Virus record (IMG/VR): IMGVR_UViG_3300003323_000541
Span: 1 to 64,000 of that record
Direction: 5' to 3' (one strand)
Source of the DNA: a virus
DNA length: 64,000 nt
Shown: piece after piece, positions 1 to 64,000 of the stretch
How positions within the stretch are numbered: position 1 is the stretch's first letter
Layout of the letters: every line of letters starts with the position of its first letter
Program-made: the position numbers and the translations under genes
Notes under the pieces: model-generated
What the model was told of the DNA's origin: nothing
Database searches by the model: none
The model's input: the letters and a program-made list of their open reading frames with translations, nothing else

Positions 1-52
1 TGAGGGCACAGGATTTTAAGTCCTGCGTGTCTACCAGTTCCACCACCGGGGT
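1..52 (-). tRNA. tRNA-Leu(UAA), 3' part truncated by window edge
   Basis: Reverse complement ACCCCGG-TGGTGGAACTGGTAGACAC-G-CAGGA-CTTAAAA-TCCTG-TGCCCTCA: Leu-type D-arm, 5-bp anticodon stem with TAA, start of long variable arm. Confidence 0.92.
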
Positions 53-63
53 AACGATAATTA

Positions 64-516
64 TCAAAGATTAAATGTAGGAATATTGGGCTTATTTTTC
101 GTCCATAATTCAATTACATTTTTTCGAATATCTCCAACACTTTTAATACATTTTTCTTTTCCTTTTACGTATTCTTCTATAGAAAGAACTTCGATGTGGT
201 TAATTTTTATAGCATTAGGAGAATCACGGATATCAATTGTGAAGTAAACAGCTAGGTTTGCACTATACACTCCGACAGCTTCGTTTACATGTAACTTTGA
301 TATAGAACGAATATCACTCAGATTAATAAAATTACCACAAACAGATATGATTTCATGTTTATTTATTGATGCTAATTCTACATCATTTAATGAAAAGATT
401 TCCTTTAAATCTGATATTGCATCTGTGTATCCTTGTACAAGATCAATTTCATCACCAAGGTTATATCTGGAAAGACATTTAACGCTTAGTTCTTTTATAA
501 TTTGTTCTTTGTCCAT
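64..516 (-). CDS. hypothetical protein; C-terminal part paralogous to 5949-6257
   Basis: 150-aa ORF; shares IS.xGN.I and I.xW..N...IP.F motifs with ORF 5949-6257. Confidence 0.75.
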   Translation of the reverse strand: MDKEQIIKELSVKCLSRYNLGDEIDLVQGYTDAISDLKEIFSLNDVELASINKHEIISVCGNFINLSDIRSISKLHVNEAVGVYSANLAVYFTIDIRDSPNAIKINHIEVLSIEEYVKGKEKCIKSVGDIRKNVIELWTKNKPNIPTFNL

Positions 517-538
517 ATCATTTGTTGATTTTAATCAT

Positions 539-614
539 TGGTGCCTTTCTCATGAGTCGAACATGAATCTCTGGATCTTCAGTCCAGCGCTTGTACCACA
601 TAAGCTAGAAAGGC
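539..614 (-). tRNA. tRNA-Phe(GAA) with encoded CCA
   Basis: GCCTTTC/GAAAGGC acceptor, CTGGA-CTGAAGA-TCCAG anticodon arm, TTCGACT T-loop, ACCA end; 76 nt. Confidence 0.95.
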
Positions 615-621
615 TAAAATA

Positions 622-695
622 ACCACTATACTGAGAGATTCGAACTCTCATCTCTGCTGTTAAGCAGGTCCTACCATTAAACGAAGTATAGCGGT
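622..695 (-). ncRNA. tRNA-like RNA with collapsed anticodon loop and extended acceptor stem
   Basis: CTATACT/AGTATAG acceptor (extends to 11 bp), GTTTAATGGTAGGAC D-arm, perfect GAGAG-TTCGAAT-CTCTC T-arm, but anticodon arm CTGCT-TAAC-AGCAG has a 4-nt loop; no CCA. Confidence 0.75.
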
Positions 696-703
696 ATTGT
701 TAT

Positions 704-934
704 TTATTTAAAAAAAGATCGGAAGAATTTAATTGTTACACTAAATAATTCCGTAGCAACGATTATTCCAACAACAATGAAAAATGCTGTTAGAATAAAA
801 GTGAAGAAGTTTTCAAAGAAGATCCTCATGTATTCAGCTAAATATTCCATGACCATTTCTTTTATTGTTAGTAACGAAAGGAGAAATAATGGTCTTAAAG
901 AGCTCACGAGCAAGTAATTCCTGATCAATAGCAT
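704..934 (-). CDS. small membrane protein (true start probably the internal Met near 850)
   Basis: hydrophobic stretch FFTFILTAFFIVVGIIVATELF. Confidence 0.6.
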   Translation of the reverse strand: MLLIRNYLLVSSLRPLFLLSLLTIKEMVMEYLAEYMRIFFENFFTFILTAFFIVVGIIVATELFSVTIKFFRSFFK

Positions 935-1127
935 TCAATATCGCATTTTTGGAGCTTCCATTAAAATGACGATGATTGATCCTTCTGATCTTATTACCTG
1001 TTACTATGAGCTCTGAACTACTTAACTGAGAGAGAACGATTATCTTTTTGAATTTGTCCGTTTTAAGGACAATTACGTTCGCTGCTATATCTTCTGAGAT
1101 ACGCGGCGATTTCTTTTGGATAACCAT
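834..1127 (-). CDS. hypothetical protein
   Basis: 97-aa ORF overlapping neighbours in the leftward operon. Confidence 0.55.
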   Translation of the reverse strand: MVIQKKSPRISEDIAANVIVLKTDKFKKIIVLSQLSSSELIVTGNKIRRINHRHFNGSSKNAILNAIDQELLARELFKTIISPFVTNNKRNGHGIFS

Positions 1128-1384
1128 TTTTCATTGGAGATAATAGATCCTCCTGCGGATCTGATTTTCTTTTCCTCTGCTTTAGCGAGCTTGATAAGGT
1201 TCCTTTCTTCATCAGATTTCTTGTTGTATTCAGCATCTTTCTGAAGAATAGGTTTACGCAAACCTTCGCTCACCATTTGAAGATCATTAGTAGAATTAAC
1301 TACCGGGTAGGCATTTACTCTTCTGCCCATAATCAGGTCATCAGGGTCCTGGACTCTGAATCTTCCGTTGTTGTTTACTTGCAT
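1085..1384 (-). CDS. hypothetical protein
   Basis: 99-aa ORF; start overlaps stop of upstream gene (TAATG). Confidence 0.7.
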   Translation of the reverse strand: MQVNNNGRFRVQDPDDLIMGRRVNAYPVVNSTNDLQMVSEGLRKPILQKDAEYNKKSDEERNLIKLAKAEEKKIRSAGGSIISNEKWLSKRNRRVSQKI

Positions 1385-1725
1385 TATTCGTTTGCAATGA
1401 TAATCTCATTCATTTTAGGGATAAGTACCTCTCTTACGAAGTTCTTATCTTCTACTTCCTTATTGGACACCTTAAATGTCTGATAAGGCTTAAATTCAGC
1501 TCGTTTCTCTGCAATCATACGACCTTTCTTTCTAATAAAGAGGTCTTTTTTAGAACATACAGAGACTCCGATACGAACCTCGTATTTGGGTTTGCGGGTT
1601 ATTTTACCCACGCCTGTCTTAACGAGAATAGCTGCTACACTAACCCGTTTCTTTCTTTTCTTCTTGTTATCAGGTTGATTAGCTTCCACCTGAGAATAGC
1701 GATGATAAAAACGATCTGTAAACAT
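1384..1725 (-). CDS. conserved phage protein (GxSxCSxxDxFxxxxG motif)
   Basis: GVSVCSKKDLFIRKKGRMIAEKRA motif; start moved to ATG 1725 because the longer ORF overlaps the tRNA at 1747-1823. Confidence 0.75.
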   Translation of the reverse strand: MFTDRFYHRYSQVEANQPDNKKKRKKRVSVAAILVKTGVGKITRKPKYEVRIGVSVCSKKDLFIRKKGRMIAEKRAEFKPYQTFKVSNKEVEDKNFVREVLIPKMNEIIIANE

Positions 1726-1746
1726 ATTAATTGTTTTAATAATTAG

Positions 1747-1823
1747 TACCCTGGGTTGGGATCGAACCAACATGTATCCAGTTATCCTTTCAACTGCTTA
1801 GAAGGCAGAGGGAATACCAAGGC
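1747..1823 (-). tRNA. non-canonical tRNA-Arg(UCU) with the D-loop sequence located 3' of the anticodon arm
   Basis: GCCTTGG-TATTCCCT-CTGC-CTTCTAA-GCAG-TTGAAAGGATAACTGGATACAT-GTTGG-TTCGATC-CCAAC-CCAGGGT-A; intact acceptor, anticodon and T arms. Confidence 0.8.
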
Positions 1824-1832
1824 ATAGAAGGA

Positions 1833-2411
1833 TTACTCCTTCTTAATTTTCAATTTATCAACCGGAATATTGAATTTTTTTGCAATTTCGTCCATCGAGA
1901 GTTCAGTTTTCTCTTCTTCTGTAATTCCTTCAACCCGATAACCTAAACCATATAAATAGTCTATTCTTGCATATTCTACTTTTGATCTTGCAAACGGATT
2001 TTTATCAGAATATAAAACACATTCTCCTATTTTCTCAAGAACAATGAGATCTTTTAAGTCTTTACTACTTGAGTTGTAGACTTTTAAAACATCTCCTTCC
2101 TCGAAATCGATGCTTAGTTTTTCAATGTATACCTTATCCACTGTTAGAACAAAAGAAGAATAGTTAGCTGTAGTTAATTGCCATGAATATTTAAACTTTC
2201 CAGTTCCTTCTGTAGGAGTCGTTCCTTTAAAGTTTTCATTGTTGTGTAATACAAAATAAGATAAACTTTCTTCGCTAAAATAGAGCTTTCCTGAGAATTT
2301 TTTCATGTTATATTCTACATCAACTGATTTACCTAACATATCTGGTCTCAAGTCCTTAGCTAAAATTTTTATTTTCATAATTTTCGTTTTTTGATAGATG
2401 ATCCTGTGCAA
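1833..2411 (-). CDS. hypothetical protein (start probably at Met 2378)
   Basis: C-terminal ELSMDEIAKKFNIPVDKLKIK motif common in phage proteins. Confidence 0.75.
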   Translation of the reverse strand: MHRIIYQKTKIMKIKILAKDLRPDMLGKSVDVEYNMKKFSGKLYFSEESLSYFVLHNNENFKGTTPTEGTGKFKYSWQLTTANYSSFVLTVDKVYIEKLSIDFEEGDVLKVYNSSSKDLKDLIVLEKIGECVLYSDKNPFARSKVEYARIDYLYGLGYRVEGITEEEKTELSMDEIAKKFNIPVDKLKIKKE

Positions 2412-2728
2412 CCCTTGAGTTGTTTATTTTTGAAATCAATTCTTTCGATTATTTTTTCTACCCCCACATGTTGAGCTAAAACTTCCAATCTAAAGAACAG
2501 ATCTCCACATTCTTCGATGATCTTGTCCTTAGGAGGTCTGAACTCCTTCTCTTTTGTCACACATTTAACAAGAACCTCACTTAGTTCACTCATCTCTTCG
2601 ATGGTCTTCATGTAATTGAAATTCTTGTTGTTTACACCTAAAATATAATCGACTGTTTCAGGGTCACAGTGAGACACAACTGATAGTCTTATTATCTTGC
2701 TCATTATTGGAGGTTTTAAGAGGTTCAT
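2375..2728 (-). CDS. MazG-like nucleotide pyrophosphohydrolase
   Basis: EEMSEL...IIEECGDL matches the ExxE...ExxD MazG/all-alpha NTP-PPase motif. Confidence 0.75.
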   Translation of the reverse strand: MNLLKPPIMSKIIRLSVVSHCDPETVDYILGVNNKNFNYMKTIEEMSELSEVLVKCVTKEKEFRPPKDKIIEECGDLFFRLEVLAQHVGVEKIIERIDFKNKQLKGCTGSSIKKRKL

Positions 2729-2816
2729 ATGGTAAAGGAGGGTAAAGTTCTTCCTTATGATTTTTAGTGGCTCTAATGAGCCTTAAAATGCGTTTCATTT
2801 CATTTGTTTTAATGTG

Positions 2817-2854
2817 AAAAGAAGAAGGGACCTTGATTATCTCAAAATCCCTTC
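2817..2854 (-). terminator. putative intrinsic terminator
   Basis: GAAGGGA...TCCCTTC hairpin followed by TTCTTTT on minus strand, downstream of ORF 2889-3341. Confidence 0.5.
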
Positions 2855-2888
2855 ATTGATTAAACCAACTACTCTATAAACCTTTACT

Positions 2889-3341
2889 TTAATATTGCAT
2901 GAACTTTCGTCCATAGATATACCATTGTTGGAGGATAGGTATACCAAATATGAATTCGGGCTTCTTAGGGAGCTCCATATAGGTTTTGTTTCCCCAGAAC
3001 ATAAGATCTTCATCTACATAGAACCGATACAGGAAGTTATCACCATTGCAGAAATCCCTGGACAAATAGTAAATATAGTCCAAAAGAGCTTCTGTGGTAT
3101 AGAATTTGAAAAAGGGTTTGTCTACGAAAGTCCAGTATTTTTCACACCGGCCGATTTCATAGACATAAGTATAACCACCTGTATCTACAATTTCGAATTT
3201 CCATGTATTTGTATGGGTGTATCCGAAATTCTGGTCAGATTGACACAAACATGTGTCCACAGGGTTATTTTTCGCTGAGATCAATCCATTCATCGAAATG
3301 GACATCAGCAGGCTCAGGAAGAGAATTTTCATCGTTTTCAT
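2889..3341 (-). CDS. hypothetical secreted protein
   Basis: N-terminal signal-like MKILFLSLLMSISMNGLISA. Confidence 0.7.
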   Translation of the reverse strand: MKTMKILFLSLLMSISMNGLISAKNNPVDTCLCQSDQNFGYTHTNTWKFEIVDTGGYTYVYEIGRCEKYWTFVDKPFFKFYTTEALLDYIYYLSRDFCNGDNFLYRFYVDEDLMFWGNKTYMELPKKPEFIFGIPILQQWYIYGRKFMQY

Positions 3342-3576
3342 TGTTTATTGTTTTGATAAAGTTGTTAAATTGTTTCAATTTACTTGAAGAGTTCACTATT
3401 TCCTTTACATTATTGTACACAAATACAATGAATATAAATGTACAAATAACCAGGAAAGGTATAGAAAAAGGGTCATCGGATGTAGACACTACACAGATCA
3501 TTACAGCTTCTATAAGTGTGTATATTCCTATGTATCCTACATTTCTCATGATAGCGAATAATATTTTTCTTTTCAT
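3265..3576 (-). CDS. membrane protein
   Basis: two hydrophobic segments. Confidence 0.65.
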   Translation of the reverse strand: MKRKILFAIMRNVGYIGIYTLIEAVMICVVSTSDDPFSIPFLVICTFIFIVFVYNNVKEIVNSSSKLKQFNNFIKTINNENDENSLPEPADVHFDEWIDLSEK

Positions 3577-3577
3577 A

Positions 3578-3724
3578 TTACCACCATTTGAGGATAAAAT
3601 GAACCCCTATATATAGCAATCCTACCCAGAATGCAACGTAGAGGATAATTGAAAAACATCCTCCAAACAGAAGGACATTCTTAGTCTGATCACCAGAGTG
3701 ATAGCGCATTGTTTGTGTTTTCAT
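3578..3724 (-). CDS. small membrane protein (48 aa; not in ORF track)
   Basis: MKTQTMRYHSGDQTKNVLLFGGCFSIILYVAFWVGLLYIGVHFILKWW; abuts next gene. Confidence 0.6.
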   Translation of the reverse strand: MKTQTMRYHSGDQTKNVLLFGGCFSIILYVAFWVGLLYIGVHFILKWW

Positions 3725-3777
3725 AAAATTTATAGAGTTTAAAGGTGTTTAATATTTAACACATCGAATGTTAAGTT

Positions 3778-3803
3778 CGAAACAAAATTCTTGTAGGATC
3801 GTT
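3778..3803 (+). promoter_or_regulatory. ECF-like promoter CGAAAC-N16-CGTT
   Basis: one of six identically spaced copies; a Bacteroidota-type TAnnTTTG (TATGTTTG, 3812-3819) follows. Confidence 0.7.
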
Positions 3804-3819
3804 TGTTTATGTATGTTTG

Positions 3820-3897
3820 ATATAATAGCCATACTATGCTTACTTAGCATAATCAAAATACAAACAGAGACTGCAGCTCTGATGATCGCTATTATAT
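3820..3897 (+). promoter_or_regulatory. structured 5' leader (three-way junction)
   Basis: 10-bp ATATAATAGC/GCTATTATAT closing stem enclosing TATGCT/AGCATA and CAGAG/CTCTG hairpins. Confidence 0.5.
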
Positions 3898-3931
3898 TAA
3901 GCTAATTAAATAACTTAATAACAAAAATAAC

Positions 3932-4579
3932 ATGGAAAGTTTAAGAAATGAGCCAGTTAATCTAAATTCAGGAAGTGTTCCACCTACCATTCTCACAACC
4001 GGTAATCAGGGTAGTGGTTATGGATTTGGTGAGGGTCTGTTAGGACTAGCTGCTGTTGCGGCCCTTTTTGGTGGTGGATTAGGTGGTTGGGGAGCCAATA
4101 AAGGAGGCTTTGTAGACTATGGTACCTTAATTAATCAACAAGGACAGTCCGATATCAGAAGGGATGTAGGTGAAACTGAATCTGAGATCAGAGAGACCTT
4201 GCATACACAAGCTATCGGTAATATGGGAGAATTCAGAGCTATATCCGATAAATTAGGTGATATCGATAAAACAGCTACAGTATCCCAATATGAGAATCAA
4301 ATTGCTACAAAAGATGCTACAGCATCTCTTAGTAATAAAATCGACTATGAGACCAATGCTATAAAGCATCAGAATTTCACCATGCAGGTTTCAATGGACA
4401 AGCAATTTGCTGACCTAAATCATCGTTTAGAGCATAAATTTAATGATCTTGTAGCCCGTGAACAAGCCACTGAAATTGAAAGACTACGTCGGGAACTTAA
4501 TGCTTCTGCAACAGCTCTCGCTAACCAGGATGTAATTCGTTCAGTAGTATCACAAGTGGTTGCAGCAATGACTCCTTAA
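3932..4579 (+). CDS. Gly-rich hydrophobic N-terminus plus coiled-coil protein
   Basis: GYGFGEGLLGLAAVAALFGGGLGGWG followed by a long helical region; opposite strand to neighbours, own promoter. Confidence 0.85.
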   Translation: MESLRNEPVNLNSGSVPPTILTTGNQGSGYGFGEGLLGLAAVAALFGGGLGGWGANKGGFVDYGTLINQQGQSDIRRDVGETESEIRETLHTQAIGNMGEFRAISDKLGDIDKTATVSQYENQIATKDATASLSNKIDYETNAIKHQNFTMQVSMDKQFADLNHRLEHKFNDLVAREQATEIERLRRELNASATALANQDVIRSVVSQVVAAMTP

Positions 4580-4617
4580 TCACAGTTCTAATTGTTTAAC
4601 CTTTTAAAATTAGAATT

Positions 4618-5208
4618 ATGATAAACAGAGAAATGCGTAAAGTACTAGAGCGAAATCTTCCTGGATCGGCTCTTGAATTCCTAACTGAGGAGTTCACTAA
4701 ACTCGAAGAATGCCTTATGAAGATAAAGCAAATGGAAGAGAAAGAGCTAATACTACTAGAACAAATAGCAGCTAAAGATGAAATGATCTTTCAACTCCTT
4801 GAGCAATATGCAATGATGAGCCAGGGAGGAATGGAAGGACTGATTGGTAGAGAGTTCACAAGTCCATCAATTGGATTTGAAGCTCGCAGAGGCTCTCCAA
4901 GATCCCGCAGGGGACGTTCAAGAACCAGATCTGCATTACCAATGTATCCTTATGAACCATATCCAGATCTCCCATACTTCGATGAATTCGATGAATTTGG
5001 AGAGGAAGAAGAGTTCTTTGAGAATCCTGATAGTCGACGAGGAGGTACTAGCTCCCGAAGAGGGGCTCGTAACAGACGTGGTACCTATTCTCAGGGACAA
5101 GGAGGAGGAGGAGGACAGGGTCAAGGTGGTGGTGGACAAAGTGGAGGAGGCTCCTCAGCGTCATTTGACCACGTTGTAATCAAGGGATTCTCCCCAGACA
5201 TACGATAA
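4618..5208 (+). CDS. coiled-coil plus low-complexity R/S/G-rich protein
   Basis: RRGSPRSRRGRSR, acidic/aromatic FDEFDEFGEEEEFFE and GQGGGG tracts. Confidence 0.8.
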   Translation: MINREMRKVLERNLPGSALEFLTEEFTKLEECLMKIKQMEEKELILLEQIAAKDEMIFQLLEQYAMMSQGGMEGLIGREFTSPSIGFEARRGSPRSRRGRSRTRSALPMYPYEPYPDLPYFDEFDEFGEEEEFFENPDSRRGGTSSRRGARNRRGTYSQGQGGGGGQGQGGGGQSGGGSSASFDHVVIKGFSPDIR

Positions 5209-5234
5209 TACCAGTTTAGGTGAGATCGTCGCTT

Positions 5235-5261
5235 AAAGAGCCTGTAATGGGCTCTTTTTTA
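5235..5261 (+). terminator. intrinsic terminator (probably bidirectional)
   Basis: AAAGAGCC-TGTAATG-GGCTCTTT followed by T-run between convergent genes. Confidence 0.8.
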
Positions 5262-5274
5262 TTTGGAGTAATTA

Positions 5275-5541
5275 CTACCATTCAGCAATTTTTCCAAGCA
5301 GGTAAATTGCACTACCAACAAATACACCGATGAATATTTCAGCAAACCAGAACATTAAAAAGTTTTCAAGGAAAATGTTACCATAACATCTCTCCATGTG
5401 CGGATTATTTTCTGCAAATTTACCTACCATAGTTAAACCAAATAAAAGTGGTCCTAGACTTCCTGCTATAATAAAGAATAGTATATGCTTAACAATCTCC
5501 TTTGGTGTGTAATGTGCGAATCTTTGTTTCAATTTGTTCAT
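5275..5541 (-). CDS. membrane protein
   Basis: two transmembrane-like segments. Confidence 0.7.
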   Translation of the reverse strand: MNKLKQRFAHYTPKEIVKHILFFIIAGSLGPLLFGLTMVGKFAENNPHMERCYGNIFLENFLMFWFAEIFIGVFVGSAIYLLGKIAEW

Positions 5542-5625
5542 TTCTCAATAAAATTTATCACCCACAATCCTTTAGATATTTGTGAGGAGGTTTACAGCCC
5601 TAAGGCTGCTATCACCTTTAGTGAT

Positions 5626-5931
5626 TTATACATTAGAGTCCATTTCAAGAATCATATCTACATCTATTCCTAAAGCTGAGAATTTAGCTAATGGAAGAGT
5701 TATTGTAAATATATTTCCCTTACGATCTTTAAGGTCTACGGCATAAATACCATCACCTTCGTTAAATGAGCCCATAACCTGGTAGAATGGTTCATTTAAG
5801 CCTTTTTGATAGGCTTCTTCAGTTTTTTCCTTGGTCTCTTTCTTGTGTTCAACTTCACTTTTATATGTAATTGCAGACATCACAATTAATATAATGATGA
5901 AGGTAAACTCATTTGAATTTAAGAATTTCAT
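5626..5931 (-). CDS. hypothetical protein with N-terminal membrane anchor
   Basis: FTFIIILIVMSAI segment. Confidence 0.7.
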   Translation of the reverse strand: MKFLNSNEFTFIIILIVMSAITYKSEVEHKKETKEKTEEAYQKGLNEPFYQVMGSFNEGDGIYAVDLKDRKGNIFTITLPLAKFSALGIDVDMILEMDSNV

Positions 5932-5948
5932 ATTTGTTGATATTATTG

Positions 5949-6257
5949 TTATTCGAATTCAAAATTAGGTATTGTAGATTGATTTTCTGACCAAATTTTA
6001 ATTATACGTTCCCGAAGATTATTTAATTTATCAAGATTATTTTTCAATATATCTTCCGCTTGTTCTTCTGTAGCACGAAATTTAATATTAGGAACAGTAA
6101 TAGTTAAATTTTTTTGATTATACATCTTTATTTCAAAGTTTCTATAATCACCAACTTCATCATTATACGGATGAAAAAGAAAAAAACTACCATTAATTTG
6201 GCCTATTTGATAAATATTTTGTGTATCTATTACATTTCCAAGAATTGATATTTTCAT
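5949..6257 (-). CDS. hypothetical protein, paralog of 64-516
   Basis: MKISILGNVID...IKIWSENQSTIPNF. Confidence 0.75.
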   Translation of the reverse strand: MKISILGNVIDTQNIYQIGQINGSFFLFHPYNDEVGDYRNFEIKMYNQKNLTITVPNIKFRATEEQAEDILKNNLDKLNNLRERIIKIWSENQSTIPNFEFE

Positions 6258-6277
6258 AAATATTAAAGTTTAGTTAG

Positions 6278-6359
6278 TGCTCTCAACAGGAATCGAACCT
6301 GCACAGATTTCTCCACTAGATCCTAAATCTAGCGCGTCTACCAATTTCGCCATGAGAGC
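6278..6359 (-). tRNA. tRNA-Leu(UAG)
   Basis: GCTCTCA/TGAGAGC acceptor, CTAGA-TTTAGGA-TCTAG anticodon arm, long variable arm, GCAGG-TTCGATT-CCTGT T-arm; followed by CTA rather than CCA. Confidence 0.95.
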
Positions 6360-6368
6360 ATTAGGGAA

Positions 6369-6722
6369 TTATTCTTCCCATTCAATTTCTACACAAGTAA
6401 TTGCATTGGAAGTTTGTTCTATAAGTGCTTTTTCTCTCGTTTCATAAATCCTGGTGCTTCCGATTACATTATTAGGATAAATATTAATCCATCCTTTATT
6501 TTTCTTAGGAACCATAAAAAGATCATATTCATGATCTCCTCCTGCCCGTCGCAGTTTTCCTTCATAAGTATAAGTTACAATTTCTTCGCCTCCTTTATCT
6601 AATAAAGCAATTATAGGGTAATTGCCACCAAGTTTGTCAAAACAAATAATTCTTACAGATCTTCCATCTCTTGTTTGTACAGGCTTACCTGCCTTCGCTT
6701 CTTCTAAATTAAACGGTTTCAT
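6369..6722 (-). CDS. conserved phage protein (MKPFxLExAKAGKPVxTRDGR family)
   Basis: recognisable N-terminal motif and DLFM...KGWINIY; function unknown. Confidence 0.85.
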   Translation of the reverse strand: MKPFNLEEAKAGKPVQTRDGRSVRIICFDKLGGNYPIIALLDKGGEEIVTYTYEGKLRRAGGDHEYDLFMVPKKNKGWINIYPNNVIGSTRIYETREKALIEQTSNAITCVEIEWEE

Positions 6723-6745
6723 ATAATTTTAAGATTTTAGATATT

Positions 6746-6940
6746 TTAACCTATTTTGTTTGAGTAATGTTTAAGATGGAAATATTTGTCGCATTTTTTA
6801 CAGTAATATTGTGCATATTTTGATCCCGACACTCCTGTATGTCTTGATTTATTTCTGCATGTAGGACATTTTCTTTTTCTGAAGGCGAGAAATATTACTA
6901 TTATTACTGCAATAGCCCATAGTATTACAACGAAATTCAT
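6746..6940 (-). CDS. membrane-anchored zinc-ribbon protein
   Basis: N-terminal TM, CPTC...CKKC. Confidence 0.7.
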   Translation of the reverse strand: MNFVVILWAIAVIIVIFLAFRKRKCPTCRNKSRHTGVSGSKYAQYYCKKCDKYFHLKHYSNKIG

Positions 6941-6968
6941 AAGATTAAGATTTTTAGTTTAAAAATAG

Positions 6969-7042
6969 AACATCAAGGGAGATTCGAACTCACCAACTGT
7001 AAGGAATAACCCCCACTGCTTTACCAATTAAGCTACTGATGT
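6969..7042 (-). ncRNA. tRNA-like RNA with aberrant anticodon arm
   Basis: ACATCAG/TTGATGT acceptor, canonical TAGCTTAATTGGTAAAGC D-arm, TTCGAAT T-loop; anticodon arm GTGGGG-GTTATT-CCTTAC cannot form a 7-nt loop on a 5-bp stem. Confidence 0.7.
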
Positions 7043-7055
7043 TTCCGGGTTCACG

Positions 7056-7663
7056 TGGACCATGTCGGAGTCGCATGATTAACAAATAGTTTCCTACTTG
7101 GTTGGACTATATCATCACCTGTTCTAGGTGTTGGATGCTGTGGGCTCACCGTGGTGTCCCTAGTCTCTGAACCTTCTTACTTCTTCCAGTAAGCTCGGCT
7201 GCTGATTGGCATATAAAATAACATATTATTTTACTTAGCTTTCCAGCAATTCTTCCAATTTACAATCATATATCCCTATATGATGGGTCCGAAATTAAAC
7301 CGACGTCTTCTCCATTGCTAATAAATCATTTATAGGCTTATCTCATTCTAGTAAATGAGCAAAAAAAGGGAATGCTGTAGAATAATCCACAACACTCCCT
7401 TAAAGGGCTAACTGGCGTTAGCGCTCCACCACTTTATTTTTACGAAATAAAGAAAACGAAACGGGCGTTTTATGTTCCTTAGATTACGCCTCAACTAGCT
7501 CGGGAGCACCTACAAAAGCAAGTGCATCCTCGAAGGTGAAGTCAGAAACTTCATTAACTACGTTAGTAGCATTTGTTTGTTGGTATACATTTTATGGTGC
7601 TATACTACCATTGCACCGCCTAAAGATTTACTAGTCATATGTGAATCAATTCCCGTATGGCCC
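7056..7663 (-). ncRNA. ssrA: tmRNA (interrupted by a group I intron)
   Basis: GGGCCAT/ATGGTCC-A acceptor with G3.U70; pk1 (GGTGC/GCACC, TGGTA/TACCA); tag frame 7570-7484 ATNVVNEVSDFTFEDALAFVGAPELVEA*; 3' GAC-GTCGG-TT|CGACT-CCGAC T-arm restored by intron removal. Confidence 0.9.
7074..7297 (-). mobile_element. group I self-splicing intron (224 nt, no ORF) in the tmRNA T-loop
   Basis: core elements AATTGCTGGAAA (P), AATCAGCAG (Q), TTCAGAGACTA (R), GATATAGTCC (S); P7 GACTA/TAGTC; P1 GGTT/GACC with U.G at the 5' splice site; terminal omega-G. Confidence 0.92.
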
Positions 7664-7670
7664 AGTATTA

Positions 7671-7907
7671 TTAATATTCGCCGTTATTAAGATAACCTTT
7701 AGCAGTTGCTATGTTACCACTTTTATAATAAATTGTGAACATATCTCCATCTGTTTTACATTGACCGAGATATATAATTTTTTCAATGTCGTCAAAGTTA
7801 AGTTCATTCGTATTTTTCCACCCGTAACCTGAGTCAAGATGGGTTATAACAAGATTGTGTGAGGTGAAGCTGCTAGCCAGCTCTTTTACAATAATTACTT
7901 TTCCCAT
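7671..7907 (-). CDS. hypothetical protein
   Basis: 78-aa ORF. Confidence 0.65.
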   Translation of the reverse strand: MGKVIIVKELASSFTSHNLVITHLDSGYGWKNTNELNFDDIEKIIYLGQCKTDGDMFTIYYKSGNIATAKGYLNNGEY

Positions 7908-7909
7908 GG

Positions 7910-8077
7910 CTATGCTCTTTTAGTGAATTTAAATCTTCCACCTATGTTCACAGCAGGCTTAAGTTCTTCCTGAACTTCTTCCTCATCTCTGAAACTCTTT
8001 CTTTTCTTAGGCCATCCTTTGCTTACAAGAAAAGCTTTAAGTGTTTCAATTTTCTGTTGATTTGATGTTTTACTCAT
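7910..8077 (-). CDS. small hypothetical protein (55 aa; not in ORF track)
   Basis: MSKTSNQQKIETLKAFLVSKGWPKK...; A-rich initiation region, fills operon gap. Confidence 0.65.
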   Translation of the reverse strand: MSKTSNQQKIETLKAFLVSKGWPKKRKSFRDEEEVQEELKPAVNIGGRFKFTKRA

Positions 8078-8098
8078 ATTGTTTGTTGTTTGATTCGA

Positions 8099-8437
8099 TT
8101 AATAAAAATTGTTTTTCTGACATTCGGTTATATCAAAGGTTTTACCATTAGATAGAACTAGCGTAAGTTGATCGCTGTAATAACCGTTGTTACTGGCATA
8201 TCCTGGTATTTTTACGGTATGACCATTCAATGGTACAAGTTCAATTCCATAATCTTCGATTCTGTTAAAGAACTCACCATCTAAATCAAATTCAAGACCA
8301 TCAAAATCTTCAAGTGATATGTTGCTAAAATCCAAAAAATGACTCTCACAGCATTCCTGGTAATGTTCAGAATACATCATTACCCCGTTATCAAAGATTA
8401 TTCGATCATCTTTGATATTAATTACTTTTACATTCAT
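8099..8437 (-). CDS. conserved phage protein (HxQxCCE...NGYYS)
   Basis: HYQECCESH and SNNGYYS motifs. Confidence 0.8.
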   Translation of the reverse strand: MNVKVINIKDDRIIFDNGVMMYSEHYQECCESHFLDFSNISLEDFDGLEFDLDGEFFNRIEDYGIELVPLNGHTVKIPGYASNNGYYSDQLTLVLSNGKTFDITECQKNNFY

Positions 8438-8453
8438 TGTTTTATTGTTTTAG

Positions 8454-8526
8454 AGCAGAAGACGGGACTCGAACCCACAACCCTTAGATTGGAAATCTAA
8501 TATTCTACCAATTGAACTACTTCTGC
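8454..8526 (-). tRNA. tRNA-Gly(UCC)
   Basis: GCAGAAG/CTTCTGC-T acceptor with U73, TTAGA-TTTCCAA-TCTAA anticodon arm, TTCGAGT T-loop; followed by CTA. Confidence 0.95.
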
Positions 8527-8527
8527 T

Positions 8528-8560
8528 AAATAAAAACCTCCCTCAGTCGCCCAAGGGAGG
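8528..8560 (-). terminator. putative intrinsic terminator
   Basis: CCTCCCT...AGGGAGG hairpin followed by TTTTTATTT on minus strand. Confidence 0.55.
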
Positions 8561-8728
8561 AACCTCTTAACCCAAAGATTTTTTTAAATTACTAAAAAGA
8601 AAAATAATATTACTAATAATTGTGTTTATTCGGCTTTTACGTGCCTAGAGTGATTATAGTGGACTCCCCACTGTAGCTAGGTAAAACCTACATAGTATTT
8701 TCTCATAATTAATAGATTATATTTTTGA

Positions 8729-9127
8729 TTAATGGAACGAATGTACCCCAGTTAGTTTATTCACATTATGCTCATCTTTGGTAAGATCAATCACATGATA
8801 TCCATTACCTCTTATGTATTTAGCATGTTGTTCATGTGATACAAGCTTACACATACATTTACTGCTGGATATGTATAGATTTAAACCATTGTTTGGATTT
8901 ACATCGAGAATCTGTAATTCCCTTTTAAATTCATCCAGTTGATTTAGATCTATGATATATACAAGATGTTCGTAGCTCCTGGTATGATTAAAGTCCTGTA
9001 CCATCATCTTCCAATGTTCAAGGATGAAGGTCATTAAACTAGGCTGGTTATGACTAACCTTAATTAATGTGGACTTTGAATTCATCACATAGATAGCTGT
9101 TCCAATAATTTTTGATAGTCGGTTCAT
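8729..9127 (-). CDS. hypothetical protein
   Basis: 132-aa ORF. Confidence 0.7.
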   Translation of the reverse strand: MNRLSKIIGTAIYVMNSKSTLIKVSHNQPSLMTFILEHWKMMVQDFNHTRSYEHLVYIIDLNQLDEFKRELQILDVNPNNGLNLYISSSKCMCKLVSHEQHAKYIRGNGYHVIDLTKDEHNVNKLTGVHSFH

Positions 9128-9223
9128 CAGGCGAATAGTTTAATGATTATGAAATTCAATCCTACCATCGATATTGTTCCAAAGCAAAACAAGATAAGAA
9201 ACAATATAATAACAAAGGACCAT

Positions 9224-9460
9224 CTAATAAAATTTTCTTTCATACTTAATAGAGTTAGTGATTACAAAGGAACTTACCAGAGAACACAGATAGAGCATAC
9301 CTAAAAGGACAATTCCTGTTATGGAATAAAAATCAGGCGATATAAAGCTCATTTCTATGAATTCTGATAGAGATATACCAAGGACTAAAGAAAGTCCCTT
9401 ACAGAGCCCTAAAAATAAGCCTGAGCCTATAATAAGAGAGATAAAGTAGATTAGTTTCAT
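9224..9460 (-). CDS. membrane protein
   Basis: two hydrophobic helices. Confidence 0.65.
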   Translation of the reverse strand: MKLIYFISLIIGSGLFLGLCKGLSLVLGISLSEFIEMSFISPDFYSITGIVLLGMLYLCSLVSSFVITNSIKYERKFY

Positions 9461-9489
9461 AAGTTAATAGATTTATGGTTAATGATTGA

Positions 9490-9627
9490 TTAGTTACATG
9501 ATTTGAGAATAGCAAACACAATGAAGAATATTGAACATGCTATAATTGTCAATAAGCATCCAATTCTGTCCTCTTCACTTGTATTTTTGTCTTGTGGTTC
9601 CCAATTATCGGGAGTAAATACTTTCAT
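9490..9627 (-). CDS. small membrane protein (45 aa; not in ORF track)
   Basis: MKVFTPDNWEPQ...IGCLLTIIACSIFFIVFAILKSCN. Confidence 0.55.
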   Translation of the reverse strand: MKVFTPDNWEPQDKNTSEEDRIGCLLTIIACSIFFIVFAILKSCN

Positions 9628-9846
9628 AACGGTTGATTTAAAGTAAATAAAAGAATCATCCTATGCTCACTTGGATGATCTCTGATCACTCTGACTGTGG
9701 GGGACAAAGGACCTTGAGAGTCTTGTAATGTCCTAACACTAGCGATCGGTTCATCGCGATAATAGCATGTGCACACTATATAGATTTTATTTTTCAATTC
9801 ATGATAAATCTACAAAATCATAAATTGCTCAAGATTTTCAATGGTT

Positions 9847-10149
9847 TTATTCAACCTCAACAAGTTCCTCTTTCTTAGAATATTGTTCACATTCATCCTC
9901 TTCTCCAATTAGTCCAAAGTATTTCTTTAATACTCTTACAGTACCATCATATGAATAAGTGCAACCACATTCTTCACATATTACTGTATCTCCCATTTTA
10001 GGAACACCTAAAGAATATTGCCTTGGATTTATTGGAATACCATGGACGATGAATTCAGCACATTTACACAGTTTTGACTCTGATACATTATATGTGTTTC
10101 CAGCTATAACAGTGCCTAATTCTGATGTTTCAATACATAATGCTTCCAT
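9847..10149 (-). CDS. Cys-rich hypothetical protein
   Basis: CKC...CEECGC. Confidence 0.65.
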   Translation of the reverse strand: MEALCIETSELGTVIAGNTYNVSESKLCKCAEFIVHGIPINPRQYSLGVPKMGDTVICEECGCTYSYDGTVRVLKKYFGLIGEEDECEQYSKKEELVEVE

Positions 10150-10170
10150 TTTGTAGATATTTAAATAGTT

Positions 10171-10455
10171 TTATGGTATCACATTTGGTAGTTCATAAAA
10201 TTGAAAACCTGTATATAACACAGTATTATCACAGGAGAGCAGCTTATAGCTGTACACTAAATCTCCTTTCTCTGTAGCATCTGTATCTAACAATGTACAT
10301 TGAATAGGTTTACATTTAGTGTTAATGAACTCTTCTACCTTACTGGTATTTAAGTTCAAGTCAGGTCCATCAGAATTACATGATGTAACAGATATTACAC
10401 CAACAAGCAGAACTACATACAGTAGTCCACAAATTACGTAGTCTTTGATTCTCAT
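10171..10455 (-). CDS. putative lipoprotein
   Basis: hydrophobic leader ending VTSC (lipobox-like). Confidence 0.7.
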   Translation of the reverse strand: MRIKDYVICGLLYVVLLVGVISVTSCNSDGPDLNLNTSKVEEFINTKCKPIQCTLLDTDATEKGDLVYSYKLLSCDNTVLYTGFQFYELPNVIP

Positions 10456-10688
10456 ATGTATAGCAGTTTAATTTCTTTCTCGGTTAATTCTTCAGTGAAT
10501 ACGGGTATTTTACCATTAGAGCTATTCTGAAATACTTTATGATAAACCTTAACCCCTGTTGTTGTATAATATATCACCTCTACAAATGAGGAGGTAATTA
10601 CATTAATTGTAGCAGCCATTTTAACATGCTGAGCTCCTACATTTAAAAAGAAGAATACTTTTTGTCCAATGTATAATTGTTCGTTCAT
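10452..10688 (-). CDS. hypothetical protein
   Basis: ATGA-coupled ORF. Confidence 0.65.
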   Translation of the reverse strand: MNEQLYIGQKVFFFLNVGAQHVKMAATINVITSSFVEVIYYTTTGVKVYHKVFQNSSNGKIPVFTEELTEKEIKLLYI

Positions 10689-10933
10689 AAGTCGATTGTT
10701 TCAATTTGATCATAGACATCAGAAAGATCGTTCATTCTCTTCTCAAGATCACTCTGTTTCCTTGGAACCTGAAATTCTTCGTAGTATCTTTCGGAGGTAA
10801 TTTGCTTATCATATTTGTCCATTTTACGTATCTGTAGTCTTCTTAAAATGAGCTTTTGTCTTTCGCTAAGATAATCTTGTTCCATGATGATTATTTTTAA
10901 TTTAAAAAATCTGCCCTCACTTTCAACACTCAA
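10685..10933 (-). CDS. hypothetical protein (start probably at MEQDY)
   Basis: ORF coupled to downstream gene. Confidence 0.6.
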   Translation of the reverse strand: MSVESEGRFFKLKIIIMEQDYLSERQKLILRRLQIRKMDKYDKQITSERYYEEFQVPRKQSDLEKRMNDLSDVYDQIETIDL

Positions 10934-10977
10934 ATCATGTTTACTCGGTTATTGGGCAGATCAATAGTTAACCCCGT

Positions 10978-11211
10978 CTATTTTCTATTTTGTCGTAAAT
11001 ATTGGAATATAGCCCATATTACAACGGGAATACTTAATGGACCAAACAGTATGCATAATGTAAACAATCGTGTGACCTCTTCTTTAGAAAGAGCATCTCT
11101 TTTGTTTCTAGCATTAAGAATAAAGAAACCAATGAAAACTGAGATCAAAAAGATCAAAGCTCCAGTTGATAACCATAATTCGATCGCTGTTAGCCAGTTT
11201 AGATTCTTCAT
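10978..11211 (-). CDS. membrane protein
   Basis: two TM-like segments. Confidence 0.7.
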   Translation of the reverse strand: MKNLNWLTAIELWLSTGALIFLISVFIGFFILNARNKRDALSKEEVTRLFTLCILFGPLSIPVVIWAIFQYLRQNRK

Positions 11212-11388
11212 AAAAAATAGTTTAGAGTTTGAGCATCTCTATGGACCTAAACCTAGTGTTACCTAGACCTAACAGCATTACCTGTTATGCACTCTTTAAA
11301 TTATCATAGATGTGAGCCATACCTCATACCAGGAAGGGTACAGCCCATCACCTATGATCTACCTAACTTGCTCATGGTGTATGATTGA

Positions 11389-11583
11389 TTAAGCTATTTG
11401 CTTGAGCAGATTTCCCAGCTCTACGGGATACTCCACGTGTGTTAGGTGATAGATTTTCTTGAATATCTCTGTTTTAGTGAGATCATGAGCAACATGCTCA
11501 ATTTCTTCCCAGGCTTTCTCCACCCATGATCTTGGGACATGATTATGAATAGCCTTGAACGTATTTAGGACATTTTCTTTCAT
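11389..11583 (-). CDS. hypothetical protein
   Basis: 64-aa ORF with A-rich initiation region. Confidence 0.65.
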   Translation of the reverse strand: MKENVLNTFKAIHNHVPRSWVEKAWEEIEHVAHDLTKTEIFKKIYHLTHVEYPVELGNLLKQIA

Positions 11584-11729
11584 ATGTTGATATAATTGAT
11601 TGTTTCTGTTGATAAAAAGAAAAGAGCTCTCATTGTCGAACCAAATAGCACACCAATAACAATCAAGTTTCGGTTAATACTAATGATAGAGAGCTCTTTC
11701 TTTTGCTAATACACTTAGGTTCAAGATTA

Positions 11730-11933
11730 TTACTTCATTGGTGTTCTACCAAATAAATGTCCTAATTGAGCAGGATTTTGTTCTATTCCACCATCAAAAT
11801 CAAATATCCAGTAATCTGTGTTTTTTTGTAAAACAACAGCACAGCAGGACACCGATAATGGCTTATTGAACGAATATCCATTCTTTTTTAGCTCATTTAT
11901 TTTTGAATTCTGTTCTTTACTGGGTATATACAT
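11730..11933 (-). CDS. hypothetical protein
   Basis: 67-aa ORF. Confidence 0.6.
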   Translation of the reverse strand: MYIPSKEQNSKINELKKNGYSFNKPLSVSCCAVVLQKNTDYWIFDFDGGIEQNPAQLGHLFGRTPMK

Positions 11934-12080
11934 GATTTCTAGATTTTACAGATATAATAACTAATAATCTAACCAACCACATTATTTGCTACCTCTACCA
12001 CTAAACTGTGGTTAACTGCCTGACTTTGCTCCCCAGCAGCGAGTTACATGGTTGGTTAAACTACTGATCAATGATTCGTT

Positions 12081-12272
12081 CTATTGTCTATGATCGATTC
12101 TTCCATATGTGGAAGCATAATCACGAGCATCTTGCTCACACTTGAACCCATGTTCGCCACTTATGGGAGTAAAAACACTCCAACTTCCATTTTTTCTCTC
12201 CATTATACGAGTTGAGAATTCGTAATCATAGACTTTCAATTCTCTTGCGTCTTTTTCTTTAGTTGTTTCCAT
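12081..12272 (-). CDS. hypothetical protein
   Basis: 63-aa ORF. Confidence 0.6.
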   Translation of the reverse strand: METTKEKDARELKVYDYEFSTRIMERKNGSWSVFTPISGEHGFKCEQDARDYASTYGRIDHRQ

Positions 12273-12672
12273 ATATGCTATGTATTAATATTTCGATATA
12301 AATAGGTGTTTGAGAAAAGTATGGTGGATTAGTATGGACCTTTTACCCATCATCCATCATCATAAATTAAAGGACAATCATCTGATAATTAATAAGATAA
12401 TGGGCCCAATGAACAATCACAGAGCCCATATCTTTCATACATGGAGCAAACCTAAACACTATACTTTGGTTCTAGAATAGCAGTATTATTACCATTAACC
12501 CCAGCTCCGATGGATGGAACCCCGAACTTAATAAATAAGTTCGTCTGTCCGTGGACTAAGCCCATTAACCATCAGATAATAATAAAATAAGATAAGGTTG
12601 CCCCCGACAATGATTTGGCTGCTTTATCTTATATGGTTATAGGATAAATGGTTTACAGGTGCTTATTTCCTG

Positions 12673-13062
12673 TTAAGCTGCAACAGCTTCGAGGTTCAGA
12701 GCGAACTCCTTATATCCTGTAGCTTTGCCGTCTCTCACCTGATCCCTTACCTCAACTTCGAGTTTCTCGAGCCCTTCACCTGCGATTTTCTCCAGTTGTG
12801 ACTCTGTGATTTGCAGGTTATAGTCCGTTCCATCGATGTTGATAGGCAAGTTGATGAACGCACAGAAAAGCTGTCCTTTCTGTATACGCTCAATGTTCTT
12901 GATCCGTACTTCGTCGATCTTCGGTTGTCCTGTGATGGTAGCTGTATGCTGTCCTACAGGCAACTGATTAGCGGATGGTTTGGGAAAGAAAAAGGTTTGA
13001 TTGCCTTTTAATTCTTTCATTTTAGCCAGTGCTTCGGCTACTTTGCCTTTATCAAGTTTCAT
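12673..13062 (-). CDS. first leftward gene; hypothetical beta-rich protein ending in -AA
   Basis: ATG at 13062 preceded by A-rich region; more C/G-ending codons than neighbours; C-terminus LEAVAA. Confidence 0.8.
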   Translation of the reverse strand: MKLDKGKVAEALAKMKELKGNQTFFFPKPSANQLPVGQHTATITGQPKIDEVRIKNIERIQKGQLFCAFINLPINIDGTDYNLQITESQLEKIAGEGLEKLEVEVRDQVRDGKATGYKEFALNLEAVAA

Positions 13063-13253
13063 ATGATTATGTGTTTTTGATTGCCGGGGGCGCACCTGCG
13101 CAGCAGAACCATAGGGGGATATGATTTGGGGTGTCCATCATTCAATTCTATAATTATTGTCCAAAAATTTTTTTGGTATAAAATTTCAATAAGTGCTATA
13201 ATAATAACAGAATTGTTAATAGATGTTTATACTTAAACTTTTTTCACAGAAAA

Positions 13254-13279
13254 TGAAACTTTTTAGTCTCAGATTCGTT
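13254..13279 (+). promoter_or_regulatory. ECF-like late promoter TGAAAC-N16-CGTT
   Basis: at the start of the rightward region; one of six copies. Confidence 0.75.
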
Positions 13280-13280
13280 A

Positions 13281-13542
13281 AAGACAATTGATCCTTAGGA
13301 CGGCCCGTGAGGAAGTTTACAGATAGAATCAAGTAATGGGCCCAGAAGTCGGGTTGTATGAGTAATCTCAAAGATGAAAAGAGTTGTCCCCGATAGATCA
13401 AAAAGATAATTATCCAGAGCTAGACTCAGAGCCAGAGTGCAAGGAAATACTGAGATGTGGGCTAGATACCAATAGAAGGAAGATAATTATCGTAAGAGAA
13501 TAAAGGAAGTAAATCTCCGCTTAGGGGATTCGTGTGTCTTAA
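13281..13542 (+). ncRNA. candidate structured ncRNA or long 5' leader
   Basis: about 260 nt without a credible ORF; AAGACA/TGTCTT ends, TTGATC/GATCAA, GGCCCGT/ATGGGCC, TCGGG/CCCGA, CTCAG/CTGAG, AATCTCC/GGGGATT pairings; two GATAATTATC palindromes. Confidence 0.5.
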
Positions 13543-13578
13543 TCAATATAAATAAGTAATCAATTAATAAATAGATAT

Positions 13579-13899
13579 ATGTTTGTATTACGTAGAATTA
13601 CACCATCTGGTGTACAATTTAACGATGTGATTGGAGATAAATATTGTTTCATTTCCAAAGAAATAAGTTGTGAACAGTTTGACGCTATGATTAAAGCTCA
13701 TGATTTTAATGATTCTGAAGGCTTAGAATATGTATATGGAATAATTTATAGTTCTTATCTTGATGATGAAGTAATTCCATTGTATACCTCAGATATGGTC
13801 TATATAATGAATGATTCAGGTAAGACCTTTTCTAATATTACCTATCATAGTAAGAACAATATATCATATGATCCCAACAAACTAATCAATGAACAATGA
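13579..13899 (+). CDS. hypothetical protein
   Basis: 106 aa; YIMNDSGKTF motif. Confidence 0.75.
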   Translation: MFVLRRITPSGVQFNDVIGDKYCFISKEISCEQFDAMIKAHDFNDSEGLEYVYGIIYSSYLDDEVIPLYTSDMVYIMNDSGKTFSNITYHSKNNISYDPNKLINEQ

Positions 13900-14107
13900 G
13901 GACGATCATATAATTGGAACATATAAATATCCTTGTCCAATAAAGAGACTGGATCGATTTTGGTTTCTTCACGATGAGATGATAATGAATATGGATTGGT
14001 TCGTAGATAATAATCCTGAGTATTTATATGATACAAGAATATTGATCAATAATAAAGAAATAGTATTAGAAGTAAAAGTACAGAGATCTGATGAGAGTAA
14101 TAGCTGA
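13889..14107 (+). CDS. hypothetical protein
   Basis: overlapping operon ORF. Confidence 0.65.
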   Translation: MNNEDDHIIGTYKYPCPIKRLDRFWFLHDEMIMNMDWFVDNNPEYLYDTRILINNKEIVLEVKVQRSDESNS

Positions 14108-14351
14108 ATATAGAGTTGAGCATAAGAATGGTAAAACTAGCCGTAGAGTAGGTCCTGTATATATTCCAGAAGGTGTAGACTTTGGTTTGGAACCTATATT
14201 CTCAAAGTCTAAAAATACATATGATAAAACCAAGTGTATTTTAAATCACCCGCAGGTTGGTTCAATCATCGTTCTGGAGAATATTGACGAGCTACATGCT
14301 CGATTGTCAACAAGTCAGTTTTATATTAAGGGATATAAGAGATATGAGTAA
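14091..14351 (+). CDS. hypothetical protein
   Basis: overlapping operon ORF. Confidence 0.7.
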   Translation: MRVIAEYRVEHKNGKTSRRVGPVYIPEGVDFGLEPIFSKSKNTYDKTKCILNHPQVGSIIVLENIDELHARLSTSQFYIKGYKRYE

Positions 14352-14361
14352 ATTGTAAGTA

Positions 14362-14559
14362 ATGAAATCGCGTGATCTAAAGAATAATAGAAATTATCAG
14401 GATATAGAAACAGGAATAGTTTATTTGTATTATAACAAACAATTTATATCCATGAATCCTGATACCGGATCAATAGAAATTTATTCTTTAGATGATCTTA
14501 AACCACGATTAGATAAGTTACAAGAGGATACATTTATTTTAGAAGACAACGATAACTAA
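14362..14559 (+). CDS. hypothetical protein
   Basis: 65-aa ORF. Confidence 0.6.
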   Translation: MKSRDLKNNRNYQDIETGIVYLYYNKQFISMNPDTGSIEIYSLDDLKPRLDKLQEDTFILEDNDN

Positions 14560-14852
14560 TGATTTTTTCTAGTCGATTTGTGCATATAGAACGGCTCTCA
14601 AGGGAGGACAGAGATAAACTAAAGAAAGAAATAGAATCATTCTTTGACTCTGTTCCTCCTTCAGAGAGGTTTGACAAATTGATGGAATATAAGATGGATG
14701 AGCATTATTATACTTTCGGTTTAACAGAATATGGTATTCCAGCTCACCCTAAAAGTTTATATGGTCAATATACACCAGATATAGAAGTGATGGTAAATAT
14801 TCCATATAAATATATTAAAGTAGAAAATAATGAGTTAATTATAACGTTTTAA
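14559..14852 (+). CDS. hypothetical protein
   Basis: TAATG-coupled ORF. Confidence 0.7.
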   Translation: MIFSSRFVHIERLSREDRDKLKKEIESFFDSVPPSERFDKLMEYKMDEHYYTFGLTEYGIPAHPKSLYGQYTPDIEVMVNIPYKYIKVENNELIITF

Positions 14853-14853
14853 A

Positions 14854-15180
14854 ATGGGTAATAGTAGATCATTTAAAAGAAAAGGAATGAACAACAAATT
14901 GGACACAGAAAAGGCTTTAGGAGTTCTATTTACAGAACTAAATAGACTTAATCATTTTGCTGCTTTACAAGCTACAGTATTAACATATTTGATTGGTAAA
15001 TTCAAACATGAGTTTGAAGAAGTTGAGGAGTCTGAAAACATGGAAGGAACTCTCATAACAGAGGATGTTGCTATTCTAAAAGGTAATAAACTTGTCCGTG
15101 TTAAATTCAAACCCAAAACTGAAGAAGAACAACTAGAAGATAAAGCAAGTGATTTAGGTATTGAAATTGTAAAAGGATAA
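14854..15180 (+). CDS. hypothetical protein
   Basis: 108-aa ORF. Confidence 0.7.
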   Translation: MGNSRSFKRKGMNNKLDTEKALGVLFTELNRLNHFAALQATVLTYLIGKFKHEFEEVEESENMEGTLITEDVAILKGNKLVRVKFKPKTEEEQLEDKASDLGIEIVKG

Positions 15181-15183
15181 TAT

Positions 15184-15321
15184 ATGAGTTACGCAGACGC
15201 AATATCAACAATACATAGTTTAATAACTACATTAGAGAAAGTGAAAGACCCTGAGTCTAGAGAAGCAGCATATACTTTGTTAAAAAAATTAATAGAGAAA
15301 TTCTTTATTGATGAGAAGTAA
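15184..15321 (+). CDS. small helical protein (45 aa; not in ORF track)
   Basis: MSYADAISTIHSLITTLEKVKDPESREAAYTLLKKLIEKFFIDEK; stop overlaps next ATG. Confidence 0.6.
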   Translation: MSYADAISTIHSLITTLEKVKDPESREAAYTLLKKLIEKFFIDEK

Positions 15322-15566
15322 TGAATGATATATTCGATCAAATATCTAAAAAATACGGGATTCCCAAGTTTCTAGTCAAGGAGATTTGGGAATCTCAATT
15401 TAGATTTGTTACAGAGAAAATGAGAGCAATAGACCACGAAGATATCAATTCATATAAAACTTTTTATATCCGAAATCTTGGAAAGTTCTATGCTAACAAA
15501 AAGAAGATACAGTTTATAAATAAATATAAGAAGGAAAAGGAGAATGGAACTACTAATATGGAATAA
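15321..15566 (+). CDS. HU/IHF-like DNA-binding protein
   Basis: ISKKYGIPKFLVKEIWESQF...FYIRNLGKF; usual crAss-like position upstream of terL. Confidence 0.7.
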   Translation: MNDIFDQISKKYGIPKFLVKEIWESQFRFVTEKMRAIDHEDINSYKTFYIRNLGKFYANKKKIQFINKYKKEKENGTTNME

Positions 15567-16095
15567 TAATAAAGTGGAACTATCTCCGGAAGCTGCTGTA
15601 GAAAAGCACTTCAAAAGAATCTGGGATAGGGATAAATCTAAAACAAAGGAAAAAGCTCAAGAGGACTTAGCATACATCTATTACTTTGGTAAGTATTCTT
15701 CGATCTATCGCAATATTCCTGAAGAAGAACGCAGGACAACTCTTATAAACGATATATATGATAATAAAAAGGAGCCTGATAAGCTAGTTGAAGAAGCATT
15801 GCAGTATTATATAGATATGCAATATAAATCATCTGTAGCTCTTCAGTTCTTAGATGATGCACAGAAAGCACTAGATTCGGTCCGAGTTTATTTGAGAACT
15901 CTCAATATGAGTGATGTAGATAAGAATGGTAAACCTAAGAATGATATAACTAAGATCACTTCTGCTATTGAAAAGACAGGTAAACTTTTAGATAGTCTTG
16001 ATAACCTTAAAGATAGAGTTAAACGAGAATTAGGTAACACTGGTAAGGTTCGAGGAGGAGTAGAAAAATCAGAATTTGAAGATCCAGAAGAATAA
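15544..16095 (+). CDS. crAss-like protein upstream of terL (candidate small terminase)
   Basis: RDKSKTKEKA..LAYIY and C-terminal KVRGG..FED motifs; position. Confidence 0.6.
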   Translation: MELLIWNNNKVELSPEAAVEKHFKRIWDRDKSKTKEKAQEDLAYIYYFGKYSSIYRNIPEEERRTTLINDIYDNKKEPDKLVEEALQYYIDMQYKSSVALQFLDDAQKALDSVRVYLRTLNMSDVDKNGKPKNDITKITSAIEKTGKLLDSLDNLKDRVKRELGNTGKVRGGVEKSEFEDPEE

Positions 16096-16100
16096 TAACA

Positions 16101-19100
16101 ATGGCTTTACAGAGAACTAACGAATGGAGAACCAGTGCGCTTCACTATGAAGAGTTTGGTTGTTATACTAAACATACTAAAAATCCTGCACCTAATTCTC
16201 CATATATGAAGTTCTGGAAAGAGGAGAAAAGAAGATGTAAAGAAGGATATCATTGTGGCTGGGATTATATTCCTGGCTATTATTATTTCTATCTTAATTA
16301 CTCTCCTATCATTAAAGCTGTAGCATTAGAAGAACTCAGTGAAGAAGAATTATTAGCTGGTATTCAAGCAAGAGCTGAACGTATGGAAGGATTTCCTGAA
16401 GTTTGGGATGGAGACTATGATTATTTCCATTATCTTGAGGAAGCCGAGAAAAGAGGTATTCATGCTGCTGTCTTGAAGACGAGAGGTCGTGGGTATGAAC
16501 AACCATACAGTGCGATTATTAAGACTCCATTTGGTGATAAAACAATGGGAGAAATACAACCAGGAGATTTAGTTTGTACCCCAAGCTGGGAACCAACTGT
16601 TGTATTGGAGAAATATGAACAGGGAGTAAAAGATGTATATGAAGTAACCTTCTCTGATGGTAGAAAAGTTAATTGTGGTATCAATCACCTATGGTGTGTA
16701 TACAAGAATAATAGGAAACCATATAAAGTTTTAACTCTAAGAGAAATTATAAGAGATGGTTTATATTATAACACATCTCAAAAACAGAAAGTTTATAAGT
16801 ATAAAATACCAGAGATAAGTCCCGTATTATATCCAGAGAAGGGAGAATTACCAATACATCCATATATACTTGGAGCATTGCTTGGTGATGGATCAATGTC
16901 AACGGCTAATATAAAAATAGCATCATCTGATGAAGAGGTATTGAATCAATTTCAGAATATTCTTGGAAATGATTATGAAATAATATACGATAGTAGTACT
17001 ACAAACAACTATAGAATAACATATAAACCAGCAAGAAAAGCATTTATAAAAAACAATCCTCTTAAGACTGCTATAAAGGAGCTAGGAATCAATAAGTCCT
17101 GTAAGAATAAGTTTATACCAGAAATATATAAAACTTCCTCTATAAGCGAAAGAATGGCCTTAGTTAAAGGTCTAATGGATACTGATGGTTCTATAAATAA
17201 GGACGGATTTATTGAATTTACAAATAGCTGCGAAAAGCTCGTAGATGATCTTGCAGATGTATTAAGAAGTTTAGGTATATCTTGTAAAAAGATATATTCG
17301 AAAAGATCTGGAGAATCTTTTGTTGGTGATAGAAAAATAAAAAGAAACAATTATTATAGACTCTATATACATACGAATTTCGATCTGTTTACTATAAAAA
17401 GAAAAAGTGACAGAGTAAGGAATAAGCGATTATTTGGAGGAGCCTTTATTAAATCTATAGAGAAAATTGGTAGAGAACAATCTGCTTGTATTTTAATACA
17501 GGACGATGAACATGTCTATTTAACAAATGATTTTGTTCCAACCCATAATTCTTTTAAGGGAGCTTCAATGCTTAATAGAAACTTCTTCTTATTTCCTAAT
17601 TCTAAATCATACGCTATTGCTTCTGAAAAAGAGTATTTGATCAAAGATGGTATCATATCCAAGGCTTGGTCTAACATGAACTTTATTGATCAGAATACTC
17701 CATGGAAAAAGCTTCGTCAAGTAAAGAACGGTGATATGCATCGTAGAGCTTCCTATTTGGAAGGAGGCGTAGAAAAAGGATATATGTCTGAGATTATTGG
17801 TATTACCTTGAAAGATAATCCTCAGAAAGCTCGTGGTAAACGTGGTAAACTTATCTTATGGGAAGAAGCAGGTAATTTCCCTAATTTGCTAAAAGCCTGG
17901 CAAATTGCTCGTCCATCACTTGAACAAGGTAGTAGTACCTTTGGTTTGATGGTTGCTTTTGGTACAGGAGGTTGCCTTACTGCAGGAAACAAAGTTTGGG
18001 ATGCAACAGGAAATTTAGTAAATATAGAAGATTTAAATATAGCCAATGGAATAATAGGGTTTAAAGAAAATGAAGGTTTCTCTAAAGAAAGAGTCACTTA
18101 TTGGCAAAAACCAACTAATAAGTATTGTGTAAGAATAGAGACAAACACAGGAAGATGGATTGAATGTAGTTTAGATCATCCTATATATAAAAGACTTATT
18201 GGCAAAAACGGTATAACAGTAGGTAATAAATTTGTTGAAGCCAGTGATTTAAAAATAAAAGATGATATTGCTGTTATAGAGAATGTTAATATATGGTCTG
18301 ATAGAATTCTAGAAGATGCAAGAACTATAGGATGGTTAATAGGTGATGGAACATATGGAAAAGATCAATCTGTGAGATTTTCTAATTGTGAAGAAGAAAT
18401 ACTAGAATATATAGAAAATAAATACGACTGTACTGTTACTCATGAATACAAGACAAAGCTTAATAAGATATATAAAGAATTAAGGATAAGAAATTATTGT
18501 AAACTGTTAAGAGCTTGTGGAATCTATGGACAAACAAAGAGAAATAAACGATTACCTAATAACATTCATAGTTACTCTAAAGAGTCTGTTTGTGAATTTC
18601 TAGGTGGTCTTTTTGATACCGATGGATATATTTCTTTTAGAGAAAATAAATCTAGACCAGGTAAATATATAGGAGAAATTAGTATATCACAAAGCTCAAA
18701 GGAAATTCTATATGAGATACAATTGTTGTTACAGAAATTGGGAATTCATTCTTCAATTAGAGAACGAAAAGCTCGCTTAAATAAAAAAGGACCAATAAAA
18801 GGTATTAATAATTGGTTCGAACTCTGTGTTAGAGATAGAAGAAGTCTTATTTCTTTCTGTGAAAATATACAATTATATCCAAAAGAAAAGCAAAATAGAT
18901 TAGATAAAATTCTTAAGTATAGTAACACTATATTAACTGGAAGAGGCGAATTCAAAGGATTAAGATATGAGAGGATTGTTAAAATTGAAAGGACTGGGAT
19001 AAAACCCGTTTATAATTTAACGGCGTCCAATACGAATACTTATATAGGGAACGGAATAATAACTCACAATACAGAGGGTTCTAACTTTGTTTCTCTTGAA

Positions 19101-20279
19101 AAACTATTTTACAAACCAGAAGCATATAAGGTTCATGCTATTCCAAATAGATGGGATGAAAATAAAGAGAATACTAAATGTGGATTCTTCCATGGTGAAC
19201 AGACCAATTCTGAGGGTTATTACGATAAAGATGGTAACTCTAATGAAGAAACTGTAAAAGAAGCTGTCTTAAGGGAAAGAGAGAATTTAAGAGCTGCAGG
19301 CATAGATCAAAATTCTTTAATGCAGATGATTGCAGAAAAACCTCTTTGTCCTTCTGAAGCTGTATTAAGAACATCAGGATTCTATTTTCCCGTACACCAA
19401 CTAAAACAACAACTTTCATTAATAGAAGGCAATCCTGAAAAATATATAAACCCTAACTGGATTGGTCGCTTAGAATTCGATGATGAAACTGGAATACTTA
19501 ACTGGAGACCAGATCCTCTACTAAGACCACATAGAGAATGGCCTGGAGACATCGAAGAAGGAGCAGTAGAGATATACGAAATGCCTCAAAAGAATGCTGC
19601 AGGTGTTATACCATATAACACATATATAGCTGGTTGTGACCCTGTAGATCGTCAAACTACAGACTATACAGAATCCCTTGGATCTATCTTTGTGATGAAC
19701 AGATGGACAAGACGTATAGTAGCAGAATATACAGGAAGGCCCGATAATCCTCGACACTTCCATGAAATTTGCAGACGTTTAGCAATGTTCTATAATGCGA
19801 CTGTAATGTATGAAAATCAGCTTAGTGGTATCTTCACACATTTTGAACAAAAGAGATGTTTACATCTTTTAGCTGATACCCCTAAACTTCTTCGTGATAA
19901 TATTACTTTTAGAGAAGGTACCAATGTTTCTAAAGGTGTACCAGCATCTACAAGGACAAATGAAAAAGCAAGGGAATATATTAAATCCTGGTTGCTTGAT
20001 CCAATTGCTCAGGGTAGTGAAATCCTTAACTATCAAAAGTTACGCTCTATAGGAGCTTTAAAAGAGCTCATATCATGGAATATTGAGGACAACTTTGATA
20101 GGGTATCAGCTTTAGGTATGTTACTGCTTTATGATGAAACGCTCTATAAGCCCGAACAAGAAGTTGTTAAGAAGGTTAAAACTTTAATAGATGATCCATA
20201 TTGGAAGGAAATGGGACTAATTACAGATAATCCAAGTATTGTTAGAACTAAAGACTATAATCCAAATTATAATAGATAA
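16101..20279 (+). CDS. terL: terminase large subunit with two inteins (675 aa after splicing)
   Basis: KTRGRGY|SFK Walker A region, LILWEEAG Walker B, FGTGG motif, nuclease YIAGCDP...YENQ...NFDRVSA; directly upstream of portal. Confidence 0.95.
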   Translation: MALQRTNEWRTSALHYEEFGCYTKHTKNPAPNSPYMKFWKEEKRRCKEGYHCGWDYIPGYYYFYLNYSPIIKAVALEELSEEELLAGIQARAERMEGFPEVWDGDYDYFHYLEEAEKRGIHAAVLKTRGRGYEQPYSAIIKTPFGDKTMGEIQPGDLVCTPSWEPTVVLEKYEQGVKDVYEVTFSDGRKVNCGINHLWCVYKNNRKPYKVLTLREIIRDGLYYNTSQKQKVYKYKIPEISPVLYPEKGELPIHPYILGALLGDGSMSTANIKIASSDEEVLNQFQNILGNDYEIIYDSSTTNNYRITYKPARKAFIKNNPLKTAIKELGINKSCKNKFIPEIYKTSSISERMALVKGLMDTDGSINKDGFIEFTNSCEKLVDDLADVLRSLGISCKKIYSKRSGESFVGDRKIKRNNYYRLYIHTNFDLFTIKRKSDRVRNKRLFGGAFIKSIEKIGREQSACILIQDDEHVYLTNDFVPTHNSFKGASMLNRNFFLFPNSKSYAIASEKEYLIKDGIISKAWSNMNFIDQNTPWKKLRQVKNGDMHRRASYLEGGVEKGYMSEIIGITLKDNPQKARGKRGKLILWEEAGNFPNLLKAWQIARPSLEQGSSTFGLMVAFGTGGCLTAGNKVWDATGNLVNIEDLNIANGIIGFKENEGFSKERVTYWQKPTNKYCVRIETNTGRWIECSLDHPIYKRLIGKNGITVGNKFVEASDLKIKDDIAVIENVNIWSDRILEDARTIGWLIGDGTYGKDQSVRFSNCEEEILEYIENKYDCTVTHEYKTKLNKIYKELRIRNYCKLLRACGIYGQTKRNKRLPNNIHSYSKESVCEFLGGLFDTDGYISFRENKSRPGKYIGEISISQSSKEILYEIQLLLQKLGIHSSIRERKARLNKKGPIKGINNWFELCVRDRRSLISFCENIQLYPKEKQNRLDKILKYSNTILTGRGEFKGLRYERIVKIERTGIKPVYNLTASNTNTYIGNGIITHNTEGSNFVSLEKLFYKPEAYKVHAIPNRWDENKENTKCGFFHGEQTNSEGYYDKDGNSNEETVKEAVLRERENLRAAGIDQNSLMQMIAEKPLCPSEAVLRTSGFYFPVHQLKQQLSLIEGNPEKYINPNWIGRLEFDDETGILNWRPDPLLRPHREWPGDIEEGAVEIYEMPQKNAAGVIPYNTYIAGCDPVDRQTTDYTESLGSIFVMNRWTRRIVAEYTGRPDNPRHFHEICRRLAMFYNATVMYENQLSGIFTHFEQKRCLHLLADTPKLLRDNITFREGTNVSKGVPASTRTNEKAREYIKSWLLDPIAQGSEILNYQKLRSIGALKELISWNIEDNFDRVSALGMLLLYDETLYKPEQEVVKKVKTLIDDPYWKEMGLITDNPSIVRTKDYNPNYNR
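16497..17549 (+). mobile_element. class 3 intein with LAGLIDADG endonuclease (351 aa)
   Basis: starts with Glu (EQPYS), NHLW (Trp B12), SACI (Cys F4), THN|S; LGALLGDGS and GLMDTDGS. Confidence 0.88.
17973..19070 (+). mobile_element. class 1 intein with LAGLIDADG endonuclease (366 aa)
   Basis: GG|CLTAG, CSLDHP block B, VYNL...THN|T; IGWLIGDGT and GLFDTDGY. Confidence 0.92.
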
Positions 20280-22831
20280 TGCTTAATATAATATCATTTC
20301 CTGCACAGAAAAAAACCGATAAGGAAAAGAACGAGAAATGGCAAAGAGACTGCGTTGATGCTGCAGAACATTTGACAATGTTTAATTCCAGACAGATTAG
20401 ACAATCTTTCCTTAACAAACGAACTAATTATAATCTTTATAACAATATTCTCGACACACGAGATATTGAAAAGGTGTGCAATCAGCACAACTTAGAGATA
20501 TCGAAGTTTCCAGCTAAAATGCAGCATATCGGAATAGGTAATTCTAAGATACGTCTATTAGTTGGAGAAGAATCTAAACGGAGATTTGACTGGAGAGCTG
20601 TTATATCTTCTAGTGATGAACAAGGTGTATCATCTAAAGAAGATCAAATAAAACAGATGTACATGGACTTCTTGATGGAAAAGATCCAGAATGAACAATT
20701 TGATCAAGAGTCTGCACAAAGAGAACTTAATAAACTTCAGAAATATATAAACTATGATTTCCAAGATATAAAGGAAATCACCGCTAACAAGATCTTAAAA
20801 CATGAAGTAAAACGACTAGAAGTAAAAACAATATTCAATGATTCATTTCTTGATCTTTTAATTGCTGGAGAGGAAATTGCTTGTATAGAAGAAGTTTGTG
20901 GAGATATTGTAGTTAGAAAATGCTCACCTCTTAATGTATTTACTCTTAACAGTCCATATAGTAATAAGATAGAGGATTCAGAGATTATTGTAGAATATGG
21001 TTACGGAACCGTTGGTTCTGTGATTGACCAATTCTATGAATACCTAACACCTCAAGAAATTGATAAACTAGAAGCAGGAGATGGTAATAGCTTGTTCAAC
21101 TATGGAGGAGCTAGACAAATGCTTACACGAGATCTTTCTATAGATGAAAGATTTGGAGAACTTAATGGACAATTATTCATACCAAGTGAGCTTAGTGCTT
21201 TTACAATGGGTGGTGGATATGATGCTTATGGTAATGTACGGGTTCTAAAAGTAGTTTGGAAATCAAGACGTAAGATTGGTAAATTAACATATTTTGATGA
21301 ATATGGTAATGAACAATCTGAACTTGTACCCGAAGATTATAATCCTGTAAAAGAACTTGGTGAGAACGTAGAATGGATGTGGATCAATGAATGGTGGGAA
21401 GGACATAAAATTGGTAATGATATCTATTGTAAAATAAGACCTATTCCTTATCAGGGAAGATCGATGTTTAACGCATCAATTTGTAAGCCTCCATATGTAG
21501 GTTCATATGCTAATACGGATTTATCTAAAGCAATGTCGTTAATGGACATTATGAAACCTTTGGATTATCTGTATGATATTTATTCATATAGACGAGAATT
21601 AGCAGTAGCAAAATATCTCGGACCTATGTTAGCATTTAACATGTCTTTAATCCCATCAGGAATGGACATGAAGAACTGGTTACACTATGTAACCACCACT
21701 GGTCTTATGCCTTTAGATCCAACAAATGAAATCCTGAAAGGTCCTTCACAAGGTAAGAATGCAGGAGCATTTAATACTTTAACAGCTACGACTGTTAATT
21801 CTGATCTTGGTAATTTTATACAGCAGCATACGATCCTCATGGAACAGCTCAAACAGGATCTGGATGAAGTTAGTGGTGTATCAAGACAAAGATTAGGAGA
21901 GATATCATCTAATGAAACAGTAGGAGGGGTTGAACGAGCCGTTAACCAATCTTCACATATTACAGAAAAATGGTTTGCAGTCCATGATAGATTTAAGAAA
22001 AGGGTATTAGAAAGGATTCTTGAAACTGCTAAATATGTTTGGAAAAACAATCCGAAGAAGTGTCAATTTGTTCTTGATGATATGCAAACTATCATTGTTG
22101 AGAACTATGATGAATTCTTTGAATCAGAGTATGATGTAATGATCTCTGATAGTAGCACAGATCAGGAATTGTTCCAAGCCCTTAAACAGTTATCCCAAGC
22201 TGCTCTGCAGAATCAACAAGCTACATTTGCCGATGTTATATCTATCTATAAGTCTGAATCAATTCAGGCTGTTGCAAGGAAGCTTGAAGAGTCCTCAAGA
22301 GCTATTATGGAGCAACAGAGTGCTATGGAACAGCAGAAAATGCAGGCTCAACAGCAAATGGCTGCAGAGGCTAATCAGGTTCAAATGGCTAAAATGGAAC
22401 TTGATAAATATAAGATTGATCAGGATAACCTTACTAAAATACAGGTTGCTACTATTGGTGCTATGAAAGGAGTGGAAGGTCCTGTTGATATGGATGGAAA
22501 TGGTATAGCAGATCCACTAGAAGTACAGAAATTAGCATTAGATCAACAAGATTTACAATCTAGACAATTTAACGAACAATTAAAGCTGCAATTAGAAGAA
22601 CGCAAACATTCTAAAGATACCGAAATAAAAGAACGTGAATTAGCAAATAAGAAAGATATAGAAGATAAAAAGATAAAGGCTATTGAGGTTCAGAACAAGA
22701 ATCAAGAAAAGATGCAGGCTGCTCAGATAAAAGCTCAGGAAAAAGAACTTCAAATGAAAGAGCGTATAGAAAGAATTAAACTAGCAGCAGCAAGAGCTAA
22801 AGCAAGACAAGCTAAAAAATCAAGTAAATAA
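20279..22831 (+). CDS. portal protein
   Basis: 850 aa after terL; WINEWWEG and SGVSRQRLG motifs typical of crAss-like portals; Q/K/E-rich C-terminal coiled coil. Confidence 0.9.
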   Translation: MLNIISFPAQKKTDKEKNEKWQRDCVDAAEHLTMFNSRQIRQSFLNKRTNYNLYNNILDTRDIEKVCNQHNLEISKFPAKMQHIGIGNSKIRLLVGEESKRRFDWRAVISSSDEQGVSSKEDQIKQMYMDFLMEKIQNEQFDQESAQRELNKLQKYINYDFQDIKEITANKILKHEVKRLEVKTIFNDSFLDLLIAGEEIACIEEVCGDIVVRKCSPLNVFTLNSPYSNKIEDSEIIVEYGYGTVGSVIDQFYEYLTPQEIDKLEAGDGNSLFNYGGARQMLTRDLSIDERFGELNGQLFIPSELSAFTMGGGYDAYGNVRVLKVVWKSRRKIGKLTYFDEYGNEQSELVPEDYNPVKELGENVEWMWINEWWEGHKIGNDIYCKIRPIPYQGRSMFNASICKPPYVGSYANTDLSKAMSLMDIMKPLDYLYDIYSYRRELAVAKYLGPMLAFNMSLIPSGMDMKNWLHYVTTTGLMPLDPTNEILKGPSQGKNAGAFNTLTATTVNSDLGNFIQQHTILMEQLKQDLDEVSGVSRQRLGEISSNETVGGVERAVNQSSHITEKWFAVHDRFKKRVLERILETAKYVWKNNPKKCQFVLDDMQTIIVENYDEFFESEYDVMISDSSTDQELFQALKQLSQAALQNQQATFADVISIYKSESIQAVARKLEESSRAIMEQQSAMEQQKMQAQQQMAAEANQVQMAKMELDKYKIDQDNLTKIQVATIGAMKGVEGPVDMDGNGIADPLEVQKLALDQQDLQSRQFNEQLKLQLEERKHSKDTEIKERELANKKDIEDKKIKAIEVQNKNQEKMQAAQIKAQEKELQMKERIERIKLAAARAKARQAKKSSK

Positions 22832-23124
22832 TGATACCAAAAAGTTTTCAAATAGGTGGACATACCATTAAAGTTGAACAAACAGAAAATATAGACCCTG
22901 CTGAGAGTTTAGGAGAATGTTCATTAATTAAACAATATGTAAAAGTAGCAACGAAATCTCATTATAAGAATTTACCAAAAACCACTATAGAACATACTTA
23001 TTTACACGAGATAGTTCACATTATTCTTATGATGATGAATGAAGATGATTTAAACAATAATGAGAAATTTGTAGATAACTTTTCAGGCTTCCTTCATCAG
23101 ATTTTGAAAACGAGTAAATATTAA
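22831..23124 (+). CDS. small zincin-like metallopeptidase
   Basis: TYLHEIVH (HExxH) plus downstream NEKFVD. Confidence 0.75.
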   Translation: MIPKSFQIGGHTIKVEQTENIDPAESLGECSLIKQYVKVATKSHYKNLPKTTIEHTYLHEIVHIILMMMNEDDLNNNEKFVDNFSGFLHQILKTSKY

Positions 23125-23163
23125 ATAAGTGCTATAGGTAAGATAGGAAAATATTTAACCTAA

Positions 23164-23189
23164 TGTAACAAAAAAAGATTTAAATCGTT
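23164..23189 (+). promoter_or_regulatory. ECF-like late promoter TGTAAC-N16-CGTT
   Basis: just upstream of the scaffold/capsid operon. Confidence 0.75.
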
Positions 23190-23212
23190 AATTGTTAAAT
23201 CAGAATAATAAT

Positions 23213-24388
23213 ATGGAATTAGAAAATGAACCACGGTTTTTAGATCCCACTGAAGTTCCTTCAACCGAACCAGTGATAGATAATGAAAAACCTGAAACAG
23301 AAGAAGTCGAAACTACCGAAGTTGAAAAGAATTTATTCTTAACTCCGGAAGAAGTAGAAGCATTAAAAGAGAAAGAATCCGAGTCTGAAGAAGACGAAGA
23401 TGAAGAAAAAGATATCCCTTCCAAAACTCCCTCCGGTGGTAAGGAGAAACCCTCCGTTTATACTATCGTCGCAAGAGGTCTTCTTGAAGAGGGAGTTTAT
23501 ACTTTACCTATACCGGACGACTTTGATGGTACTCCGGACGCTCTAAAGGCTTATATCCAGAAAGATAAGGAAGAATCCGTCAGATCTGGTATAGATGCAG
23601 CCTTTGAGATGTTTTTAAGCTCTATGCCCCCTAAACTGGCTAAAGCTGTATCATCGTATGCTGATGGTCTAGATGCAGACTTTGCACTAGAGTTAGCAGA
23701 TTCTTACGACAAACTTACAAGCATTAAAGAAGATCAAATAGAGAAAGACACTTCTTTGCAACGAAAACTTTACAAGGACTCTCTTTTAGCTAAGGGATTC
23801 TCCGAGGAGAAAGCTGAGAAATACGTAAAGAAAGCTGAGGATCTCGACGAACTAATCGATGAAGCTAAAGACGCTTATACAGACCTAAAAAAGGATCTGG
23901 AAAAGCGGGAGAAGCAGAAGAAAGAAGAGATGGCTCGTAAGGAAGCAGAAAGAGAACAAGAACAAAGAAAGCAACTTGAGACAATAAAATCCGATGTATT
24001 TGCAACTGAGAATATTGCCGGAGTTAAATTGACCAAAAAGCTTCAAGATGAAATTTATAAATCTATGACAGAAATTATAGGACAAGATGAATACGGTAAT
24101 CCTATGAATTCTGTTATGATGACAAGATCTAAAAATCCGTTAGCATTTGAAAAAGCAGTCCACTTTTATCACAAGATTGGTTTATTCAATATTGATGATA
24201 AGGGTAACTTTAAGCCAGATGTTTCTAAATTAACTTCTGTCGCAAAAACAAATACTCTAAAAGAGTTAGAAAAAACCGTTAGAAATGAATCCTTCAAACC
24301 AGGTAAATCTATGGAAATTACCGGAGATTCTGAGTCTGAGGATATTTTGAATGCATTGGAAAGTATTTTTAAAAACGTTAAAGATTAA
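23213..24388 (+). CDS. scaffold-like protein preceding the major capsid gene
   Basis: acidic disordered N-terminus, long coiled coil; between portal and MCP; ATG at 23213. Confidence 0.75.
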   Translation: MELENEPRFLDPTEVPSTEPVIDNEKPETEEVETTEVEKNLFLTPEEVEALKEKESESEEDEDEEKDIPSKTPSGGKEKPSVYTIVARGLLEEGVYTLPIPDDFDGTPDALKAYIQKDKEESVRSGIDAAFEMFLSSMPPKLAKAVSSYADGLDADFALELADSYDKLTSIKEDQIEKDTSLQRKLYKDSLLAKGFSEEKAEKYVKKAEDLDELIDEAKDAYTDLKKDLEKREKQKKEEMARKEAEREQEQRKQLETIKSDVFATENIAGVKLTKKLQDEIYKSMTEIIGQDEYGNPMNSVMMTRSKNPLAFEKAVHFYHKIGLFNIDDKGNFKPDVSKLTSVAKTNTLKELEKTVRNESFKPGKSMEITGDSESEDILNALESIFKNVKD

Positions 24389-24405
24389 TAATTAAACATT
24401 AGAGT

Positions 24406-25896
24406 ATGCAATTACTACCCTTACAGAAATATGCTGCTAAGGATTATAACGGGCTAGTAACAAAAAATCACCTGGCAACACTGTACCAGATGAAGCCCGA
24501 GCTAATCAGCACCATGATTAAGCAAATCTATCGCACTTACCTTCCTGGTGAAATGATTTCATTTTTGAATCAATTCCCAGTTAAAGAAGTGTTCGAAGAT
24601 GAGTTCTTCGAATGGATGCTACAAGGTCAGCATGACAAAAACCTACCACTTGTGGACTGCTATGATGCAGCAGGTAACGCTCCTGGAGCTGGAACCTTCA
24701 CTGAACCTGGTAGGTATAATTCACGATTCTTCATGGTATTTACCGAGAAATACTTCGAAGAGACTAACGTAATCCTCGGTGAACGTGAGCCATATCACCT
24801 TTATGTTGTAGGTGTTAAACCTAAAGGATCTTTGTTCGAATATGAAGTAGAACTAATTGATGATCCTAACGGTAACTTATTTGTACCTGTTGAAGAGTTA
24901 GCATCAGGAACTCGTTGGTCTAAGGACTACGATCTTGTATCATCTACTCTTTCTAGCCGCGGTGCTAAACCGAACTTCACTTCTCCGTGGAGAATGCGTA
25001 ATACTATTTCTCAGTTGCGTATGCAATATGAGGTTCCTGGTAATATGATCGGCATTGGTAATAACCGTCCATTAGAGTTCTCCTTTATGAACCCAATGAC
25101 CGGTAAACCTGAGCGTACATGGATCAATTATCAAGATCTGGTAGCTGATGCTCAGTTCGAACAAATGAAGGCTCGTATGTCCCTGTATGGACGTAAAAAC
25201 TGGGCTAACAACGATGTAATTGGTAATAAGGACCCTTATTCTAAATTCGACGTTAAATCAGGCTCAGGTCTATTTGAACAAATTGACCCAACCAATATTC
25301 ACTATTATACTCAATTTGATATCGACTGGATGTGTTCTGTCCTATTGGATATGGGTGTTGGTAGAATAGAAAGAGGTCGTCGTATGATTACCCTTGGTAC
25401 TGGTGAATTTGGAGCTCTTCAATTCCACCAAGCAGTACAGAATAACACCACTAAATGGACGCCTAACTTCTATCAGGAGCGTATCTTCAAAACATCTGAT
25501 GGAGGTCTTGGAGCACATAATCCTCTTGGATACGGTGGTCAGTTCTTGGAATACCATTCTGTTAACGGTGTTGGTATTAAGCTTCAGATTATTCCGTTCT
25601 TCGATGATAAAGTTCGATTCAAGAAATACCACCCATCTGGTGCTGGTCTTACTGAATCCTACCGTTATATTGCTCTTGATTACGGAGGTGAGTCTGGTAT
25701 TCATCGTCTTAAAGTTAAAGGTAAGAACCCAGTATTTGGATACATCCCGGGTATGCGAGATCCATTCTCTCCCGATGGTGGTCCTAAATTAATGGCTTCT
25801 TCTATCGATGGATATGAATTCCACCGTATGGACTGGTGTGGTATGCACGTTGAAGATCCTACTAAGATTGTTGACTTTAGATATAACCTAGTCTAA
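24406..25896 (+). CDS. major capsid protein
   Basis: 496 aa, highly expressed codon bias, GLVTKNHL, SGSGLFEQI, TGEFGALQFH, YIPGMRDPF as in crAss-like MCPs; followed by hairpin. Confidence 0.9.
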   Translation: MQLLPLQKYAAKDYNGLVTKNHLATLYQMKPELISTMIKQIYRTYLPGEMISFLNQFPVKEVFEDEFFEWMLQGQHDKNLPLVDCYDAAGNAPGAGTFTEPGRYNSRFFMVFTEKYFEETNVILGEREPYHLYVVGVKPKGSLFEYEVELIDDPNGNLFVPVEELASGTRWSKDYDLVSSTLSSRGAKPNFTSPWRMRNTISQLRMQYEVPGNMIGIGNNRPLEFSFMNPMTGKPERTWINYQDLVADAQFEQMKARMSLYGRKNWANNDVIGNKDPYSKFDVKSGSGLFEQIDPTNIHYYTQFDIDWMCSVLLDMGVGRIERGRRMITLGTGEFGALQFHQAVQNNTTKWTPNFYQERIFKTSDGGLGAHNPLGYGGQFLEYHSVNGVGIKLQIIPFFDDKVRFKKYHPSGAGLTESYRYIALDYGGESGIHRLKVKGKNPVFGYIPGMRDPFSPDGGPKLMASSIDGYEFHRMDWCGMHVEDPTKIVDFRYNLV

Positions 25897-25910
25897 AAGA
25901 ATAAGATAAT

Positions 25911-25936
25911 GAGGGGGAGGAAACTCCCCTTCTTCT
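25911..25936 (+). terminator. hairpin/terminator after MCP
   Basis: GAGGGGGAG-GAAA-CTCCCCTTC then TTCT. Confidence 0.65.
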
Positions 25937-25952
25937 AATTAAACTTAGAAAT

Positions 25953-26867
25953 ATGTCAAAAGAAGTAAAAGAAGCGAAAACAGTTAATTTTCTAAAAAGT
26001 AAAAAAGTTCTCGTTAAGGGAATTCATAGACCAGGAAAATGGGGAGCAATTCTTAAGAATGATGTTAACGACGTTAATATGTATCCGGGAACCTCAAGAT
26101 CTATGGACCTTCCTTATTGGGAAAAGATAGGAGCAAAGCCACAGGTGTTTGACAATCTCGAAAAGGTAGAGACTGTTCAATATCCTGGAGAACTAATGAC
26201 TCAACAAGAATTCTTCGAACGAATACTTGGTCTGGAAAAAGGAGCTTTGAACCCTAATAAGAAAGATTCTTTTTGGGCTAAGGATGAAAGATCCAGAGTA
26301 ATAGTTCCCAGAGAAGGTATAACCCTTGATCTATCTAGTCCTATTGGAATGATCAAATATGAGATCCTAAAGGCTAATAGAGATAAAATTGCACCAAGTT
26401 GGGGAGCTAGACTTAATAGTCCTGAATACCAATTTGCTTTGGTAGATGATGATGTAGAAACTGATAGCACAATTGAAACTATGACTAGCGAGATTGAGGC
26501 TATGGACTATTTCATTAGAGTTACTTCATCTAAAGAATCGATGTCTAACTTCATGAAATGTACAGGACAAGCTATTCCTGCTCAGATCAAAGAAGAAAAG
26601 CTTAAAGCCGATATCTTTAACATGATGAAGAATAAGCGCTCTGACTTCCTTAAGATTGCAAAAGATCCTAATTTTGAAGAACGAGTGTTTTTAGCAGATG
26701 GTGTTATCTGTGGAGCTATTCTTAAAACCGGTAGAAGTAAATATGAACTACCTGGAGGTTATGTAATAGGTGAATCAGATACAGAAGCTATTAAATGGCT
26801 TTTGAATCCAGAGAACATTAAAGCTAAACAAAAGATTCAATACCAAATAGAAAACTATACTAAATAA
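25953..26867 (+). CDS. crAss-like core protein downstream of MCP
   Basis: FW...GITLDLSSP...KY..L.AN..IAPS motif; synteny. Confidence 0.75.
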   Translation: MSKEVKEAKTVNFLKSKKVLVKGIHRPGKWGAILKNDVNDVNMYPGTSRSMDLPYWEKIGAKPQVFDNLEKVETVQYPGELMTQQEFFERILGLEKGALNPNKKDSFWAKDERSRVIVPREGITLDLSSPIGMIKYEILKANRDKIAPSWGARLNSPEYQFALVDDDVETDSTIETMTSEIEAMDYFIRVTSSKESMSNFMKCTGQAIPAQIKEEKLKADIFNMMKNKRSDFLKIAKDPNFEERVFLADGVICGAILKTGRSKYELPGGYVIGESDTEAIKWLLNPENIKAKQKIQYQIENYTK

Positions 26868-27754
26868 TGACGGCTAATGAGATGAGAGATGATATCAGAC
26901 TAAACTATGAGAAGATTACCTCATTAGGTGCTCCTGGTTTAGTAGATGCTGAATATTCTCTATTCTTATCAAAAGCTCAACGATTATTTGTATTAAACTG
27001 TTTAAATTATAAGAACAATAAAAATCAGGAAGGTTTAGAGGAAACAGAGTTAAGAAGACAAGGTCTATCGGCTCTTATTAAGGACTCTATGGACACTTCT
27101 TCAACTGGAACATCAATATCATCTACACAAGATGGAACTGTCCGTAATGGGCAATTTTGGGACTTACCGGAAGACTTTATGTATAGTCTGATGGAAGAAG
27201 CCTATATTGATCAAATAGATTGTACTGAGTATCCACATGCATTAGAAAAAGGTGATTACAACCCTTCTACAACTTATCAATTAAATCAGATAGTATTTTA
27301 TAACGATCAATTCTATCAAAGTCTTAGAAATAACAATTCAGAGATTCCTGAGAATACAGATTATTGGAAAGTTATAGATGGAGCCAATGTAGACATACGA
27401 CCGATATCACATAATGAATATCGCAAGAACTATCATAATCCTTATAAGAACCCATTCTTTGATGGATCAAGAGGATTAATCTGGAGAATGAACTACAGTA
27501 AAGAAACCCCCGTTTCTGATAAAAGACATGAACTAATCACTGATGGAACATTTAATGTTCTAAAATACAAGCTAAGATATCTTAAGAATCCTGTAGATAT
27601 CGTAGTTAATACAGCTGTACCAGTGAATCAGGTAAATAGTGAGCTAGATGAACGAACTCACGATGCTATATGTAAATTAGCAATAAATCTGATAGCTGAA
27701 GCAGTCAGGGAGCAAATACCTCCCACACAACCAGGATTCGCAATAAATGAGTAA
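26867..27754 (+). CDS. tail ring / head-tail connector protein with inserted CBM5/12-like module
   Basis: EYSLFLSKAQ, YKLRYLKNP, SELDERTHDAI motifs; insertion YNPSTTYQLNQIVFYNDQFYQSL...YWK. Confidence 0.7.
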   Translation: MTANEMRDDIRLNYEKITSLGAPGLVDAEYSLFLSKAQRLFVLNCLNYKNNKNQEGLEETELRRQGLSALIKDSMDTSSTGTSISSTQDGTVRNGQFWDLPEDFMYSLMEEAYIDQIDCTEYPHALEKGDYNPSTTYQLNQIVFYNDQFYQSLRNNNSEIPENTDYWKVIDGANVDIRPISHNEYRKNYHNPYKNPFFDGSRGLIWRMNYSKETPVSDKRHELITDGTFNVLKYKLRYLKNPVDIVVNTAVPVNQVNSELDERTHDAICKLAINLIAEAVREQIPPTQPGFAINE

Positions 27755-27774
27755 TTTTAATTTAATTAACTAAT

Positions 27775-29079
27775 ATGTTACGGACACAAGAAAATATCAC
27801 TAACGTGATAATCGCCAAGGACATCAGCCGAGCCATCTCAGCAGGAACTGTAGCTAGTCCCACTTCTCTTGCCGATGGTGAGGTTGTTGTCACTGACATG
27901 AGTTTGAGGGTTCTCACTTCAACCCAAGCATCTACCGCGGATAAGATTTTTATTGTACAAGGTAGAGGAACCAGTAAGCCAATTAAGAAGTATCTGGTTA
28001 AGAAATCAGATATAATTGGCTACACTGGTACACGATATACCGCAGCTGTGGAACAAGTATCGTATGTCGGATTTAATGGTACAAGTGGTACTATTGATGT
28101 TATTTCCGATAATAGCTACATTCTACGCTTCGATCGTAAAGTGAACCACTTCGTAAGAGGTAATCAACATTGGTATAAGTATGGACTCTTTGTATCTGAT
28201 TCCAGTGCAACTGTGAATGAGATAACTGATGGTCTTACTCTTAACTTTGTAGCTAACATCTTCGAAGATCGTAAGCTGGAAGATTTCCTTAAAGTAGAAC
28301 GGGTATGTTCTGATACTACTAATGATGTAGCTGTATCGAACAATGCAACTGTTACTAAAGGTTCTAAGTATGTAACCTTTGCTGGTAACGAAACTATTGC
28401 AGCCGGAGACTACGTTAGAATTGGAGGTACTACAGCAACTTCTCCGATGTATAAAGTCGCAACTGGTGTTACCGCTGGTACACAGATTGTCCTGGATCAA
28501 CCTTATGAAGGAACATCTGCAACAGTACTAGCAGCTAACTTCCTGGTTCTATCTGCAGCGAATGCGGCTGCTGCTAGCTGGGGAATTAAGTTCACAGGTA
28601 TGCCTTATAAGTTCGATGTATATCGCTGGGGAGATTACGAGAAGGTTCGCTTTAAACTTGGTATTGAGAACTTTGGTGCAACTACTATCACCTATGCTAC
28701 AGGAGCTTCTGAAGGCGTTGGAGTATATGAGGAAGTTGCTCTTAATGAATCCATGTCTTGGGCAAATGATGGTCAAACTATGATCATTCAGGTACCACCG
28801 CTTACTCGTGAAGCAGACGTCGTATCAGGAGAAGAGTATTCCCCTGTATCATTGGTACAGAATGTTGAGATTCATAATCTAACTTCTGCTGGTGATTTGC
28901 GATCAGAAATCCTTATCTACTGTGCAGTTAATACTGTAGGATCTCCTCACACCTTTGGGACTAATATCCGAAATGCTAACCCGGCAACTACTTCTGGTAC
29001 TAATACATCACTATTGAATGTTTTAGATGCATTTAAAGCAAGTGCAGTAGCTGTTTCGGTGGCTAACGACATTGACTAA
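27775..29079 (+). CDS. virion structural protein (auxiliary capsid-like)
   Basis: Thr/Ala/Gly-rich 434 aa, highly expressed codon bias, GASEGVGVYEEV motif; synteny. Confidence 0.6.
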   Translation: MLRTQENITNVIIAKDISRAISAGTVASPTSLADGEVVVTDMSLRVLTSTQASTADKIFIVQGRGTSKPIKKYLVKKSDIIGYTGTRYTAAVEQVSYVGFNGTSGTIDVISDNSYILRFDRKVNHFVRGNQHWYKYGLFVSDSSATVNEITDGLTLNFVANIFEDRKLEDFLKVERVCSDTTNDVAVSNNATVTKGSKYVTFAGNETIAAGDYVRIGGTTATSPMYKVATGVTAGTQIVLDQPYEGTSATVLAANFLVLSAANAAAASWGIKFTGMPYKFDVYRWGDYEKVRFKLGIENFGATTITYATGASEGVGVYEEVALNESMSWANDGQTMIIQVPPLTREADVVSGEEYSPVSLVQNVEIHNLTSAGDLRSEILIYCAVNTVGSPHTFGTNIRNANPATTSGTNTSLLNVLDAFKASAVAVSVANDID

Positions 29080-29124
29080 TTGTAGGGTACTTTCGGTACA
29101 TTAATTTAAAACCTATAATTTGCA

Positions 29125-29709
29125 ATGGCGCTTATACCAAAAATAAACGTTTGTCTTAAAAGCAATTGTACCGAGCTTCTGATTCAAGATACAACAGGTG
29201 CCTATGATCCCACCACTAACCCTGGTGGGTTCGGCGCACCTAATATAGCCCTTGGATCAGTTACAAGCGCCTTATTAACTATTACATTACCTGATAGCAC
29301 TTCTGTTACATTTGATATATTATCCATTCTGAACAGTCCTCCAACTATCGTAGATGGTAGATTCACTATCGACACCTATGATATGGGGGACTTTTCTTCT
29401 TCTGGTAAATTTCCAGATGGTATTTATGAATTTGAATACCTGATTGATGGACTATATTCCTATCATAGTAAGACATATTTCTTTTGTCAAACTATGTGCT
29501 GTGTAGATAAGATGTTCGCTAAGGTGGCTGAAAACGCTTGTGGATGTAATTGTGATTTGGACAAACTAATTAAAAAAGCTTTATTTGCAGAAGCTATTCT
29601 GTTGAGTGCATCTAAGTCTGGATTTAGCTGTGCTCAATTTGATAAAACTCAAAAGCTCATAGATATGGCTAAGAGATACTGCGATTTTAATGACTGTAAT
29701 TGTAAATAA
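29125..29709 (+). CDS. Cys-rich tail/collar protein
   Basis: DTTGAY...NPGGFG motif, Cys-rich C-terminus. Confidence 0.65.
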   Translation: MALIPKINVCLKSNCTELLIQDTTGAYDPTTNPGGFGAPNIALGSVTSALLTITLPDSTSVTFDILSILNSPPTIVDGRFTIDTYDMGDFSSSGKFPDGIYEFEYLIDGLYSYHSKTYFFCQTMCCVDKMFAKVAENACGCNCDLDKLIKKALFAEAILLSASKSGFSCAQFDKTQKLIDMAKRYCDFNDCNCK

Positions 29710-29710
29710 T

Positions 29711-30250
29711 ATGTGTGCAGGAAATTGTGGAGGCTGCTCCGATTGCAGTCAAATAACTTTAGAACAAATAGCTGGTCCCATAGGCCCACAAGGTCCTTCT
29801 GGAACAACTGTTATTTATTGGAACACTAATACCCTTACTAGTACCACAACTGGTTCTGATGTTCTTTTAGATACTTTCGTATTACCTGCTAATAGCTTAG
29901 CAACTAATGGAGATGAATTAGAGATAGAGATAACAGGAGCGTGGTTAAATAGCGCAATCAGATCTGTTAAACTAGAACTTAATAATCCTCCTGTAGTAAT
30001 AGCCCAATCGGGTGGCTCAGTTATTAACGGAGTATTTACTATTAATTCTGTTATTACTAGGGTATCGAATACTACTACTGAAGGTTATAGTCATGCTTCA
30101 TGGAATTCTGGAGCAGCTAATACAACTTTTGTTAGTAATTCATTTACTACTAACTTTAGTACTAATCAGAATATAAAGATTTATATTAACCAAGATACAG
30201 CTTCTTCGGTTAGAATTGATTCAATAAAAATTAAAAAAGCTTTAGTATAA
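29711..30250 (+). CDS. tail fibre/spike-associated protein
   Basis: Cys-rich N-terminus MCAGNCGGCSDC, short collagen-like GPIGPQGPSG, beta-rich body. Confidence 0.65.
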   Translation: MCAGNCGGCSDCSQITLEQIAGPIGPQGPSGTTVIYWNTNTLTSTTTGSDVLLDTFVLPANSLATNGDELEIEITGAWLNSAIRSVKLELNNPPVVIAQSGGSVINGVFTINSVITRVSNTTTEGYSHASWNSGAANTTFVSNSFTTNFSTNQNIKIYINQDTASSVRIDSIKIKKALV

Positions 30251-31344
30251 TGCCTATCTACAACGGAACTTTTTCTCAAACTCTCACATCTGGTGGAGGC
30301 ACTATTAATCTCACAGTAGCTGATCCAACGATCACAAAATATGAATTAAAAGGATCTACTACCTTAACTGGTTCATGGACTATCCAACCAACTGGTACCC
30401 CAGCTCATGGTATGGAATTTGATATAAGATATCAAGCAGATATAACTCTTGATGGTAATAATATTACTATTTTTGGTGTACCACTAACAGAAGCACAAGC
30501 AGTATCAGATCTAACTATAACAGCATTCTATGATGGTTCCGTTTGGGATGTAGATATAATCGATAATGCATTAGCTCCTACAAATGGGGTTACATACATA
30601 GGTTCTAGATTCGGATTAGGAGGTTCTCTTGCACAAGATACTCAGATTGATAAATCTGGAAATACTATAGAAATAACAGATGAAAGTTTTTCGTTTGTTA
30701 TGGGAGAAAAAGAAATTGTTCCTACTGTGAATGTTCCGTACAGTGGATTTTTCTACAATGAAAGTGCAGGAAATATTGCAATGTTCGGTAGGGTTGATAG
30801 TACATCTTTAGGTGGGTCTGACGAATTTGTTGCTAGATTTGCTGAAACTTCTGGAGATACTTCTCGCGGATTGTCGATAGGTTCATCTAGAATGGCTTTA
30901 GAATACGCTGATAGTGTTAATACGGTAAGTAATGGAGTAGTAATAAGACCAGATCGAGTATTTCTTTCGGTATATAGACCTGACGGATCTGCTCAATTTG
31001 GGTTCAATGCTTTCGATGGTACAGATATTATTGCAGAGTGTGCTGATCACTACGCTTGGGACCCTGCTCTTAATTTAGATATTGCTCTTGTACAAACAAC
31101 GATGTCACATGTGAATCAGAGATTTGCATATAATACTACCCCAGGTTCTGAAGAATATAATAGAACAATACTTGATTCTAATGGATTTACCATCGAATGT
31201 TCTGGAGGTGAAGTTGACGATAAATTTGTAAGAATTGTTGGAATGTTACAGAATTTCTCTAATGATTCAGCAGCCGCTTCAGGTGGTGTTCCCGTAAATG
31301 GTCTATATAGAAATGGTTCAGTAGTAATGATAAGAGTATCCTAA
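30250..31344 (+). CDS. tail fibre/spike protein
   Basis: beta-rich; C-terminal NDSAAASGGVPVNGLYRNG motif; central part paralogous to 32254-33318. Confidence 0.7.
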   Translation: MPIYNGTFSQTLTSGGGTINLTVADPTITKYELKGSTTLTGSWTIQPTGTPAHGMEFDIRYQADITLDGNNITIFGVPLTEAQAVSDLTITAFYDGSVWDVDIIDNALAPTNGVTYIGSRFGLGGSLAQDTQIDKSGNTIEITDESFSFVMGEKEIVPTVNVPYSGFFYNESAGNIAMFGRVDSTSLGGSDEFVARFAETSGDTSRGLSIGSSRMALEYADSVNTVSNGVVIRPDRVFLSVYRPDGSAQFGFNAFDGTDIIAECADHYAWDPALNLDIALVQTTMSHVNQRFAYNTTPGSEEYNRTILDSNGFTIECSGGEVDDKFVRIVGMLQNFSNDSAAASGGVPVNGLYRNGSVVMIRVS

Positions 31345-31345
31345 T

Positions 31346-31927
31346 ATGACTAGAGAATGTCTTGAAAAATATATAAATAGTATTCAATGTAAATTCATTG
31401 AATATTCTTATGATTATGCTTATAAACTTCAACTTGGTACACAATGTGATCGTACTGAGCTTTTTATGGAATTAACATCAGCATATTTAAAAAGATTATA
31501 TGGATATCAAGCATTCGAAAGTGATGTTACATATGCATATTCTATTTCTCTAAATAGAAATGATGGTGATAACATAGATGTTACAATAACAATCGACGGA
31601 GATAATTATACATATACTGGTTCTGGAGATCTATTAGAAATATTCTCAACTTTAGCACAATCAATCGGAAGTTCGTCCTCATATAATTTCGAAACAGAGA
31701 TCCAGAACGGTATATTGTATATATATTCTTACGATACTAACTTAACATTTGCTGCTAGCACATCAGCATCAATAACACAACTACCAACCCAATATAATAC
31801 AATTACAGCTACTAATCTACAGACTAACTACGATATAATACTAGATGGTAAAAACTGTCTTACGGTACACGAACTATGTAGTGTTATCAAACATAGCTAT
31901 GATATACTAGAAGATTGTAATTGTTAA
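31346..31927 (+). CDS. tail hub/collar-like protein
   Basis: NCLT...C-terminal CNC; tail module. Confidence 0.6.
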   Translation: MTRECLEKYINSIQCKFIEYSYDYAYKLQLGTQCDRTELFMELTSAYLKRLYGYQAFESDVTYAYSISLNRNDGDNIDVTITIDGDNYTYTGSGDLLEIFSTLAQSIGSSSSYNFETEIQNGILYIYSYDTNLTFAASTSASITQLPTQYNTITATNLQTNYDIILDGKNCLTVHELCSVIKHSYDILEDCNC

Positions 31928-31939
31928 TTTTAAATTAAT

Positions 31940-32254
31940 ATGGCTAACATAGTAACCAATGATCTAAATAAAATAGTACATAGATTGGCTCCTTTACAGG
32001 GCCTTTCTAATGATACAATCACCGTTAGTGGTGTAACTACCCTAACAGTTCCAGATGGTGCACGAGGAGCTCTAATAACCGTTGAAACAGCTGATATAAG
32101 ATATTGGGAGGATGGATCTGATCCAACTTCTTCTGATGGACTATTAAGATCAGCAGGTTCAGCTTTCGAGATCCTTAGTGCATATGGACTAACTCATTTT
32201 AAATGCATTGAAGTATCTGGTTCTCCGGTTATTCAAGTTCAATTTTACAAGTAA
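31940..32254 (+). CDS. small virion beta protein
   Basis: LTVPDGA..ALITVE.ADIRYWEDGSDPT motif. Confidence 0.65.
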   Translation: MANIVTNDLNKIVHRLAPLQGLSNDTITVSGVTTLTVPDGARGALITVETADIRYWEDGSDPTSSDGLLRSAGSAFEILSAYGLTHFKCIEVSGSPVIQVQFYK

Positions 32255-33318
32255 TGGGAAACTTAGTTAAATCAAAGATATTTACAGCAGATGGTTCTGG
32301 GGGAGGTGGAGCAGGAGGCTTCACAACTGCAGATAATGGTCTTCAGGATCTGGGATCTAGCACTATCGGACTTGGTGGAACTCTTGATCAGAACACTAAT
32401 ATAGATCTTGATGGTAATTCCTTTGCAATAGAAGATACAGGTAAATCTCTTGTTCTTGGGCAGTTTGAGATAGCTCCTTCTACATTTGTACCATTTCATG
32501 GACTAATTACAAGGGAATCTCCAGGGAACATTGGAGTATTTGGAAGATGGGATACAAGTGGTCTGGGAGGTGATGATCAATTTACTGTTGCGTTCATTGA
32601 TCAGGCTAATCAAGTGGTAAATGGTCTTAATGTATACACAAGTAAGCTAGCGCTTAGTCTATATGCCCCTGATGGATCAACACAGGTTGGCTTTACTGCT
32701 TATGATGGAACAGGAGGATTTACCCACACTGCTGATATGTTTTATTACGATGTAGCATCAGATATAGATTTGTCATTAATTCAAGCTAAATCTGATTCTG
32801 CTATGTTAATGACTTGTTACGATGTAACTCCTGGCTTTGAAAAATTCCATAGATTTGAAGTAAATACACAAGGCTTACAAGGATTTTTAGATGGTTTTGA
32901 AGTTATACATGCAGAACTATCTTCTGGATCAGTATTAGTAAATATCGGTGACCTCTCTGGTAGTGGTTTAGGATCTACAATAGTAATAGACGACAATAAT
33001 GGAGAGGTAATAGCAGAAGCAGATACCGTATATTTAAATACTCCAAACTTAAGGATAACCAAGACTATAACACCAACAGGTACTACCGGAGATCAGGTGA
33101 TAAATACACCTGCTGGGTCCGTTAATTTTGCACCAACTGATGCAAGTATTACAGTAACTAATTCACTTGTCGATGCTAATAGTATTATTCTATTAACTAG
33201 ACAAACAGATCTCACACTTACCTCTGTATCGTACACTGCTACTAGTGGAGCATTTACGATAACTCCGAATAATTTCGCTACAACAGAAACCAGAGTAGAT
33301 TTTTTAATAATAAATTAA
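32254..33318 (+). CDS. tail fibre/spike protein
   Basis: paralog of 30250-31344; C-terminal ITVTNSLVDANSII module. Confidence 0.7.
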   Translation: MGNLVKSKIFTADGSGGGGAGGFTTADNGLQDLGSSTIGLGGTLDQNTNIDLDGNSFAIEDTGKSLVLGQFEIAPSTFVPFHGLITRESPGNIGVFGRWDTSGLGGDDQFTVAFIDQANQVVNGLNVYTSKLALSLYAPDGSTQVGFTAYDGTGGFTHTADMFYYDVASDIDLSLIQAKSDSAMLMTCYDVTPGFEKFHRFEVNTQGLQGFLDGFEVIHAELSSGSVLVNIGDLSGSGLGSTIVIDDNNGEVIAEADTVYLNTPNLRITKTITPTGTTGDQVINTPAGSVNFAPTDASITVTNSLVDANSIILLTRQTDLTLTSVSYTATSGAFTITPNNFATTETRVDFLIIN

Positions 33319-33346
33319 TAACAAATAATAAAAGATTTAATAAATA

Positions 33347-34594
33347 ATGGCAGCATCAGATGTATACCAAATGGTCCGCAACGCGGCTAACACCGGAAAT
33401 AACCTATTAATACTTCCTCACCCAGGATTAGGCGTTGATGGAATGATGGGTTTTAACGGAGCAACCATGTTACCGCAACTCTTTAAATTCGGACCAACAC
33501 TTGATTACGATAATGTATTAAATACTTTAAACGCAGTAATTGGTCTATCTGATGTCTCAGGATTAACAACAGCCCTTGCTGATAAACAAGATGCTGCTCC
33601 AGAACTTGATCAAATAGTAGCTCTAACAGGAGATGCTGATAAGGCTATTCACACAGATGGTAGTGGAAACATTGTATCTGCTACAAAGTCAGGATTCACC
33701 TCATGGTTAAGTTTAACTTTATCCGATATATCTAATTGGTCACAACCAGACTGGAATGCTGTTTCAGGCTCAGGACAAATACTAAATAAACCCAGTATTC
33801 CTGCAGCACAAGTGAACAGTGATTGGAATTCAGTCTCTGGTGTATCTCAGATATTAAATAAGCCTTCATTGTCCGCGGTAGCTACCAGTGGATCATATTC
33901 TGATCTAAGTGGTACCCCTACTATACCATCTAACACTAATCAATTGACAAATGGAGCAGGATTTATAACTGCATCTAGTACTAATACATTAACTAACAAA
34001 AGTGGTAATATTAGCCAATGGACTAATGATAGTGGATATTTAACAGGTATTAACTCTGGACAGGTAACTACAGCTCTTGGCTTCACTCCATACAATGCTA
34101 CTAATCCTAATAGCTATGTGAATCAAGCAGGAGCAAGAACATCAATCTCATTAACTACTACAGGAACATCAGGCGCAGCTACGTACAATAATAGTACAGG
34201 TGTTCTAAATATTCCTCAGTATACCACTCCATCAGCTCCGACTTTTAACAATAACGTGAGCAGATCTTTAAGTAATGCTGCAGGATCAACAAATCAATAT
34301 ACAATATCGACTACACAAAATGCAAGAGTTACCTACAGTCTAACAATGAACTTTAGTATTACAGCATTGGTAGCATCTTCTGCTACTGTATTCCTTGAAT
34401 ATTCCACCAATGGTGGATCTACTTGGATAACGGTATCACAAGTAAATACAAGCTTTAATCTTGGATTAACATTGTCTGGTAGCAACGATCTTTCCCTATC
34501 AGGAGAGATTCCAGCAAATGCTCTGGTAAGATTACGACCAGCCCTTACAAATGCAACTGTATCTTACACCAGAGGACAAGAGGTACTCTACTAA
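33347..34594 (+). CDS. tail fibre protein
   Basis: repeated DWNxVSG.xQILNKP, VATSGSYSDL and TALGFTPY fibre motifs. Confidence 0.8.
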   Translation: MAASDVYQMVRNAANTGNNLLILPHPGLGVDGMMGFNGATMLPQLFKFGPTLDYDNVLNTLNAVIGLSDVSGLTTALADKQDAAPELDQIVALTGDADKAIHTDGSGNIVSATKSGFTSWLSLTLSDISNWSQPDWNAVSGSGQILNKPSIPAAQVNSDWNSVSGVSQILNKPSLSAVATSGSYSDLSGTPTIPSNTNQLTNGAGFITASSTNTLTNKSGNISQWTNDSGYLTGINSGQVTTALGFTPYNATNPNSYVNQAGARTSISLTTTGTSGAATYNNSTGVLNIPQYTTPSAPTFNNNVSRSLSNAAGSTNQYTISTTQNARVTYSLTMNFSITALVASSATVFLEYSTNGGSTWITVSQVNTSFNLGLTLSGSNDLSLSGEIPANALVRLRPALTNATVSYTRGQEVLY

Positions 34595-34608
34595 TTAAAT
34601 TATAGAAA

Positions 34609-34899
34609 ATGCTAAAACTCCTATTCCTAACTAAAACAGCAATCTTTAATATAGTAACATTTTTATTCAATAAGCTAGGGGACAAGCCGATGATTGGAGC
34701 GGCTTTAACTGGTATACAACTTACAGGAGCTATAGTAGCTTTAAGAGATATGCTACAAGCCTGTGCTTATGCTGGAACAACAGTTGTTGCTATATTAACG
34801 GCTATAGCGTTTATAAGAAGACATACAAGGTTATTAGATAGTGTAAAGTTCTTTAAACCTTTGACAAAGAATGAAGAAGACGATAAAGGTATTAAATAG
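34609..34899 (+). CDS. membrane protein, holin/antiholin candidate
   Basis: hydrophobic helices, charged C-terminus, near endolysin. Confidence 0.5.
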   Translation: MLKLLFLTKTAIFNIVTFLFNKLGDKPMIGAALTGIQLTGAIVALRDMLQACAYAGTTVVAILTAIAFIRRHTRLLDSVKFFKPLTKNEEDDKGIK

Positions 34900-35230
34900 T
34901 TTCATAAAGGATGTATATGGTATATTCTGTGGTAAAGATGGTAAACTCTCTGGTAAGAGAATCTTTGCTATTGCAATGACCATACATTTTATGTATTTGG
35001 TAAACCGTTGTATAAAGGTTATAACTGACCTGGTAGAATATACTACTAAATGTGAAGGTAATATAAACCCTGAAGCTATAGTTGGTGTGCTCAGTTCGTT
35101 AGGAAATGTAGCTTTTATACTAGGAACAGAAGCTGGCTTAATAGCAGCCTTCTGGGCATTTACTACGTACAATCAAATTAAATCAGATAGTGGTACATCT
35201 TCCACTATTATAAAAGGAGAAGAACCATGA
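34871..35230 (+). CDS. holin-like protein
   Basis: GKLSGKR motif plus two TM segments directly upstream of endolysin. Confidence 0.6.
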   Translation: MKKTIKVLNSFIKDVYGIFCGKDGKLSGKRIFAIAMTIHFMYLVNRCIKVITDLVEYTTKCEGNINPEAIVGVLSSLGNVAFILGTEAGLIAAFWAFTTYNQIKSDSGTSSTIIKGEEP

Positions 35231-35796
35231 AATACACAGCAGAACAAATAATTAAAAGAATGTCCGAACTTAAACTACGGACAGCTATACCTTCAGATTA
35301 TTGGATTTGTGGTATAAGAAGTTCAGCCGATGCTCCGGATAAATTTGACGATGAATTTTATTTATTTAAAGGAACATCGATCATAAAAGCAACAACAGGT
35401 ACTACCAATCCTGGTAAACCGGTATTAACTGGAGGATTCAAAAAATACAATAAACTAGGAGCAGCAGTTGTAGCTTCTAATGTATATTATCAAAAACTGT
35501 GGACATTTGGTTATCATAATGGTAAAGTTAAAGCTCTAAAACAAACAGGACCAATACTTGTATATAGAGATGGAGATATGGACTCTAAGTCCGAAGAACT
35601 AGGAAAACCTGTACAGGGAGATTTCGATATTAACTTCCACTGTGCTACATACAAGCTAGCGGGTTTAGTTCGTACATCAATTGGGGCATTTTCAGCCGGT
35701 TGCATGGTTTGCAATAACGATAATGATTATAGTTTCATTATAGACACAGTAAAGAATCAGAAGCTCATAGATTTTTGTCTATTAAAAGAATTTTAA
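35227..35796 (+). CDS. endolysin candidate (YkuD/L,D-transpeptidase-like His/Cys motif)
   Basis: GIR...DKFDD...TTNPG...INFH...SAGC; position in lysis cassette. Confidence 0.65.
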   Translation: MKYTAEQIIKRMSELKLRTAIPSDYWICGIRSSADAPDKFDDEFYLFKGTSIIKATTGTTNPGKPVLTGGFKKYNKLGAAVVASNVYYQKLWTFGYHNGKVKALKQTGPILVYRDGDMDSKSEELGKPVQGDFDINFHCATYKLAGLVRTSIGAFSAGCMVCNNDNDYSFIIDTVKNQKLIDFCLLKEF

Positions 35797-35814
35797 CATT
35801 TAAATAAAAGAAAA

Positions 35815-36426
35815 ATGGCTAATCAATTAGAAAAAGCAGCACTATCAAGAACAAGCACTGTATCAGACGGTGATCTCTTGTTAGTTATAGACGGAGGTAC
35901 CGGACTCAAGAAAAACGCCGGAAACATGTTGATTAATTATTCTACATTCAAATCCGGACTAGCATCTGATATTGGTGATGTTACTGCTGATAGTGTTTCA
36001 ACTGATACTATCACTGAGGATACATCTGGAGCAGGTGTTACAGTAGATGGTGTAGTGGCTAAAGATGGTATAGTTATATCTAAACCCACTCCTGTAGCTA
36101 TTAACGCTACAGCAACTGCTACAGCAGCTCAAATACTCTCCGGATATATTACATCTACATCAGCCGCTGCAGTAACTCTAACACTCCCTTTAGCAGCAGA
36201 TTTAGCAACTGCACTTGGAGCTACAAGAGGTACATCATTTGAATTTGCTGTAGATAACTCTGCCGGAGCTAATACAGTAACAGTAGCAGTTAACACAGGT
36301 ATTACAACCAATACTCCTGCTATTACCGGTGGGTCCACACTAACAGTGTCCACAGCCAACGCAGTAGGTATATTTAGAATTGTATTTATTACCGCTACAA
36401 CTGCTAAGATTTTTAGAATAGCATAA
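35815..36426 (+). CDS. Ala/Thr-rich virion fibre/decoration protein
   Basis: ATATAAQILSGYITSTSAAAVTLTLP motif. Confidence 0.65.
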   Translation: MANQLEKAALSRTSTVSDGDLLLVIDGGTGLKKNAGNMLINYSTFKSGLASDIGDVTADSVSTDTITEDTSGAGVTVDGVVAKDGIVISKPTPVAINATATATAAQILSGYITSTSAAAVTLTLPLAADLATALGATRGTSFEFAVDNSAGANTVTVAVNTGITTNTPAITGGSTLTVSTANAVGIFRIVFITATTAKIFRIA

Positions 36427-36785
36427 TGAAAGCTAAAACCGCTTATATATTAATAGGAACTCTAGGGCTGCTTTGTGTGGCTCTAGGGATCTTATTAGGT
36501 ATAAATATGGGTAAAAATAACACTAAGTCAAAAGAGATTGAAGCAAGAGAAGATTCTATCATAGTTCTTCAAACACAGAGAACTCAAATGGAAGAGGATA
36601 TAGCATCTTTAACAGAAGAGATCAACAATCAATATGGAAAGCTTCAATATATGACAAGAGAAGTTAAACGCCTAAAAAAGAAAGTTGATGAAAAAGTTGA
36701 TTCTGTTGGTCGCCTCAATGACCATGATACATTTTTGTACACCACAAAATACCTCACCAGCAGAGATACAACTGAACGGCGTTAG
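36426..36785 (+). CDS. i-spanin-like protein
   Basis: N-terminal TM plus coiled coil, downstream of endolysin. Confidence 0.55.
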   Translation: MKAKTAYILIGTLGLLCVALGILLGINMGKNNTKSKEIEAREDSIIVLQTQRTQMEEDIASLTEEINNQYGKLQYMTREVKRLKKKVDEKVDSVGRLNDHDTFLYTTKYLTSRDTTERR

Positions 36786-37107
36786 TGGAGTATTTCTATC
36801 CTTTGATCATCTGCGTATGTATAACCAGGATATAGAAAGACTTCATGGATTAGAAGAAGTGGTTGTAAAACAAGATTCTGCTCTTACACAATGTCAAAGT
36901 ATATTAGACAATGGTAAGATATTAATTGCTGAAAAAGATGGAGTGATTGTCAATCTAAAGAAAGAAGTTTCACAAAAAGATGAGATAATAACCATCATGG
37001 AAAAAGATGCTAAGAAAGATAAGAAAAAGAAGATCTGGAGCATCATTGGTGGAGTTGGAGGTGGTATAGCAGCAGGTATAATCACAGGATTTCTCATAGC
37101 AAAGTAA
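36688..37107 (+). CDS. spanin-like protein overlapping the i-spanin candidate
   Basis: signal MKKLILLVASMTMIHFC, coiled coil, C-terminal TM; overlaps 3' end of previous gene. Confidence 0.5.
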   Translation: MKKLILLVASMTMIHFCTPQNTSPAEIQLNGVSGVFLSFDHLRMYNQDIERLHGLEEVVVKQDSALTQCQSILDNGKILIAEKDGVIVNLKKEVSQKDEIITIMEKDAKKDKKKKIWSIIGGVGGGIAAGIITGFLIAK

Positions 37108-37116
37108 TGTTAAAAA

Positions 37117-37142
37117 CGTAACAAACGGAAAGACACTCCGTA
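37117..37142 (+). promoter_or_regulatory. ECF-like promoter CGTAAC-N16-CGTA
   Basis: intergenic, same spacing as the other copies. Confidence 0.65.
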
Positions 37143-37165
37143 TAAGACGTCTAAACATTTACCAT

Positions 37166-38278
37166 ATGACAGTACAACAATTTGACAAAAACGGAGATTT
37201 ACTTGCAACTTACAACTCCATTGAACAAGCCTCAGGTTATACTAATATATCTGAGAGAAAAATCAAAAGATGTTTATCTGGTGAGCTACTTACTGGAGGA
37301 GGCTTTGTCTGGAAAAAGCAAGAAGATCTAGATGTCCAAGTTATTAATGGAGCTGATTTATTATCCTCTGAAGAATTTAAGAATTCTGTTAAACTTTCAA
37401 TCTACGACAATCAGAGCAGCTCTAAATTACAAAATATGACTACAGCAGAAACATTAAGACTATTTGAAGAATTTCTTGAATGGAAGAATGGTGGCTCACC
37501 TAAATCTTCCCCTGTAAACGGCGTTAAATGCGATCAGGAAGGACTTCATGTAGTAGCTGGATGTATACACCTACCAGCACATAATAAGCGCTTATATGAC
37601 GCGTTTTTGAATCTGTTATCAGATGTTGATTCAGAATTAAAAGGAATTCATTTAATTGGTGATATTCTCGATTGTAACAATCTTTCTTCACATAGTTTAG
37701 GTAATATATCTTCTTCCACCTTGTCTGAGGAATATGAGCTTGCTAATAAAGCATTAGACATGTTAGATGAGGCTCTTCCTAAGGAAGTAGTAAAGAACTA
37801 TATATGGGGTAACCATGAAGAAAGGTATACGCGTGTTACAGCTAAGGTGGACATGGCTAAATTTGGTGGAGCATTACTCTCCCCTACAATAGCTTGTAAA
37901 TTTAAAGAAAGAGGTTATAGCGTTCAAGAGAACTACACTGATGCATATATTTCATTAGGTAATTATCTTGATCTTATTCATGGTCAATATACTACAACTA
38001 ATCCAGCTAAGAAACACTTAGATGCTTATAAGAAATCTGTAATGTTTGCTCACACACATAAGATAGACTCTTATTTTGATGCAGACAAAGCTTCTTTTAA
38101 CATCGGATGGATGGGTGATAAGGATCATAGTTACTTTAACTATGCTTCAAGAATCACCAAAGCAAGCTGGCAAAATGGATTCTCAATTGTACACATTGAT
38201 TCTAATGGTTATTATCATGTTCAACAGATCCATTGGTATAATGATCGCTTTTATTACGGAGGTAAATGTTATAAATAA
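37166..38278 (+). CDS. NUMOD1-like domain fused to a calcineurin-like metallophosphoesterase
   Basis: VQQFDKNG...YNSI.QA...GGFVW N-terminus; GDILD, GNHE, HG, AHTH motifs. Confidence 0.8.
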   Translation: MTVQQFDKNGDLLATYNSIEQASGYTNISERKIKRCLSGELLTGGGFVWKKQEDLDVQVINGADLLSSEEFKNSVKLSIYDNQSSSKLQNMTTAETLRLFEEFLEWKNGGSPKSSPVNGVKCDQEGLHVVAGCIHLPAHNKRLYDAFLNLLSDVDSELKGIHLIGDILDCNNLSSHSLGNISSSTLSEEYELANKALDMLDEALPKEVVKNYIWGNHEERYTRVTAKVDMAKFGGALLSPTIACKFKERGYSVQENYTDAYISLGNYLDLIHGQYTTTNPAKKHLDAYKKSVMFAHTHKIDSYFDADKASFNIGWMGDKDHSYFNYASRITKASWQNGFSIVHIDSNGYYHVQQIHWYNDRFYYGGKCYK

Positions 38279-38301
38279 AAGTTAAAAAAGTTCATAAAAA
38301 A

Positions 38302-38327
38302 TGAAACATTTTTGTCCCTTAGACGTT
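38302..38327 (+). promoter_or_regulatory. ECF-like promoter TGAAAC-N16-CGTT
   Basis: upstream of ring/IHF/muzzle operon. Confidence 0.75.
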
Positions 38328-38357
38328 TAATACATGTTTAAGGGACTTTTTGTTTTT
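38314..38357 (+). terminator. intrinsic terminator overlapping the promoter -10 box
   Basis: GTCCCTTA...TAAGGGAC hairpin followed by TTTTTGTTTTT. Confidence 0.6.
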
Positions 38358-38373
38358 AACACAATTTAAAATA

Positions 38374-39081
38374 ATGACCTTAGACCAACTAATATACCAA
38401 GTCTACGAAAGACTGGACATAAACGCAGATGATACCTCAGCTGATGATCGATTAATAGAACAATTGATTAATCAACAGAGGTCTCTGTGGATAAGAAATG
38501 AATATAATAAGAATCGGTCCATTGATGTTAATGTGGTACAAGACTTAGGTTGTATACCAATAATACCAGTGGACCGAGCTGTTGAATGCTGTGATGTAGC
38601 ATTAGGATGTACTATCCTTAGAACAGCCGAACCAATACCTAATACAATCGAATTACATCACGATGATACCATAACAAGGGTAGGACCTATTGACATGCTA
38701 GGAAGAGCCTATAAGGAGCTAGAATACCCCTCAGAGGTACAATTCTTTGGTCATGGTAGAGTTAATAGTGGTTTCATTTATTGGTTTAAAAGAAGTACCT
38801 CAAATGGACTCTATATCTATTTGGTATCAAGATCCAATGAACAAATGAAGCTCTTAACGGACATTAACGTTCAAGGGGTATTTGAAGATCCAAGAGAAGC
38901 TGGAAGATTCAGGACATGCGACAATAAACCATGTTGGAGTCCTTCACATAAATATCCAATGAATGATTGGATGAGCAATTATGTCCTGGGAGAAGTTGTT
39001 AAAATAATGGCTACTAAGATACAGGCTCCTCAAGATCTTGAATCAGATAATAAGGACAATACTAAAACGGACAATAAATAA
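38374..39081 (+). CDS. tail ring protein
   Basis: QDLGCIP, GVFEDP, YPM motifs of crAss-like ring proteins; ATG at 38374. Confidence 0.7.
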   Translation: MTLDQLIYQVYERLDINADDTSADDRLIEQLINQQRSLWIRNEYNKNRSIDVNVVQDLGCIPIIPVDRAVECCDVALGCTILRTAEPIPNTIELHHDDTITRVGPIDMLGRAYKELEYPSEVQFFGHGRVNSGFIYWFKRSTSNGLYIYLVSRSNEQMKLLTDINVQGVFEDPREAGRFRTCDNKPCWSPSHKYPMNDWMSNYVLGEVVKIMATKIQAPQDLESDNKDNTKTDNK

Positions 39082-39629
39082 TGAACAGGAAGGGGAAGAA
39101 GAATAAGATTAAGCCTGATTATTTCTTTAAGGACATATACAAATGGTTCAAGAAGAATATTCTTCCCGAAGAATGTCCATATGATATATCCTATGCTACC
39201 TGGTGTTCAATTAATGAAGAACTAAATGAAATGTTCATAGAACGCGTTTTAAGCGGTTCTGTTGAACGATTACCATGCAGACTAGGGTTACTAAAGATAA
39301 TCAAATATAAGCCTAAATTAAAGCTTAATTCAGATGGTGAGGTGGACTCTCGAAAGATACCTGTGGACTATAAGAAGACAATCGAATATTGGAGAGAAGT
39401 ATACCCTGGAAAAACCATCGAAGAAATAAAAGAGATTGAAGATAGAATTTATATCTATCACGATAATAAACACAGCAGAGGATATATAGCAGAGTTCTAC
39501 TGGGATCGGAGATCCTCTAACCTACCTAATAAATCAGCTTACGATTTCATACCCTTTAGAAAATACAATCGTAAGATAGCTGCAATAATGAAAGATCCCA
39601 CTTCTAAAATAGATTATTACATGAAATAA
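39081..39629 (+). CDS. crAss-like IHF-related protein
   Basis: LPCRLG.L.I.K...PVDYKKT...HDNKHSRGY...FYW; synteny before tail tube and muzzle genes. Confidence 0.7.
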   Translation: MNRKGKKNKIKPDYFFKDIYKWFKKNILPEECPYDISYATWCSINEELNEMFIERVLSGSVERLPCRLGLLKIIKYKPKLKLNSDGEVDSRKIPVDYKKTIEYWREVYPGKTIEEIKEIEDRIYIYHDNKHSRGYIAEFYWDRRSSNLPNKSAYDFIPFRKYNRKIAAIMKDPTSKIDYYMK

Positions 39630-39630
39630 T

Positions 39631-40437
39631 ATGGCCCTTTCAGGAAAATTAATACCACTAGATTCTATAATCGAAAAGGTTCAAAGTAACTTTAAATTTA
39701 ATGTGGAATTTGATTGGCAAGATGCTGCTGAATGGGTGGCATCTTTACTTGCTTTATTGGATGTACCTTCAGCTCTTGTTCAAAAGGTAACTGATGGACA
39801 TGATGGAAATCCACAACCTATAAAGATAGAAGATTATCGAGGTAATTTACCTTGTGATCTTCATTCTATTATTCAGACATCAAGGGACTTTTCTGATGCT
39901 GAATGCTCAGGAGATGTTCGTCTGGTACCTATGAGATATGCTACAGACACATTTCATACTAGATTCCATTGTGAGGATTGTCCTGATCTCTCGTGTTCAT
40001 CAGGAGAAACCTATATAGTTAATAACAATCATATATTCACTAACTTCAAAGAAGGAACTGTATATATGTCCTATTTGGCTATTCCAACTGATGAGAGAGG
40101 CTTTCCTATGGTCCCTTACGAAGAGTCCTGGAGAAAAGCTATGGAATGGGAAATAGCTTATAGAATAGCATTTATCCTGTTTCTCAGAGACGAGATTTCT
40201 GGTGACAAGTTTCAGCTCATAGAAAGGGACAGAGACTGGTATTCAGCACAAGCTGTACATAAGGCTAAAATGCCTTCTATCGACGAATGGGAATCTATTA
40301 AGAACAATGTCATCAGAAGTATTCCTAAGATTAATCATCACAGAGACTTCTTCAAGAATATGCAGATGCCTGAAGAACGATATATTTGGCCACTAAGAAG
40401 AGAATTAAATATCGCCAGACCTAGCAATTTAAGATAA
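39631..40437 (+). CDS. tail tubular/ring protein
   Basis: IEDYRGNLPCD, TNFKEG.V.MSY.AIPTDE.GFP motifs. Confidence 0.75.
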   Translation: MALSGKLIPLDSIIEKVQSNFKFNVEFDWQDAAEWVASLLALLDVPSALVQKVTDGHDGNPQPIKIEDYRGNLPCDLHSIIQTSRDFSDAECSGDVRLVPMRYATDTFHTRFHCEDCPDLSCSSGETYIVNNNHIFTNFKEGTVYMSYLAIPTDERGFPMVPYEESWRKAMEWEIAYRIAFILFLRDEISGDKFQLIERDRDWYSAQAVHKAKMPSIDEWESIKNNVIRSIPKINHHRDFFKNMQMPEERYIWPLRRELNIARPSNLR

Positions 40438-43400
40438 TGCCGAAGATTACTTCATCATATATTCAAGGACTATCTCAAGATAGAGCTATTAGTAAGAACG
40501 ATAATAAGCACATAACATTTGGACTTAATATCGATCTTTCTTCATTTGATAACCCAGAGGATGTCGGTATAGTTACCAATCATTCTGGGACAAAGTTCTA
40601 TTGGAGATTACCTGATTTACAACCGGTATATAAAATAGAACTATCGGGGACCCTCGGTAATGGTTCTATAGGAATAGATACGGACACTTCGCTAATAACG
40701 GTATCTTCCACAACAACAATAAAGGATGTATACGATCAACTTATAATAGATTTTGGTGGACAAATAGCATCTGGGGATTATGGTATCCATTACAATAATG
40801 AATATATCATCATCACGGGCTTTGGAATGAATCCTACACCTGTAGTCTCTGCACAGTTTACAGTAACTACTATTGTATCAGCACAAAGGGATCTATCTAT
40901 TATAGGTTGGACACAACTAGAAGAGGAGATAATTCTTCTCTCTACATCAAGGATTAATACCTCAGAGAACCCTTCTAATACTGCTGGACAAATATGGAGA
41001 GTTGAAATAGATGAGGAAACAGAAGAACCAATTGGTTTATCTGCAGGATCTCTTGTAGCAGCAACTCACCTTGTATATAATCAAATATTGAACTTTTCAT
41101 TGGCTCATGAAATAGAAAGAGAGACCATAGCTAAAAAGGAAAGTTCCATTAAAGGAAATGTTTATTGGACTGATGGATATAATCCACCAAGGGTAATAAA
41201 TATCTACAATCCTCAAAGCTTTGCAATTGATCCTTCTCTTTTAGATTGGACTCCTAGTGTGGACCATTCTATTCCTATTATTCAGGATATTATCGAAGGA
41301 GGAACCAATAGGGTGGGCAGATATCAATTTGCATACAGATATATCTCTAATGATGGTGCAGTAAGTACTTTTTCTCCTGTTAGCAATTTAGTTAATTTAA
41401 CAGATTCTACAGCAACAGAACCATATCAGGATTTTGATGGAGCAGAAGCCGGAACAGAATCAGGTAAGTCCATTAGGTTTAAGATAACCAACCTAGATAG
41501 ATTATTTGACTTCCTGGAGGTTGCTGTTGTTATATATGAAGTTAAGGATGTACCATTAGTATATAAGTTTGCAGAAATACCAATTGATGGTGACGAAATA
41601 AATATTGTCTATACTGGTAATGAACCAAAGAGTCCTATAACTTTATCAGAGTTCGTTAATCCAAATACTTCGTTTAAAACGATTAAAACCTTTACACAGA
41701 AGAAGGAGAGACTATACCCAGCTAATACCACAACTGAAAGCTTTGAGGTTGATATAGACACCAGAGCATATAGATTTAAATCTTTGCAGACTACCACCCA
41801 ATTGTTTAAAAGAGATGGTACTAGTGATACATTAAACGGTACTACATTTGAAATTGGTGGTAATCCTGTACCTGATGAACATGATGCGGTGAATGCCTAC
41901 AATGATGAATCAGGAACCGTATTTGGGTCCATAGGTGCTGTTAACTGGACAGTTAATCATCAATATAAATATCAATATAATTCCACTAGATTAGGTGGAA
42001 CTGGTCCTGTTATATCTTATTCTTTCTTTAGAAAAGAACTAACCGGAGATGAGGTTAATGATACAGATAGGAGCAATGTACCTTTTGTATACCTTAATCC
42101 TATTACAGTAACCAACGATAACTTAGGTATTACAGGACAAGATTATCCAACTTTCGGTCCGTATGATAATTTCAAGAGTCCACAGATGTCTTCTGTGTTT
42201 AAAGGACACGCACGAGGGGAAGTCTATCCATATGGTATAGTATTTACCAATAGTAAAGGACAAGAATCGTTTGTATACTGGATTGCTGATATAAGAATAC
42301 CTGAACCATGGGAAGATAAAGACGCCGATCTATCGGTGGTTGATGGTTCCAATGCTGATATGTTATTCTTAAATTCTATAGGTATAACCTTTACTGTAGA
42401 CACAGCAGCAGTTCTAGCGGCTGATCCTACAATTACAGGTTGGTATTTCGTTCGAATGGAAAGAAAGGAGAACGATAAAACCAGACATGGAATGGGAGTA
42501 ATCACTGGTATTGAAGCATTTCTTGACCCCAATGCAGATGGTTCTAGGATAGATTTAGCATCTGGTGGAAACGTAGATGTGTTCATGTTAGGAACAAGAT
42601 ATGGACCTGACGCAGCTATTCCTGATATGCTAGACCTCAACAATAATTTCGACACTAATCCATTGATAGACCTCAATGATTCGAAATTAGCTAGCTACTA
42701 CTCTCCTGAGATTGACTTCAACAGATATTCAATAGGTACTGCAGCATTTGCTAAATTACTTCATGTATATAATTTCAAAACAACAAGATATTGGGCTGGA
42801 GAATTACCCGCTGGTAATAAAATAGTAGCAGACTATCGTAAGTTACAGGACATTGATAATTCCCCTGCAAATAACTATTATAATATAAATAAGAGTACTC
42901 CACTAACTATAGAGACTATAGTTCCTAGCAACTTTAGTACTTCGTTAGGATCAAGGGACTATCATCATATATTTAACTATAAACCTGATGCTGGTGGTAC
43001 AGGGGCCGATCATGAACTATCGGGATTTGGAACTAAAGGACTGTTCATAGAATTTGCTACAGACATTCCTACAATAACCCCACCAAATGATCAATTTTAT
43101 TTAGCATCACTTGGCTCATTTAATATCGGACAATATGGTGGACCATGGAGAACCAACCGATATAACAGGATATATATATCAGCACAGTCTTACCAGCCAA
43201 TAAAGGTAGCTAACTCTCCACAAACTACTACTGTATTTGGAGGAGATGTAAATATGGTATACTATTCAAGGGTACTATCATTCATGCATTGGAAACAAGA
43301 TTACGGTTATCCTACAGCTACATCTAGTGGTCTTGGACAAGCTTATGAACCAGTTGCTGCAGCAATGTCTGCTGTAGCTATAGTGTTCCCATGTGAAAGT

Positions 43401-44915
43401 ACTGTAAACACAGAATTCTTATATGGTAAATATTGGAACAAGAGTCAAGTCTCCCAATTTAGTGATGATCACTTTGGGGATGGTATAAATGATAATGATG
43501 GCTTTGCCAGGTTCCTGGTAGATGAATACACCTACAATAATTCATATGATCAGGAGAATAACATAAAACAGTTTATAAGTAAACCGTTCAACTTTACTCC
43601 CGATGAATCACAGCCTAATTTTGTATGGGCAAGTAATCGGAAATTCGATCGTGAAACAAAGGACAGTTGGAGAATGTATCCGGTTAATAACTTTATACCA
43701 CTAGAGGGAATATATGGACCAATTAATAAAATAGTTAATCTTAAAGAACTATTGTTTGCATATCAGCAAAGAGCTGTTGCTAATGTATCTTCTGAAGAAC
43801 GAGGAGCAGTCCCTGATGATGCAGGACAGGTATTCCAGGTGGGCACAGGAGATGTCCTATCGAGATACGATTATGTATCTAAAGAAACAGGAGTATCTCA
43901 CCAACAAGCAGTCGTAGTTAGTCCATCTTCTGTATTCCATTATGATTCCAGACTAGATAAAATGTTCAGACTACAGAAAGGTATAGAACCTATTAGTGAC
44001 CTACTAGGGTTAAATACATTCTTCAAACGGTTCATAAAGGGCCCTATAAGAACAAATGAAAAGATATTATTAAGAAGTGGTATTCATGGATCTTATGATA
44101 GTAAACTAAGTAAGTGTTACTTCACGTTCTTAAACCAGATACCGTTCAAACATGGTGATATTACCTTTAGTATAGGTAATCCATCAACTATGACTATCAA
44201 TGCTTATGAACCCACTTATCTGTTTGATATACTTAGGAAAAGAGATATTATAGAATTAAATAATAATATATTTGAAGTAGTATCTATAACACCTACCAAA
44301 CTGGTTGTTAAAGGGGATGATATAGTAGCTAATCCAACATTTATATCTTTACATTGCACCGTTGCGTTCAATGAGTTCATAAATGCTTTTGAGAGCTTCT
44401 ATTCCTTTACCCCTTCATTATACCTCCCCACAGGTAAACGATTATTCTCGACTAATCCATATGATACTAATAATTCTGTATGGGTCCATAACAAAGGAGA
44501 CTACGGAGTATTCTATGGAAGAAGTCCACAACCCTCATTAGTAGAGTTTATACTAAACTTCCCTGATGAATCTAAATTACCGACATTCAGAGTAGATTAT
44601 TTAGAATGGTGGAGCCAATCAATTGATAGTAATCGATTAGACGTTGTTCTAGACACTTTAAATGGTATAGAGGTATATAATGATTACCAGACTACAGATA
44701 ATAGCTTAGAAACGCTAATAGTGGGCTCTAATGTAGATAGAATGGAAAGAACTTGGAGAACCAATGTCATCAGAGATTGGACAACTCCCAGTGAAACCTT
44801 TAAAGCATTCTTGCGAGATAAATATGCTAAAGTAAGATTGAAGTATAATAACGATAATAATTATAAGTTTAAACTTCATGAATTCAATACTAATATAACA
44901 TTATCATATCATTAA
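40437..44915 (+). CDS. muzzle / tail stabilisation protein
   Basis: 1492 aa; YWTDG.NPPR.IN, RGEVY.YGIVF, VFGGD, FESFYSF, LRDKY motifs; synteny. Confidence 0.85.
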   Translation: MPKITSSYIQGLSQDRAISKNDNKHITFGLNIDLSSFDNPEDVGIVTNHSGTKFYWRLPDLQPVYKIELSGTLGNGSIGIDTDTSLITVSSTTTIKDVYDQLIIDFGGQIASGDYGIHYNNEYIIITGFGMNPTPVVSAQFTVTTIVSAQRDLSIIGWTQLEEEIILLSTSRINTSENPSNTAGQIWRVEIDEETEEPIGLSAGSLVAATHLVYNQILNFSLAHEIERETIAKKESSIKGNVYWTDGYNPPRVINIYNPQSFAIDPSLLDWTPSVDHSIPIIQDIIEGGTNRVGRYQFAYRYISNDGAVSTFSPVSNLVNLTDSTATEPYQDFDGAEAGTESGKSIRFKITNLDRLFDFLEVAVVIYEVKDVPLVYKFAEIPIDGDEINIVYTGNEPKSPITLSEFVNPNTSFKTIKTFTQKKERLYPANTTTESFEVDIDTRAYRFKSLQTTTQLFKRDGTSDTLNGTTFEIGGNPVPDEHDAVNAYNDESGTVFGSIGAVNWTVNHQYKYQYNSTRLGGTGPVISYSFFRKELTGDEVNDTDRSNVPFVYLNPITVTNDNLGITGQDYPTFGPYDNFKSPQMSSVFKGHARGEVYPYGIVFTNSKGQESFVYWIADIRIPEPWEDKDADLSVVDGSNADMLFLNSIGITFTVDTAAVLAADPTITGWYFVRMERKENDKTRHGMGVITGIEAFLDPNADGSRIDLASGGNVDVFMLGTRYGPDAAIPDMLDLNNNFDTNPLIDLNDSKLASYYSPEIDFNRYSIGTAAFAKLLHVYNFKTTRYWAGELPAGNKIVADYRKLQDIDNSPANNYYNINKSTPLTIETIVPSNFSTSLGSRDYHHIFNYKPDAGGTGADHELSGFGTKGLFIEFATDIPTITPPNDQFYLASLGSFNIGQYGGPWRTNRYNRIYISAQSYQPIKVANSPQTTTVFGGDVNMVYYSRVLSFMHWKQDYGYPTATSSGLGQAYEPVAAAMSAVAIVFPCESTVNTEFLYGKYWNKSQVSQFSDDHFGDGINDNDGFARFLVDEYTYNNSYDQENNIKQFISKPFNFTPDESQPNFVWASNRKFDRETKDSWRMYPVNNFIPLEGIYGPINKIVNLKELLFAYQQRAVANVSSEERGAVPDDAGQVFQVGTGDVLSRYDYVSKETGVSHQQAVVVSPSSVFHYDSRLDKMFRLQKGIEPISDLLGLNTFFKRFIKGPIRTNEKILLRSGIHGSYDSKLSKCYFTFLNQIPFKHGDITFSIGNPSTMTINAYEPTYLFDILRKRDIIELNNNIFEVVSITPTKLVVKGDDIVANPTFISLHCTVAFNEFINAFESFYSFTPSLYLPTGKRLFSTNPYDTNNSVWVHNKGDYGVFYGRSPQPSLVEFILNFPDESKLPTFRVDYLEWWSQSIDSNRLDVVLDTLNGIEVYNDYQTTDNSLETLIVGSNVDRMERTWRTNVIRDWTTPSETFKAFLRDKYAKVRLKYNNDNNYKFKLHEFNTNITLSYH

Positions 44916-44916
44916 T

Positions 44917-47058
44917 ATGAGAAAGAGACTATATCAATTTGGAGGGAAACAACAAGGGATTGGACCATATAATCAATTTGGTAATACAAGAAAGGTTTTT
45001 ACAGGATATCCTCAGGAAGTAGATGTACCCTTCATTAATAACTGGAATAATTTTCAGAACTGGTTAGGTGAAAAGAAATATGCCGGAGATCCGAGATTAG
45101 ATACAGACGAACAATATCGATCTCAAGTTCTTGGTGAGTTCAATAAGATGAATAATCTTAATTGGACAGATCAGGATATATTAAGAGGACAAAAAGCATT
45201 TAATACATATTATAACTGGGCATCACAGAATAATCCTAATGATCCGGTATTACAAGGTAATCAACCTTTAAAAGAAGAGGGTATACTTGGACAGTATACA
45301 TCTAACAAGAAATATCTCCCAGCAAGACTTGATAGCACAGGATCTAAGCAAAAGATTATACAGCAATTTGGTGGTCCTACCAATCAGCTTAATCAAGATA
45401 CAACAAGGACTAATACAATGTATGTTCCTGATTGGGTTAGAAAAGTAGCAGGCTTTATACCAGGTGCTAATGCAATGATAGATGCTGCTAAAAATAGAGA
45501 TGGCTTAGGTGCTGTAACAGGAGCTTTCCAAACAATAGGATCTTCTGTTGGAGCTGGAATGGGACTAGGGTCTACTATAGGTGGATTTATGGGAGGAAAC
45601 AAGAATTCTCCGATGAATATGGAAGCTGCTCAACCTGCAATTTTTCAAATGGGAGGACCTATGTTAACGAAAGTTAATGGACCATCTCATACAGAAGGTG
45701 GTATTCAAATGGGTAACTCAGAGGTTGAAGGTAACGAGGTTGTTCAAAATAAACCTCAGGGAAATAAATATATATATAGCGACTCCATAAGACTACCTGG
45801 AGAAAAGAAAACCATAGCTCAACAAGCTGATTATATTAATAAGAAGCTTGAAATGAGACCTAATGATAGTATAACAAAGAACTGGTCTAGAGTTGAATTA
45901 AAGGATCTTGAGGATGCTCAGGAAGGAGCTAAAATGAATTATATGATGAATAATGTTCCAGGTGTTATGCAGTATGGTGGAGAGCTTTCTAAGTCTGCTC
46001 AAGGATCAATACCTGAAAAGAAAGGACCTGCTCTTATGGAGGGTAATGTGTCCTTTGGTAAAAAAGCGTTAAATTCCATTCGAATGGATGAGGTTAAGCA
46101 ATCTCCGGATCAACCTAATCTTGATAGATATACTTTCTCGGCTGCTTTTGGAACAGCCCGTAAAATGGGACTTAATACATTTCTATATAAAGGAAAGACC
46201 TATAATACAGGAGCTATAGTACAGCCTCCTGGTACAATGCAGTATGGTGGAGGCATTGATCCGTTAGCCCCTGTTATTCCACAAGGACCAGATACATTAG
46301 GACTAACTATGGGTGATATGCCTAATTCGATGTCACCTGTTAATTTTACGCCTTCTCAGTTAGCGACTATTCCTAATAGAACTCAATCTCCTGTTGTTCC
46401 TAGTATACCACCAGTTGCAGGAGGTCAAGGAGCTAATCCAATGGTCCCTCAATCTCCTCCTGGAGAATACAATCCTAACTTTGGATTAGGAATTGCAGGT
46501 TCAATGTTTGGTCCTCTGGCTAATATAACAGCAGCAGCTTTCTCTAAAGGCTCATTAATGAATCCTAAAATTCAATATGATCGGATAAATAATAGACCCG
46601 CTGAGGTATTAGCAGAGCAACAAGCAGCTAATCAAACAGCAACATCAAGAGATGCTTTTAGGAACTTATCTCCCACAGCAGGATCTTTCTTGACAAACAT
46701 GGGAATTACTTCGACTAATAATGCTGCAGCTTTAGGTAGAAATATAGCTGATATTAATCTGAAAGGTCAGCAAATGAATCAAGGTATTCAGATGCAGGAA
46801 ACTAATATGAACCAAGCTATTACTTCAGGAAATAATGCTATGAGAGATGCTGATAGAGCCCGTAGATGGCAATTAGCCATGGAAGGAGCCGCTGGTATTG
46901 GTAATAACTTAATGGGTATTAACAGAGATATTAATGCTAACAGATCTCAGAATACTGCTCTTAAATTCCTTAACACACCTAACTACAGAATTAAATACGA
47001 TTCTAAAGGTAATCCTGTTGGAATTGAATATATGTCGGGACTTCCTAACAAAGGTTAA
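44917..47058 (+). CDS. internal virion cargo protein
   Basis: GPSHTEGGI...EVEGNEV...YIYSD motif, Gly-rich hydrophobic segments, five xQxGG repeats; follows muzzle. Confidence 0.7.
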   Translation: MRKRLYQFGGKQQGIGPYNQFGNTRKVFTGYPQEVDVPFINNWNNFQNWLGEKKYAGDPRLDTDEQYRSQVLGEFNKMNNLNWTDQDILRGQKAFNTYYNWASQNNPNDPVLQGNQPLKEEGILGQYTSNKKYLPARLDSTGSKQKIIQQFGGPTNQLNQDTTRTNTMYVPDWVRKVAGFIPGANAMIDAAKNRDGLGAVTGAFQTIGSSVGAGMGLGSTIGGFMGGNKNSPMNMEAAQPAIFQMGGPMLTKVNGPSHTEGGIQMGNSEVEGNEVVQNKPQGNKYIYSDSIRLPGEKKTIAQQADYINKKLEMRPNDSITKNWSRVELKDLEDAQEGAKMNYMMNNVPGVMQYGGELSKSAQGSIPEKKGPALMEGNVSFGKKALNSIRMDEVKQSPDQPNLDRYTFSAAFGTARKMGLNTFLYKGKTYNTGAIVQPPGTMQYGGGIDPLAPVIPQGPDTLGLTMGDMPNSMSPVNFTPSQLATIPNRTQSPVVPSIPPVAGGQGANPMVPQSPPGEYNPNFGLGIAGSMFGPLANITAAAFSKGSLMNPKIQYDRINNRPAEVLAEQQAANQTATSRDAFRNLSPTAGSFLTNMGITSTNNAAALGRNIADINLKGQQMNQGIQMQETNMNQAITSGNNAMRDADRARRWQLAMEGAAGIGNNLMGINRDINANRSQNTALKFLNTPNYRIKYDSKGNPVGIEYMSGLPNKG

Positions 47059-47062
47059 TAAA

Positions 47063-47088
47063 CGAAACCTTTTAACTAAATTTTCGTT
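47063..47088 (+). promoter_or_regulatory. ECF-like promoter CGAAAC-N16-CGTT
   Basis: intergenic, upstream of ejection-protein/RNAP genes. Confidence 0.7.
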
Positions 47089-47099
47089 AAGTGAGAGTT

Positions 47100-47309
47100 A
47101 TGAGAATTAATTTATTTAACAGAAGATTTTATTTAGGTAAAAATATAGGCGATTATACTAAACCTGGAAAGCATATCATGTTTAGAACTTGGTCAGATAC
47201 TTCTCCAGTGTTTACAGTATATCAAGATAACTACACAGATTTATTGAAATATTTTTGGAAAGTTCTGAAATATAAAATAAATACAAAATACTATAGTATA
47301 TGTCTGTAA
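47100..47309 (+). CDS. small hypothetical protein
   Basis: ATG at 47100 just downstream of promoter; overlaps next start. Confidence 0.5.
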   Translation: MRINLFNRRFYLGKNIGDYTKPGKHIMFRTWSDTSPVFTVYQDNYTDLLKYFWKVLKYKINTKYYSICL

Positions 47310-49858
47310 GACTTATTTCTCCAACCTCTACACCCTATCAATCTCAGTTTGTTCCACTTCCTGTGGAATTAATGGGAACTCAGCTAGCTCAACATCAACA
47401 ATCATTTGATCAAGCCAGAGCTACTGCTGATGCTACTAATTTCAACTTAGAGGCTGCTCCCTGGAATACTGAGTTTGTAAATGAACTATCTTCTAAGTAT
47501 AATAGTAAGCTATCTGAAATTAGAGATAATCTAATGCAGACTGGTAGTACCAATTATGCGATCACCAAGCTTGGACAGCTAAACAGGGAGTTTCAAAGTG
47601 ATCCTAATGTTAAGTCTACTAAAATGAATTACGACTACTATAAGGAAAATGTTCGTGATTTGATGAAACAACCTTATTGGAGAAGTACATATAGTTCAGC
47701 GTTGAATCCTAATCTTACATGGAAGCAGGTATCTCCTTCAGAGGACATGCCTACGTTCTTATTTGGTCATGAGGTAGATAATGAAATCAGAAAGAACTTA
47801 GAGAACCTTAAACCCAGTATCATATCACAAATGCAAGATGCTGGTTATGATGTAGCTCTTGATCAATTTGGTAGAATAGTGGACTCTGAAGGAAAGATTC
47901 TTCGCGAAGAAGAAGTTCTTGATATGTCCAATCCTTATACACAATCTGCTCTTTCAGGGCTCGTAGAACAATATCAGAACTACGATCAGAGCCCTACAGG
48001 ACAATATCTGCGTTCACATTGGAATATTGGTTCAGAGAATATACCAGAATATATTATGAACCTAGCTAAGCCATATTTCTTCAGAAATAGTAAGACTGCT
48101 CAAACAACTGATAGACATTATGACTGGATTCCTGAGCATCATGGTAAGGGAAGTGGTAGCACCAATCCTCCGGATTACCTGCTTAATATTTCTGAGGTAC
48201 CAGAGACAACTGTTACTATTCCTGCATTTGATAACACGTTAAATGCTGTAGTAGAACAGGACTCTCTTATTAAGCATTATGATAATGAGGTGCTTAACAC
48301 AGGAGCTCAATTGTTCTCCATGTTAGATCCTCAGACCAGAATTGATATGCTTAAGCAAGCTAATATAGAAGCCAATAGCGACAATCTGGTTAATTTACAG
48401 AATTACTATCCACAACTAAATAAGGATCAACGAGAGAAGCTCTCAGGAGCTCTTGAGCAACATTTCTTTGGAGATGATAAGAATCCAGGTCTATATAATC
48501 AATTAGCATCTAGAACTGATCTTTCTCCAAATGAACAGAACCTATTGTATGCTCTTGAAGATTACGGACAGAAGGTAATTGAAAGAGAAGGACTAAAGTC
48601 CGTACAAGAAAGTGATCTTGCTACATGGCAAGGAATGAGTAAGGAAATAGATGACGAATTCCTTAACTCTAAATACAACGGAAATAAATCTGTGAGATCT
48701 GCAATTAGCGACTTCACTGTTAAAACAGACGAAGGTGCTCAGAAATATGATTCATTCCAAAGGCTCAATAAAGCTCTTGGTAGTGAGTTCACAGAAGAAG
48801 ATATAGTAGATTATATAAAGGGTCTGGATAAGGTAGATGGTATTAAGAAAACATTAGACATGTTCTCTGGTGGAGACTATGCATCTAGACAAGTTCCTTT
48901 ATATGTTTCCGATAGGTGGGATAAATATTTAAATAAACACGCTACAGAATTCCAAGGAATAAAAGCTCAATTAGATAATCTAAGAAAAGATTACCGGTCT
49001 AAGTTAGAGAACAAACTCTCAACAGGATATCAATATCAGGAACCTGGTACTTTCCTGGAATATGAAATGAATGAGAATTCTAAGAACATTCCTGGAAGAC
49101 AAATGGCTCTTCTATCCCAAAGCTTAGAACCGCTGTCCATTAGTGGTAATATAAATAAACTTGCACAAATGGTTGGTATCCCTGGAGGAGTTGTAGCAGA
49201 GACTAATAAAAAACAAGGAAATCTTTGGGAGAAGATTCGTGGACAAGCTATTCAAAAGACAGGTAAGGACATGGATTATTCGGAATTCAAGGATGCTAAA
49301 ATAACTAGCGCTAAAATTGAAACCTCCGGTGATGCTACTCCGTCCATGTATGTCACATATGCCTATGATAAAGACAATGATCAGAAGTCTATAACCCTTA
49401 AGCTAGACGCTGAGGACTTAGATAAGAACCTTATTAAGCAACTAGGTTGGGAATCATTGACATATAATCAAGATCCTAATGTACAAGAGAAAGGGGCATT
49501 CCTTTATGCTCTGGGATCATTAGATAATAATAATTGGAAGAAACTTCGTCAGCTCCAATCTAGGACACTTTCTAAGAGTGGGGCGGGTGAATATAACAAT
49601 GTATCAACAAACATCGCTGTAGATGGCTTAAATTTCGTTGTAACGAAGTCTCAGGGACCTGACGGAAATAACGTATACAGACTACATAATGCTAATACAC
49701 CTAATCAATCATTTACATTTAAAAACATGAATGAGGTAGTTTCTACCCTTGGTGTAGCATTAGGTAACAACACAGCATATAACCAACTACAGAGCAATGG
49801 AGGTGGCTCCATGGGGGAGCCCCTAGGTCAGGGAACCGTTTGGACTCCCGACAAGTAA
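47300..49858 (+). CDS. internal virion (ejection) protein
   Basis: 852 aa; N-terminal YQSQFVPLP; upstream of virion RNAP gene. Confidence 0.7.
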   Translation: MSVRLISPTSTPYQSQFVPLPVELMGTQLAQHQQSFDQARATADATNFNLEAAPWNTEFVNELSSKYNSKLSEIRDNLMQTGSTNYAITKLGQLNREFQSDPNVKSTKMNYDYYKENVRDLMKQPYWRSTYSSALNPNLTWKQVSPSEDMPTFLFGHEVDNEIRKNLENLKPSIISQMQDAGYDVALDQFGRIVDSEGKILREEEVLDMSNPYTQSALSGLVEQYQNYDQSPTGQYLRSHWNIGSENIPEYIMNLAKPYFFRNSKTAQTTDRHYDWIPEHHGKGSGSTNPPDYLLNISEVPETTVTIPAFDNTLNAVVEQDSLIKHYDNEVLNTGAQLFSMLDPQTRIDMLKQANIEANSDNLVNLQNYYPQLNKDQREKLSGALEQHFFGDDKNPGLYNQLASRTDLSPNEQNLLYALEDYGQKVIEREGLKSVQESDLATWQGMSKEIDDEFLNSKYNGNKSVRSAISDFTVKTDEGAQKYDSFQRLNKALGSEFTEEDIVDYIKGLDKVDGIKKTLDMFSGGDYASRQVPLYVSDRWDKYLNKHATEFQGIKAQLDNLRKDYRSKLENKLSTGYQYQEPGTFLEYEMNENSKNIPGRQMALLSQSLEPLSISGNINKLAQMVGIPGGVVAETNKKQGNLWEKIRGQAIQKTGKDMDYSEFKDAKITSAKIETSGDATPSMYVTYAYDKDNDQKSITLKLDAEDLDKNLIKQLGWESLTYNQDPNVQEKGAFLYALGSLDNNNWKKLRQLQSRTLSKSGAGEYNNVSTNIAVDGLNFVVTKSQGPDGNNVYRLHNANTPNQSFTFKNMNEVVSTLGVALGNNTAYNQLQSNGGGSMGEPLGQGTVWTPDK

Positions 49859-50181
49859 ACTTTAAATCTGATAAAGAGAGGGAACAATTACCTTCTTTTG
49901 TTAAAGAAAAGATTGAAAATTTACCAGTAGATATTCCTTTTACAATCACAGAAACCTTTAGAACAAAAGAGGAATACGATAATTTAAAGAAACAAGGATA
50001 CGAAGTATCAGAAGATTATAACGATCATTCAAGAGCAATAGACGTTCGAACTGATGAACAAGGACATACATTCGTAAAATGGTTAATGAATGATGGAAAA
50101 GAATGGTCTAAGAATAATGTTAAAGAAATAAGAAGACACGGAAAAAAAGGAACAGATCACTACCACATAGTATTTAAATAA
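49840..50181 (+). CDS. M15-like Zn peptidase domain, probably expressed as a -1 frameshift extension of 47300-49858
   Basis: ITETFRT...DHSRAIDVR...HYHI motif; no ATG start; overlaps upstream gene in -1 frame. Confidence 0.65.
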   Translation: MDSRQVNFKSDKEREQLPSFVKEKIENLPVDIPFTITETFRTKEEYDNLKKQGYEVSEDYNDHSRAIDVRTDEQGHTFVKWLMNDGKEWSKNNVKEIRRHGKKGTDHYHIVFK

Positions 50182-50191
50182 CAGCGATTAT

Positions 50192-53100
50192 ATGTTTGAA
50201 TTAGACGAACTAGGTAATCCTATTATTGATCCACTGACTGGTAAACCTAAAGTATCAATGAGCTCCATGCAGGGTATAACCCCAGGAGCCTCTAATCAGA
50301 GTTCAATTGTTGATAAAGGTAAAAGCTTGTTTTTGGGCAATATAGGCGAGGAGTTGGGAGTCGAAAGTTATGATCAGCAGTTTGCTGATAGACTATACCA
50401 ACCCTCATTAACTTTCTCTGAGCAACGCACAGGAGATGAAGTTAAAGAAAGAGCAGAGTATGATCAAAAAAAGAAAAACGATCTATACTTTGACACGGAT
50501 CTAAATGAGCAAAAAGCTTTTAACCAGACAGGAATGGACCAATTGGCTAATGGTTTAGCCAAAGCTTTCGGAATTGCTGGTACTACATTTGCAGAATCAC
50601 TAGGAGGACTACCTATTGGTCTATACAACGTAGCTGTTAGTGGAGGACAAGGATCTGCTTTTTACGATAATGATTTTACTCAGACTCTTGATTCATTCAA
50701 TGAATGGATGAAAGAGCAATTCCCTAACTATTATTCATCTGCAGAACAAAAGCTTGGATTAGGTGAGTCGTTACTTACCACCAACTTCTGGGGTGATAAA
50801 TTCGGTAATGGTTTAGGATATATGGCCGGTTCTGTACTGGCTGCTATGGCTACAAGAGGTTTATCTCTTGGGTCCAATTTAACTAAGAGTACTCAAATAC
50901 TACGAGCTCTTGGTAAAGACTACGCTAAAATTCAAAGAGCTTTACAGGTGGGTAACCTTGTTCAGAAGGAAGCCCAAATAGTTAACCTTGGTAATAAGAT
51001 TGATAAACTTATTGCTACAGGTGTTTCTGCTATTGGTGAATCTTCTGTAGAAGCTCGTAGCACAAGAAATGATATCATTCAAGATCTTACTACTAAACGC
51101 GATAGCGGGGATCCCAGATATTCATGGATGACCGATAATGATATAATTAGAGAAGCTGATACAGCCGGTAATTTATCATTTGGTCTTAATATGGCTTTGG
51201 TAGGATCATCTAACTTTGTTCAGTTTGGTAAACTGTTCTCTAATAAATATGATGTTGCTCGTAGATTGATAGCAGATAATGTTGTCAAAGAAGGTTCTGA
51301 ATACTTAGTCCGTCCTTCTACAATGAAAAATGTTTTCAATATAGCTAAATCTCCGTTTGTTGAAGCATTTCAAGAAGGAGCTCAGTATTGGACTGAACAA
51401 ACACTATCAGATTATTTTGAGAATGGAACAAGAGGAACCGATTACGCTAAACAGTTTTTACAATCTTCTGTTAAGGGATTAGAAGAAACATTAGGGTCCA
51501 GAGAAGGACAAGAGTCCATGCTTTTGGGTGGGATCTTAGGTGGGCTATTTGGAGGTATAGGAGCAGTTAAAGAAAATTCCGATAAGAAGAAAAAGGAATT
51601 TGCTACAGCTAATTACCTAAATCAATTTGGTGACCTTGAGTCCATTAAACCATTAGTTCAATCTTTAGCTAATCATAATGGATATCAGACCACACTAGAG
51701 AACTCTCTATTAACTGATGATCAGTTCAATTATGAGAATGCTAAGTTTGGACAGACGTTTAATTATATCCAATCAAGAATAGACGCAGGTAGATTTGATC
51801 TATTGGAAGATGAGCTTAACGCTTATTCACAATTACCTAAGGATGAATTCGAATCTACATTTTCAACTGAACTTAAAGCAGGAGAAACACCTGCTAACAG
51901 GGTAGCTTCAATAAAGAAATTAGCATACAGATTAGATGAAATATCTGATATGATGGATACAAGATTCCCTGATGTCCCTTCATATCTGAGAAACGGCATG
52001 AAGTATGCCTTAGCGACCACAGAGAATATTGATAATCGTATATCTGATATATCCAATCAGATTGCTAATTACACTGGATATATTCCCTCTGGTGCTGATG
52101 TTGCTCTATACAATAGTATACAAAAAGATGTTAAAGAAAAGATTTCTTCTTTAGTCAGGGACTGGAGAGATGAAGTAGATTTTGATAAAAGAATCGACAT
52201 AGAGAACCAGATAAAGAAACTAGCTCGAACAAACGTAGAGATCACCAAAAAGAAATTACCTCAGCTTACTAAAGGAGCCGTAGGTACGAGCTTCGATGAT
52301 GCGGTAGAGTTAGGTACTTTCCTTAATTTCTTCAATCGTCTCGATCAATTTATCCAAGAGAATCCTCACATATCTGATGATCTGGTTAAGAAGGTAAATG
52401 ATATTACCAAGCTTCAACAAAGAAGGGAACAGTTTATTAAAGACTACAAAGATCTTGTAACTGAACAAGGTCAGCGTAAGATGAAGAAAAAGATAGAAGA
52501 AGCTATCGCTCGTATCACTGACCCTACTGTAAAACCAAGACTTTCCAATCTTTCTTCGGAGGATTATCTTGATTATGAAAATAATAGATTAGGATACATT
52601 AAAGACAATCGTCTTGAGCTCTATAAGAATACTTTGAACAATAGTTCTAAATTTGCAGAAGATATTTCATTAGCATCAACTAAGGACCAAAAAGAACAGA
52701 TTGGTAATGAAATGATGAAGCAAGGGGTTTATATTGACCCTGATCTTAAGAAACAATTAACTGATGTTCATAAAAGCGAAGAAGATCGTTTAAATGAACT
52801 TGGCGATCGTTTACAGCAAATAGCTCAACAAGGTACTCCCGGCTTTGACGAAGAAGGAGAAGAAACCAGTATATATACTCCCGAGCAGGAATTAGAGGTA
52901 GATTCTATCACTAAAGAGATGGAGGCTCTTGAAGCTCAACAACAACGTAACAGAGATTTCATTAATCGTATGGAATCTTATTCTGTGGCTCAGCAAGAGG
53001 TTGAATTAACTGATGGAGAGCTTAGAATTAAGATTGCTAAAGAATTTATAGATAAGTCCAATGGTATCTTACAGAACTTTGAATTAGATGAGGACTATCA

Positions 53101-56100
53101 GGATATTAATTCAGTTAAGGATCAAATAGGCGAATTAAAGGCCCTTAGAGCTATTTTCTCCAAGAGGACAGATGAATCCCTTACTAAAGAAGAGAAAGTC
53201 TCTGTAATAGCTTCTATTGACTCTGTATTGGAAAAATTAGATAATATCAAAGATGAGATTGAAAAAAGGATTGAGAATCGCGAGAGAACTAATACTGAGC
53301 TTTGGGAGCAAACAAGTGTGGGAACCTTTTCTCAACTTGGTTATGATCTGGATAATAATATGGTTAATAATGAACCATTGTATAATATTATCAGAACTCC
53401 GATTGATGCTGTTGATCTTGGATTGGTTGATAATATATTAAGCAGAAGTAAACAAGATAAGAATGTAGTTCTTGCTGATTACATCAAGCAAAAATTATCG
53501 GAGTATACCAAAGGAGATAAGAAAGCATTTATTGCTCAGATTGATTCTATATACAATGAGATATACGATGATGTAATTGAAAGTAAAAGAATTCAGTCCA
53601 GAGACTTTTCCAATAAGGATAAAATCATATCACAATATAAGTTAAATCCAAAAAGAGGATTCAATGAACTATTAAAGATAATCAGAGATCAGATGGATCT
53701 TGAGGTGGACAGTCCATTCTCTGTGTTCATCAAAGATCAGAATCTTCCTAAATTCAGAAGAGCAATCCAGAAACAAGATAGGACCGATTCAGTTGTTTCT
53801 TCTGAAGAGATCATAAATATAATCGATAATCATCAGAGGTTATCTGATCTGTATGATCTTAAAACAGATATAAACAGTGACTACTCTATTATACAGGAGA
53901 TACTAGATGAACAGTCTATAGCATCTAAACTAAAGGAGGGAGATCTTGTACCATCTAAACAACAGTTAATAGCAATAAGAGAAACAGTGAAGTGGTATTT
54001 CACTTCAAAAGAAAATGAAGCATTTAAGAATTGGGCATATCTTAAAGGAACAGCAGGTACGGGTAAAAGCTCTGTCATCTCCACATGGGTTAAAAAGCTT
54101 ATCAATCTTAATAATGCTGAAATATATGGAGTGGGACATAATGATATTTCGTCGGAGAATATCAACCGTCTTCTTGGAACTTCTGCTAAAACTTCTATTG
54201 CGGACCTCTTAGGTAAACTTCGTGATAACAGTCTGTCTGATAAAACAAAACTGATTATATTAGATGAGGTCGCTGCTCTTTCTACAAGAGAATTAATTGA
54301 AATTGACAATGCCCTTATTGCTCATAATAAATGGAGATTGGATAACAAAAAGAATCAAGTTAAGATTCTTTCCTTAGGAGATCCTAATCAAATAACCAAA
54401 TATCCGACTCCTCCTATAGAGAATTCATCTGAGTCATTTGGTGAACAAGGTACACTGTACTCCACTGAAGATTTTATTAATATAACCAATATATCTCCAT
54501 TAACTATTGTCTATAGGACAGATGTAGCTCCTATCACGGAATTCGCAAATAAATTCCTGCAGAAGAAGCTTGACGTTAGAAGTGAACCTGTGTATGTTAC
54601 ATCTAATGTAAGTAATATAGATACAGCTGTGGCTTCTACGGGTGTTTATGGAGCCAAGGAATTTAAAAAAGATCTATTAAGGTATCTTAACAATCAAACA
54701 TTAACCGATGGTAAGAAACGGGTGGTGATTGTTAATCCTGAAGATATCGATAGTTACAAAAATTTTATAGCTAATGCAGGAATAGATTTATCTAAAATCG
54801 AAGTAATAGATCCTGTAGATGCACAAGGTCGGACCATTGATGAAGTATTCCTTTCCTTAGAATCTAAAGGGAGCGTAAGATCTACTGTATTCTATAATCC
54901 TCAAATGTATGTATCCTCATCCAGAGCTAAAACATTCTTGATGATTGGAGAGCTTAATACAATAAATGTATTTGATGCTGATGTTGCTGCTAAAAAAGAG
55001 GATAGATCAAAAGAGAATACCCAGAGATTAAATAACTTCAAAGAGGACAGAGATAAAGAAAAAGAATTACTCTCTGATCAGATAGGTAATCAAACGGCGA
55101 AAAAGACCTTTGCTCAGAAAACTGAGGAAACGAACCCTAAGAAGGATGATCAGGTAAAAGATCCTACAGAAATAGAGAAAGAAGAAGATTTTGAGGTAAC
55201 ACAGGAAGAAATAGAATTAGCTATATCTTCTCACGAAACTAATGACGATATTCAATCTATTGAGCAATCAGATGTAATGCAAGAGCCTCTTGCTAATGTA
55301 AAAGTATCTGAAGGAAAAAAAGCTCATATATTATCTGAACCTACATCATCTTCCATAGCTAAAGAAAATACCCCAGGTGTTAAAGCAGGTGATAATGTCT
55401 TGTTTATAAAGGTTCGTGATACTAATATTGATAACACTAAAGATGTTATAAAGGTTGTCCAAAAAGCTGAAGAAGAGGATGAATACAGGATAGTTGCTGT
55501 ATTAAATAACAATGAGCTTAACGGTCCATTTTCGTTCCTTCGGTCCATGTTATCAACAGATAGTAAAAGAACTATAGTTGAACCTATTAGAACAGAGTCT
55601 GGTAATATAGTTATCAGAAAGTCTAATATCGATCCTGTATATAAATCAAAAGTAGTCTCAGCAAGAACTTTAAGTTACGATTATTCTTCAGAATCAGTTC
55701 CACTATCTCAAGAAGAAAAAGAACGGACCATTGATAAATTCATGGACACCTTCTTCAGAAAAGAGCGTAGACCTCAAGGACTTCGTTATAAGGTTGAGAT
55801 GTATACCAATAATGATATCAAGAAGCTTAGGAATAATAACAAGATTCCTGATGAGTTCATAGTGGACCCTGGTGTTCCATATATCCACATAACAAGTCCT
55901 AAAGCAAAAGGATCTAAATCCTTTGTGACTAAAGATCAATTCATCAGACTATCTCCTGCTAAATATAATATCAATAAGCATTCAGAGTTATTTACCCCTC
56001 TGCAGGATTTTATTTCTCTAGCATCTGATCTTGAAAATATTACAAAGCAATCTATAGGTGATCCTCTATTTAATAAAGCAATCAGAGACGTTGCCAATGG

Positions 56101-59100
56101 ATTTTATGATACCCCTGAGGTGGAGTCTTCAAATATTGATGTTAACAATCAGCAAGTAGTAGATCTCTGTAAGAGGGTATTTGATCTTGTCTACCAATTA
56201 CCACCTGAAGAAAGTCAAGTGGTCCGTAAGGGTGAGACAGTAAAAGTGAAAGATGATTCACCAGAAGCTCCTTTAACAGATAAAAACGGAGTAACAAGAC
56301 CTCGTAAAATATTAAACGTAGAAACCGAAGATGGACAGAAGATAGCTGTATTTGAAGGAGGAAGAAGAATACCTTTCTCTGAACTGGAATGGTCCGGAAA
56401 AAGAACTGCAGGTCCTGCTCAACATGCACTTAATCTTTTAGCTCTGTCAAACCTCACTGCAGGAGACTTTGGTCTTGCTCGTATTACCAGAGTTAAGGTT
56501 GGTGATAAAACCCAATATATCAGAACAGGTAAATCTCTGTTAGGAGACTCTACGGTAGGTATTAGTTCATTTACATTAAGACCTTATTTACAACGATTGG
56601 AGGGAAGAAGACAACGTCTTGATCCTTCCTATAAGCCTATATCATCTACAAGCGTTAATTTAATTAAGTCTCAATATTCCGAAGAAGAGTTTCAGAATTT
56701 GAGTACATTAGTTGGATCATTACCATCTTTATATGATCTTAAAATGCTTCTGGACTTTGATTCACAGACAGGAGACTCTGTAGTTAATCAAGGATTTGGT
56801 TTAAGAGTGCCTATTCCCAAATCTAAGAGAGTAGCAGATCAAAATGTTCCTCTTGATAAATTCGACAACCTTGAGGATTATTTAACTACCAATTTTGAAG
56901 GAGTTATCCCAACACAGGTTGTTATTGAGATTGATAATGATTCTGCTGTAATAGAAGATTCGAATCCTAAAACTTCTGAAGATGAAGAAAGATTAGGCGG
57001 AAGAGATATTGAAGATGATCTGTTTGGTTCATGGGGATCAAGATTATTAACCGAAGAAAGAGCAGAAGGTAAAGACCTTGGTTATGAACTTCAAACCAGA
57101 GAGGTTCTTAACTACATTAAATCATTACTTCCAAATATCAACGAATCTCAACTTAAATTCCTTAGCTCAACAGAAATGTTGAAGATAACCAAAGGGATTA
57201 AGGCATATGGCTTGTGGAGAGATGGAGTAATCTACTTACAAACTAATAAGGACAATAAGGTCAATACACGTGTTATAAGACACGAAGTATTCCATGAAGT
57301 ATATAATAATTACCTTACTAATAAAGAGCGCTCTAAGCTTCTTAAAATAGCTCGTAGGGACTATTCTCTAAATGATCAGACAGATGTTCAGGTGGAGGAA
57401 TTCCTTGCGGACAAATATCAGGAATGGGAAACAAAGAAAAGTAAGCCCACTTCATTTATAACCTCTATATTCAAGAAGATTAAAGATCTGTTCGATTTCA
57501 TCTTTAATAATAACTCTGTCATTGATCAATACTTTGATAAGATTGATTCTGGTTATTTTAACAAATATTCATTAGATCCGTTAAGAGGAGAAAGATACTC
57601 TTCACCGGTAGTGAAGAAATTTGATACTGTAGAAGGATTCAGAGAGGCTAAGAGATTGTTGTTGAAGAAACTTGACGACTATAAGAACCCTACAAAGCAG
57701 TCTGATTCTCATAATCAGTTTCCTGTAGTTGAATCGAAGTCCCAGCTGTTAAATGTCCCAATGACTACATCTGAGGCTATATACTACACTATGAGGGATA
57801 TTAAAGTTGGTCTATATACATTAACTGAAAGATATAAGGAAAGAGAAGGTCCATTAACAGAGAAAGAGAAACACAGACTTGATGCCCTCACACGTTTATC
57901 AGATCCTTCTGTATTTAAAGAAATGCTAAAGGATATTTATCCTACATATCAGAATGCTAATCTTTCTTTCATTGATAGACTTGACACTCATTTTGATCCT
58001 AATAAATACATTAGTCAAGGTATAACAGAAGGTGAAACTACAGAAGACTTTGAGGATGAATGGGAAAATCTGGATGAAGATGTAGCCAATCTTTATGAGC
58101 AGATAGTAGAGGGTGATCGCATTAACTGGGAGAACAGGTTAACTGAATCTGTTAAACATTTCTTATCATCTATTCTTCTAAATGGAGAGCCTATTAATTC
58201 TAAACAAGCGTATGCTGTATTAGGAAGAGTTTTAACCAATATAACAGGTAATAGTGCATCTGAGAAGATCAAGCAAATCAAACAGGCTTTTCTTACTTTC
58301 AAATCACAAAGTAAGACTACTATAGCAATAGAGAATGAGCTTGTCAGACTGATATCATTCTTAGATGAAGAACAACCTGTTCCACAATTGAAGAAGATAG
58401 TTTCTAACTTTGGTACATTCAAATTCTCTGCAGAAAATTCTACCAATCTCGATTTGTTCGAATATCCAACCCAACGGTTAGTTAATGGTAAACTAGAACG
58501 ATATATCGTTAGAGTTAATAAATCAGGAACCGACTCTGCTGGTAATAAGATCAATATTGGAACATCTGCATTCTTTCGTAAAATAAAGAATTTGGTAGAT
58601 CAGCACAATAAAGAGAATAATCTCAAAGATGAATTTGATTTAACAGATCTTAAGGTTCTTTATCTAAGGGCTTATTATGCTAACACTTTAAATGAGATGA
58701 TGGCATCTTTGAACTCTCTTAGAACAAAGAACGTATGGTATGGTCTTAAGACCTATGATTACGGTAAACCTAAATGGAGGTATAGTCCTTTTGAAAAAGA
58801 GATTGATAAAGCTCTTCAATTAAGTGTTATCAAGGATAAATTATCTCAGAAATATCCTGTTCTCCAGAACTATTACAGGTCATATTATAACGTTAAATCT
58901 GCTCAAGATAAGAAGAACCATTTAAATAACCTTTTCAAAAGTCTTGGTCTTGGTAAAGGAGATATAGCGATGACCTACTCACAGGCTGTGACCATTCATG
59001 AAGATATACTTAGAATGGTAGATGAATTTGAGAACAGCAGGAAAGAGGCTAAATTAAATCCTAAGACAATTGAAAATGAGGACGGTGTAACAGTTGAGGT

Positions 59101-62100
59101 ACAACCTATCTTTTCAGATATATTGGAAAACTCCAACACCAGATTAGTTAATATTGCTAATGTCCTTTCTGCGAAGAACGACAGGTTCGAGAATGCTACA
59201 ACATATATAGGAGGGGATGGGAAACCCCGATGGTATTTAACGGCTTCTTCACAAGCTATAGATACGATGGTAAATATCATCAATCAACGAATATTACCAC
59301 CTTATTTACGTAAGAACAGCTTCTATAAGTTCAATCCGATTAATCCGTCTTCTGGTCTTAATATCAATAAGGTATATTCTTATTTTGATCACGACTCTTT
59401 GAAGAATGACTTTAGTGGTTTCACTCAGTTATACAAAAGAGAGAAAGAGAAAGGGTGGTTGGACCGTAATTTCAATTTCCAGTTCCTGGCTGCTTTGTCT
59501 AATATCAGTCAATTTGATGATAAGGTATACGCTCAACAGGTATTCACCATATCGAACAAACCAAATATATTAGGTGCGTTCATGAAGGTACTTGATGATA
59601 ATGCATTACGTAAATCTATTGGAATAGCTTTATTACAAGAGTCCGTAAGATCAGAAAAAGATATTAAGAATTATGATAAGAACCTTAACAAAAGTTATAT
59701 CATAGGTCAAGATAATAAGATAACAATTGAAGATGTTCGCAAAGCTCTGAACAATAATGAACTTACTGCAGAACAGTTACAGCAAATGTTGTCCACCGAT
59801 AAAGGCTTCAATACACTATGGAGCTCATTAAAACTAGATAGAAGAGTTAACACAGTTCTATCTAAGCTTGAGAACGATTCTGTTGATATCGCAAAAATGA
59901 TGGTAGAACAGAAGATGATTTTCGATAGTCGTCTACCAAGTGTATATAATTCTTTATTACAGGACAGAGTATTCAACTTCCCAGGAACATTCAGGAAATA
60001 CAAGATTGAAACTGATACCTTCAATGACAGGAACAAAACAGAAGGGTATGATATTAAATATACCGAGATACTTCCTCTTGTAGATCTTTGGGTAAAAAAT
60101 AACTATATCAATAGCTTATTCCTCAATCAGCTTCTAACAGGAGATGAAGCTTACTTTAAAAATGCCGTAGATGAGATAAAACGTATGAGCGGTGCTCATG
60201 CTATTGGTCAGAAGGGTAATGTCATGGGTAAGTGGGGAATGAGAGAGAAGTTTAATGTTATTGTCGGAAAAGACATAAAGGACATCTTCAAAAGCGAATA
60301 TAAGGACGATCCAAGATTTCGACGACTATTAGAGAAATCTTTTGAATCTACAGATGGACAAGGATTCATGACTCCTGAAAGATATAACGATATTGTTAAA
60401 GGATTCGGACAATCTTTTAAATTAGGTAAAGTTCTTAAGCCTGTTCATTATGAGATAGATAAGGATGGTATTCCAAGATTCCTAAAGTATTCTTCTATTG
60501 TTCTTACAGATGAACTTGTTAAAGCTTTTCCTGATCTAAGAACCCTTAGAGATAAAATGCAAACTAATGGAATGCATGAAAACGATCTTCGGGTATTTAC
60601 CGAGTTTATGAACAGAAAGCTTGGACAAGGTAATCCACTTAAATCCTATGAGCTTGATATACTAAATAGAATAATTGAGGACAATATTAATAGTGGAAAT
60701 CACGTTGATGAATTTGTATTTGAGACTGCTCTTAAAGTTGGTGTACCAAATAAAACTGTACCTGTAGAAGAGGAAAGACACACTGATTTCTCTTCAGCAA
60801 CTAAGTTCACCTTAAGTAACTATAATTATCGTATACAGCTTAATCCTAAGCACCATACAGATTCTCACGTAAAAACTCCCTCTCAGATCATCTATCAGCT
60901 TAATACTAATACCTTGAACCTGGATGCTGCTAATAGAGTTTATGGACTCTTGTCAAGACTAACGGACATGGGTTTAGAGAAGATGTCTGAGGTTCTTGGA
61001 AAGAAAGCAGGTATTGATAAGAACCAATTAAAGAAGGTGAAGGATACTATTGCTAGCAAGGTTAAATATTCTTCCACCGATAAAAGGTTTGCTGAACTTA
61101 TAAACAACAAGGATATTAGTATTAATTTTCCTTATATTGTCCGTAAAGCTATAGCAAGCCTCAATTCAATGGTATCCAATGCTACAGTGGGTACAGAGTT
61201 TTCTGGGACAAAGCTTGTATTAGAATCGGCATATGGAACAAGAACTCAGGATATAATGACTAAGAACGGTATTAGAAAATACCCAGAACTAGTAGTTGAT
61301 CCTAAGAGTGGTGAATATTACATGGAATGTTATTTACCGGATATTGGTAATTTGAGAAAGAAGCTGAATATTTCAGATGAAGTATTCTTTGAAAGTAAAG
61401 ACCTCTCTACTTTATTTGGATTCCGTATCCCTTCTACAGAGCTTCACTCTGCAGTTCCGATTAAAGTTATTGGATTTTATCCTGTTGAAAAAGGATCAGA
61501 AGAGAATATTATCATTGCACCAAAAGAACTGGTTTTGCTTCATGGTTCAGACTTTGATGTGGATTCATTGTTTGCTATCAGAAAAGATCCTCTTACAAGA
61601 GACCTTAATGACTATGATGGTAATGTAATATATAATACTGGTGATGTACTTCAGGGCTTTGAAACAATCAACAAGATTGAAGCCATGATCAAAGACTATT
61701 ATTCAGATCTATCAGCAGGGGATAAGAACTATAATGGTAAAGAAAAGGATAAGCTTACTTCTACTTTAAAGTCTCTGGATAAAGCTCTTGAAACAGCTAT
61801 TAAGAACACCGTCATTAGTGAACTATTGGATATAATCCAATCTAGTAAGAACCTGGAATCAATGATGGCTCCTATCACTATGGACAGATTCAATGGTGAT
61901 GCTATAGCGGGAGAAGAAAGGGTTATCCCTATGATCGAAAGGGTAACAGGTAAGAAGTTCACAGAACAATATGACTTAAAGAGATTACCTGATCAATTGA
62001 AGATGCACCAGGACAACTTCCTTGGTGTATCATTAACTGGACAGTTTGCTAATTATTTCAAAGCTTTAGCATATATTTTCCATTCAGTTGGTGAAAACGC

Positions 62101-64000
62101 TGATGTTCCGTTAAAGGATAAATATCATATCACCGTTGATGGATTTAAATATACATCTTTACATCGGACAGAAAGAACCAAAGATGGCGAATTAGAAGTT
62201 GTAATCAACGATCGTGGTGACAAACAGGTATATACTATATGGGAGACATTAGACTCCCTTATAAACGCTGCAATTGATAATGTGAAGGTTCAAATACTTC
62301 CCAAGATAAATGCTACTAATAATACAGCTAAAGGTCTTGTTTCCTTAATCGCAATGGGGGTACCTGTTCATACGGTAGTTAAGATTCTTTTACAACCCTC
62401 AATAATGGAACTGTCCAAGGGAATTCAATTACCAATGTTAAAAGGTCAAATCAAGAACAAGCTCGCAATGTTAAAGCAAATTAATGTTGAAGAACTTCCT
62501 CTTGAGGATCATCTTAATAATACATCCATAACATCGGAAAATCTGGAAAGAGATATCAACAAAAAGATAGATGATATGAACTTTGAGGAACTTCTGTTCC
62601 AATACTATCTGATTGATACATTCCAGACAGTTAGTGAGATGGGTGATTACATATCTAATACATCAGGATTTCTTAAGATATTAAAACACTTACCAAGCAA
62701 CTATGCGGATGTTCAGGATGTGATGGACAAGATTGATACTATTTATAAGGACACAGAAGCAGAGTCCAGAGAGTTCAAGGACAACTATCCATTCATAGGA
62801 GCAGATATCTTGTCTATTCCTCATATACAATCAGCATTTAAAACCATTAAAAAGCTTAAGACCAGACTAGAACAAATCTTCCTTGTAAACAATAAAGCTC
62901 TTATTGAATTCTCAAAGAAGATCAATCAAATAGTTAAGATTGGTTTAGCAGAACAAAACTATGACACCAACGAGAACCTTGCAAGAATTCGTGAAGAGTT
63001 CTTAAAATATATCCTCACTGGATATAAGGAAATAATCGACGGTAAGGAACTCTCAATGGATACAACTAATGAAAAACCATATAAAGGCTTTAAAGGTGTA
63101 GATGCATGGGTTCAAAGATTCATTGATGAAACTCTAAGACCTGCTGTTGAGAATAATACAAATAACCTGTTCCTGTCCAATATAACCATTGAGAAGAGTG
63201 TTCGTAAGGGTGAACTATCCAAACAGTATATATCCTTCTTAAAAGGTTCACAAATGAACAATGATGAGCTTTATGAAATGGAAATATACTTCGATAAGCT
63301 ATCGGATGACGGTAAGATTAGTGATCTGCAATTAGGATTAATTAAATATGCTGTATTGACCCAAGGATTATCATTTGGAGCAAGAAGCTATACTGCAGTT
63401 ATCCCACCAAGATACTGGACTGGTATAAACCAATATATTGATAATCAATTATTGGACATCTTCGCGGATGAACAAAAAGGAGATTCGAAGTTCGATAACC
63501 TTTTAACACATTTTGCAGCTCAATTACTTTCGAAGAATACAGAAAGTCTTATTGATGAACGAATCAAAAAGAACATTGTTAAAACCGGTAATACAAAGAT
63601 GGTTCGAGGTAAAGAAGCTTTCTTGTATCGTGGAAAAGACTCATATGGTTATTTTGATCTTAAGGTGAAAGGTGGTGGCTTTAAATCGTTCATCTCTCAA
63701 TATGGGTCCATATATTATAATATTGGAGAAGTCGAGCAAGCAGGAGAGATTACTACATACTTCCAGAAAGTTAAGAATGAATATTCATCTGGACACTATC
63801 AGTTCAACAATGAACTATTTAAGAACGGATATGATATACAAAAGGTGTTTGGTAAGGACATACTTGCTGTTCAGCTTGATGAGCCATCAAGGACTATTGA
63901 ACTGACTAGAAGTGAATATACAGATTCCTATAGCTTCAAAGAAGGAATGGAAATCTATACACATTTAGCTTCTGATCCATTAAGACTTGAAATGAAGAAA
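50192..64000 (+). CDS. giant virion RNA polymerase polyprotein (SF1 helicase + zincin + two-barrel RNAP), 3'-truncated
   Basis: ATG 50192; same-frame GTAGTGKS (54047), IILDE (about 54254), LGDPNQ, AQGRT, SSSRA, HEVFH (57281), STDGQG, FRIP, GSDFDVD (D at 61550); absent from ORF track, consistent with no stop before window end. Confidence 0.9.
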   Translation, partial: MFELDELGNPIIDPLTGKPKVSMSSMQGITPGASNQSSIVDKGKSLFLGNIGEELGVESYDQQFADRLYQPSLTFSEQRTGDEVKERAEYDQKKKNDLYFDTDLNEQKAFNQTGMDQLANGLAKAFGIAGTTFAESLGGLPIGLYNVAVSGGQGSAFYDNDFTQTLDSFNEWMKEQFPNYYSSAEQKLGLGESLLTTNFWGDKFGNGLGYMAGSVLAAMATRGLSLGSNLTKSTQILRALGKDYAKIQRALQVGNLVQKEAQIVNLGNKIDKLIATGVSAIGESSVEARSTRNDIIQDLTTKRDSGDPRYSWMTDNDIIREADTAGNLSFGLNMALVGSSNFVQFGKLFSNKYDVARRLIADNVVKEGSEYLVRPSTMKNVFNIAKSPFVEAFQEGAQYWTEQTLSDYFENGTRGTDYAKQFLQSSVKGLEETLGSREGQESMLLGGILGGLFGGIGAVKENSDKKKKEFATANYLNQFGDLESIKPLVQSLANHNGYQTTLENSLLTDDQFNYENAKFGQTFNYIQSRIDAGRFDLLEDELNAYSQLPKDEFESTFSTELKAGETPANRVASIKKLAYRLDEISDMMDTRFPDVPSYLRNGMKYALATTENIDNRISDISNQIANYTGYIPSGADVALYNSIQKDVKEKISSLVRDWRDEVDFDKRIDIENQIKKLARTNVEITKKKLPQLTKGAVGTSFDDAVELGTFLNFFNRLDQFIQENPHISDDLVKKVNDITKLQQRREQFIKDYKDLVTEQGQRKMKKKIEEAIARITDPTVKPRLSNLSSEDYLDYENNRLGYIKDNRLELYKNTLNNSSKFAEDISLASTKDQKEQIGNEMMKQGVYIDPDLKKQLTDVHKSEEDRLNELGDRLQQIAQQGTPGFDEEGEETSIYTPEQELEVDSITKEMEALEAQQQRNRDFINRMESYSVAQQEVELTDGELRIKIAKEFIDKSNGILQNFELDEDYQDINSVKDQIGELKALRAIFSKRTDESLTKEEKVSVIASIDSVLEKLDNIKDEIEKRIENRERTNTELWEQTSVGTFSQLGYDLDNNMVNNEPLYNIIRTPIDAVDLGLVDNILSRSKQDKNVVLADYIKQKLSEYTKGDKKAFIAQIDSIYNEIYDDVIESKRIQSRDFSNKDKIISQYKLNPKRGFNELLKIIRDQMDLEVDSPFSVFIKDQNLPKFRRAIQKQDRTDSVVSSEEIINIIDNHQRLSDLYDLKTDINSDYSIIQEILDEQSIASKLKEGDLVPSKQQLIAIRETVKWYFTSKENEAFKNWAYLKGTAGTGKSSVISTWVKKLINLNNAEIYGVGHNDISSENINRLLGTSAKTSIADLLGKLRDNSLSDKTKLIILDEVAALSTRELIEIDNALIAHNKWRLDNKKNQVKILSLGDPNQITKYPTPPIENSSESFGEQGTLYSTEDFINITNISPLTIVYRTDVAPITEFANKFLQKKLDVRSEPVYVTSNVSNIDTAVASTGVYGAKEFKKDLLRYLNNQTLTDGKKRVVIVNPEDIDSYKNFIANAGIDLSKIEVIDPVDAQGRTIDEVFLSLESKGSVRSTVFYNPQMYVSSSRAKTFLMIGELNTINVFDADVAAKKEDRSKENTQRLNNFKEDRDKEKELLSDQIGNQTAKKTFAQKTEETNPKKDDQVKDPTEIEKEEDFEVTQEEIELAISSHETNDDIQSIEQSDVMQEPLANVKVSEGKKAHILSEPTSSSIAKENTPGVKAGDNVLFIKVRDTNIDNTKDVIKVVQKAEEEDEYRIVAVLNNNELNGPFSFLRSMLSTDSKRTIVEPIRTESGNIVIRKSNIDPVYKSKVVSARTLSYDYSSESVPLSQEEKERTIDKFMDTFFRKERRPQGLRYKVEMYTNNDIKKLRNNNKIPDEFIVDPGVPYIHITSPKAKGSKSFVTKDQFIRLSPAKYNINKHSELFTPLQDFISLASDLENITKQSIGDPLFNKAIRDVANGFYDTPEVESSNIDVNNQQVVDLCKRVFDLVYQLPPEESQVVRKGETVKVKDDSPEAPLTDKNGVTRPRKILNVETEDGQKIAVFEGGRRIPFSELEWSGKRTAGPAQHALNLLALSNLTAGDFGLARITRVKVGDKTQYIRTGKSLLGDSTVGISSFTLRPYLQRLEGRRQRLDPSYKPISSTSVNLIKSQYSEEEFQNLSTLVGSLPSLYDLKMLLDFDSQTGDSVVNQGFGLRVPIPKSKRVADQNVPLDKFDNLEDYLTTNFEGVIPTQVVIEIDNDSAVIEDSNPKTSEDEERLGGRDIEDDLFGSWGSRLLTEERAEGKDLGYELQTREVLNYIKSLLPNINESQLKFLSSTEMLKITKGIKAYGLWRDGVIYLQTNKDNKVNTRVIRHEVFHEVYNNYLTNKERSKLLKIARRDYSLNDQTDVQVEEFLADKYQEWETKKSKPTSFITSIFKKIKDLFDFIFNNNSVIDQYFDKIDSGYFNKYSLDPLRGERYSSPVVKKFDTVEGFREAKRLLLKKLDDYKNPTKQSDSHNQFPVVESKSQLLNVPMTTSEAIYYTMRDIKVGLYTLTERYKEREGPLTEKEKHRLDALTRLSDPSVFKEMLKDIYPTYQNANLSFIDRLDTHFDPNKYISQGITEGETTEDFEDEWENLDEDVANLYEQIVEGDRINWENRLTESVKHFLSSILLNGEPINSKQAYAVLGRVLTNITGNSASEKIKQIKQAFLTFKSQSKTTIAIENELVRLISFLDEEQPVPQLKKIVSNFGTFKFSAENSTNLDLFEYPTQRLVNGKLERYIVRVNKSGTDSAGNKINIGTSAFFRKIKNLVDQHNKENNLKDEFDLTDLKVLYLRAYYANTLNEMMASLNSLRTKNVWYGLKTYDYGKPKWRYSPFEKEIDKALQLSVIKDKLSQKYPVLQNYYRSYYNVKSAQDKKNHLNNLFKSLGLGKGDIAMTYSQAVTIHEDILRMVDEFENSRKEAKLNPKTIENEDGVTVEVQPIFSDILENSNTRLVNIANVLSAKNDRFENATTYIGGDGKPRWYLTASSQAIDTMVNIINQRILPPYLRKNSFYKFNPINPSSGLNINKVYSYFDHDSLKNDFSGFTQLYKREKEKGWLDRNFNFQFLAALSNISQFDDKVYAQQVFTISNKPNILGAFMKVLDDNALRKSIGIALLQESVRSEKDIKNYDKNLNKSYIIGQDNKITIEDVRKALNNNELTAEQLQQMLSTDKGFNTLWSSLKLDRRVNTVLSKLENDSVDIAKMMVEQKMIFDSRLPSVYNSLLQDRVFNFPGTFRKYKIETDTFNDRNKTEGYDIKYTEILPLVDLWVKNNYINSLFLNQLLTGDEAYFKNAVDEIKRMSGAHAIGQKGNVMGKWGMREKFNVIVGKDIKDIFKSEYKDDPRFRRLLEKSFESTDGQGFMTPERYNDIVKGFGQSFKLGKVLKPVHYEIDKDGIPRFLKYSSIVLTDELVKAFPDLRTLRDKMQTNGMHENDLRVFTEFMNRKLGQGNPLKSYELDILNRIIEDNINSGNHVDEFVFETALKVGVPNKTVPVEEERHTDFSSATKFTLSNYNYRIQLNPKHHTDSHVKTPSQIIYQLNTNTLNLDAANRVYGLLSRLTDMGLEKMSEVLGKKAGIDKNQLKKVKDTIASKVKYSSTDKRFAELINNKDISINFPYIVRKAIASLNSMVSNATVGTEFSGTKLVLESAYGTRTQDIMTKNGIRKYPELVVDPKSGEYYMECYLPDIGNLRKKLNISDEVFFESKDLSTLFGFRIPSTELHSAVPIKVIGFYPVEKGSEENIIIAPKELVLLHGSDFDVDSLFAIRKDPLTRDLNDYDGNVIYNTGDVLQGFETINKIEAMIKDYYSDLSAGDKNYNGKEKDKLTSTLKSLDKALETAIKNTVISELLDIIQSSKNLESMMAPITMDRFNGDAIAGEERVIPMIERVTGKKFTEQYDLKRLPDQLKMHQDNFLGVSLTGQFANYFKALAYIFHSVGENADVPLKDKYHITVDGFKYTSLHRTERTKDGELEVVINDRGDKQVYTIWETLDSLINAAIDNVKVQILPKINATNNTAKGLVSLIAMGVPVHTVVKILLQPSIMELSKGIQLPMLKGQIKNKLAMLKQINVEELPLEDHLNNTSITSENLERDINKKIDDMNFEELLFQYYLIDTFQTVSEMGDYISNTSGFLKILKHLPSNYADVQDVMDKIDTIYKDTEAESREFKDNYPFIGADILSIPHIQSAFKTIKKLKTRLEQIFLVNNKALIEFSKKINQIVKIGLAEQNYDTNENLARIREEFLKYILTGYKEIIDGKELSMDTTNEKPYKGFKGVDAWVQRFIDETLRPAVENNTNNLFLSNITIEKSVRKGELSKQYISFLKGSQMNNDELYEMEIYFDKLSDDGKISDLQLGLIKYAVLTQGLSFGARSYTAVIPPRYWTGINQYIDNQLLDIFADEQKGDSKFDNLLTHFAAQLLSKNTESLIDERIKKNIVKTGNTKMVRGKEAFLYRGKDSYGYFDLKVKGGGFKSFISQYGSIYYNIGEVEQAGEITTYFQKVKNEYSSGHYQFNNELFKNGYDIQKVFGKDILAVQLDEPSRTIELTRSEYTDSYSFKEGMEIYTHLASDPLRLEMKK

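What the first reader, a model, noticed from the sequence alone, without database searches (positions are those of the whole stretch)
1747..1823. Topologically rearranged tRNA-Arg(UCU): D-loop moved to the 3' side of the anticodon arm
Seen: acceptor, T-arm and CT-TCT-AA anticodon loop are intact and total length is a normal 77 nt. However, only 8 nt (TATTCCCT) link the acceptor to the anticodon stem, while 22 nt follow it and contain AACTGGATA. CCT before the anticodon stem can pair with AGG after it. Established: AACTGGATA is a typical tRNA-Arg D-loop, with G18G19 contacting the T-loop and A20 the main ArgRS identity element. Inference: the RNA rebuilds the L-shape with rewired backbone connectivity, since an Arg D-loop matched to an Arg anticodon is unlikely from random decay. 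It could be an undescribed tRNA architecture that evades host tRNA nucleases and is missed by tRNA scanners.
Basis: partly seen in the sequence, partly recalled or inferred. Interest (0 to 1): 0.88.

Follow-up and report, generated by a model that had tools for sequence, protein, structure and literature searches.

The report
Rewired phage arginine tRNA gene
This 77-base gene in a crAss-like phage belongs to a widespread, apparently phage-only family of arginine and isoleucine tRNAs whose D-loop and half of the D-stem sit after the anticodon arm instead of before it, a layout that standard tRNA finders miss and that I could not find described in print.

Summary
Window 1747-1823 (minus strand) has a 7-bp acceptor stem, a consensus T-arm and a CUUCUAA anticodon loop. 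It has no D hairpin: 8 nt precede the anticodon stem and 22 nt holding AACUGGAUA follow it. ARAGORN misses it and Rfam tRNA scores 27.2 bits, below the cut-off of 29.

It is not decay. The same layout occurs in at least 60 distinct sequences from Streptomyces, Microbacterium, Vibrio, Felix O1 and crAss-like phages, with anticodons for Arg (ACG, UCU, UCG, CCU), Ile (GAU, UAU), CAU and Val (UAC).

Covariation supports four helices. One is a 3-bp helix (11-13 with 37-39) that encloses the anticodon arm.

Read against a normal tRNA, two blocks are swapped: [D-stem 5' strand + D-loop] now follows [D-stem 3' strand + anticodon arm].

Sequence equivalents of the tertiary contacts persist. The base after GG is A in 20/20 Arg members and U in 26/26 others, matching the ArgRS A20 rule. 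The 15:48-like pair covaries (A:U to G:C).

Charging, decoding and nuclease evasion are untested. Earlier agents of this scan noted the same family in Felix O1-like phages. I found no paper on it.

The parts
1747..1823 (-). Whole non-canonical tRNA-Arg(UCU) gene, 77 nt, with no encoded CCA
   Evidence: Sequence. Family covariance model R1 gives 91.2 bits. Rfam tRNA gives 27.2 bits, below the cut-off of 29.
1817..1823 (-). Acceptor stem 5' strand (RNA positions 1-7), pairing with 1748-1754
   Evidence: 7/7 pairs including two G.U. All seven pairs show compensatory changes across the family.
1814..1816 (-). Connector U8 A9 U10
   Evidence: U8 and A9 are invariant and U10 is about 95% conserved. 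U10 faces invariant U40, which would be the 13:22-like layer (inference).
1811..1813 (-). Helix H 5' strand (positions 11-13, UCC). It takes the place of the D-stem 3' strand (positions 22-25).
   Evidence: It pairs with positions 37-39 in 30/30 sequences, with 3-4 pair types at each pair.
1794..1810 (-). C14, then the anticodon arm (positions 15-31): U15.U31 plus CUGC/GCAG, loop CUUCUAA, anticodon UCU at 1800-1802
   Evidence: Pair 19-27 covaries with five pair types. Pair 15-31 is U.U in the core group but A-U or C-G in divergent members. The loop has U33 and A37.
1788..1792 (-). Linker U32 G33 A34 A35 A36, closing what is a strand break between positions 44 and 10 in a cloverleaf
   Evidence: UUGAAA was present in all 46 sequences picked by their 5' half; its two U's were fixed by the search pattern and GAAA was not. 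Its role (C14-G33 as the 26:44 layer, A's in the groove) is inferred.
1785..1787 (-). Helix H 3' strand (positions 37-39, GGA). It takes the place of the D-stem 5' strand (positions 10-13).
   Evidence: Covariation with positions 11-13.
1775..1784 (-). Displaced D-loop U40 AACUGGAUA (positions 40-49). Proposed equivalents: A41=A14, A42=R15, G45G46=G18G19, A47=A20, A49=A21.
   Evidence: U40, A41 and G46 (the G before the position-20 base) are invariant in the unbiased set; 44 of 46 have GG. A47 is tied to Arg anticodons, 20/20 against 0/26. It closely resembles the D-loop of E. coli tRNA-Arg(ACG) as I recall it, AGCUGGAUA (own knowledge).
1772..1774 (-). C50 A51 U52, a short variable-region remnant, with U52 as the equivalent of Y48
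   Evidence: C50 and A51 are invariant. Positions 42/52 covary: A/U 33, G/C 7, others 6.
1755..1771 (-). T-arm GUUGG-UUCGAUC-CCAAC
   Evidence: Consensus T-loop. Four of five pairs show compensatory changes.
1747..1754 (-). Acceptor 3' strand CCAGGGU plus discriminator A73
   Evidence: A/G73 fits the bacterial Arg identity set (PMC9976931).
1826..1843 (-). 7-bp hairpin AGAAGGA-GUAA-UCCUUCU ending 2 nt before the tRNA 5' end. The stop codon of the upstream ORF (1833-2381) lies in its loop.
   Evidence: Function unknown; it may be a processing or stability element.

Best explanation
This is a working phage tRNA-Arg(UCU) gene of a conserved, phage-restricted tRNA class with a strand-swapped D domain.

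Architecture. In a cloverleaf the order is 8-9, [D-stem 5' strand + D-loop], [D-stem 3' strand + 26 + anticodon arm + 44], variable loop. Here the two bracketed blocks are exchanged. After U8 A9 U10 come three bases that act as the D-stem 3' strand. These run straight into the anticodon arm. The chain returns through UUGAAA into three bases that act as the D-stem 5' strand. It then continues into a normal-looking D-loop (UAACUGGAUA) and reaches the T-stem through CAU.

Inferred fold. All three new joins link residues that are spatial neighbours in the canonical L-shape. The D-stem/anticodon-stem stack could therefore be kept, along with U8:A14, R15:Y48, the G18G19/T-loop elbow and A20. This is inference.

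Inferred function. The RNA would be cut from the minus-strand transcript by RNase P and 3' nucleases, given CCA by the host enzyme, charged by host ArgRS using A47 (=A20), C35, U36 and A73, and used to read AGA, the phage's main Arg codon.

Shown: the family, the helices, the identity-element coupling and the phage restriction. Inferred: the 3D fold, processing, charging and decoding.
For: 1. Collinear homologues occur in unrelated phages. Examples are Streptomyces phages Mildred21 and Stanimal, Microbacterium phage A3Wally, the crAss-like Kehishuvirus and Felix O1.
2. A 3'-half pattern gave 44 viral loci, of which 42 are true members. A 5'-half pattern gave 66 loci and 46 distinct sequences, all with the full layout.
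3. On 30 sequences, 97.5% of cells pair and 15 of 19 pairs have compensatory changes. Helix 11-13/37-39 pairs in 100% of cells. No shuffle reached the observed values, and slid controls pair at 50% or less. RNAalifold predicts the same structure on its own.
4. Model R1 scores separate cleanly. There are 46 places at 72 bits or more, 8 divergent members at 39-63 bits, and ordinary tRNAs at 29 bits or less.
5. Anticodon loops are canonical 7-mers with U33 and A37.
6. Identity elements follow the anticodon. A follows GG in 20/20 Arg members and U in 26/26 others (Fisher 1.8e-13, not corrected for relatedness). Ile and CAU members have A73 in 26/26; Arg members have G73 or A73 in 17/20. These are the bacterial Arg and Ile identity sets (PMC9976931).
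7. Positions 42/52 covary as a Levitt pair would (Fisher 3e-5). The G:C state turns up at five or more places on the tree.
8. CCA is encoded in 11/20 Arg members.
9. Members sit in tRNA arrays with the same 5-7 nt spacers as canonical neighbours.
10. Their anticodon is not duplicated by a canonical tRNA in the same locus in all but 3 of about 43 non-CAU cases. The one member with a broken acceptor stem (L013) sits beside a canonical tRNA with the same anticodon.
11. In this phage AGA makes up 57% of Arg codons. Three of its four clear-cut canonical tRNAs in the window's tRNA region (Leu UAG, Gly UCC, Ile UAU) also read A-ending codons.
12. Across 185,579 prokaryote species genomes the pattern hit only 6 true members. 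All are on MAG contigs, the two examined with ARAGORN carrying phage-like tRNA clusters and a third being a jumbo-phage contig, and none is in an isolate genome. The other 15 hits are chance matches.
Against: 1. There is no direct evidence that the RNA is made, processed, charged or used.
2. The single-sequence fold is no better than shuffles (z = -0.24), and the MFE structure is not the covariation-supported one.
3. Helix H has only 3 bp, and the top anticodon-stem pair is U.U.
4. The stretch CUCUG...CAGUUGAAA is nearly invariant across isotypes. That is more than a tRNA usually needs and could mark a protein-binding site.
5. The association statistics treat related sequences as independent.
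6. Three loci also hold a canonical tRNA with the same anticodon.
7. The 3D argument rests on textbook tRNA geometry, not on a model of this RNA.
8. This copy has no encoded CCA and lies between protein genes rather than in a tRNA array.
Confidence: 0.7

Rival explanations
1. It is a conserved tRNA-like RNA that is not a decoder. It could be an RNase P/Z processing signal within the operon. It could also be a decoy that soaks up a host tRNA-targeting nuclease, a synthetase or a modification enzyme.
For: 1. The core is more invariant across isotypes than ordinary tRNAs are.
2. This copy sits 9 nt after one ORF and 21 nt before the next, behind a hairpin.
3. The same genome holds other tRNA-like genes whose anticodon arm cannot decode. 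In 625-691 it is a 5-bp stem with a 4-nt loop.
Against: A processing signal needs neither a 7-nt anticodon loop with U33 and A37, nor the isotype-matched base after GG, nor a matching discriminator. It would also not need to fill the anticodon gap in the phage's own tRNA set. A decoy would predict mimicry of one target, not eight anticodons. Encoded CCA in 11/20 Arg members fits a chargeable end.
Confidence: 0.22
2. It is a decayed or rearranged tRNA pseudogene with no function.
For: It scores below the Rfam threshold and ARAGORN does not call it. One family member (L013) has a broken acceptor stem.
Against: At least 60 distinct sequences share the layout across phages of Actinomycetota, Bacteroidota and Pseudomonadota hosts. 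Compensatory changes occur in every helix and a tertiary pair covaries. A pseudogene would not keep these.
Confidence: 0.03
3. It is a gene-level permutation that RNA processing undoes, by circularisation or splicing as in the permuted tRNA genes of Cyanidioschyzon merolae. The mature tRNA would then be an ordinary cloverleaf.
For: Segment order differs from the cloverleaf, and a group I intron lies elsewhere in the same tRNA region (7083-7308).
Against: The two acceptor strands are already at the ends of the gene, so circular permutation cannot restore the order. Undoing an internal block swap would need two cuts and two ligations. No bulge-helix-bulge or intron-like element is present in the 77 nt. 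The covarying helix H exists only in the unrearranged order.
Confidence: 0.02

Closest known systems
Canonical bacterial and phage tRNA-Arg (Rfam RF00005), for example E. coli tRNA-Arg(ACG) and argU, or T4 tRNA-Arg(UCU)
   Same: 7-bp acceptor stem, 5-bp T-stem with UUCGAnY loop, 7-nt anticodon loop CUnnnAA, D-loop-like AAYUGGAUA with A20, A/G73, and total length of 77 nt.
   Different: There is no D hairpin between position 9 and the anticodon arm. The D-stem forms by long-range pairing around the anticodon arm, with its strands in the opposite order along the chain. The D-loop lies in the variable-region position. The score is below the Rfam gathering threshold.
Metazoan mitochondrial D-armless tRNA-Ser(AGY/AGN), anticodon GCU or UCU (reviewed in PMC4394434)
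   Same: No D hairpin 5' of the anticodon arm, and the same codon family (AGN).
   Different: As I know them, the mitochondrial forms replace the D-arm with a short loop, lose the G18G19/T-loop consensus and need a dedicated mitochondrial translation system. This family keeps GG, the T-loop consensus and U8/A14-like bases, and rebuilds a D-stem.
Circularly permuted tRNA genes of Cyanidioschyzon merolae (Soma et al. 2007, from my own knowledge; gene diversity reviewed in PMC4033280)
   Same: tRNA segments lie in a non-standard order along the gene.
   Different: Those genes place the 3' half before the 5' half and mature through a circular intermediate into a normal cloverleaf. Here the termini are normal and an internal block is swapped, so the order cannot be restored by circularisation.
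allo-tRNAs and (8/4), (9/3) tRNAs of bacteria and phages (Mukai et al., PMC5389517)
   Same: Natural non-canonical tRNAs found by mining genomes and metagenomes, some in phage tRNA clusters.
   Different: They alter the lengths of the acceptor and T stems but keep the cloverleaf order. This family keeps 7/5 and changes the connectivity of the D domain.
Other rewired phage tRNAs noted earlier in this scan (Felix O1-like Arg and Trp; crAss001-like Tyr)
   Same: The Felix O1 Arg(UCU) element has the same architecture. It scores 48.9 bits with my model and has helix CUC/GAG and GGA.
   Different: According to those notes, the Trp and Tyr cases are different layouts. I did not examine them.

Membership tests
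Canonical tRNA (Rfam RF00005) | 7-bp acceptor stem plus discriminator | tested here: met
   GCCUUGG/CCAGGGU plus A. The pairs covary across relatives.
Canonical tRNA (Rfam RF00005) | T-arm with a 5-bp stem and UUCRAnY loop | tested here: met
   GUUGG-UUCGAUC-CCAAC.
Canonical tRNA (Rfam RF00005) | Anticodon arm with a 7-nt loop, U33 and purine 37 | tested here: met
   Loop CUUCUAA. The stem is 4 Watson-Crick pairs plus U.U.
Canonical tRNA (Rfam RF00005) | D-arm hairpin between position 9 and the anticodon arm | tested here: not met
   The Rfam alignment leaves 4 nt in place of 15 model positions and inserts 18 nt after the anticodon arm.
Canonical tRNA (Rfam RF00005) | Score at or above the gathering threshold of 29 bits | tested here: not met
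   27.2 bits. ARAGORN default finds 0 of 60 family members.
   UCC/GGA at positions 11-13/37-39. The helix pairs in 100% of cells and covaries in the family.
   UAACUGGAUA-CAU, present in 46/46 sequences picked by the 5' half only.
   91.2 bits, E = 6e-24. The candidate was one of the 30 training sequences. Members not used for training score 72-95 bits.
Bacterial tRNA-Arg identity set (PMC9976931) | A20, C35, U/G36 and A/G73 | tested here: met
   A47 follows G45G46, the anticodon is UCU and the discriminator is A. The base after GG is A only with Arg anticodons in the family. Actual recognition by ArgRS cannot be tested here.
Mitochondrial D-armless tRNA-Ser(AGY) | D-arm replaced by a short unpaired connector, with loss of the D-loop/T-loop consensus | tested here: not met
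   GG, the T-loop consensus and a paired D-stem analogue are all kept.
Permuted tRNA genes (Cyanidioschyzon type) | 3' half encoded upstream of the 5' half, with acceptor ends internal to the gene | tested here: not met
   The acceptor strands are at the two ends of the 77-nt gene.
Functional elongator tRNA | Processed, CCA-tailed, aminoacylated and active on the ribosome | not testable with these tools
   No sequencing run could be listed for the locus, and there is no biochemical tool.

The most novel reading that the evidence does not exclude
The RNA is charged with arginine and used by the bacterial ribosome exactly as encoded. That would make this family the first natural elongator tRNA class in a bacterial translation system whose backbone does not follow the cloverleaf order. 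It would be a block-swapped core that keeps the L-shape contacts. So far it is seen only with anticodons served by class Ia synthetases (Arg, Ile, CAU, Val). It may be kept in phages because the altered D domain escapes a host tRNA-targeting defence.
Probability: 0.6. Interest if true: 0.9.

Novelty: new variant of a known kind. Interest (0 to 1): 0.8.

Why it matters
The cloverleaf order of tRNA segments is treated as universal outside a few organelles, and annotation tools build it in. A conserved family that rebuilds the D domain with a different chain order would show that the L-shape can be reached by another topology in a standard bacterial translation system.

It would also explain apparently missing tRNAs in phage genomes. 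The Felix O1 paper expected an AGA tRNA and found none. Many phage records leave these genes unannotated, misname them, or cover them with ORFs.

The family offers a natural scaffold for engineering orthogonal tRNAs. It also gives a concrete test of whether phage tRNAs change shape, and not only anticodon-loop sequence, to escape tRNA-cleaving defence systems. Several carriers are culturable, so the question can be tested directly.

Tried and rejected
1. An exact pattern taken from the candidate alone found nothing in viral contigs. A pattern of conserved positions was needed.
2. Flanking proteins have no PHROG or Pfam family, apart from weak NTP-pyrophosphohydrolase hits (best E = 0.001) for 2375-2728. 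They have no relatives next to other family members. Gene context therefore says nothing about function.
3. The only related phage found through the major capsid protein is a 21.5-kb fragment without the gene.
4. Sequencing runs: none was listed for window 1000-3000, so expression could not be examined and read laying was not used.
5. Single-sequence folding is uninformative (z = -0.24).
6. ARAGORN at an 80% threshold calls an 88-nt 'tRNA-Arg(tct)' at 1746-1833 with a poor 5-bp acceptor stem and a 1-bp D-stem. I rejected this in favour of the 77-nt covariation-supported form. ARAGORN in mitochondrial mode does not call it.
8. A reading of the anticodon hairpin as a D-arm, with a hidden anticodon arm in the 22 nt, was rejected by inspection. 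That stretch has no stem, and nothing there covaries.
9. A kink-turn reading of the CU/UUGAAA internal loop was rejected, because there are no tandem G.A pairs.
10. Eight full-text searches found no description of this architecture. They covered D-arm, noncanonical, cloverleaf, D-armless, viral tRNA, anticodon nuclease and Felix O1. The library lacks most subscription journals, so prior description cannot be excluded.

Full report
**Observation**

- a 7-bp acceptor stem (GCCUUGG/CCAGGGU, with two G.U pairs) and discriminator A;
- a consensus T-arm (GUUGG-UUCGAUC-CCAAC);
- an anticodon hairpin CUGC-CUUCUAA-GCAG with anticodon UCU;
- only 8 nt between the acceptor stem and the anticodon stem;
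- 22 nt after the anticodon stem, containing AACUGGAUA.

ARAGORN with default settings and Rfam at gathering threshold find four or five ordinary tRNAs in the window but not this one. With relaxed filters the Rfam tRNA model aligns it end to end at 27.2 bits (cut-off 29). It does so by deleting the D-arm and inserting 18 nt in the variable region.

The window belongs to a 99.9-kb circularly closed virus record. Its major capsid protein is of the crAss type (PF23898, E = 6e-98).

**It is a family, not a wreck**

A sensitive BLAST of the 91-nt region against GenBank phages gave collinear 62-64-nt matches at about 80-83% identity in 53 records. These comprised Streptomyces 43, Vibrio 6, Microbacterium 2, a crAss-like Kehishuvirus 1 and one uncultured phage.

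Four were inspected:
- In Mildred21 the site is annotated tRNA-Phe(gaa), although its loop CUUCGAA reads UCG.
- In A3Wally, Stanimal and Kehishuvirus it is unannotated. In Kehishuvirus it fills a 90-nt gap in a tRNA array.

Aligned, they share the odd layout but carry different acceptor, T and anticodon stems, with anticodons UCU, UCG, ACG and GAU.

A pattern of conserved 3'-half positions found 44 loci in IMG/VR, of which 42 have the whole architecture. A pattern taken only from the 5' half found 66 loci and 46 distinct sequences. Every one has the matching 3' half.

A covariance model (R1) run over 41 of these virus records gives three well-separated score groups:
- 46 places at 72 bits or more;
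- 8 more divergent members at 39-63 bits;
- ordinary tRNAs at 29 bits or less.

The divergent members keep the layout with different internal-loop sequences. In the window's own genome the candidate scores 91.2 bits and nothing else exceeds 19.

**Structure**

On 30 distinct sequences, the structure consists of the acceptor stem, helix H (11-13 with 37-39), the anticodon stem and the T-stem. It is paired in 97.5% of cells, and 15 of 19 pairs show changes on both sides. No shuffle reaches the observed values, and sliding the partners by one to three columns drops pairing to 50% or less.

Helix H is paired in all 90 cells, with three or four pair types at each position. RNAalifold, given only the alignment, returns exactly this structure.

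The right helix in this copy is therefore UCC/GGA.

The fifth anticodon-stem pair (15-31) is U.U in the core group. In divergent members it becomes A-U or C-G. The anticodon stem is thus a normal 5 layers.

**How it maps onto a cloverleaf (inference from textbook tRNA geometry)**

The strand that runs 5'-3' down the anticodon stem is continuous, in a normal tRNA, with the D-stem 3' strand (22-25). Here it is continuous with positions 11-13. The strand that runs up the anticodon stem is followed, across a chain break, by the D-stem 5' strand (10-13), which leads into the D-loop. Here it is followed through UUGAAA by positions 37-39, and then by UAACUGGAUA.

The molecule is therefore a cloverleaf with two adjacent blocks exchanged:
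- [D-stem 5' strand + D-loop];
- [D-stem 3' strand + 26 + anticodon arm + 44].

The three new joins are 9 to 22, 44 to 10, and 21 to 46-48. In the known L-shape they connect residues that lie next to one another, through the 9:23:12 triple, the 26:44 layer next to 10:25, and A21 beside 46/48.

Sequence evidence fits kept tertiary contacts. In the 46 sequences chosen without reference to their 3' half:
- U40, A41 (=A14), the G preceding the position-20 base (GG in 44 of 46), C50 and A51 are invariant.
- Position 49 (=A21) is a purine in 45.
- Positions 42 and 52, the equivalents of the R15:Y48 Levitt pair and in no helix, covary: A/U 33, G/C 7, G/U 2, A/C 2, G/G 2 (Fisher 3e-5).
- The G:C state appears at five or more scattered places on a tree built without those columns. 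The tree is weakly resolved.

**Is it a decoder?**

- Anticodons. Among 48 distinct members collected with the model there are 22 Arg (ACG 9, UCU 9, UCG 3, CCU 1), 18 Ile (GAU 10, UAU 8), 7 CAU and 1 Val (UAC). All are substrates of class Ia synthetases.
- Position after GG. In the unbiased set it is A in 20/20 Arg members and U in 26/26 others. A20 is the main determinant for bacterial ArgRS, and U20 is listed for bacterial Ile (PMC9976931).
- Discriminators. They are A in 26/26 Ile and CAU members and G or A in 17/20 Arg members.
- CCA. It is encoded in 11/20 Arg members.
- Position in arrays. Members sit in tRNA arrays at the usual 5-7-nt spacing.
- Complementarity. In all but 3 of about 43 non-CAU cases, no canonical tRNA with the same anticodon lies in the same locus. 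The one member with a ruined acceptor stem (L013) lies beside a canonical tRNA-Ile(UAU).
- Codon usage. In this phage AGA is 57% of Arg codons. Three of its four clear-cut canonical tRNAs in the window's tRNA region (Leu UAG, Gly UCC, Ile UAU; the fourth is Phe GAA) also read A-ending codons, two of which, GGA and AUA, are heavily used.

These points favour a charged, decoding tRNA over a mere processing signal or decoy. None of them is direct evidence. No sequencing run could be listed for the locus.

**Distribution**

In one genome for each of 185,579 prokaryote species, the 3' pattern hit 21 places. About 17 are expected by chance for 18 fixed bases, by my own estimate.

Fifteen are chance matches without the architecture. 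The six true members all lie on MAG contigs. One is the same 362,763-bp jumbo-phage contig that is in IMG/VR. Another lies 5 nt after the last of 20 canonical tRNAs on a 217-kb contig. None is in an isolate chromosome.

The family therefore looks phage-restricted. It spans phages of Actinomycetota, Bacteroidota and Pseudomonadota hosts. Flanking genes are not shared between carriers.

**Local context**

The gene lies in a minus-strand run of small ORFs of unknown function. It starts 9 nt after the stop codon of ORF 1833-2381 and ends 21 nt before the likely start of ORF 1384-1725. A 7-bp hairpin holding that stop codon ends 2 nt before the tRNA 5' end. The RNA must therefore be excised from an mRNA-like transcript, and CCA must be added afterwards.

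**Rivals**

- A non-decoding tRNA mimic remains possible, at about 0.2. The core is unusually invariant across isotypes, and the same genome has tRNA-like genes with undecodable anticodon arms.
- A pseudogene is excluded by the covariation.
- Repair by RNA processing is implausible. The acceptor ends are already terminal, and helix H exists only in the genomic order.

**Known or new**

Eight full-text searches found no description of this layout. The nearest published non-canonical bacterial or phage tRNAs, the allo-tRNAs and (8/4) tRNAs, keep the cloverleaf order (PMC5389517).

Earlier agents of this scan reported the same family for tRNA-Arg in Felix O1-like phages. I checked this. My model finds a UCU member at AF320576 25951-26029 (48.9 bits), with helix CUC/GAG and GGA. 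It is unannotated and overlapped by 'ORF100'. The Felix O1 genome paper states that a tRNA for the over-represented AGA codon was expected but not found (PMC3185647).

This report adds:
- the crAss-like and actinophage members;
- the Ile, CAU and Val members;
- the A20/U20 coupling;
- the 15:48-type covariation;
- the explicit block-swap mapping.

**Verdict**

Function as a charged decoder is likely, at about 0.7, but unproven. Nuclease evasion is an open idea: published work shows phage tRNAs resisting defence nucleases through anticodon-stem changes (PMC12445682), but nothing here tests it.

Noticed in passing
window 625-691 (-): A 67-nt tRNA-like gene lies 10 nt downstream (3') of tRNA-Phe (Rfam tRNA 38.6 bits). 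Its acceptor, D-like and T arms are good, but its anticodon arm is a 5-bp stem CUGCU/AGCAG closed by a 4-nt loop UAAC. ARAGORN draws a 6-nt loop. It has no readable anticodon, so it may be a non-decoding tRNA mimic. The only BLAST hit in GenBank phages is a weak one to a Bacillus phage tRNA-Ala.
   Followed up: partly
window 6969-7042 (-): A second tRNA-like gene (Rfam 36.4 bits; ARAGORN 'tRNA-???' with a 2-base anticodon) has an anticodon region GGGGG-UUAU-UCCUU, giving a 4- or 6-nt loop rather than 7.
   Followed up: partly
window 7083-7308 (-): A group I intron (Rfam RF00028, 86.3 bits, full length) lies 40 nt upstream of the odd tRNA-like gene at 6969-7042. I saw no obvious host ORF or tRNA exon around it. 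Similar introns occur in Vibrio, Pseudoalteromonas and Bacteroides phages.
   Followed up: partly
G000:C1:98551-98681 (+), outside the window but next to its start on the circular genome: A 131-nt tRNA match (Rfam 34.2 bits) has a roughly 58-nt hairpin-forming insertion inside the D-loop, between GCUCAGU and GGUAGAGC. Its anticodon region again folds with a 6-nt loop (CUAAUU). I know of no precedent for an insertion at this position in a bacterial or phage tRNA.
   Followed up: no
L003 303-378 (Streptomyces phage Mildred21, MF155946 91367-91442): A family member is annotated in GenBank as tRNA-Phe(gaa). Its 7-nt loop CUUCGAA and the GGA after the D-like GG indicate Arg(UCG). Other family members in Stanimal, A3Wally, Kehishuvirus and Felix O1 are unannotated or overlapped by hypothetical ORFs.
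   Followed up: yes
L013 3600-3676 (-) (IMGVR_UViG_3300021254_000057): A family member with anticodon UAU has an acceptor stem that no longer pairs (1 of 7). A canonical tRNA-Ile(UAU) lies in the same locus. This looks like decay after redundancy.
   Followed up: partly
family-wide (alignments A2, A4): The anticodon stem of the core group is CUG-N/N-CAG in all isotypes. This is a paired CNG motif of the kind reported as the P2-OLD cleavage site in tRNA anticodon stems (PMC12445682). Whether that matters is unknown.
   Followed up: no
L011 / L040 (IMGVR_UViG_GVMAG-M-3300007345-3_000001, a 'giant virus bin'): A family member with anticodon UAU sits on a 5.6-kb contig binned as a giant virus. It is probably a mis-binned phage contig, but I did not check this.
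   Followed up: no

Follow-up and report, generated by a model that had tools for sequence, protein, structure and literature searches.

The minus strand of the window, the whole 64,000-nt stretch of DNA that was analysed, most probably encodes at positions 7663-7056 the ssrA (tmRNA) gene of a crAss-like phage, with a T-loop that is split by a 224-nt group I intron containing no ORF. The window comprises the first 64 kb of a 99,901-bp IMG/VR virus genome, which has direct terminal repeats and is rated as 100% complete. The phage genes in the window include those of a crAss-type major capsid protein (MCP; PF23898 / phrog_11589) and a portal protein (phrog_6547), and the genome in which the gene resides is that of a complete crAss-like phage of 99.9 kb, whose closest relative by MCP is 70% identical. 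The tmRNA assignment is supported by the architecture of the predicted RNA and by comparison with related genes, and not by the score of a tmRNA model. The phage genome contains no SmpB gene; therefore, the host SmpB would be used.

The gene occupies most of a 730-nt minus-strand stretch without ORFs of at least 50 aa, which is bounded by the minus-strand ORFs 7671-7907 and 6746-6940. This gap is situated in a tRNA cluster and also holds a tRNA-like gene. The 5' end of the tmRNA gene is located 8 nt past the stop codon of the upstream ORF 7671-7907, and no obvious promoter of its own was recognised. Since the upstream stop codon is so close and the tRNA-like gene follows after 14 nt, the tmRNA is probably cut from a longer transcript, and the tRNA-like gene is probably located on the same transcript. 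The tRNA-like gene has a 6-nt anticodon loop, GUUAUU, and a T stem with one mismatch, and its anticodon could be read either as UUA (ochre suppressor) or as UAU (Ile). The predicted features, in the direction of transcription, are as follows.

7657..7663, minus strand: 5' strand of the acceptor stem, GGGCCAU, with the 5' end of the gene at 7663; 7 of 7 pairs with 7063-7057, including G3.U70
7644..7653, minus strand: D-loop-analogue motif GGAAUUGAUU of the tRNA-like domain; an identical 10-mer occupies the same place in L017 and L049
7618..7634, minus strand: 5' strand of the P2 helix, pairing with 7337-7318 in blocks of 10, 4 and 3 bp (17-bp interrupted helix)
7581..7617, minus strand: pseudoknot PK1, H-type, with two 5-bp stems, S1 GGUGC/GCACC and S2 UGGUA/UACCA
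7484..7570, minus strand: tag reading frame with a GCU resume codon, 28 codons and a UAA stop, encoding ATNVVNEVSDFTFEDALAFVGAPELVEA
7464..7490, minus strand: helix 5, GGCGU/ACGCC, with the UAA stop in its loop; pairs checked, present in the MFE fold
7342..7452, minus strand: four hairpins in the place of PK2-PK4 (7452-7432, 7422-7407, 7399-7368 and 7359-7342), from the MFE fold
7318..7337, minus strand: 3' strand of the P2 helix, pairing with 7634-7618
7298..7304, minus strand: 5' strand of the T stem, GUCGG, and the first two T-loop bases, UU; pairs with 7068-7064; end of the 5' exon
7074..7297, minus strand: group I intron of 224 nt without ORF, delimited by RF00028, P1, P10, omega-G and the alignment of homologues
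7056..7073, minus strand: 3' exon, consisting of CGACU, CCGAC, AUGGUCC and the discriminator A; pairs checked
6968..7042, minus strand: neighbouring tRNA-like gene, 14 nt downstream of the tmRNA gene; ARAGORN tRNA-?(Stop|Ile), Rfam tRNA 36.4 bits

The tRNA-like domain is assembled from both exons. The acceptor stem consists of 7 bp (GGGCCAU/AUGGUCC) with G3.U70, and its two strands are 366 nt apart once the intron is removed. In the region 250-480 nt upstream of the intron, GGGCCAU is the sole complementary 7-mer with a G.U third pair. The intron splits the T-loop after its second base, between UU and CGACU, and joining of position 7298 to 7073 produces the T arm GUCGG-UUCGACU-CCGAC with a 7-nt loop, followed by AUGGUCC and A. 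Variants of the D-loop-analogue motif, namely GGAAUCGACU, GGAUUUGACA and GGUAUUGAUC, are found in other relatives. The domain thus comprises an acceptor with G3.U70, a T arm and a D-loop analogue, and has no anticodon arm. CCA is not encoded, which is also the case in L017, L018 and L294. The T stem covaries among the relatives that carry the intron (GAGGG/CCCUC, CUGGG/CCCAG, GUGGG/CCCAC, AUGGG/CCCAU); throughout this family both the acceptor and T stems covary, while G3.U70 is constant.

The intron was identified by the Rfam model RF00028, which matched positions 7083-7308 of the minus strand over its full length (1-253) with a score of 86.3 bits (E 1.3e-20), above the curated threshold of 50 bits. 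When the whole phage genome was searched with this model nine candidates were scored, and the tmRNA intron was the sole report at E<=0.001. The Rfam match stops at G7083, and the T-loop is rebuilt only with intron ends at 7297 and 7074. These ends are consistent with the splice site helices: P1 is formed between GGUU, at the very end of the 5' exon, and GACC, at positions 9-12 of the intron, so that U7298 (position -1) is opposite G9, while the CGA at the start of the 3' exon pairs with intron bases 6-8 (UCG) to form P10, contiguous with P1. The last base of the intron, G7074, is omega-G, and both ends fall in the same alignment columns as those of 22 distinct homologous introns. No ORF of at least 50 aa is present within the intron on either strand. 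RNAalifold analysis of the intron together with 14 homologues, about 65% identical to it, predicted 59 pairs covering P2, P3, P4, P5, P6, P7.1, P8 and P9, of which 32 have compensatory changes on both sides; the covariation term for the 15 sequences is -10.2 kcal/mol. The intron also contains the conserved core sequences CAGAGACUA and GAUAUAGUC, which are typical of subgroup IA, a type of intron often found in phages. The database sequences closest to its core come from cultured marine phages that infect Pseudoalteromonas, Vibrio and Cellulophaga, in which they are situated in ribonucleotide reductase and DNA polymerase regions. Positions 7074-7297 are therefore assigned to a group I intron of the self-splicing type with defined boundaries, which is predicted to splice at these sites. 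An earlier note on this DNA, made by reading the sequence, had proposed an alanine acceptor with G3.U70, a pseudoknot pk1, a tag frame and a T-loop split by a 224-nt ORF-less intron with a U.G pair in P1 and omega-G; all of these elements were found on the minus strand between 7663 and 7056, and the intron was confirmed by the RF00028 score, the P1 and P10 pairings and the alignment.

The body of the predicted RNA follows the order of elements in tmRNA. The P2 duplex has an energy of -24.4 kcal/mol compared to -15.2 +/- 3.0 kcal/mol in shuffled sequences (z -3.1), and none of the 500 shuffles matched it. The H-type arrangement of PK1 arises in 64 of 5000 dinucleotide shuffles of the segment (1.3%, p about 0.013). 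Five of the seven relatives tested share this arrangement, which was also found by hand in L060, where its spacing to the tag frame is equal; an Rfam viral pseudoknot model weakly matches 7585-7609, within PK1. The tag frame starts 10 nt past PK1 and remains open from GCU to the UAA in the loop of helix 5, although a frame of such length is by itself weak evidence. Its resume context, AAAU before G, is that of L183, and the stop context UAAUCUA is common to the window, L017 and L049. The predicted tag is long, with abundant acidic and hydrophobic residues, and its C-terminal end, ...FVGAPELVEA, is not the usual ..LAA or ..AA. Mycobacteriophage Bxz1 likewise encodes a long, acidic tag. The MFE structure predicted for the spliced RNA of 384 nt (-134.9 kcal/mol, z -7.6 relative to mononucleotide shuffles) recovers the acceptor stem, P2 and helix 5, and in the PK2-PK4 region it contains hairpins alone.

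A homologous intron occupies the identical T-loop site in about 30 tmRNA genes of viral or metagenomic origin: 12 are IMG/VR loci (11 contigs and also L021, the P1 of which is a variant), and about 18 are located on contigs from metagenomes. The first, loose junction pattern gave mostly chance matches, which were sifted by blastn. In this family the intron is 220-229 nt long (224 nt in the window, and also in L047, L049, L060 and others) and the 5' exon 346-390 nt (366 nt in the window). Among the loci found here the intron family is seen in tmRNA T-loops only. RF00023, the Rfam tmRNA model, was positive in two of the six IMG/VR loci scanned, L047 (67.7 bits) and L060 (63.8 bits), and ARAGORN recognised a tmRNA in 13 of 28 relatives after in-silico splicing, missing the other 15. 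The tags of the intron-form relatives, including ANMETLGLLKGSEVAVA and ANATVGHFVTEGATVAA, are similar in character to the predicted window tag.

Several other features of this family were recorded. In eleven loci (L122, L183, L185, L189, L198, L199, L200, L202, L203, L204 and L207) the base directly before the CGA of the 3' exon is A rather than G; the sequence reads ...UAUUUA before CGACUCC. In this subgroup either the terminal base of the intron is not G, or the splice sites are other than those that rebuild a 7-nt loop. The L119 locus, on a 149.7-kb viral contig, contains a free-standing 182-aa ORF of the HNH / endonuclease VII type (7678-8226, minus strand in the locus; phrog_3322, E 2e-18) just downstream of the 3' end of the intron-form tmRNA gene at 8328. 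L116 appears to carry a similar HNH gene, as judged by similar DNA past its tmRNA gene. In L047 a 683-aa ClpA/ClpB-like double AAA+ ATPase is encoded at 2647-4698, about 2.7 kb from the intron-form tmRNA gene, on a viral contig; such proximity of an unfoldase gene to that of a tagging RNA is perhaps not accidental.

Genes for tmRNA without an intron were identified in the phage group of the window. Among 22 IMG/VR records encoding a capsid protein about 53% identical to that of the window, three crAss-like records (L294, L295 and L296) contain intron-less tmRNAs that score 72 bits with RF00023; in L294 the gene is located at 1501-1882, directly after tRNA-Arg(UCU). The occurrence of these genes indicates that tmRNA genes recur in this group. 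They share with the window the T-loop UUCGACU, and their tags of about 37 residues end in ...DVEAPVLELV, which the end of the window tag resembles; otherwise, they are not confidently alignable to the window tmRNA. No intron-less allele of the window tmRNA itself was found in the phage records, viral contigs and metagenomes searched. A home-made scan for tRNA-like domains in four near-complete crAss-like relatives (G002, G004, G006 and G009) found no further tmRNA, while the controls were recovered. In one of these genomes, G009 (L292, L293), a group I intron match of 58 bits, over the threshold, and a partial one 450 nt on are located at record positions 55296-55563 and 56015-56112, away from any tmRNA.

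None of the model searches reported the window tmRNA. ARAGORN found no tmRNA in the window, in ten alternative in-silico splice variants at settings down to -ps10, or in the window member of the spliced family set. Rfam reported no tmRNA in the contiguous window at the gathering threshold (RF00023 / clan CL00001), nor at E<=10 with truncated matches allowed in 7298-7700, which covers the 5' exon, and in 6900-7800; unlike the window, L047 and L060 are matched by the Rfam tmRNA model through the 5' exon alone. An nhmmer profile built from 21 family 5' exons did not match the window gene either. In blastn searches of phage records for relatives of the window tmRNA only the intron core was matched; exact patterns of its 5' end and spliced 3' end were absent from the viral contigs searched, as was the window-specific junction from the metagenomes searched, and the closest MCP relative in the tmRNA search, a 21-kb fragment, contained no close relative of the gene. 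No close relative of the tmRNA body was thus found in these searches, and consequently its internal helices are without covariation support.

These results agree with the expectation, expressed in the earlier note, that standard tmRNA finders would miss the gene. The same note had named the tmRNA score of the spliced sequence as a test of its proposal, and this test gave a negative result with ARAGORN on the spliced RNA and with Rfam on the 5' exon. The result was discounted because the failure of ARAGORN extends to 15 of the 28 spliced relatives and to all three Rfam-positive crAss-like tmRNAs, those of L294, L295 and L296. The tmRNA assignment was retained despite the negative models because the same intron is present at the same site in recognised tmRNA genes. 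The sequence of the window tmRNA has evidently drifted past the reach of the models, while the architecture and spacings are kept.

The divergence of the body could also be a sign of decay. Such a tmRNA, in decay or turned to another use, would have retained its intron and tRNA-like domain but lost the function of its messenger part, and the RNA would be either a relic or a decoy for SmpB or AlaRS. This possibility agrees with a body too divergent for Rfam, ARAGORN and the family profile, the non-canonical end of the tag, the lack of clear PK2-PK4 and the weakened P1, and the decoy version has a precedent in the TLD-only RNA of mycobacteriophage DS6A, a proposed inhibitor of host trans-translation (cited in PMC4131195 and PMC11915505). 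However, P2 and PK1 are preserved, as are the GCU codon at the right distance, the stop-free 28-codon frame and the location of its stop within a hairpin loop, and relatives recognised by the models have equally long and unusual tags, making decay of the messenger part unlikely.

Loss of the intron's activity would inactivate the gene whatever the state of its exons. P1 in the window has only 4 bp, the fifth pair being C-C instead of the G-C found in every relative, because the T stem GUCGG does not follow the pattern G/C-N-GGG while the internal guide sequence is still GACCC; this mismatch fits an origin of the intron from a tmRNA gene of the GGGUU type. In addition, P10 has 3 bp, no homing endonuclease is encoded in or near the window tmRNA gene, and the HNH gene next to the L119 tmRNA has no homologue in the phage genome. 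On the other hand, the core helices P2-P9 have been kept by compensatory changes relative to introns that are about 65% identical, and the U.G pair, omega-G and both conserved core sequences are present. It is thus quite improbable, more so than decay of the messenger part, that the intron splices no longer or too poorly.

Finally, the lack of a model-based tmRNA score would be expected if the locus encoded a long, tRNA-like non-coding RNA of some other kind, or if an acceptor pairing had arisen by chance upstream of a T arm that contains an intron; this is highly improbable in view of the acceptor 7-mer with G3.U70 at the family spacing, followed by the 10-nt family motif, of P2, PK1 and the frame arranged in tmRNA order, and of an intron family that was seen here in no other kind of site.

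For a tmRNA gene with a functional intron, the preferred reading, the following pathway may be proposed. The gene would share a transcript with the tRNA-like gene and the small ORFs on either side, and this longer transcript would be cut by tRNA-processing enzymes. The intron would fold, bind guanosine and excise itself by means of P1 (GGUU/GACC), in which U.G marks the splice site, and P10 (CGA/UCG), and ligation would restore the T arm with the junction GUCGGUU-CGACUCCGAC. The ends would be trimmed by host RNase P and 3' processing enzymes, CCA would be added, and the host AlaRS would charge the RNA through G3.U70. Together with host SmpB, the RNA of about 384 nt could then enter stalled ribosomes and add Ala and the 28-residue tag ATNVV...APELVEA. 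Excision of the intron is a prerequisite because before ligation there is no T-loop, and hence no tRNA-like domain for AlaRS, SmpB and EF-Tu. Thus, it is a sound inference that rescue by this phage RNA would depend on splicing.

A tmRNA with a group I intron in the T-loop is an established third form of the gene, and the 2025 tmRNA database lists 883 unique intron-form sequences from 21 phyla with four T-loop subsites, of which the subsite at T-loop position 3 is reported from the class Bacteroidia only, in 9 genomes (PMC11915505). The earlier statement that group I introns in tmRNA are rare is therefore out of date, the more so as the subsite of the window is among those catalogued (PMC11915505). 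The exact exon-intron junction of the family studied here was found on 11 viral contigs. A search of 185,579 bacterial and archaeal species-representative genomes gave 50 matches to this junction, all of them chance matches in unrelated, mostly coding-looking sequence. This distribution hints that the position-3 intron-form tmRNAs are mainly phage genes. The crAss-type capsid protein was not found in any of the 12 intron-form viral records searched, nor were Terminase_6C and SmpB in the five of these that were searched for them; the CheckV completeness of the intron-form viral records implies genomes of roughly 300 kb. The intron therefore seems to be shared between unrelated phages.

A broader interpretation may be offered only tentatively, and is at present rather doubtful: that the position-3 intron-form tmRNAs are essentially a phage-borne lineage, whose intron has spread among unrelated Bacteroidota phages, and that these phages re-purpose trans-translation with their tmRNAs. 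If so, one small intron would have spread between crAss-like phages of about 100 kb and phages of roughly 300 kb, and the 'Bacteroidia' records of the tmRNA database would represent phage DNA inside MAGs. Phage tmRNAs with non-degron-like tags of 17-37 residues would then turn trans-translation to another use in the infected cell, such as by displacing the host tmRNA in the competition for SmpB or by directing truncated proteins to some other fate, as opposed to boosting rescue. Independently of this interpretation, tags that are so long and unlike degrons prompt one to ask how a phage benefits from its own trans-translation RNA, and phage annotation pipelines built on ARAGORN (e.g. Pharokka) will under-count phage tmRNAs. 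No report of an intron-form tmRNA in any phage, or in a crAss-like phage, was found in the literature searched, which did not cover all journals. The gene would thus extend a documented gene form to crAss-like phages; it leaves the known mechanisms unchanged and represents an unusually divergent phage-borne case of this form.

The window gene shares with the catalogued intron-form tmRNAs a one-piece organisation, a T-loop interrupted by a group I intron, U(-1).G in P1 and omega-G (PMC11915505). Its subsite, between UU and CGA, corresponds to position 3, reported from Bacteroidia, which is the host group of crAss-like phages, and its intron is short and without an endonuclease gene, as are about 96% of the catalogued introns (PMC11915505). 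Unlike the bacterial cases, it is located in a complete phage genome, its body is not seen by RF00023 or ARAGORN, and its predicted tag has 28 residues and no ..AA end. Phage tmRNAs are known from mycobacteriophages, including Bxz1, Cali and Catera, and from Bacillus phage G (PMC4131195). These resemble the window gene in belonging to a lytic-type phage that has no SmpB gene and depends on host partners, but no intron was described in them and both the phage and host lineages are unrelated to those of the window (PMC4131195). The intron itself is comparable to the small ORF-less phage introns of the T4 td/nrdB type, with which it shares the CAGAGACUA and GAUAUAGUC cores; however, those introns interrupt protein-coding genes, whereas the window intron is inserted into a structured RNA, within a tRNA-like loop.
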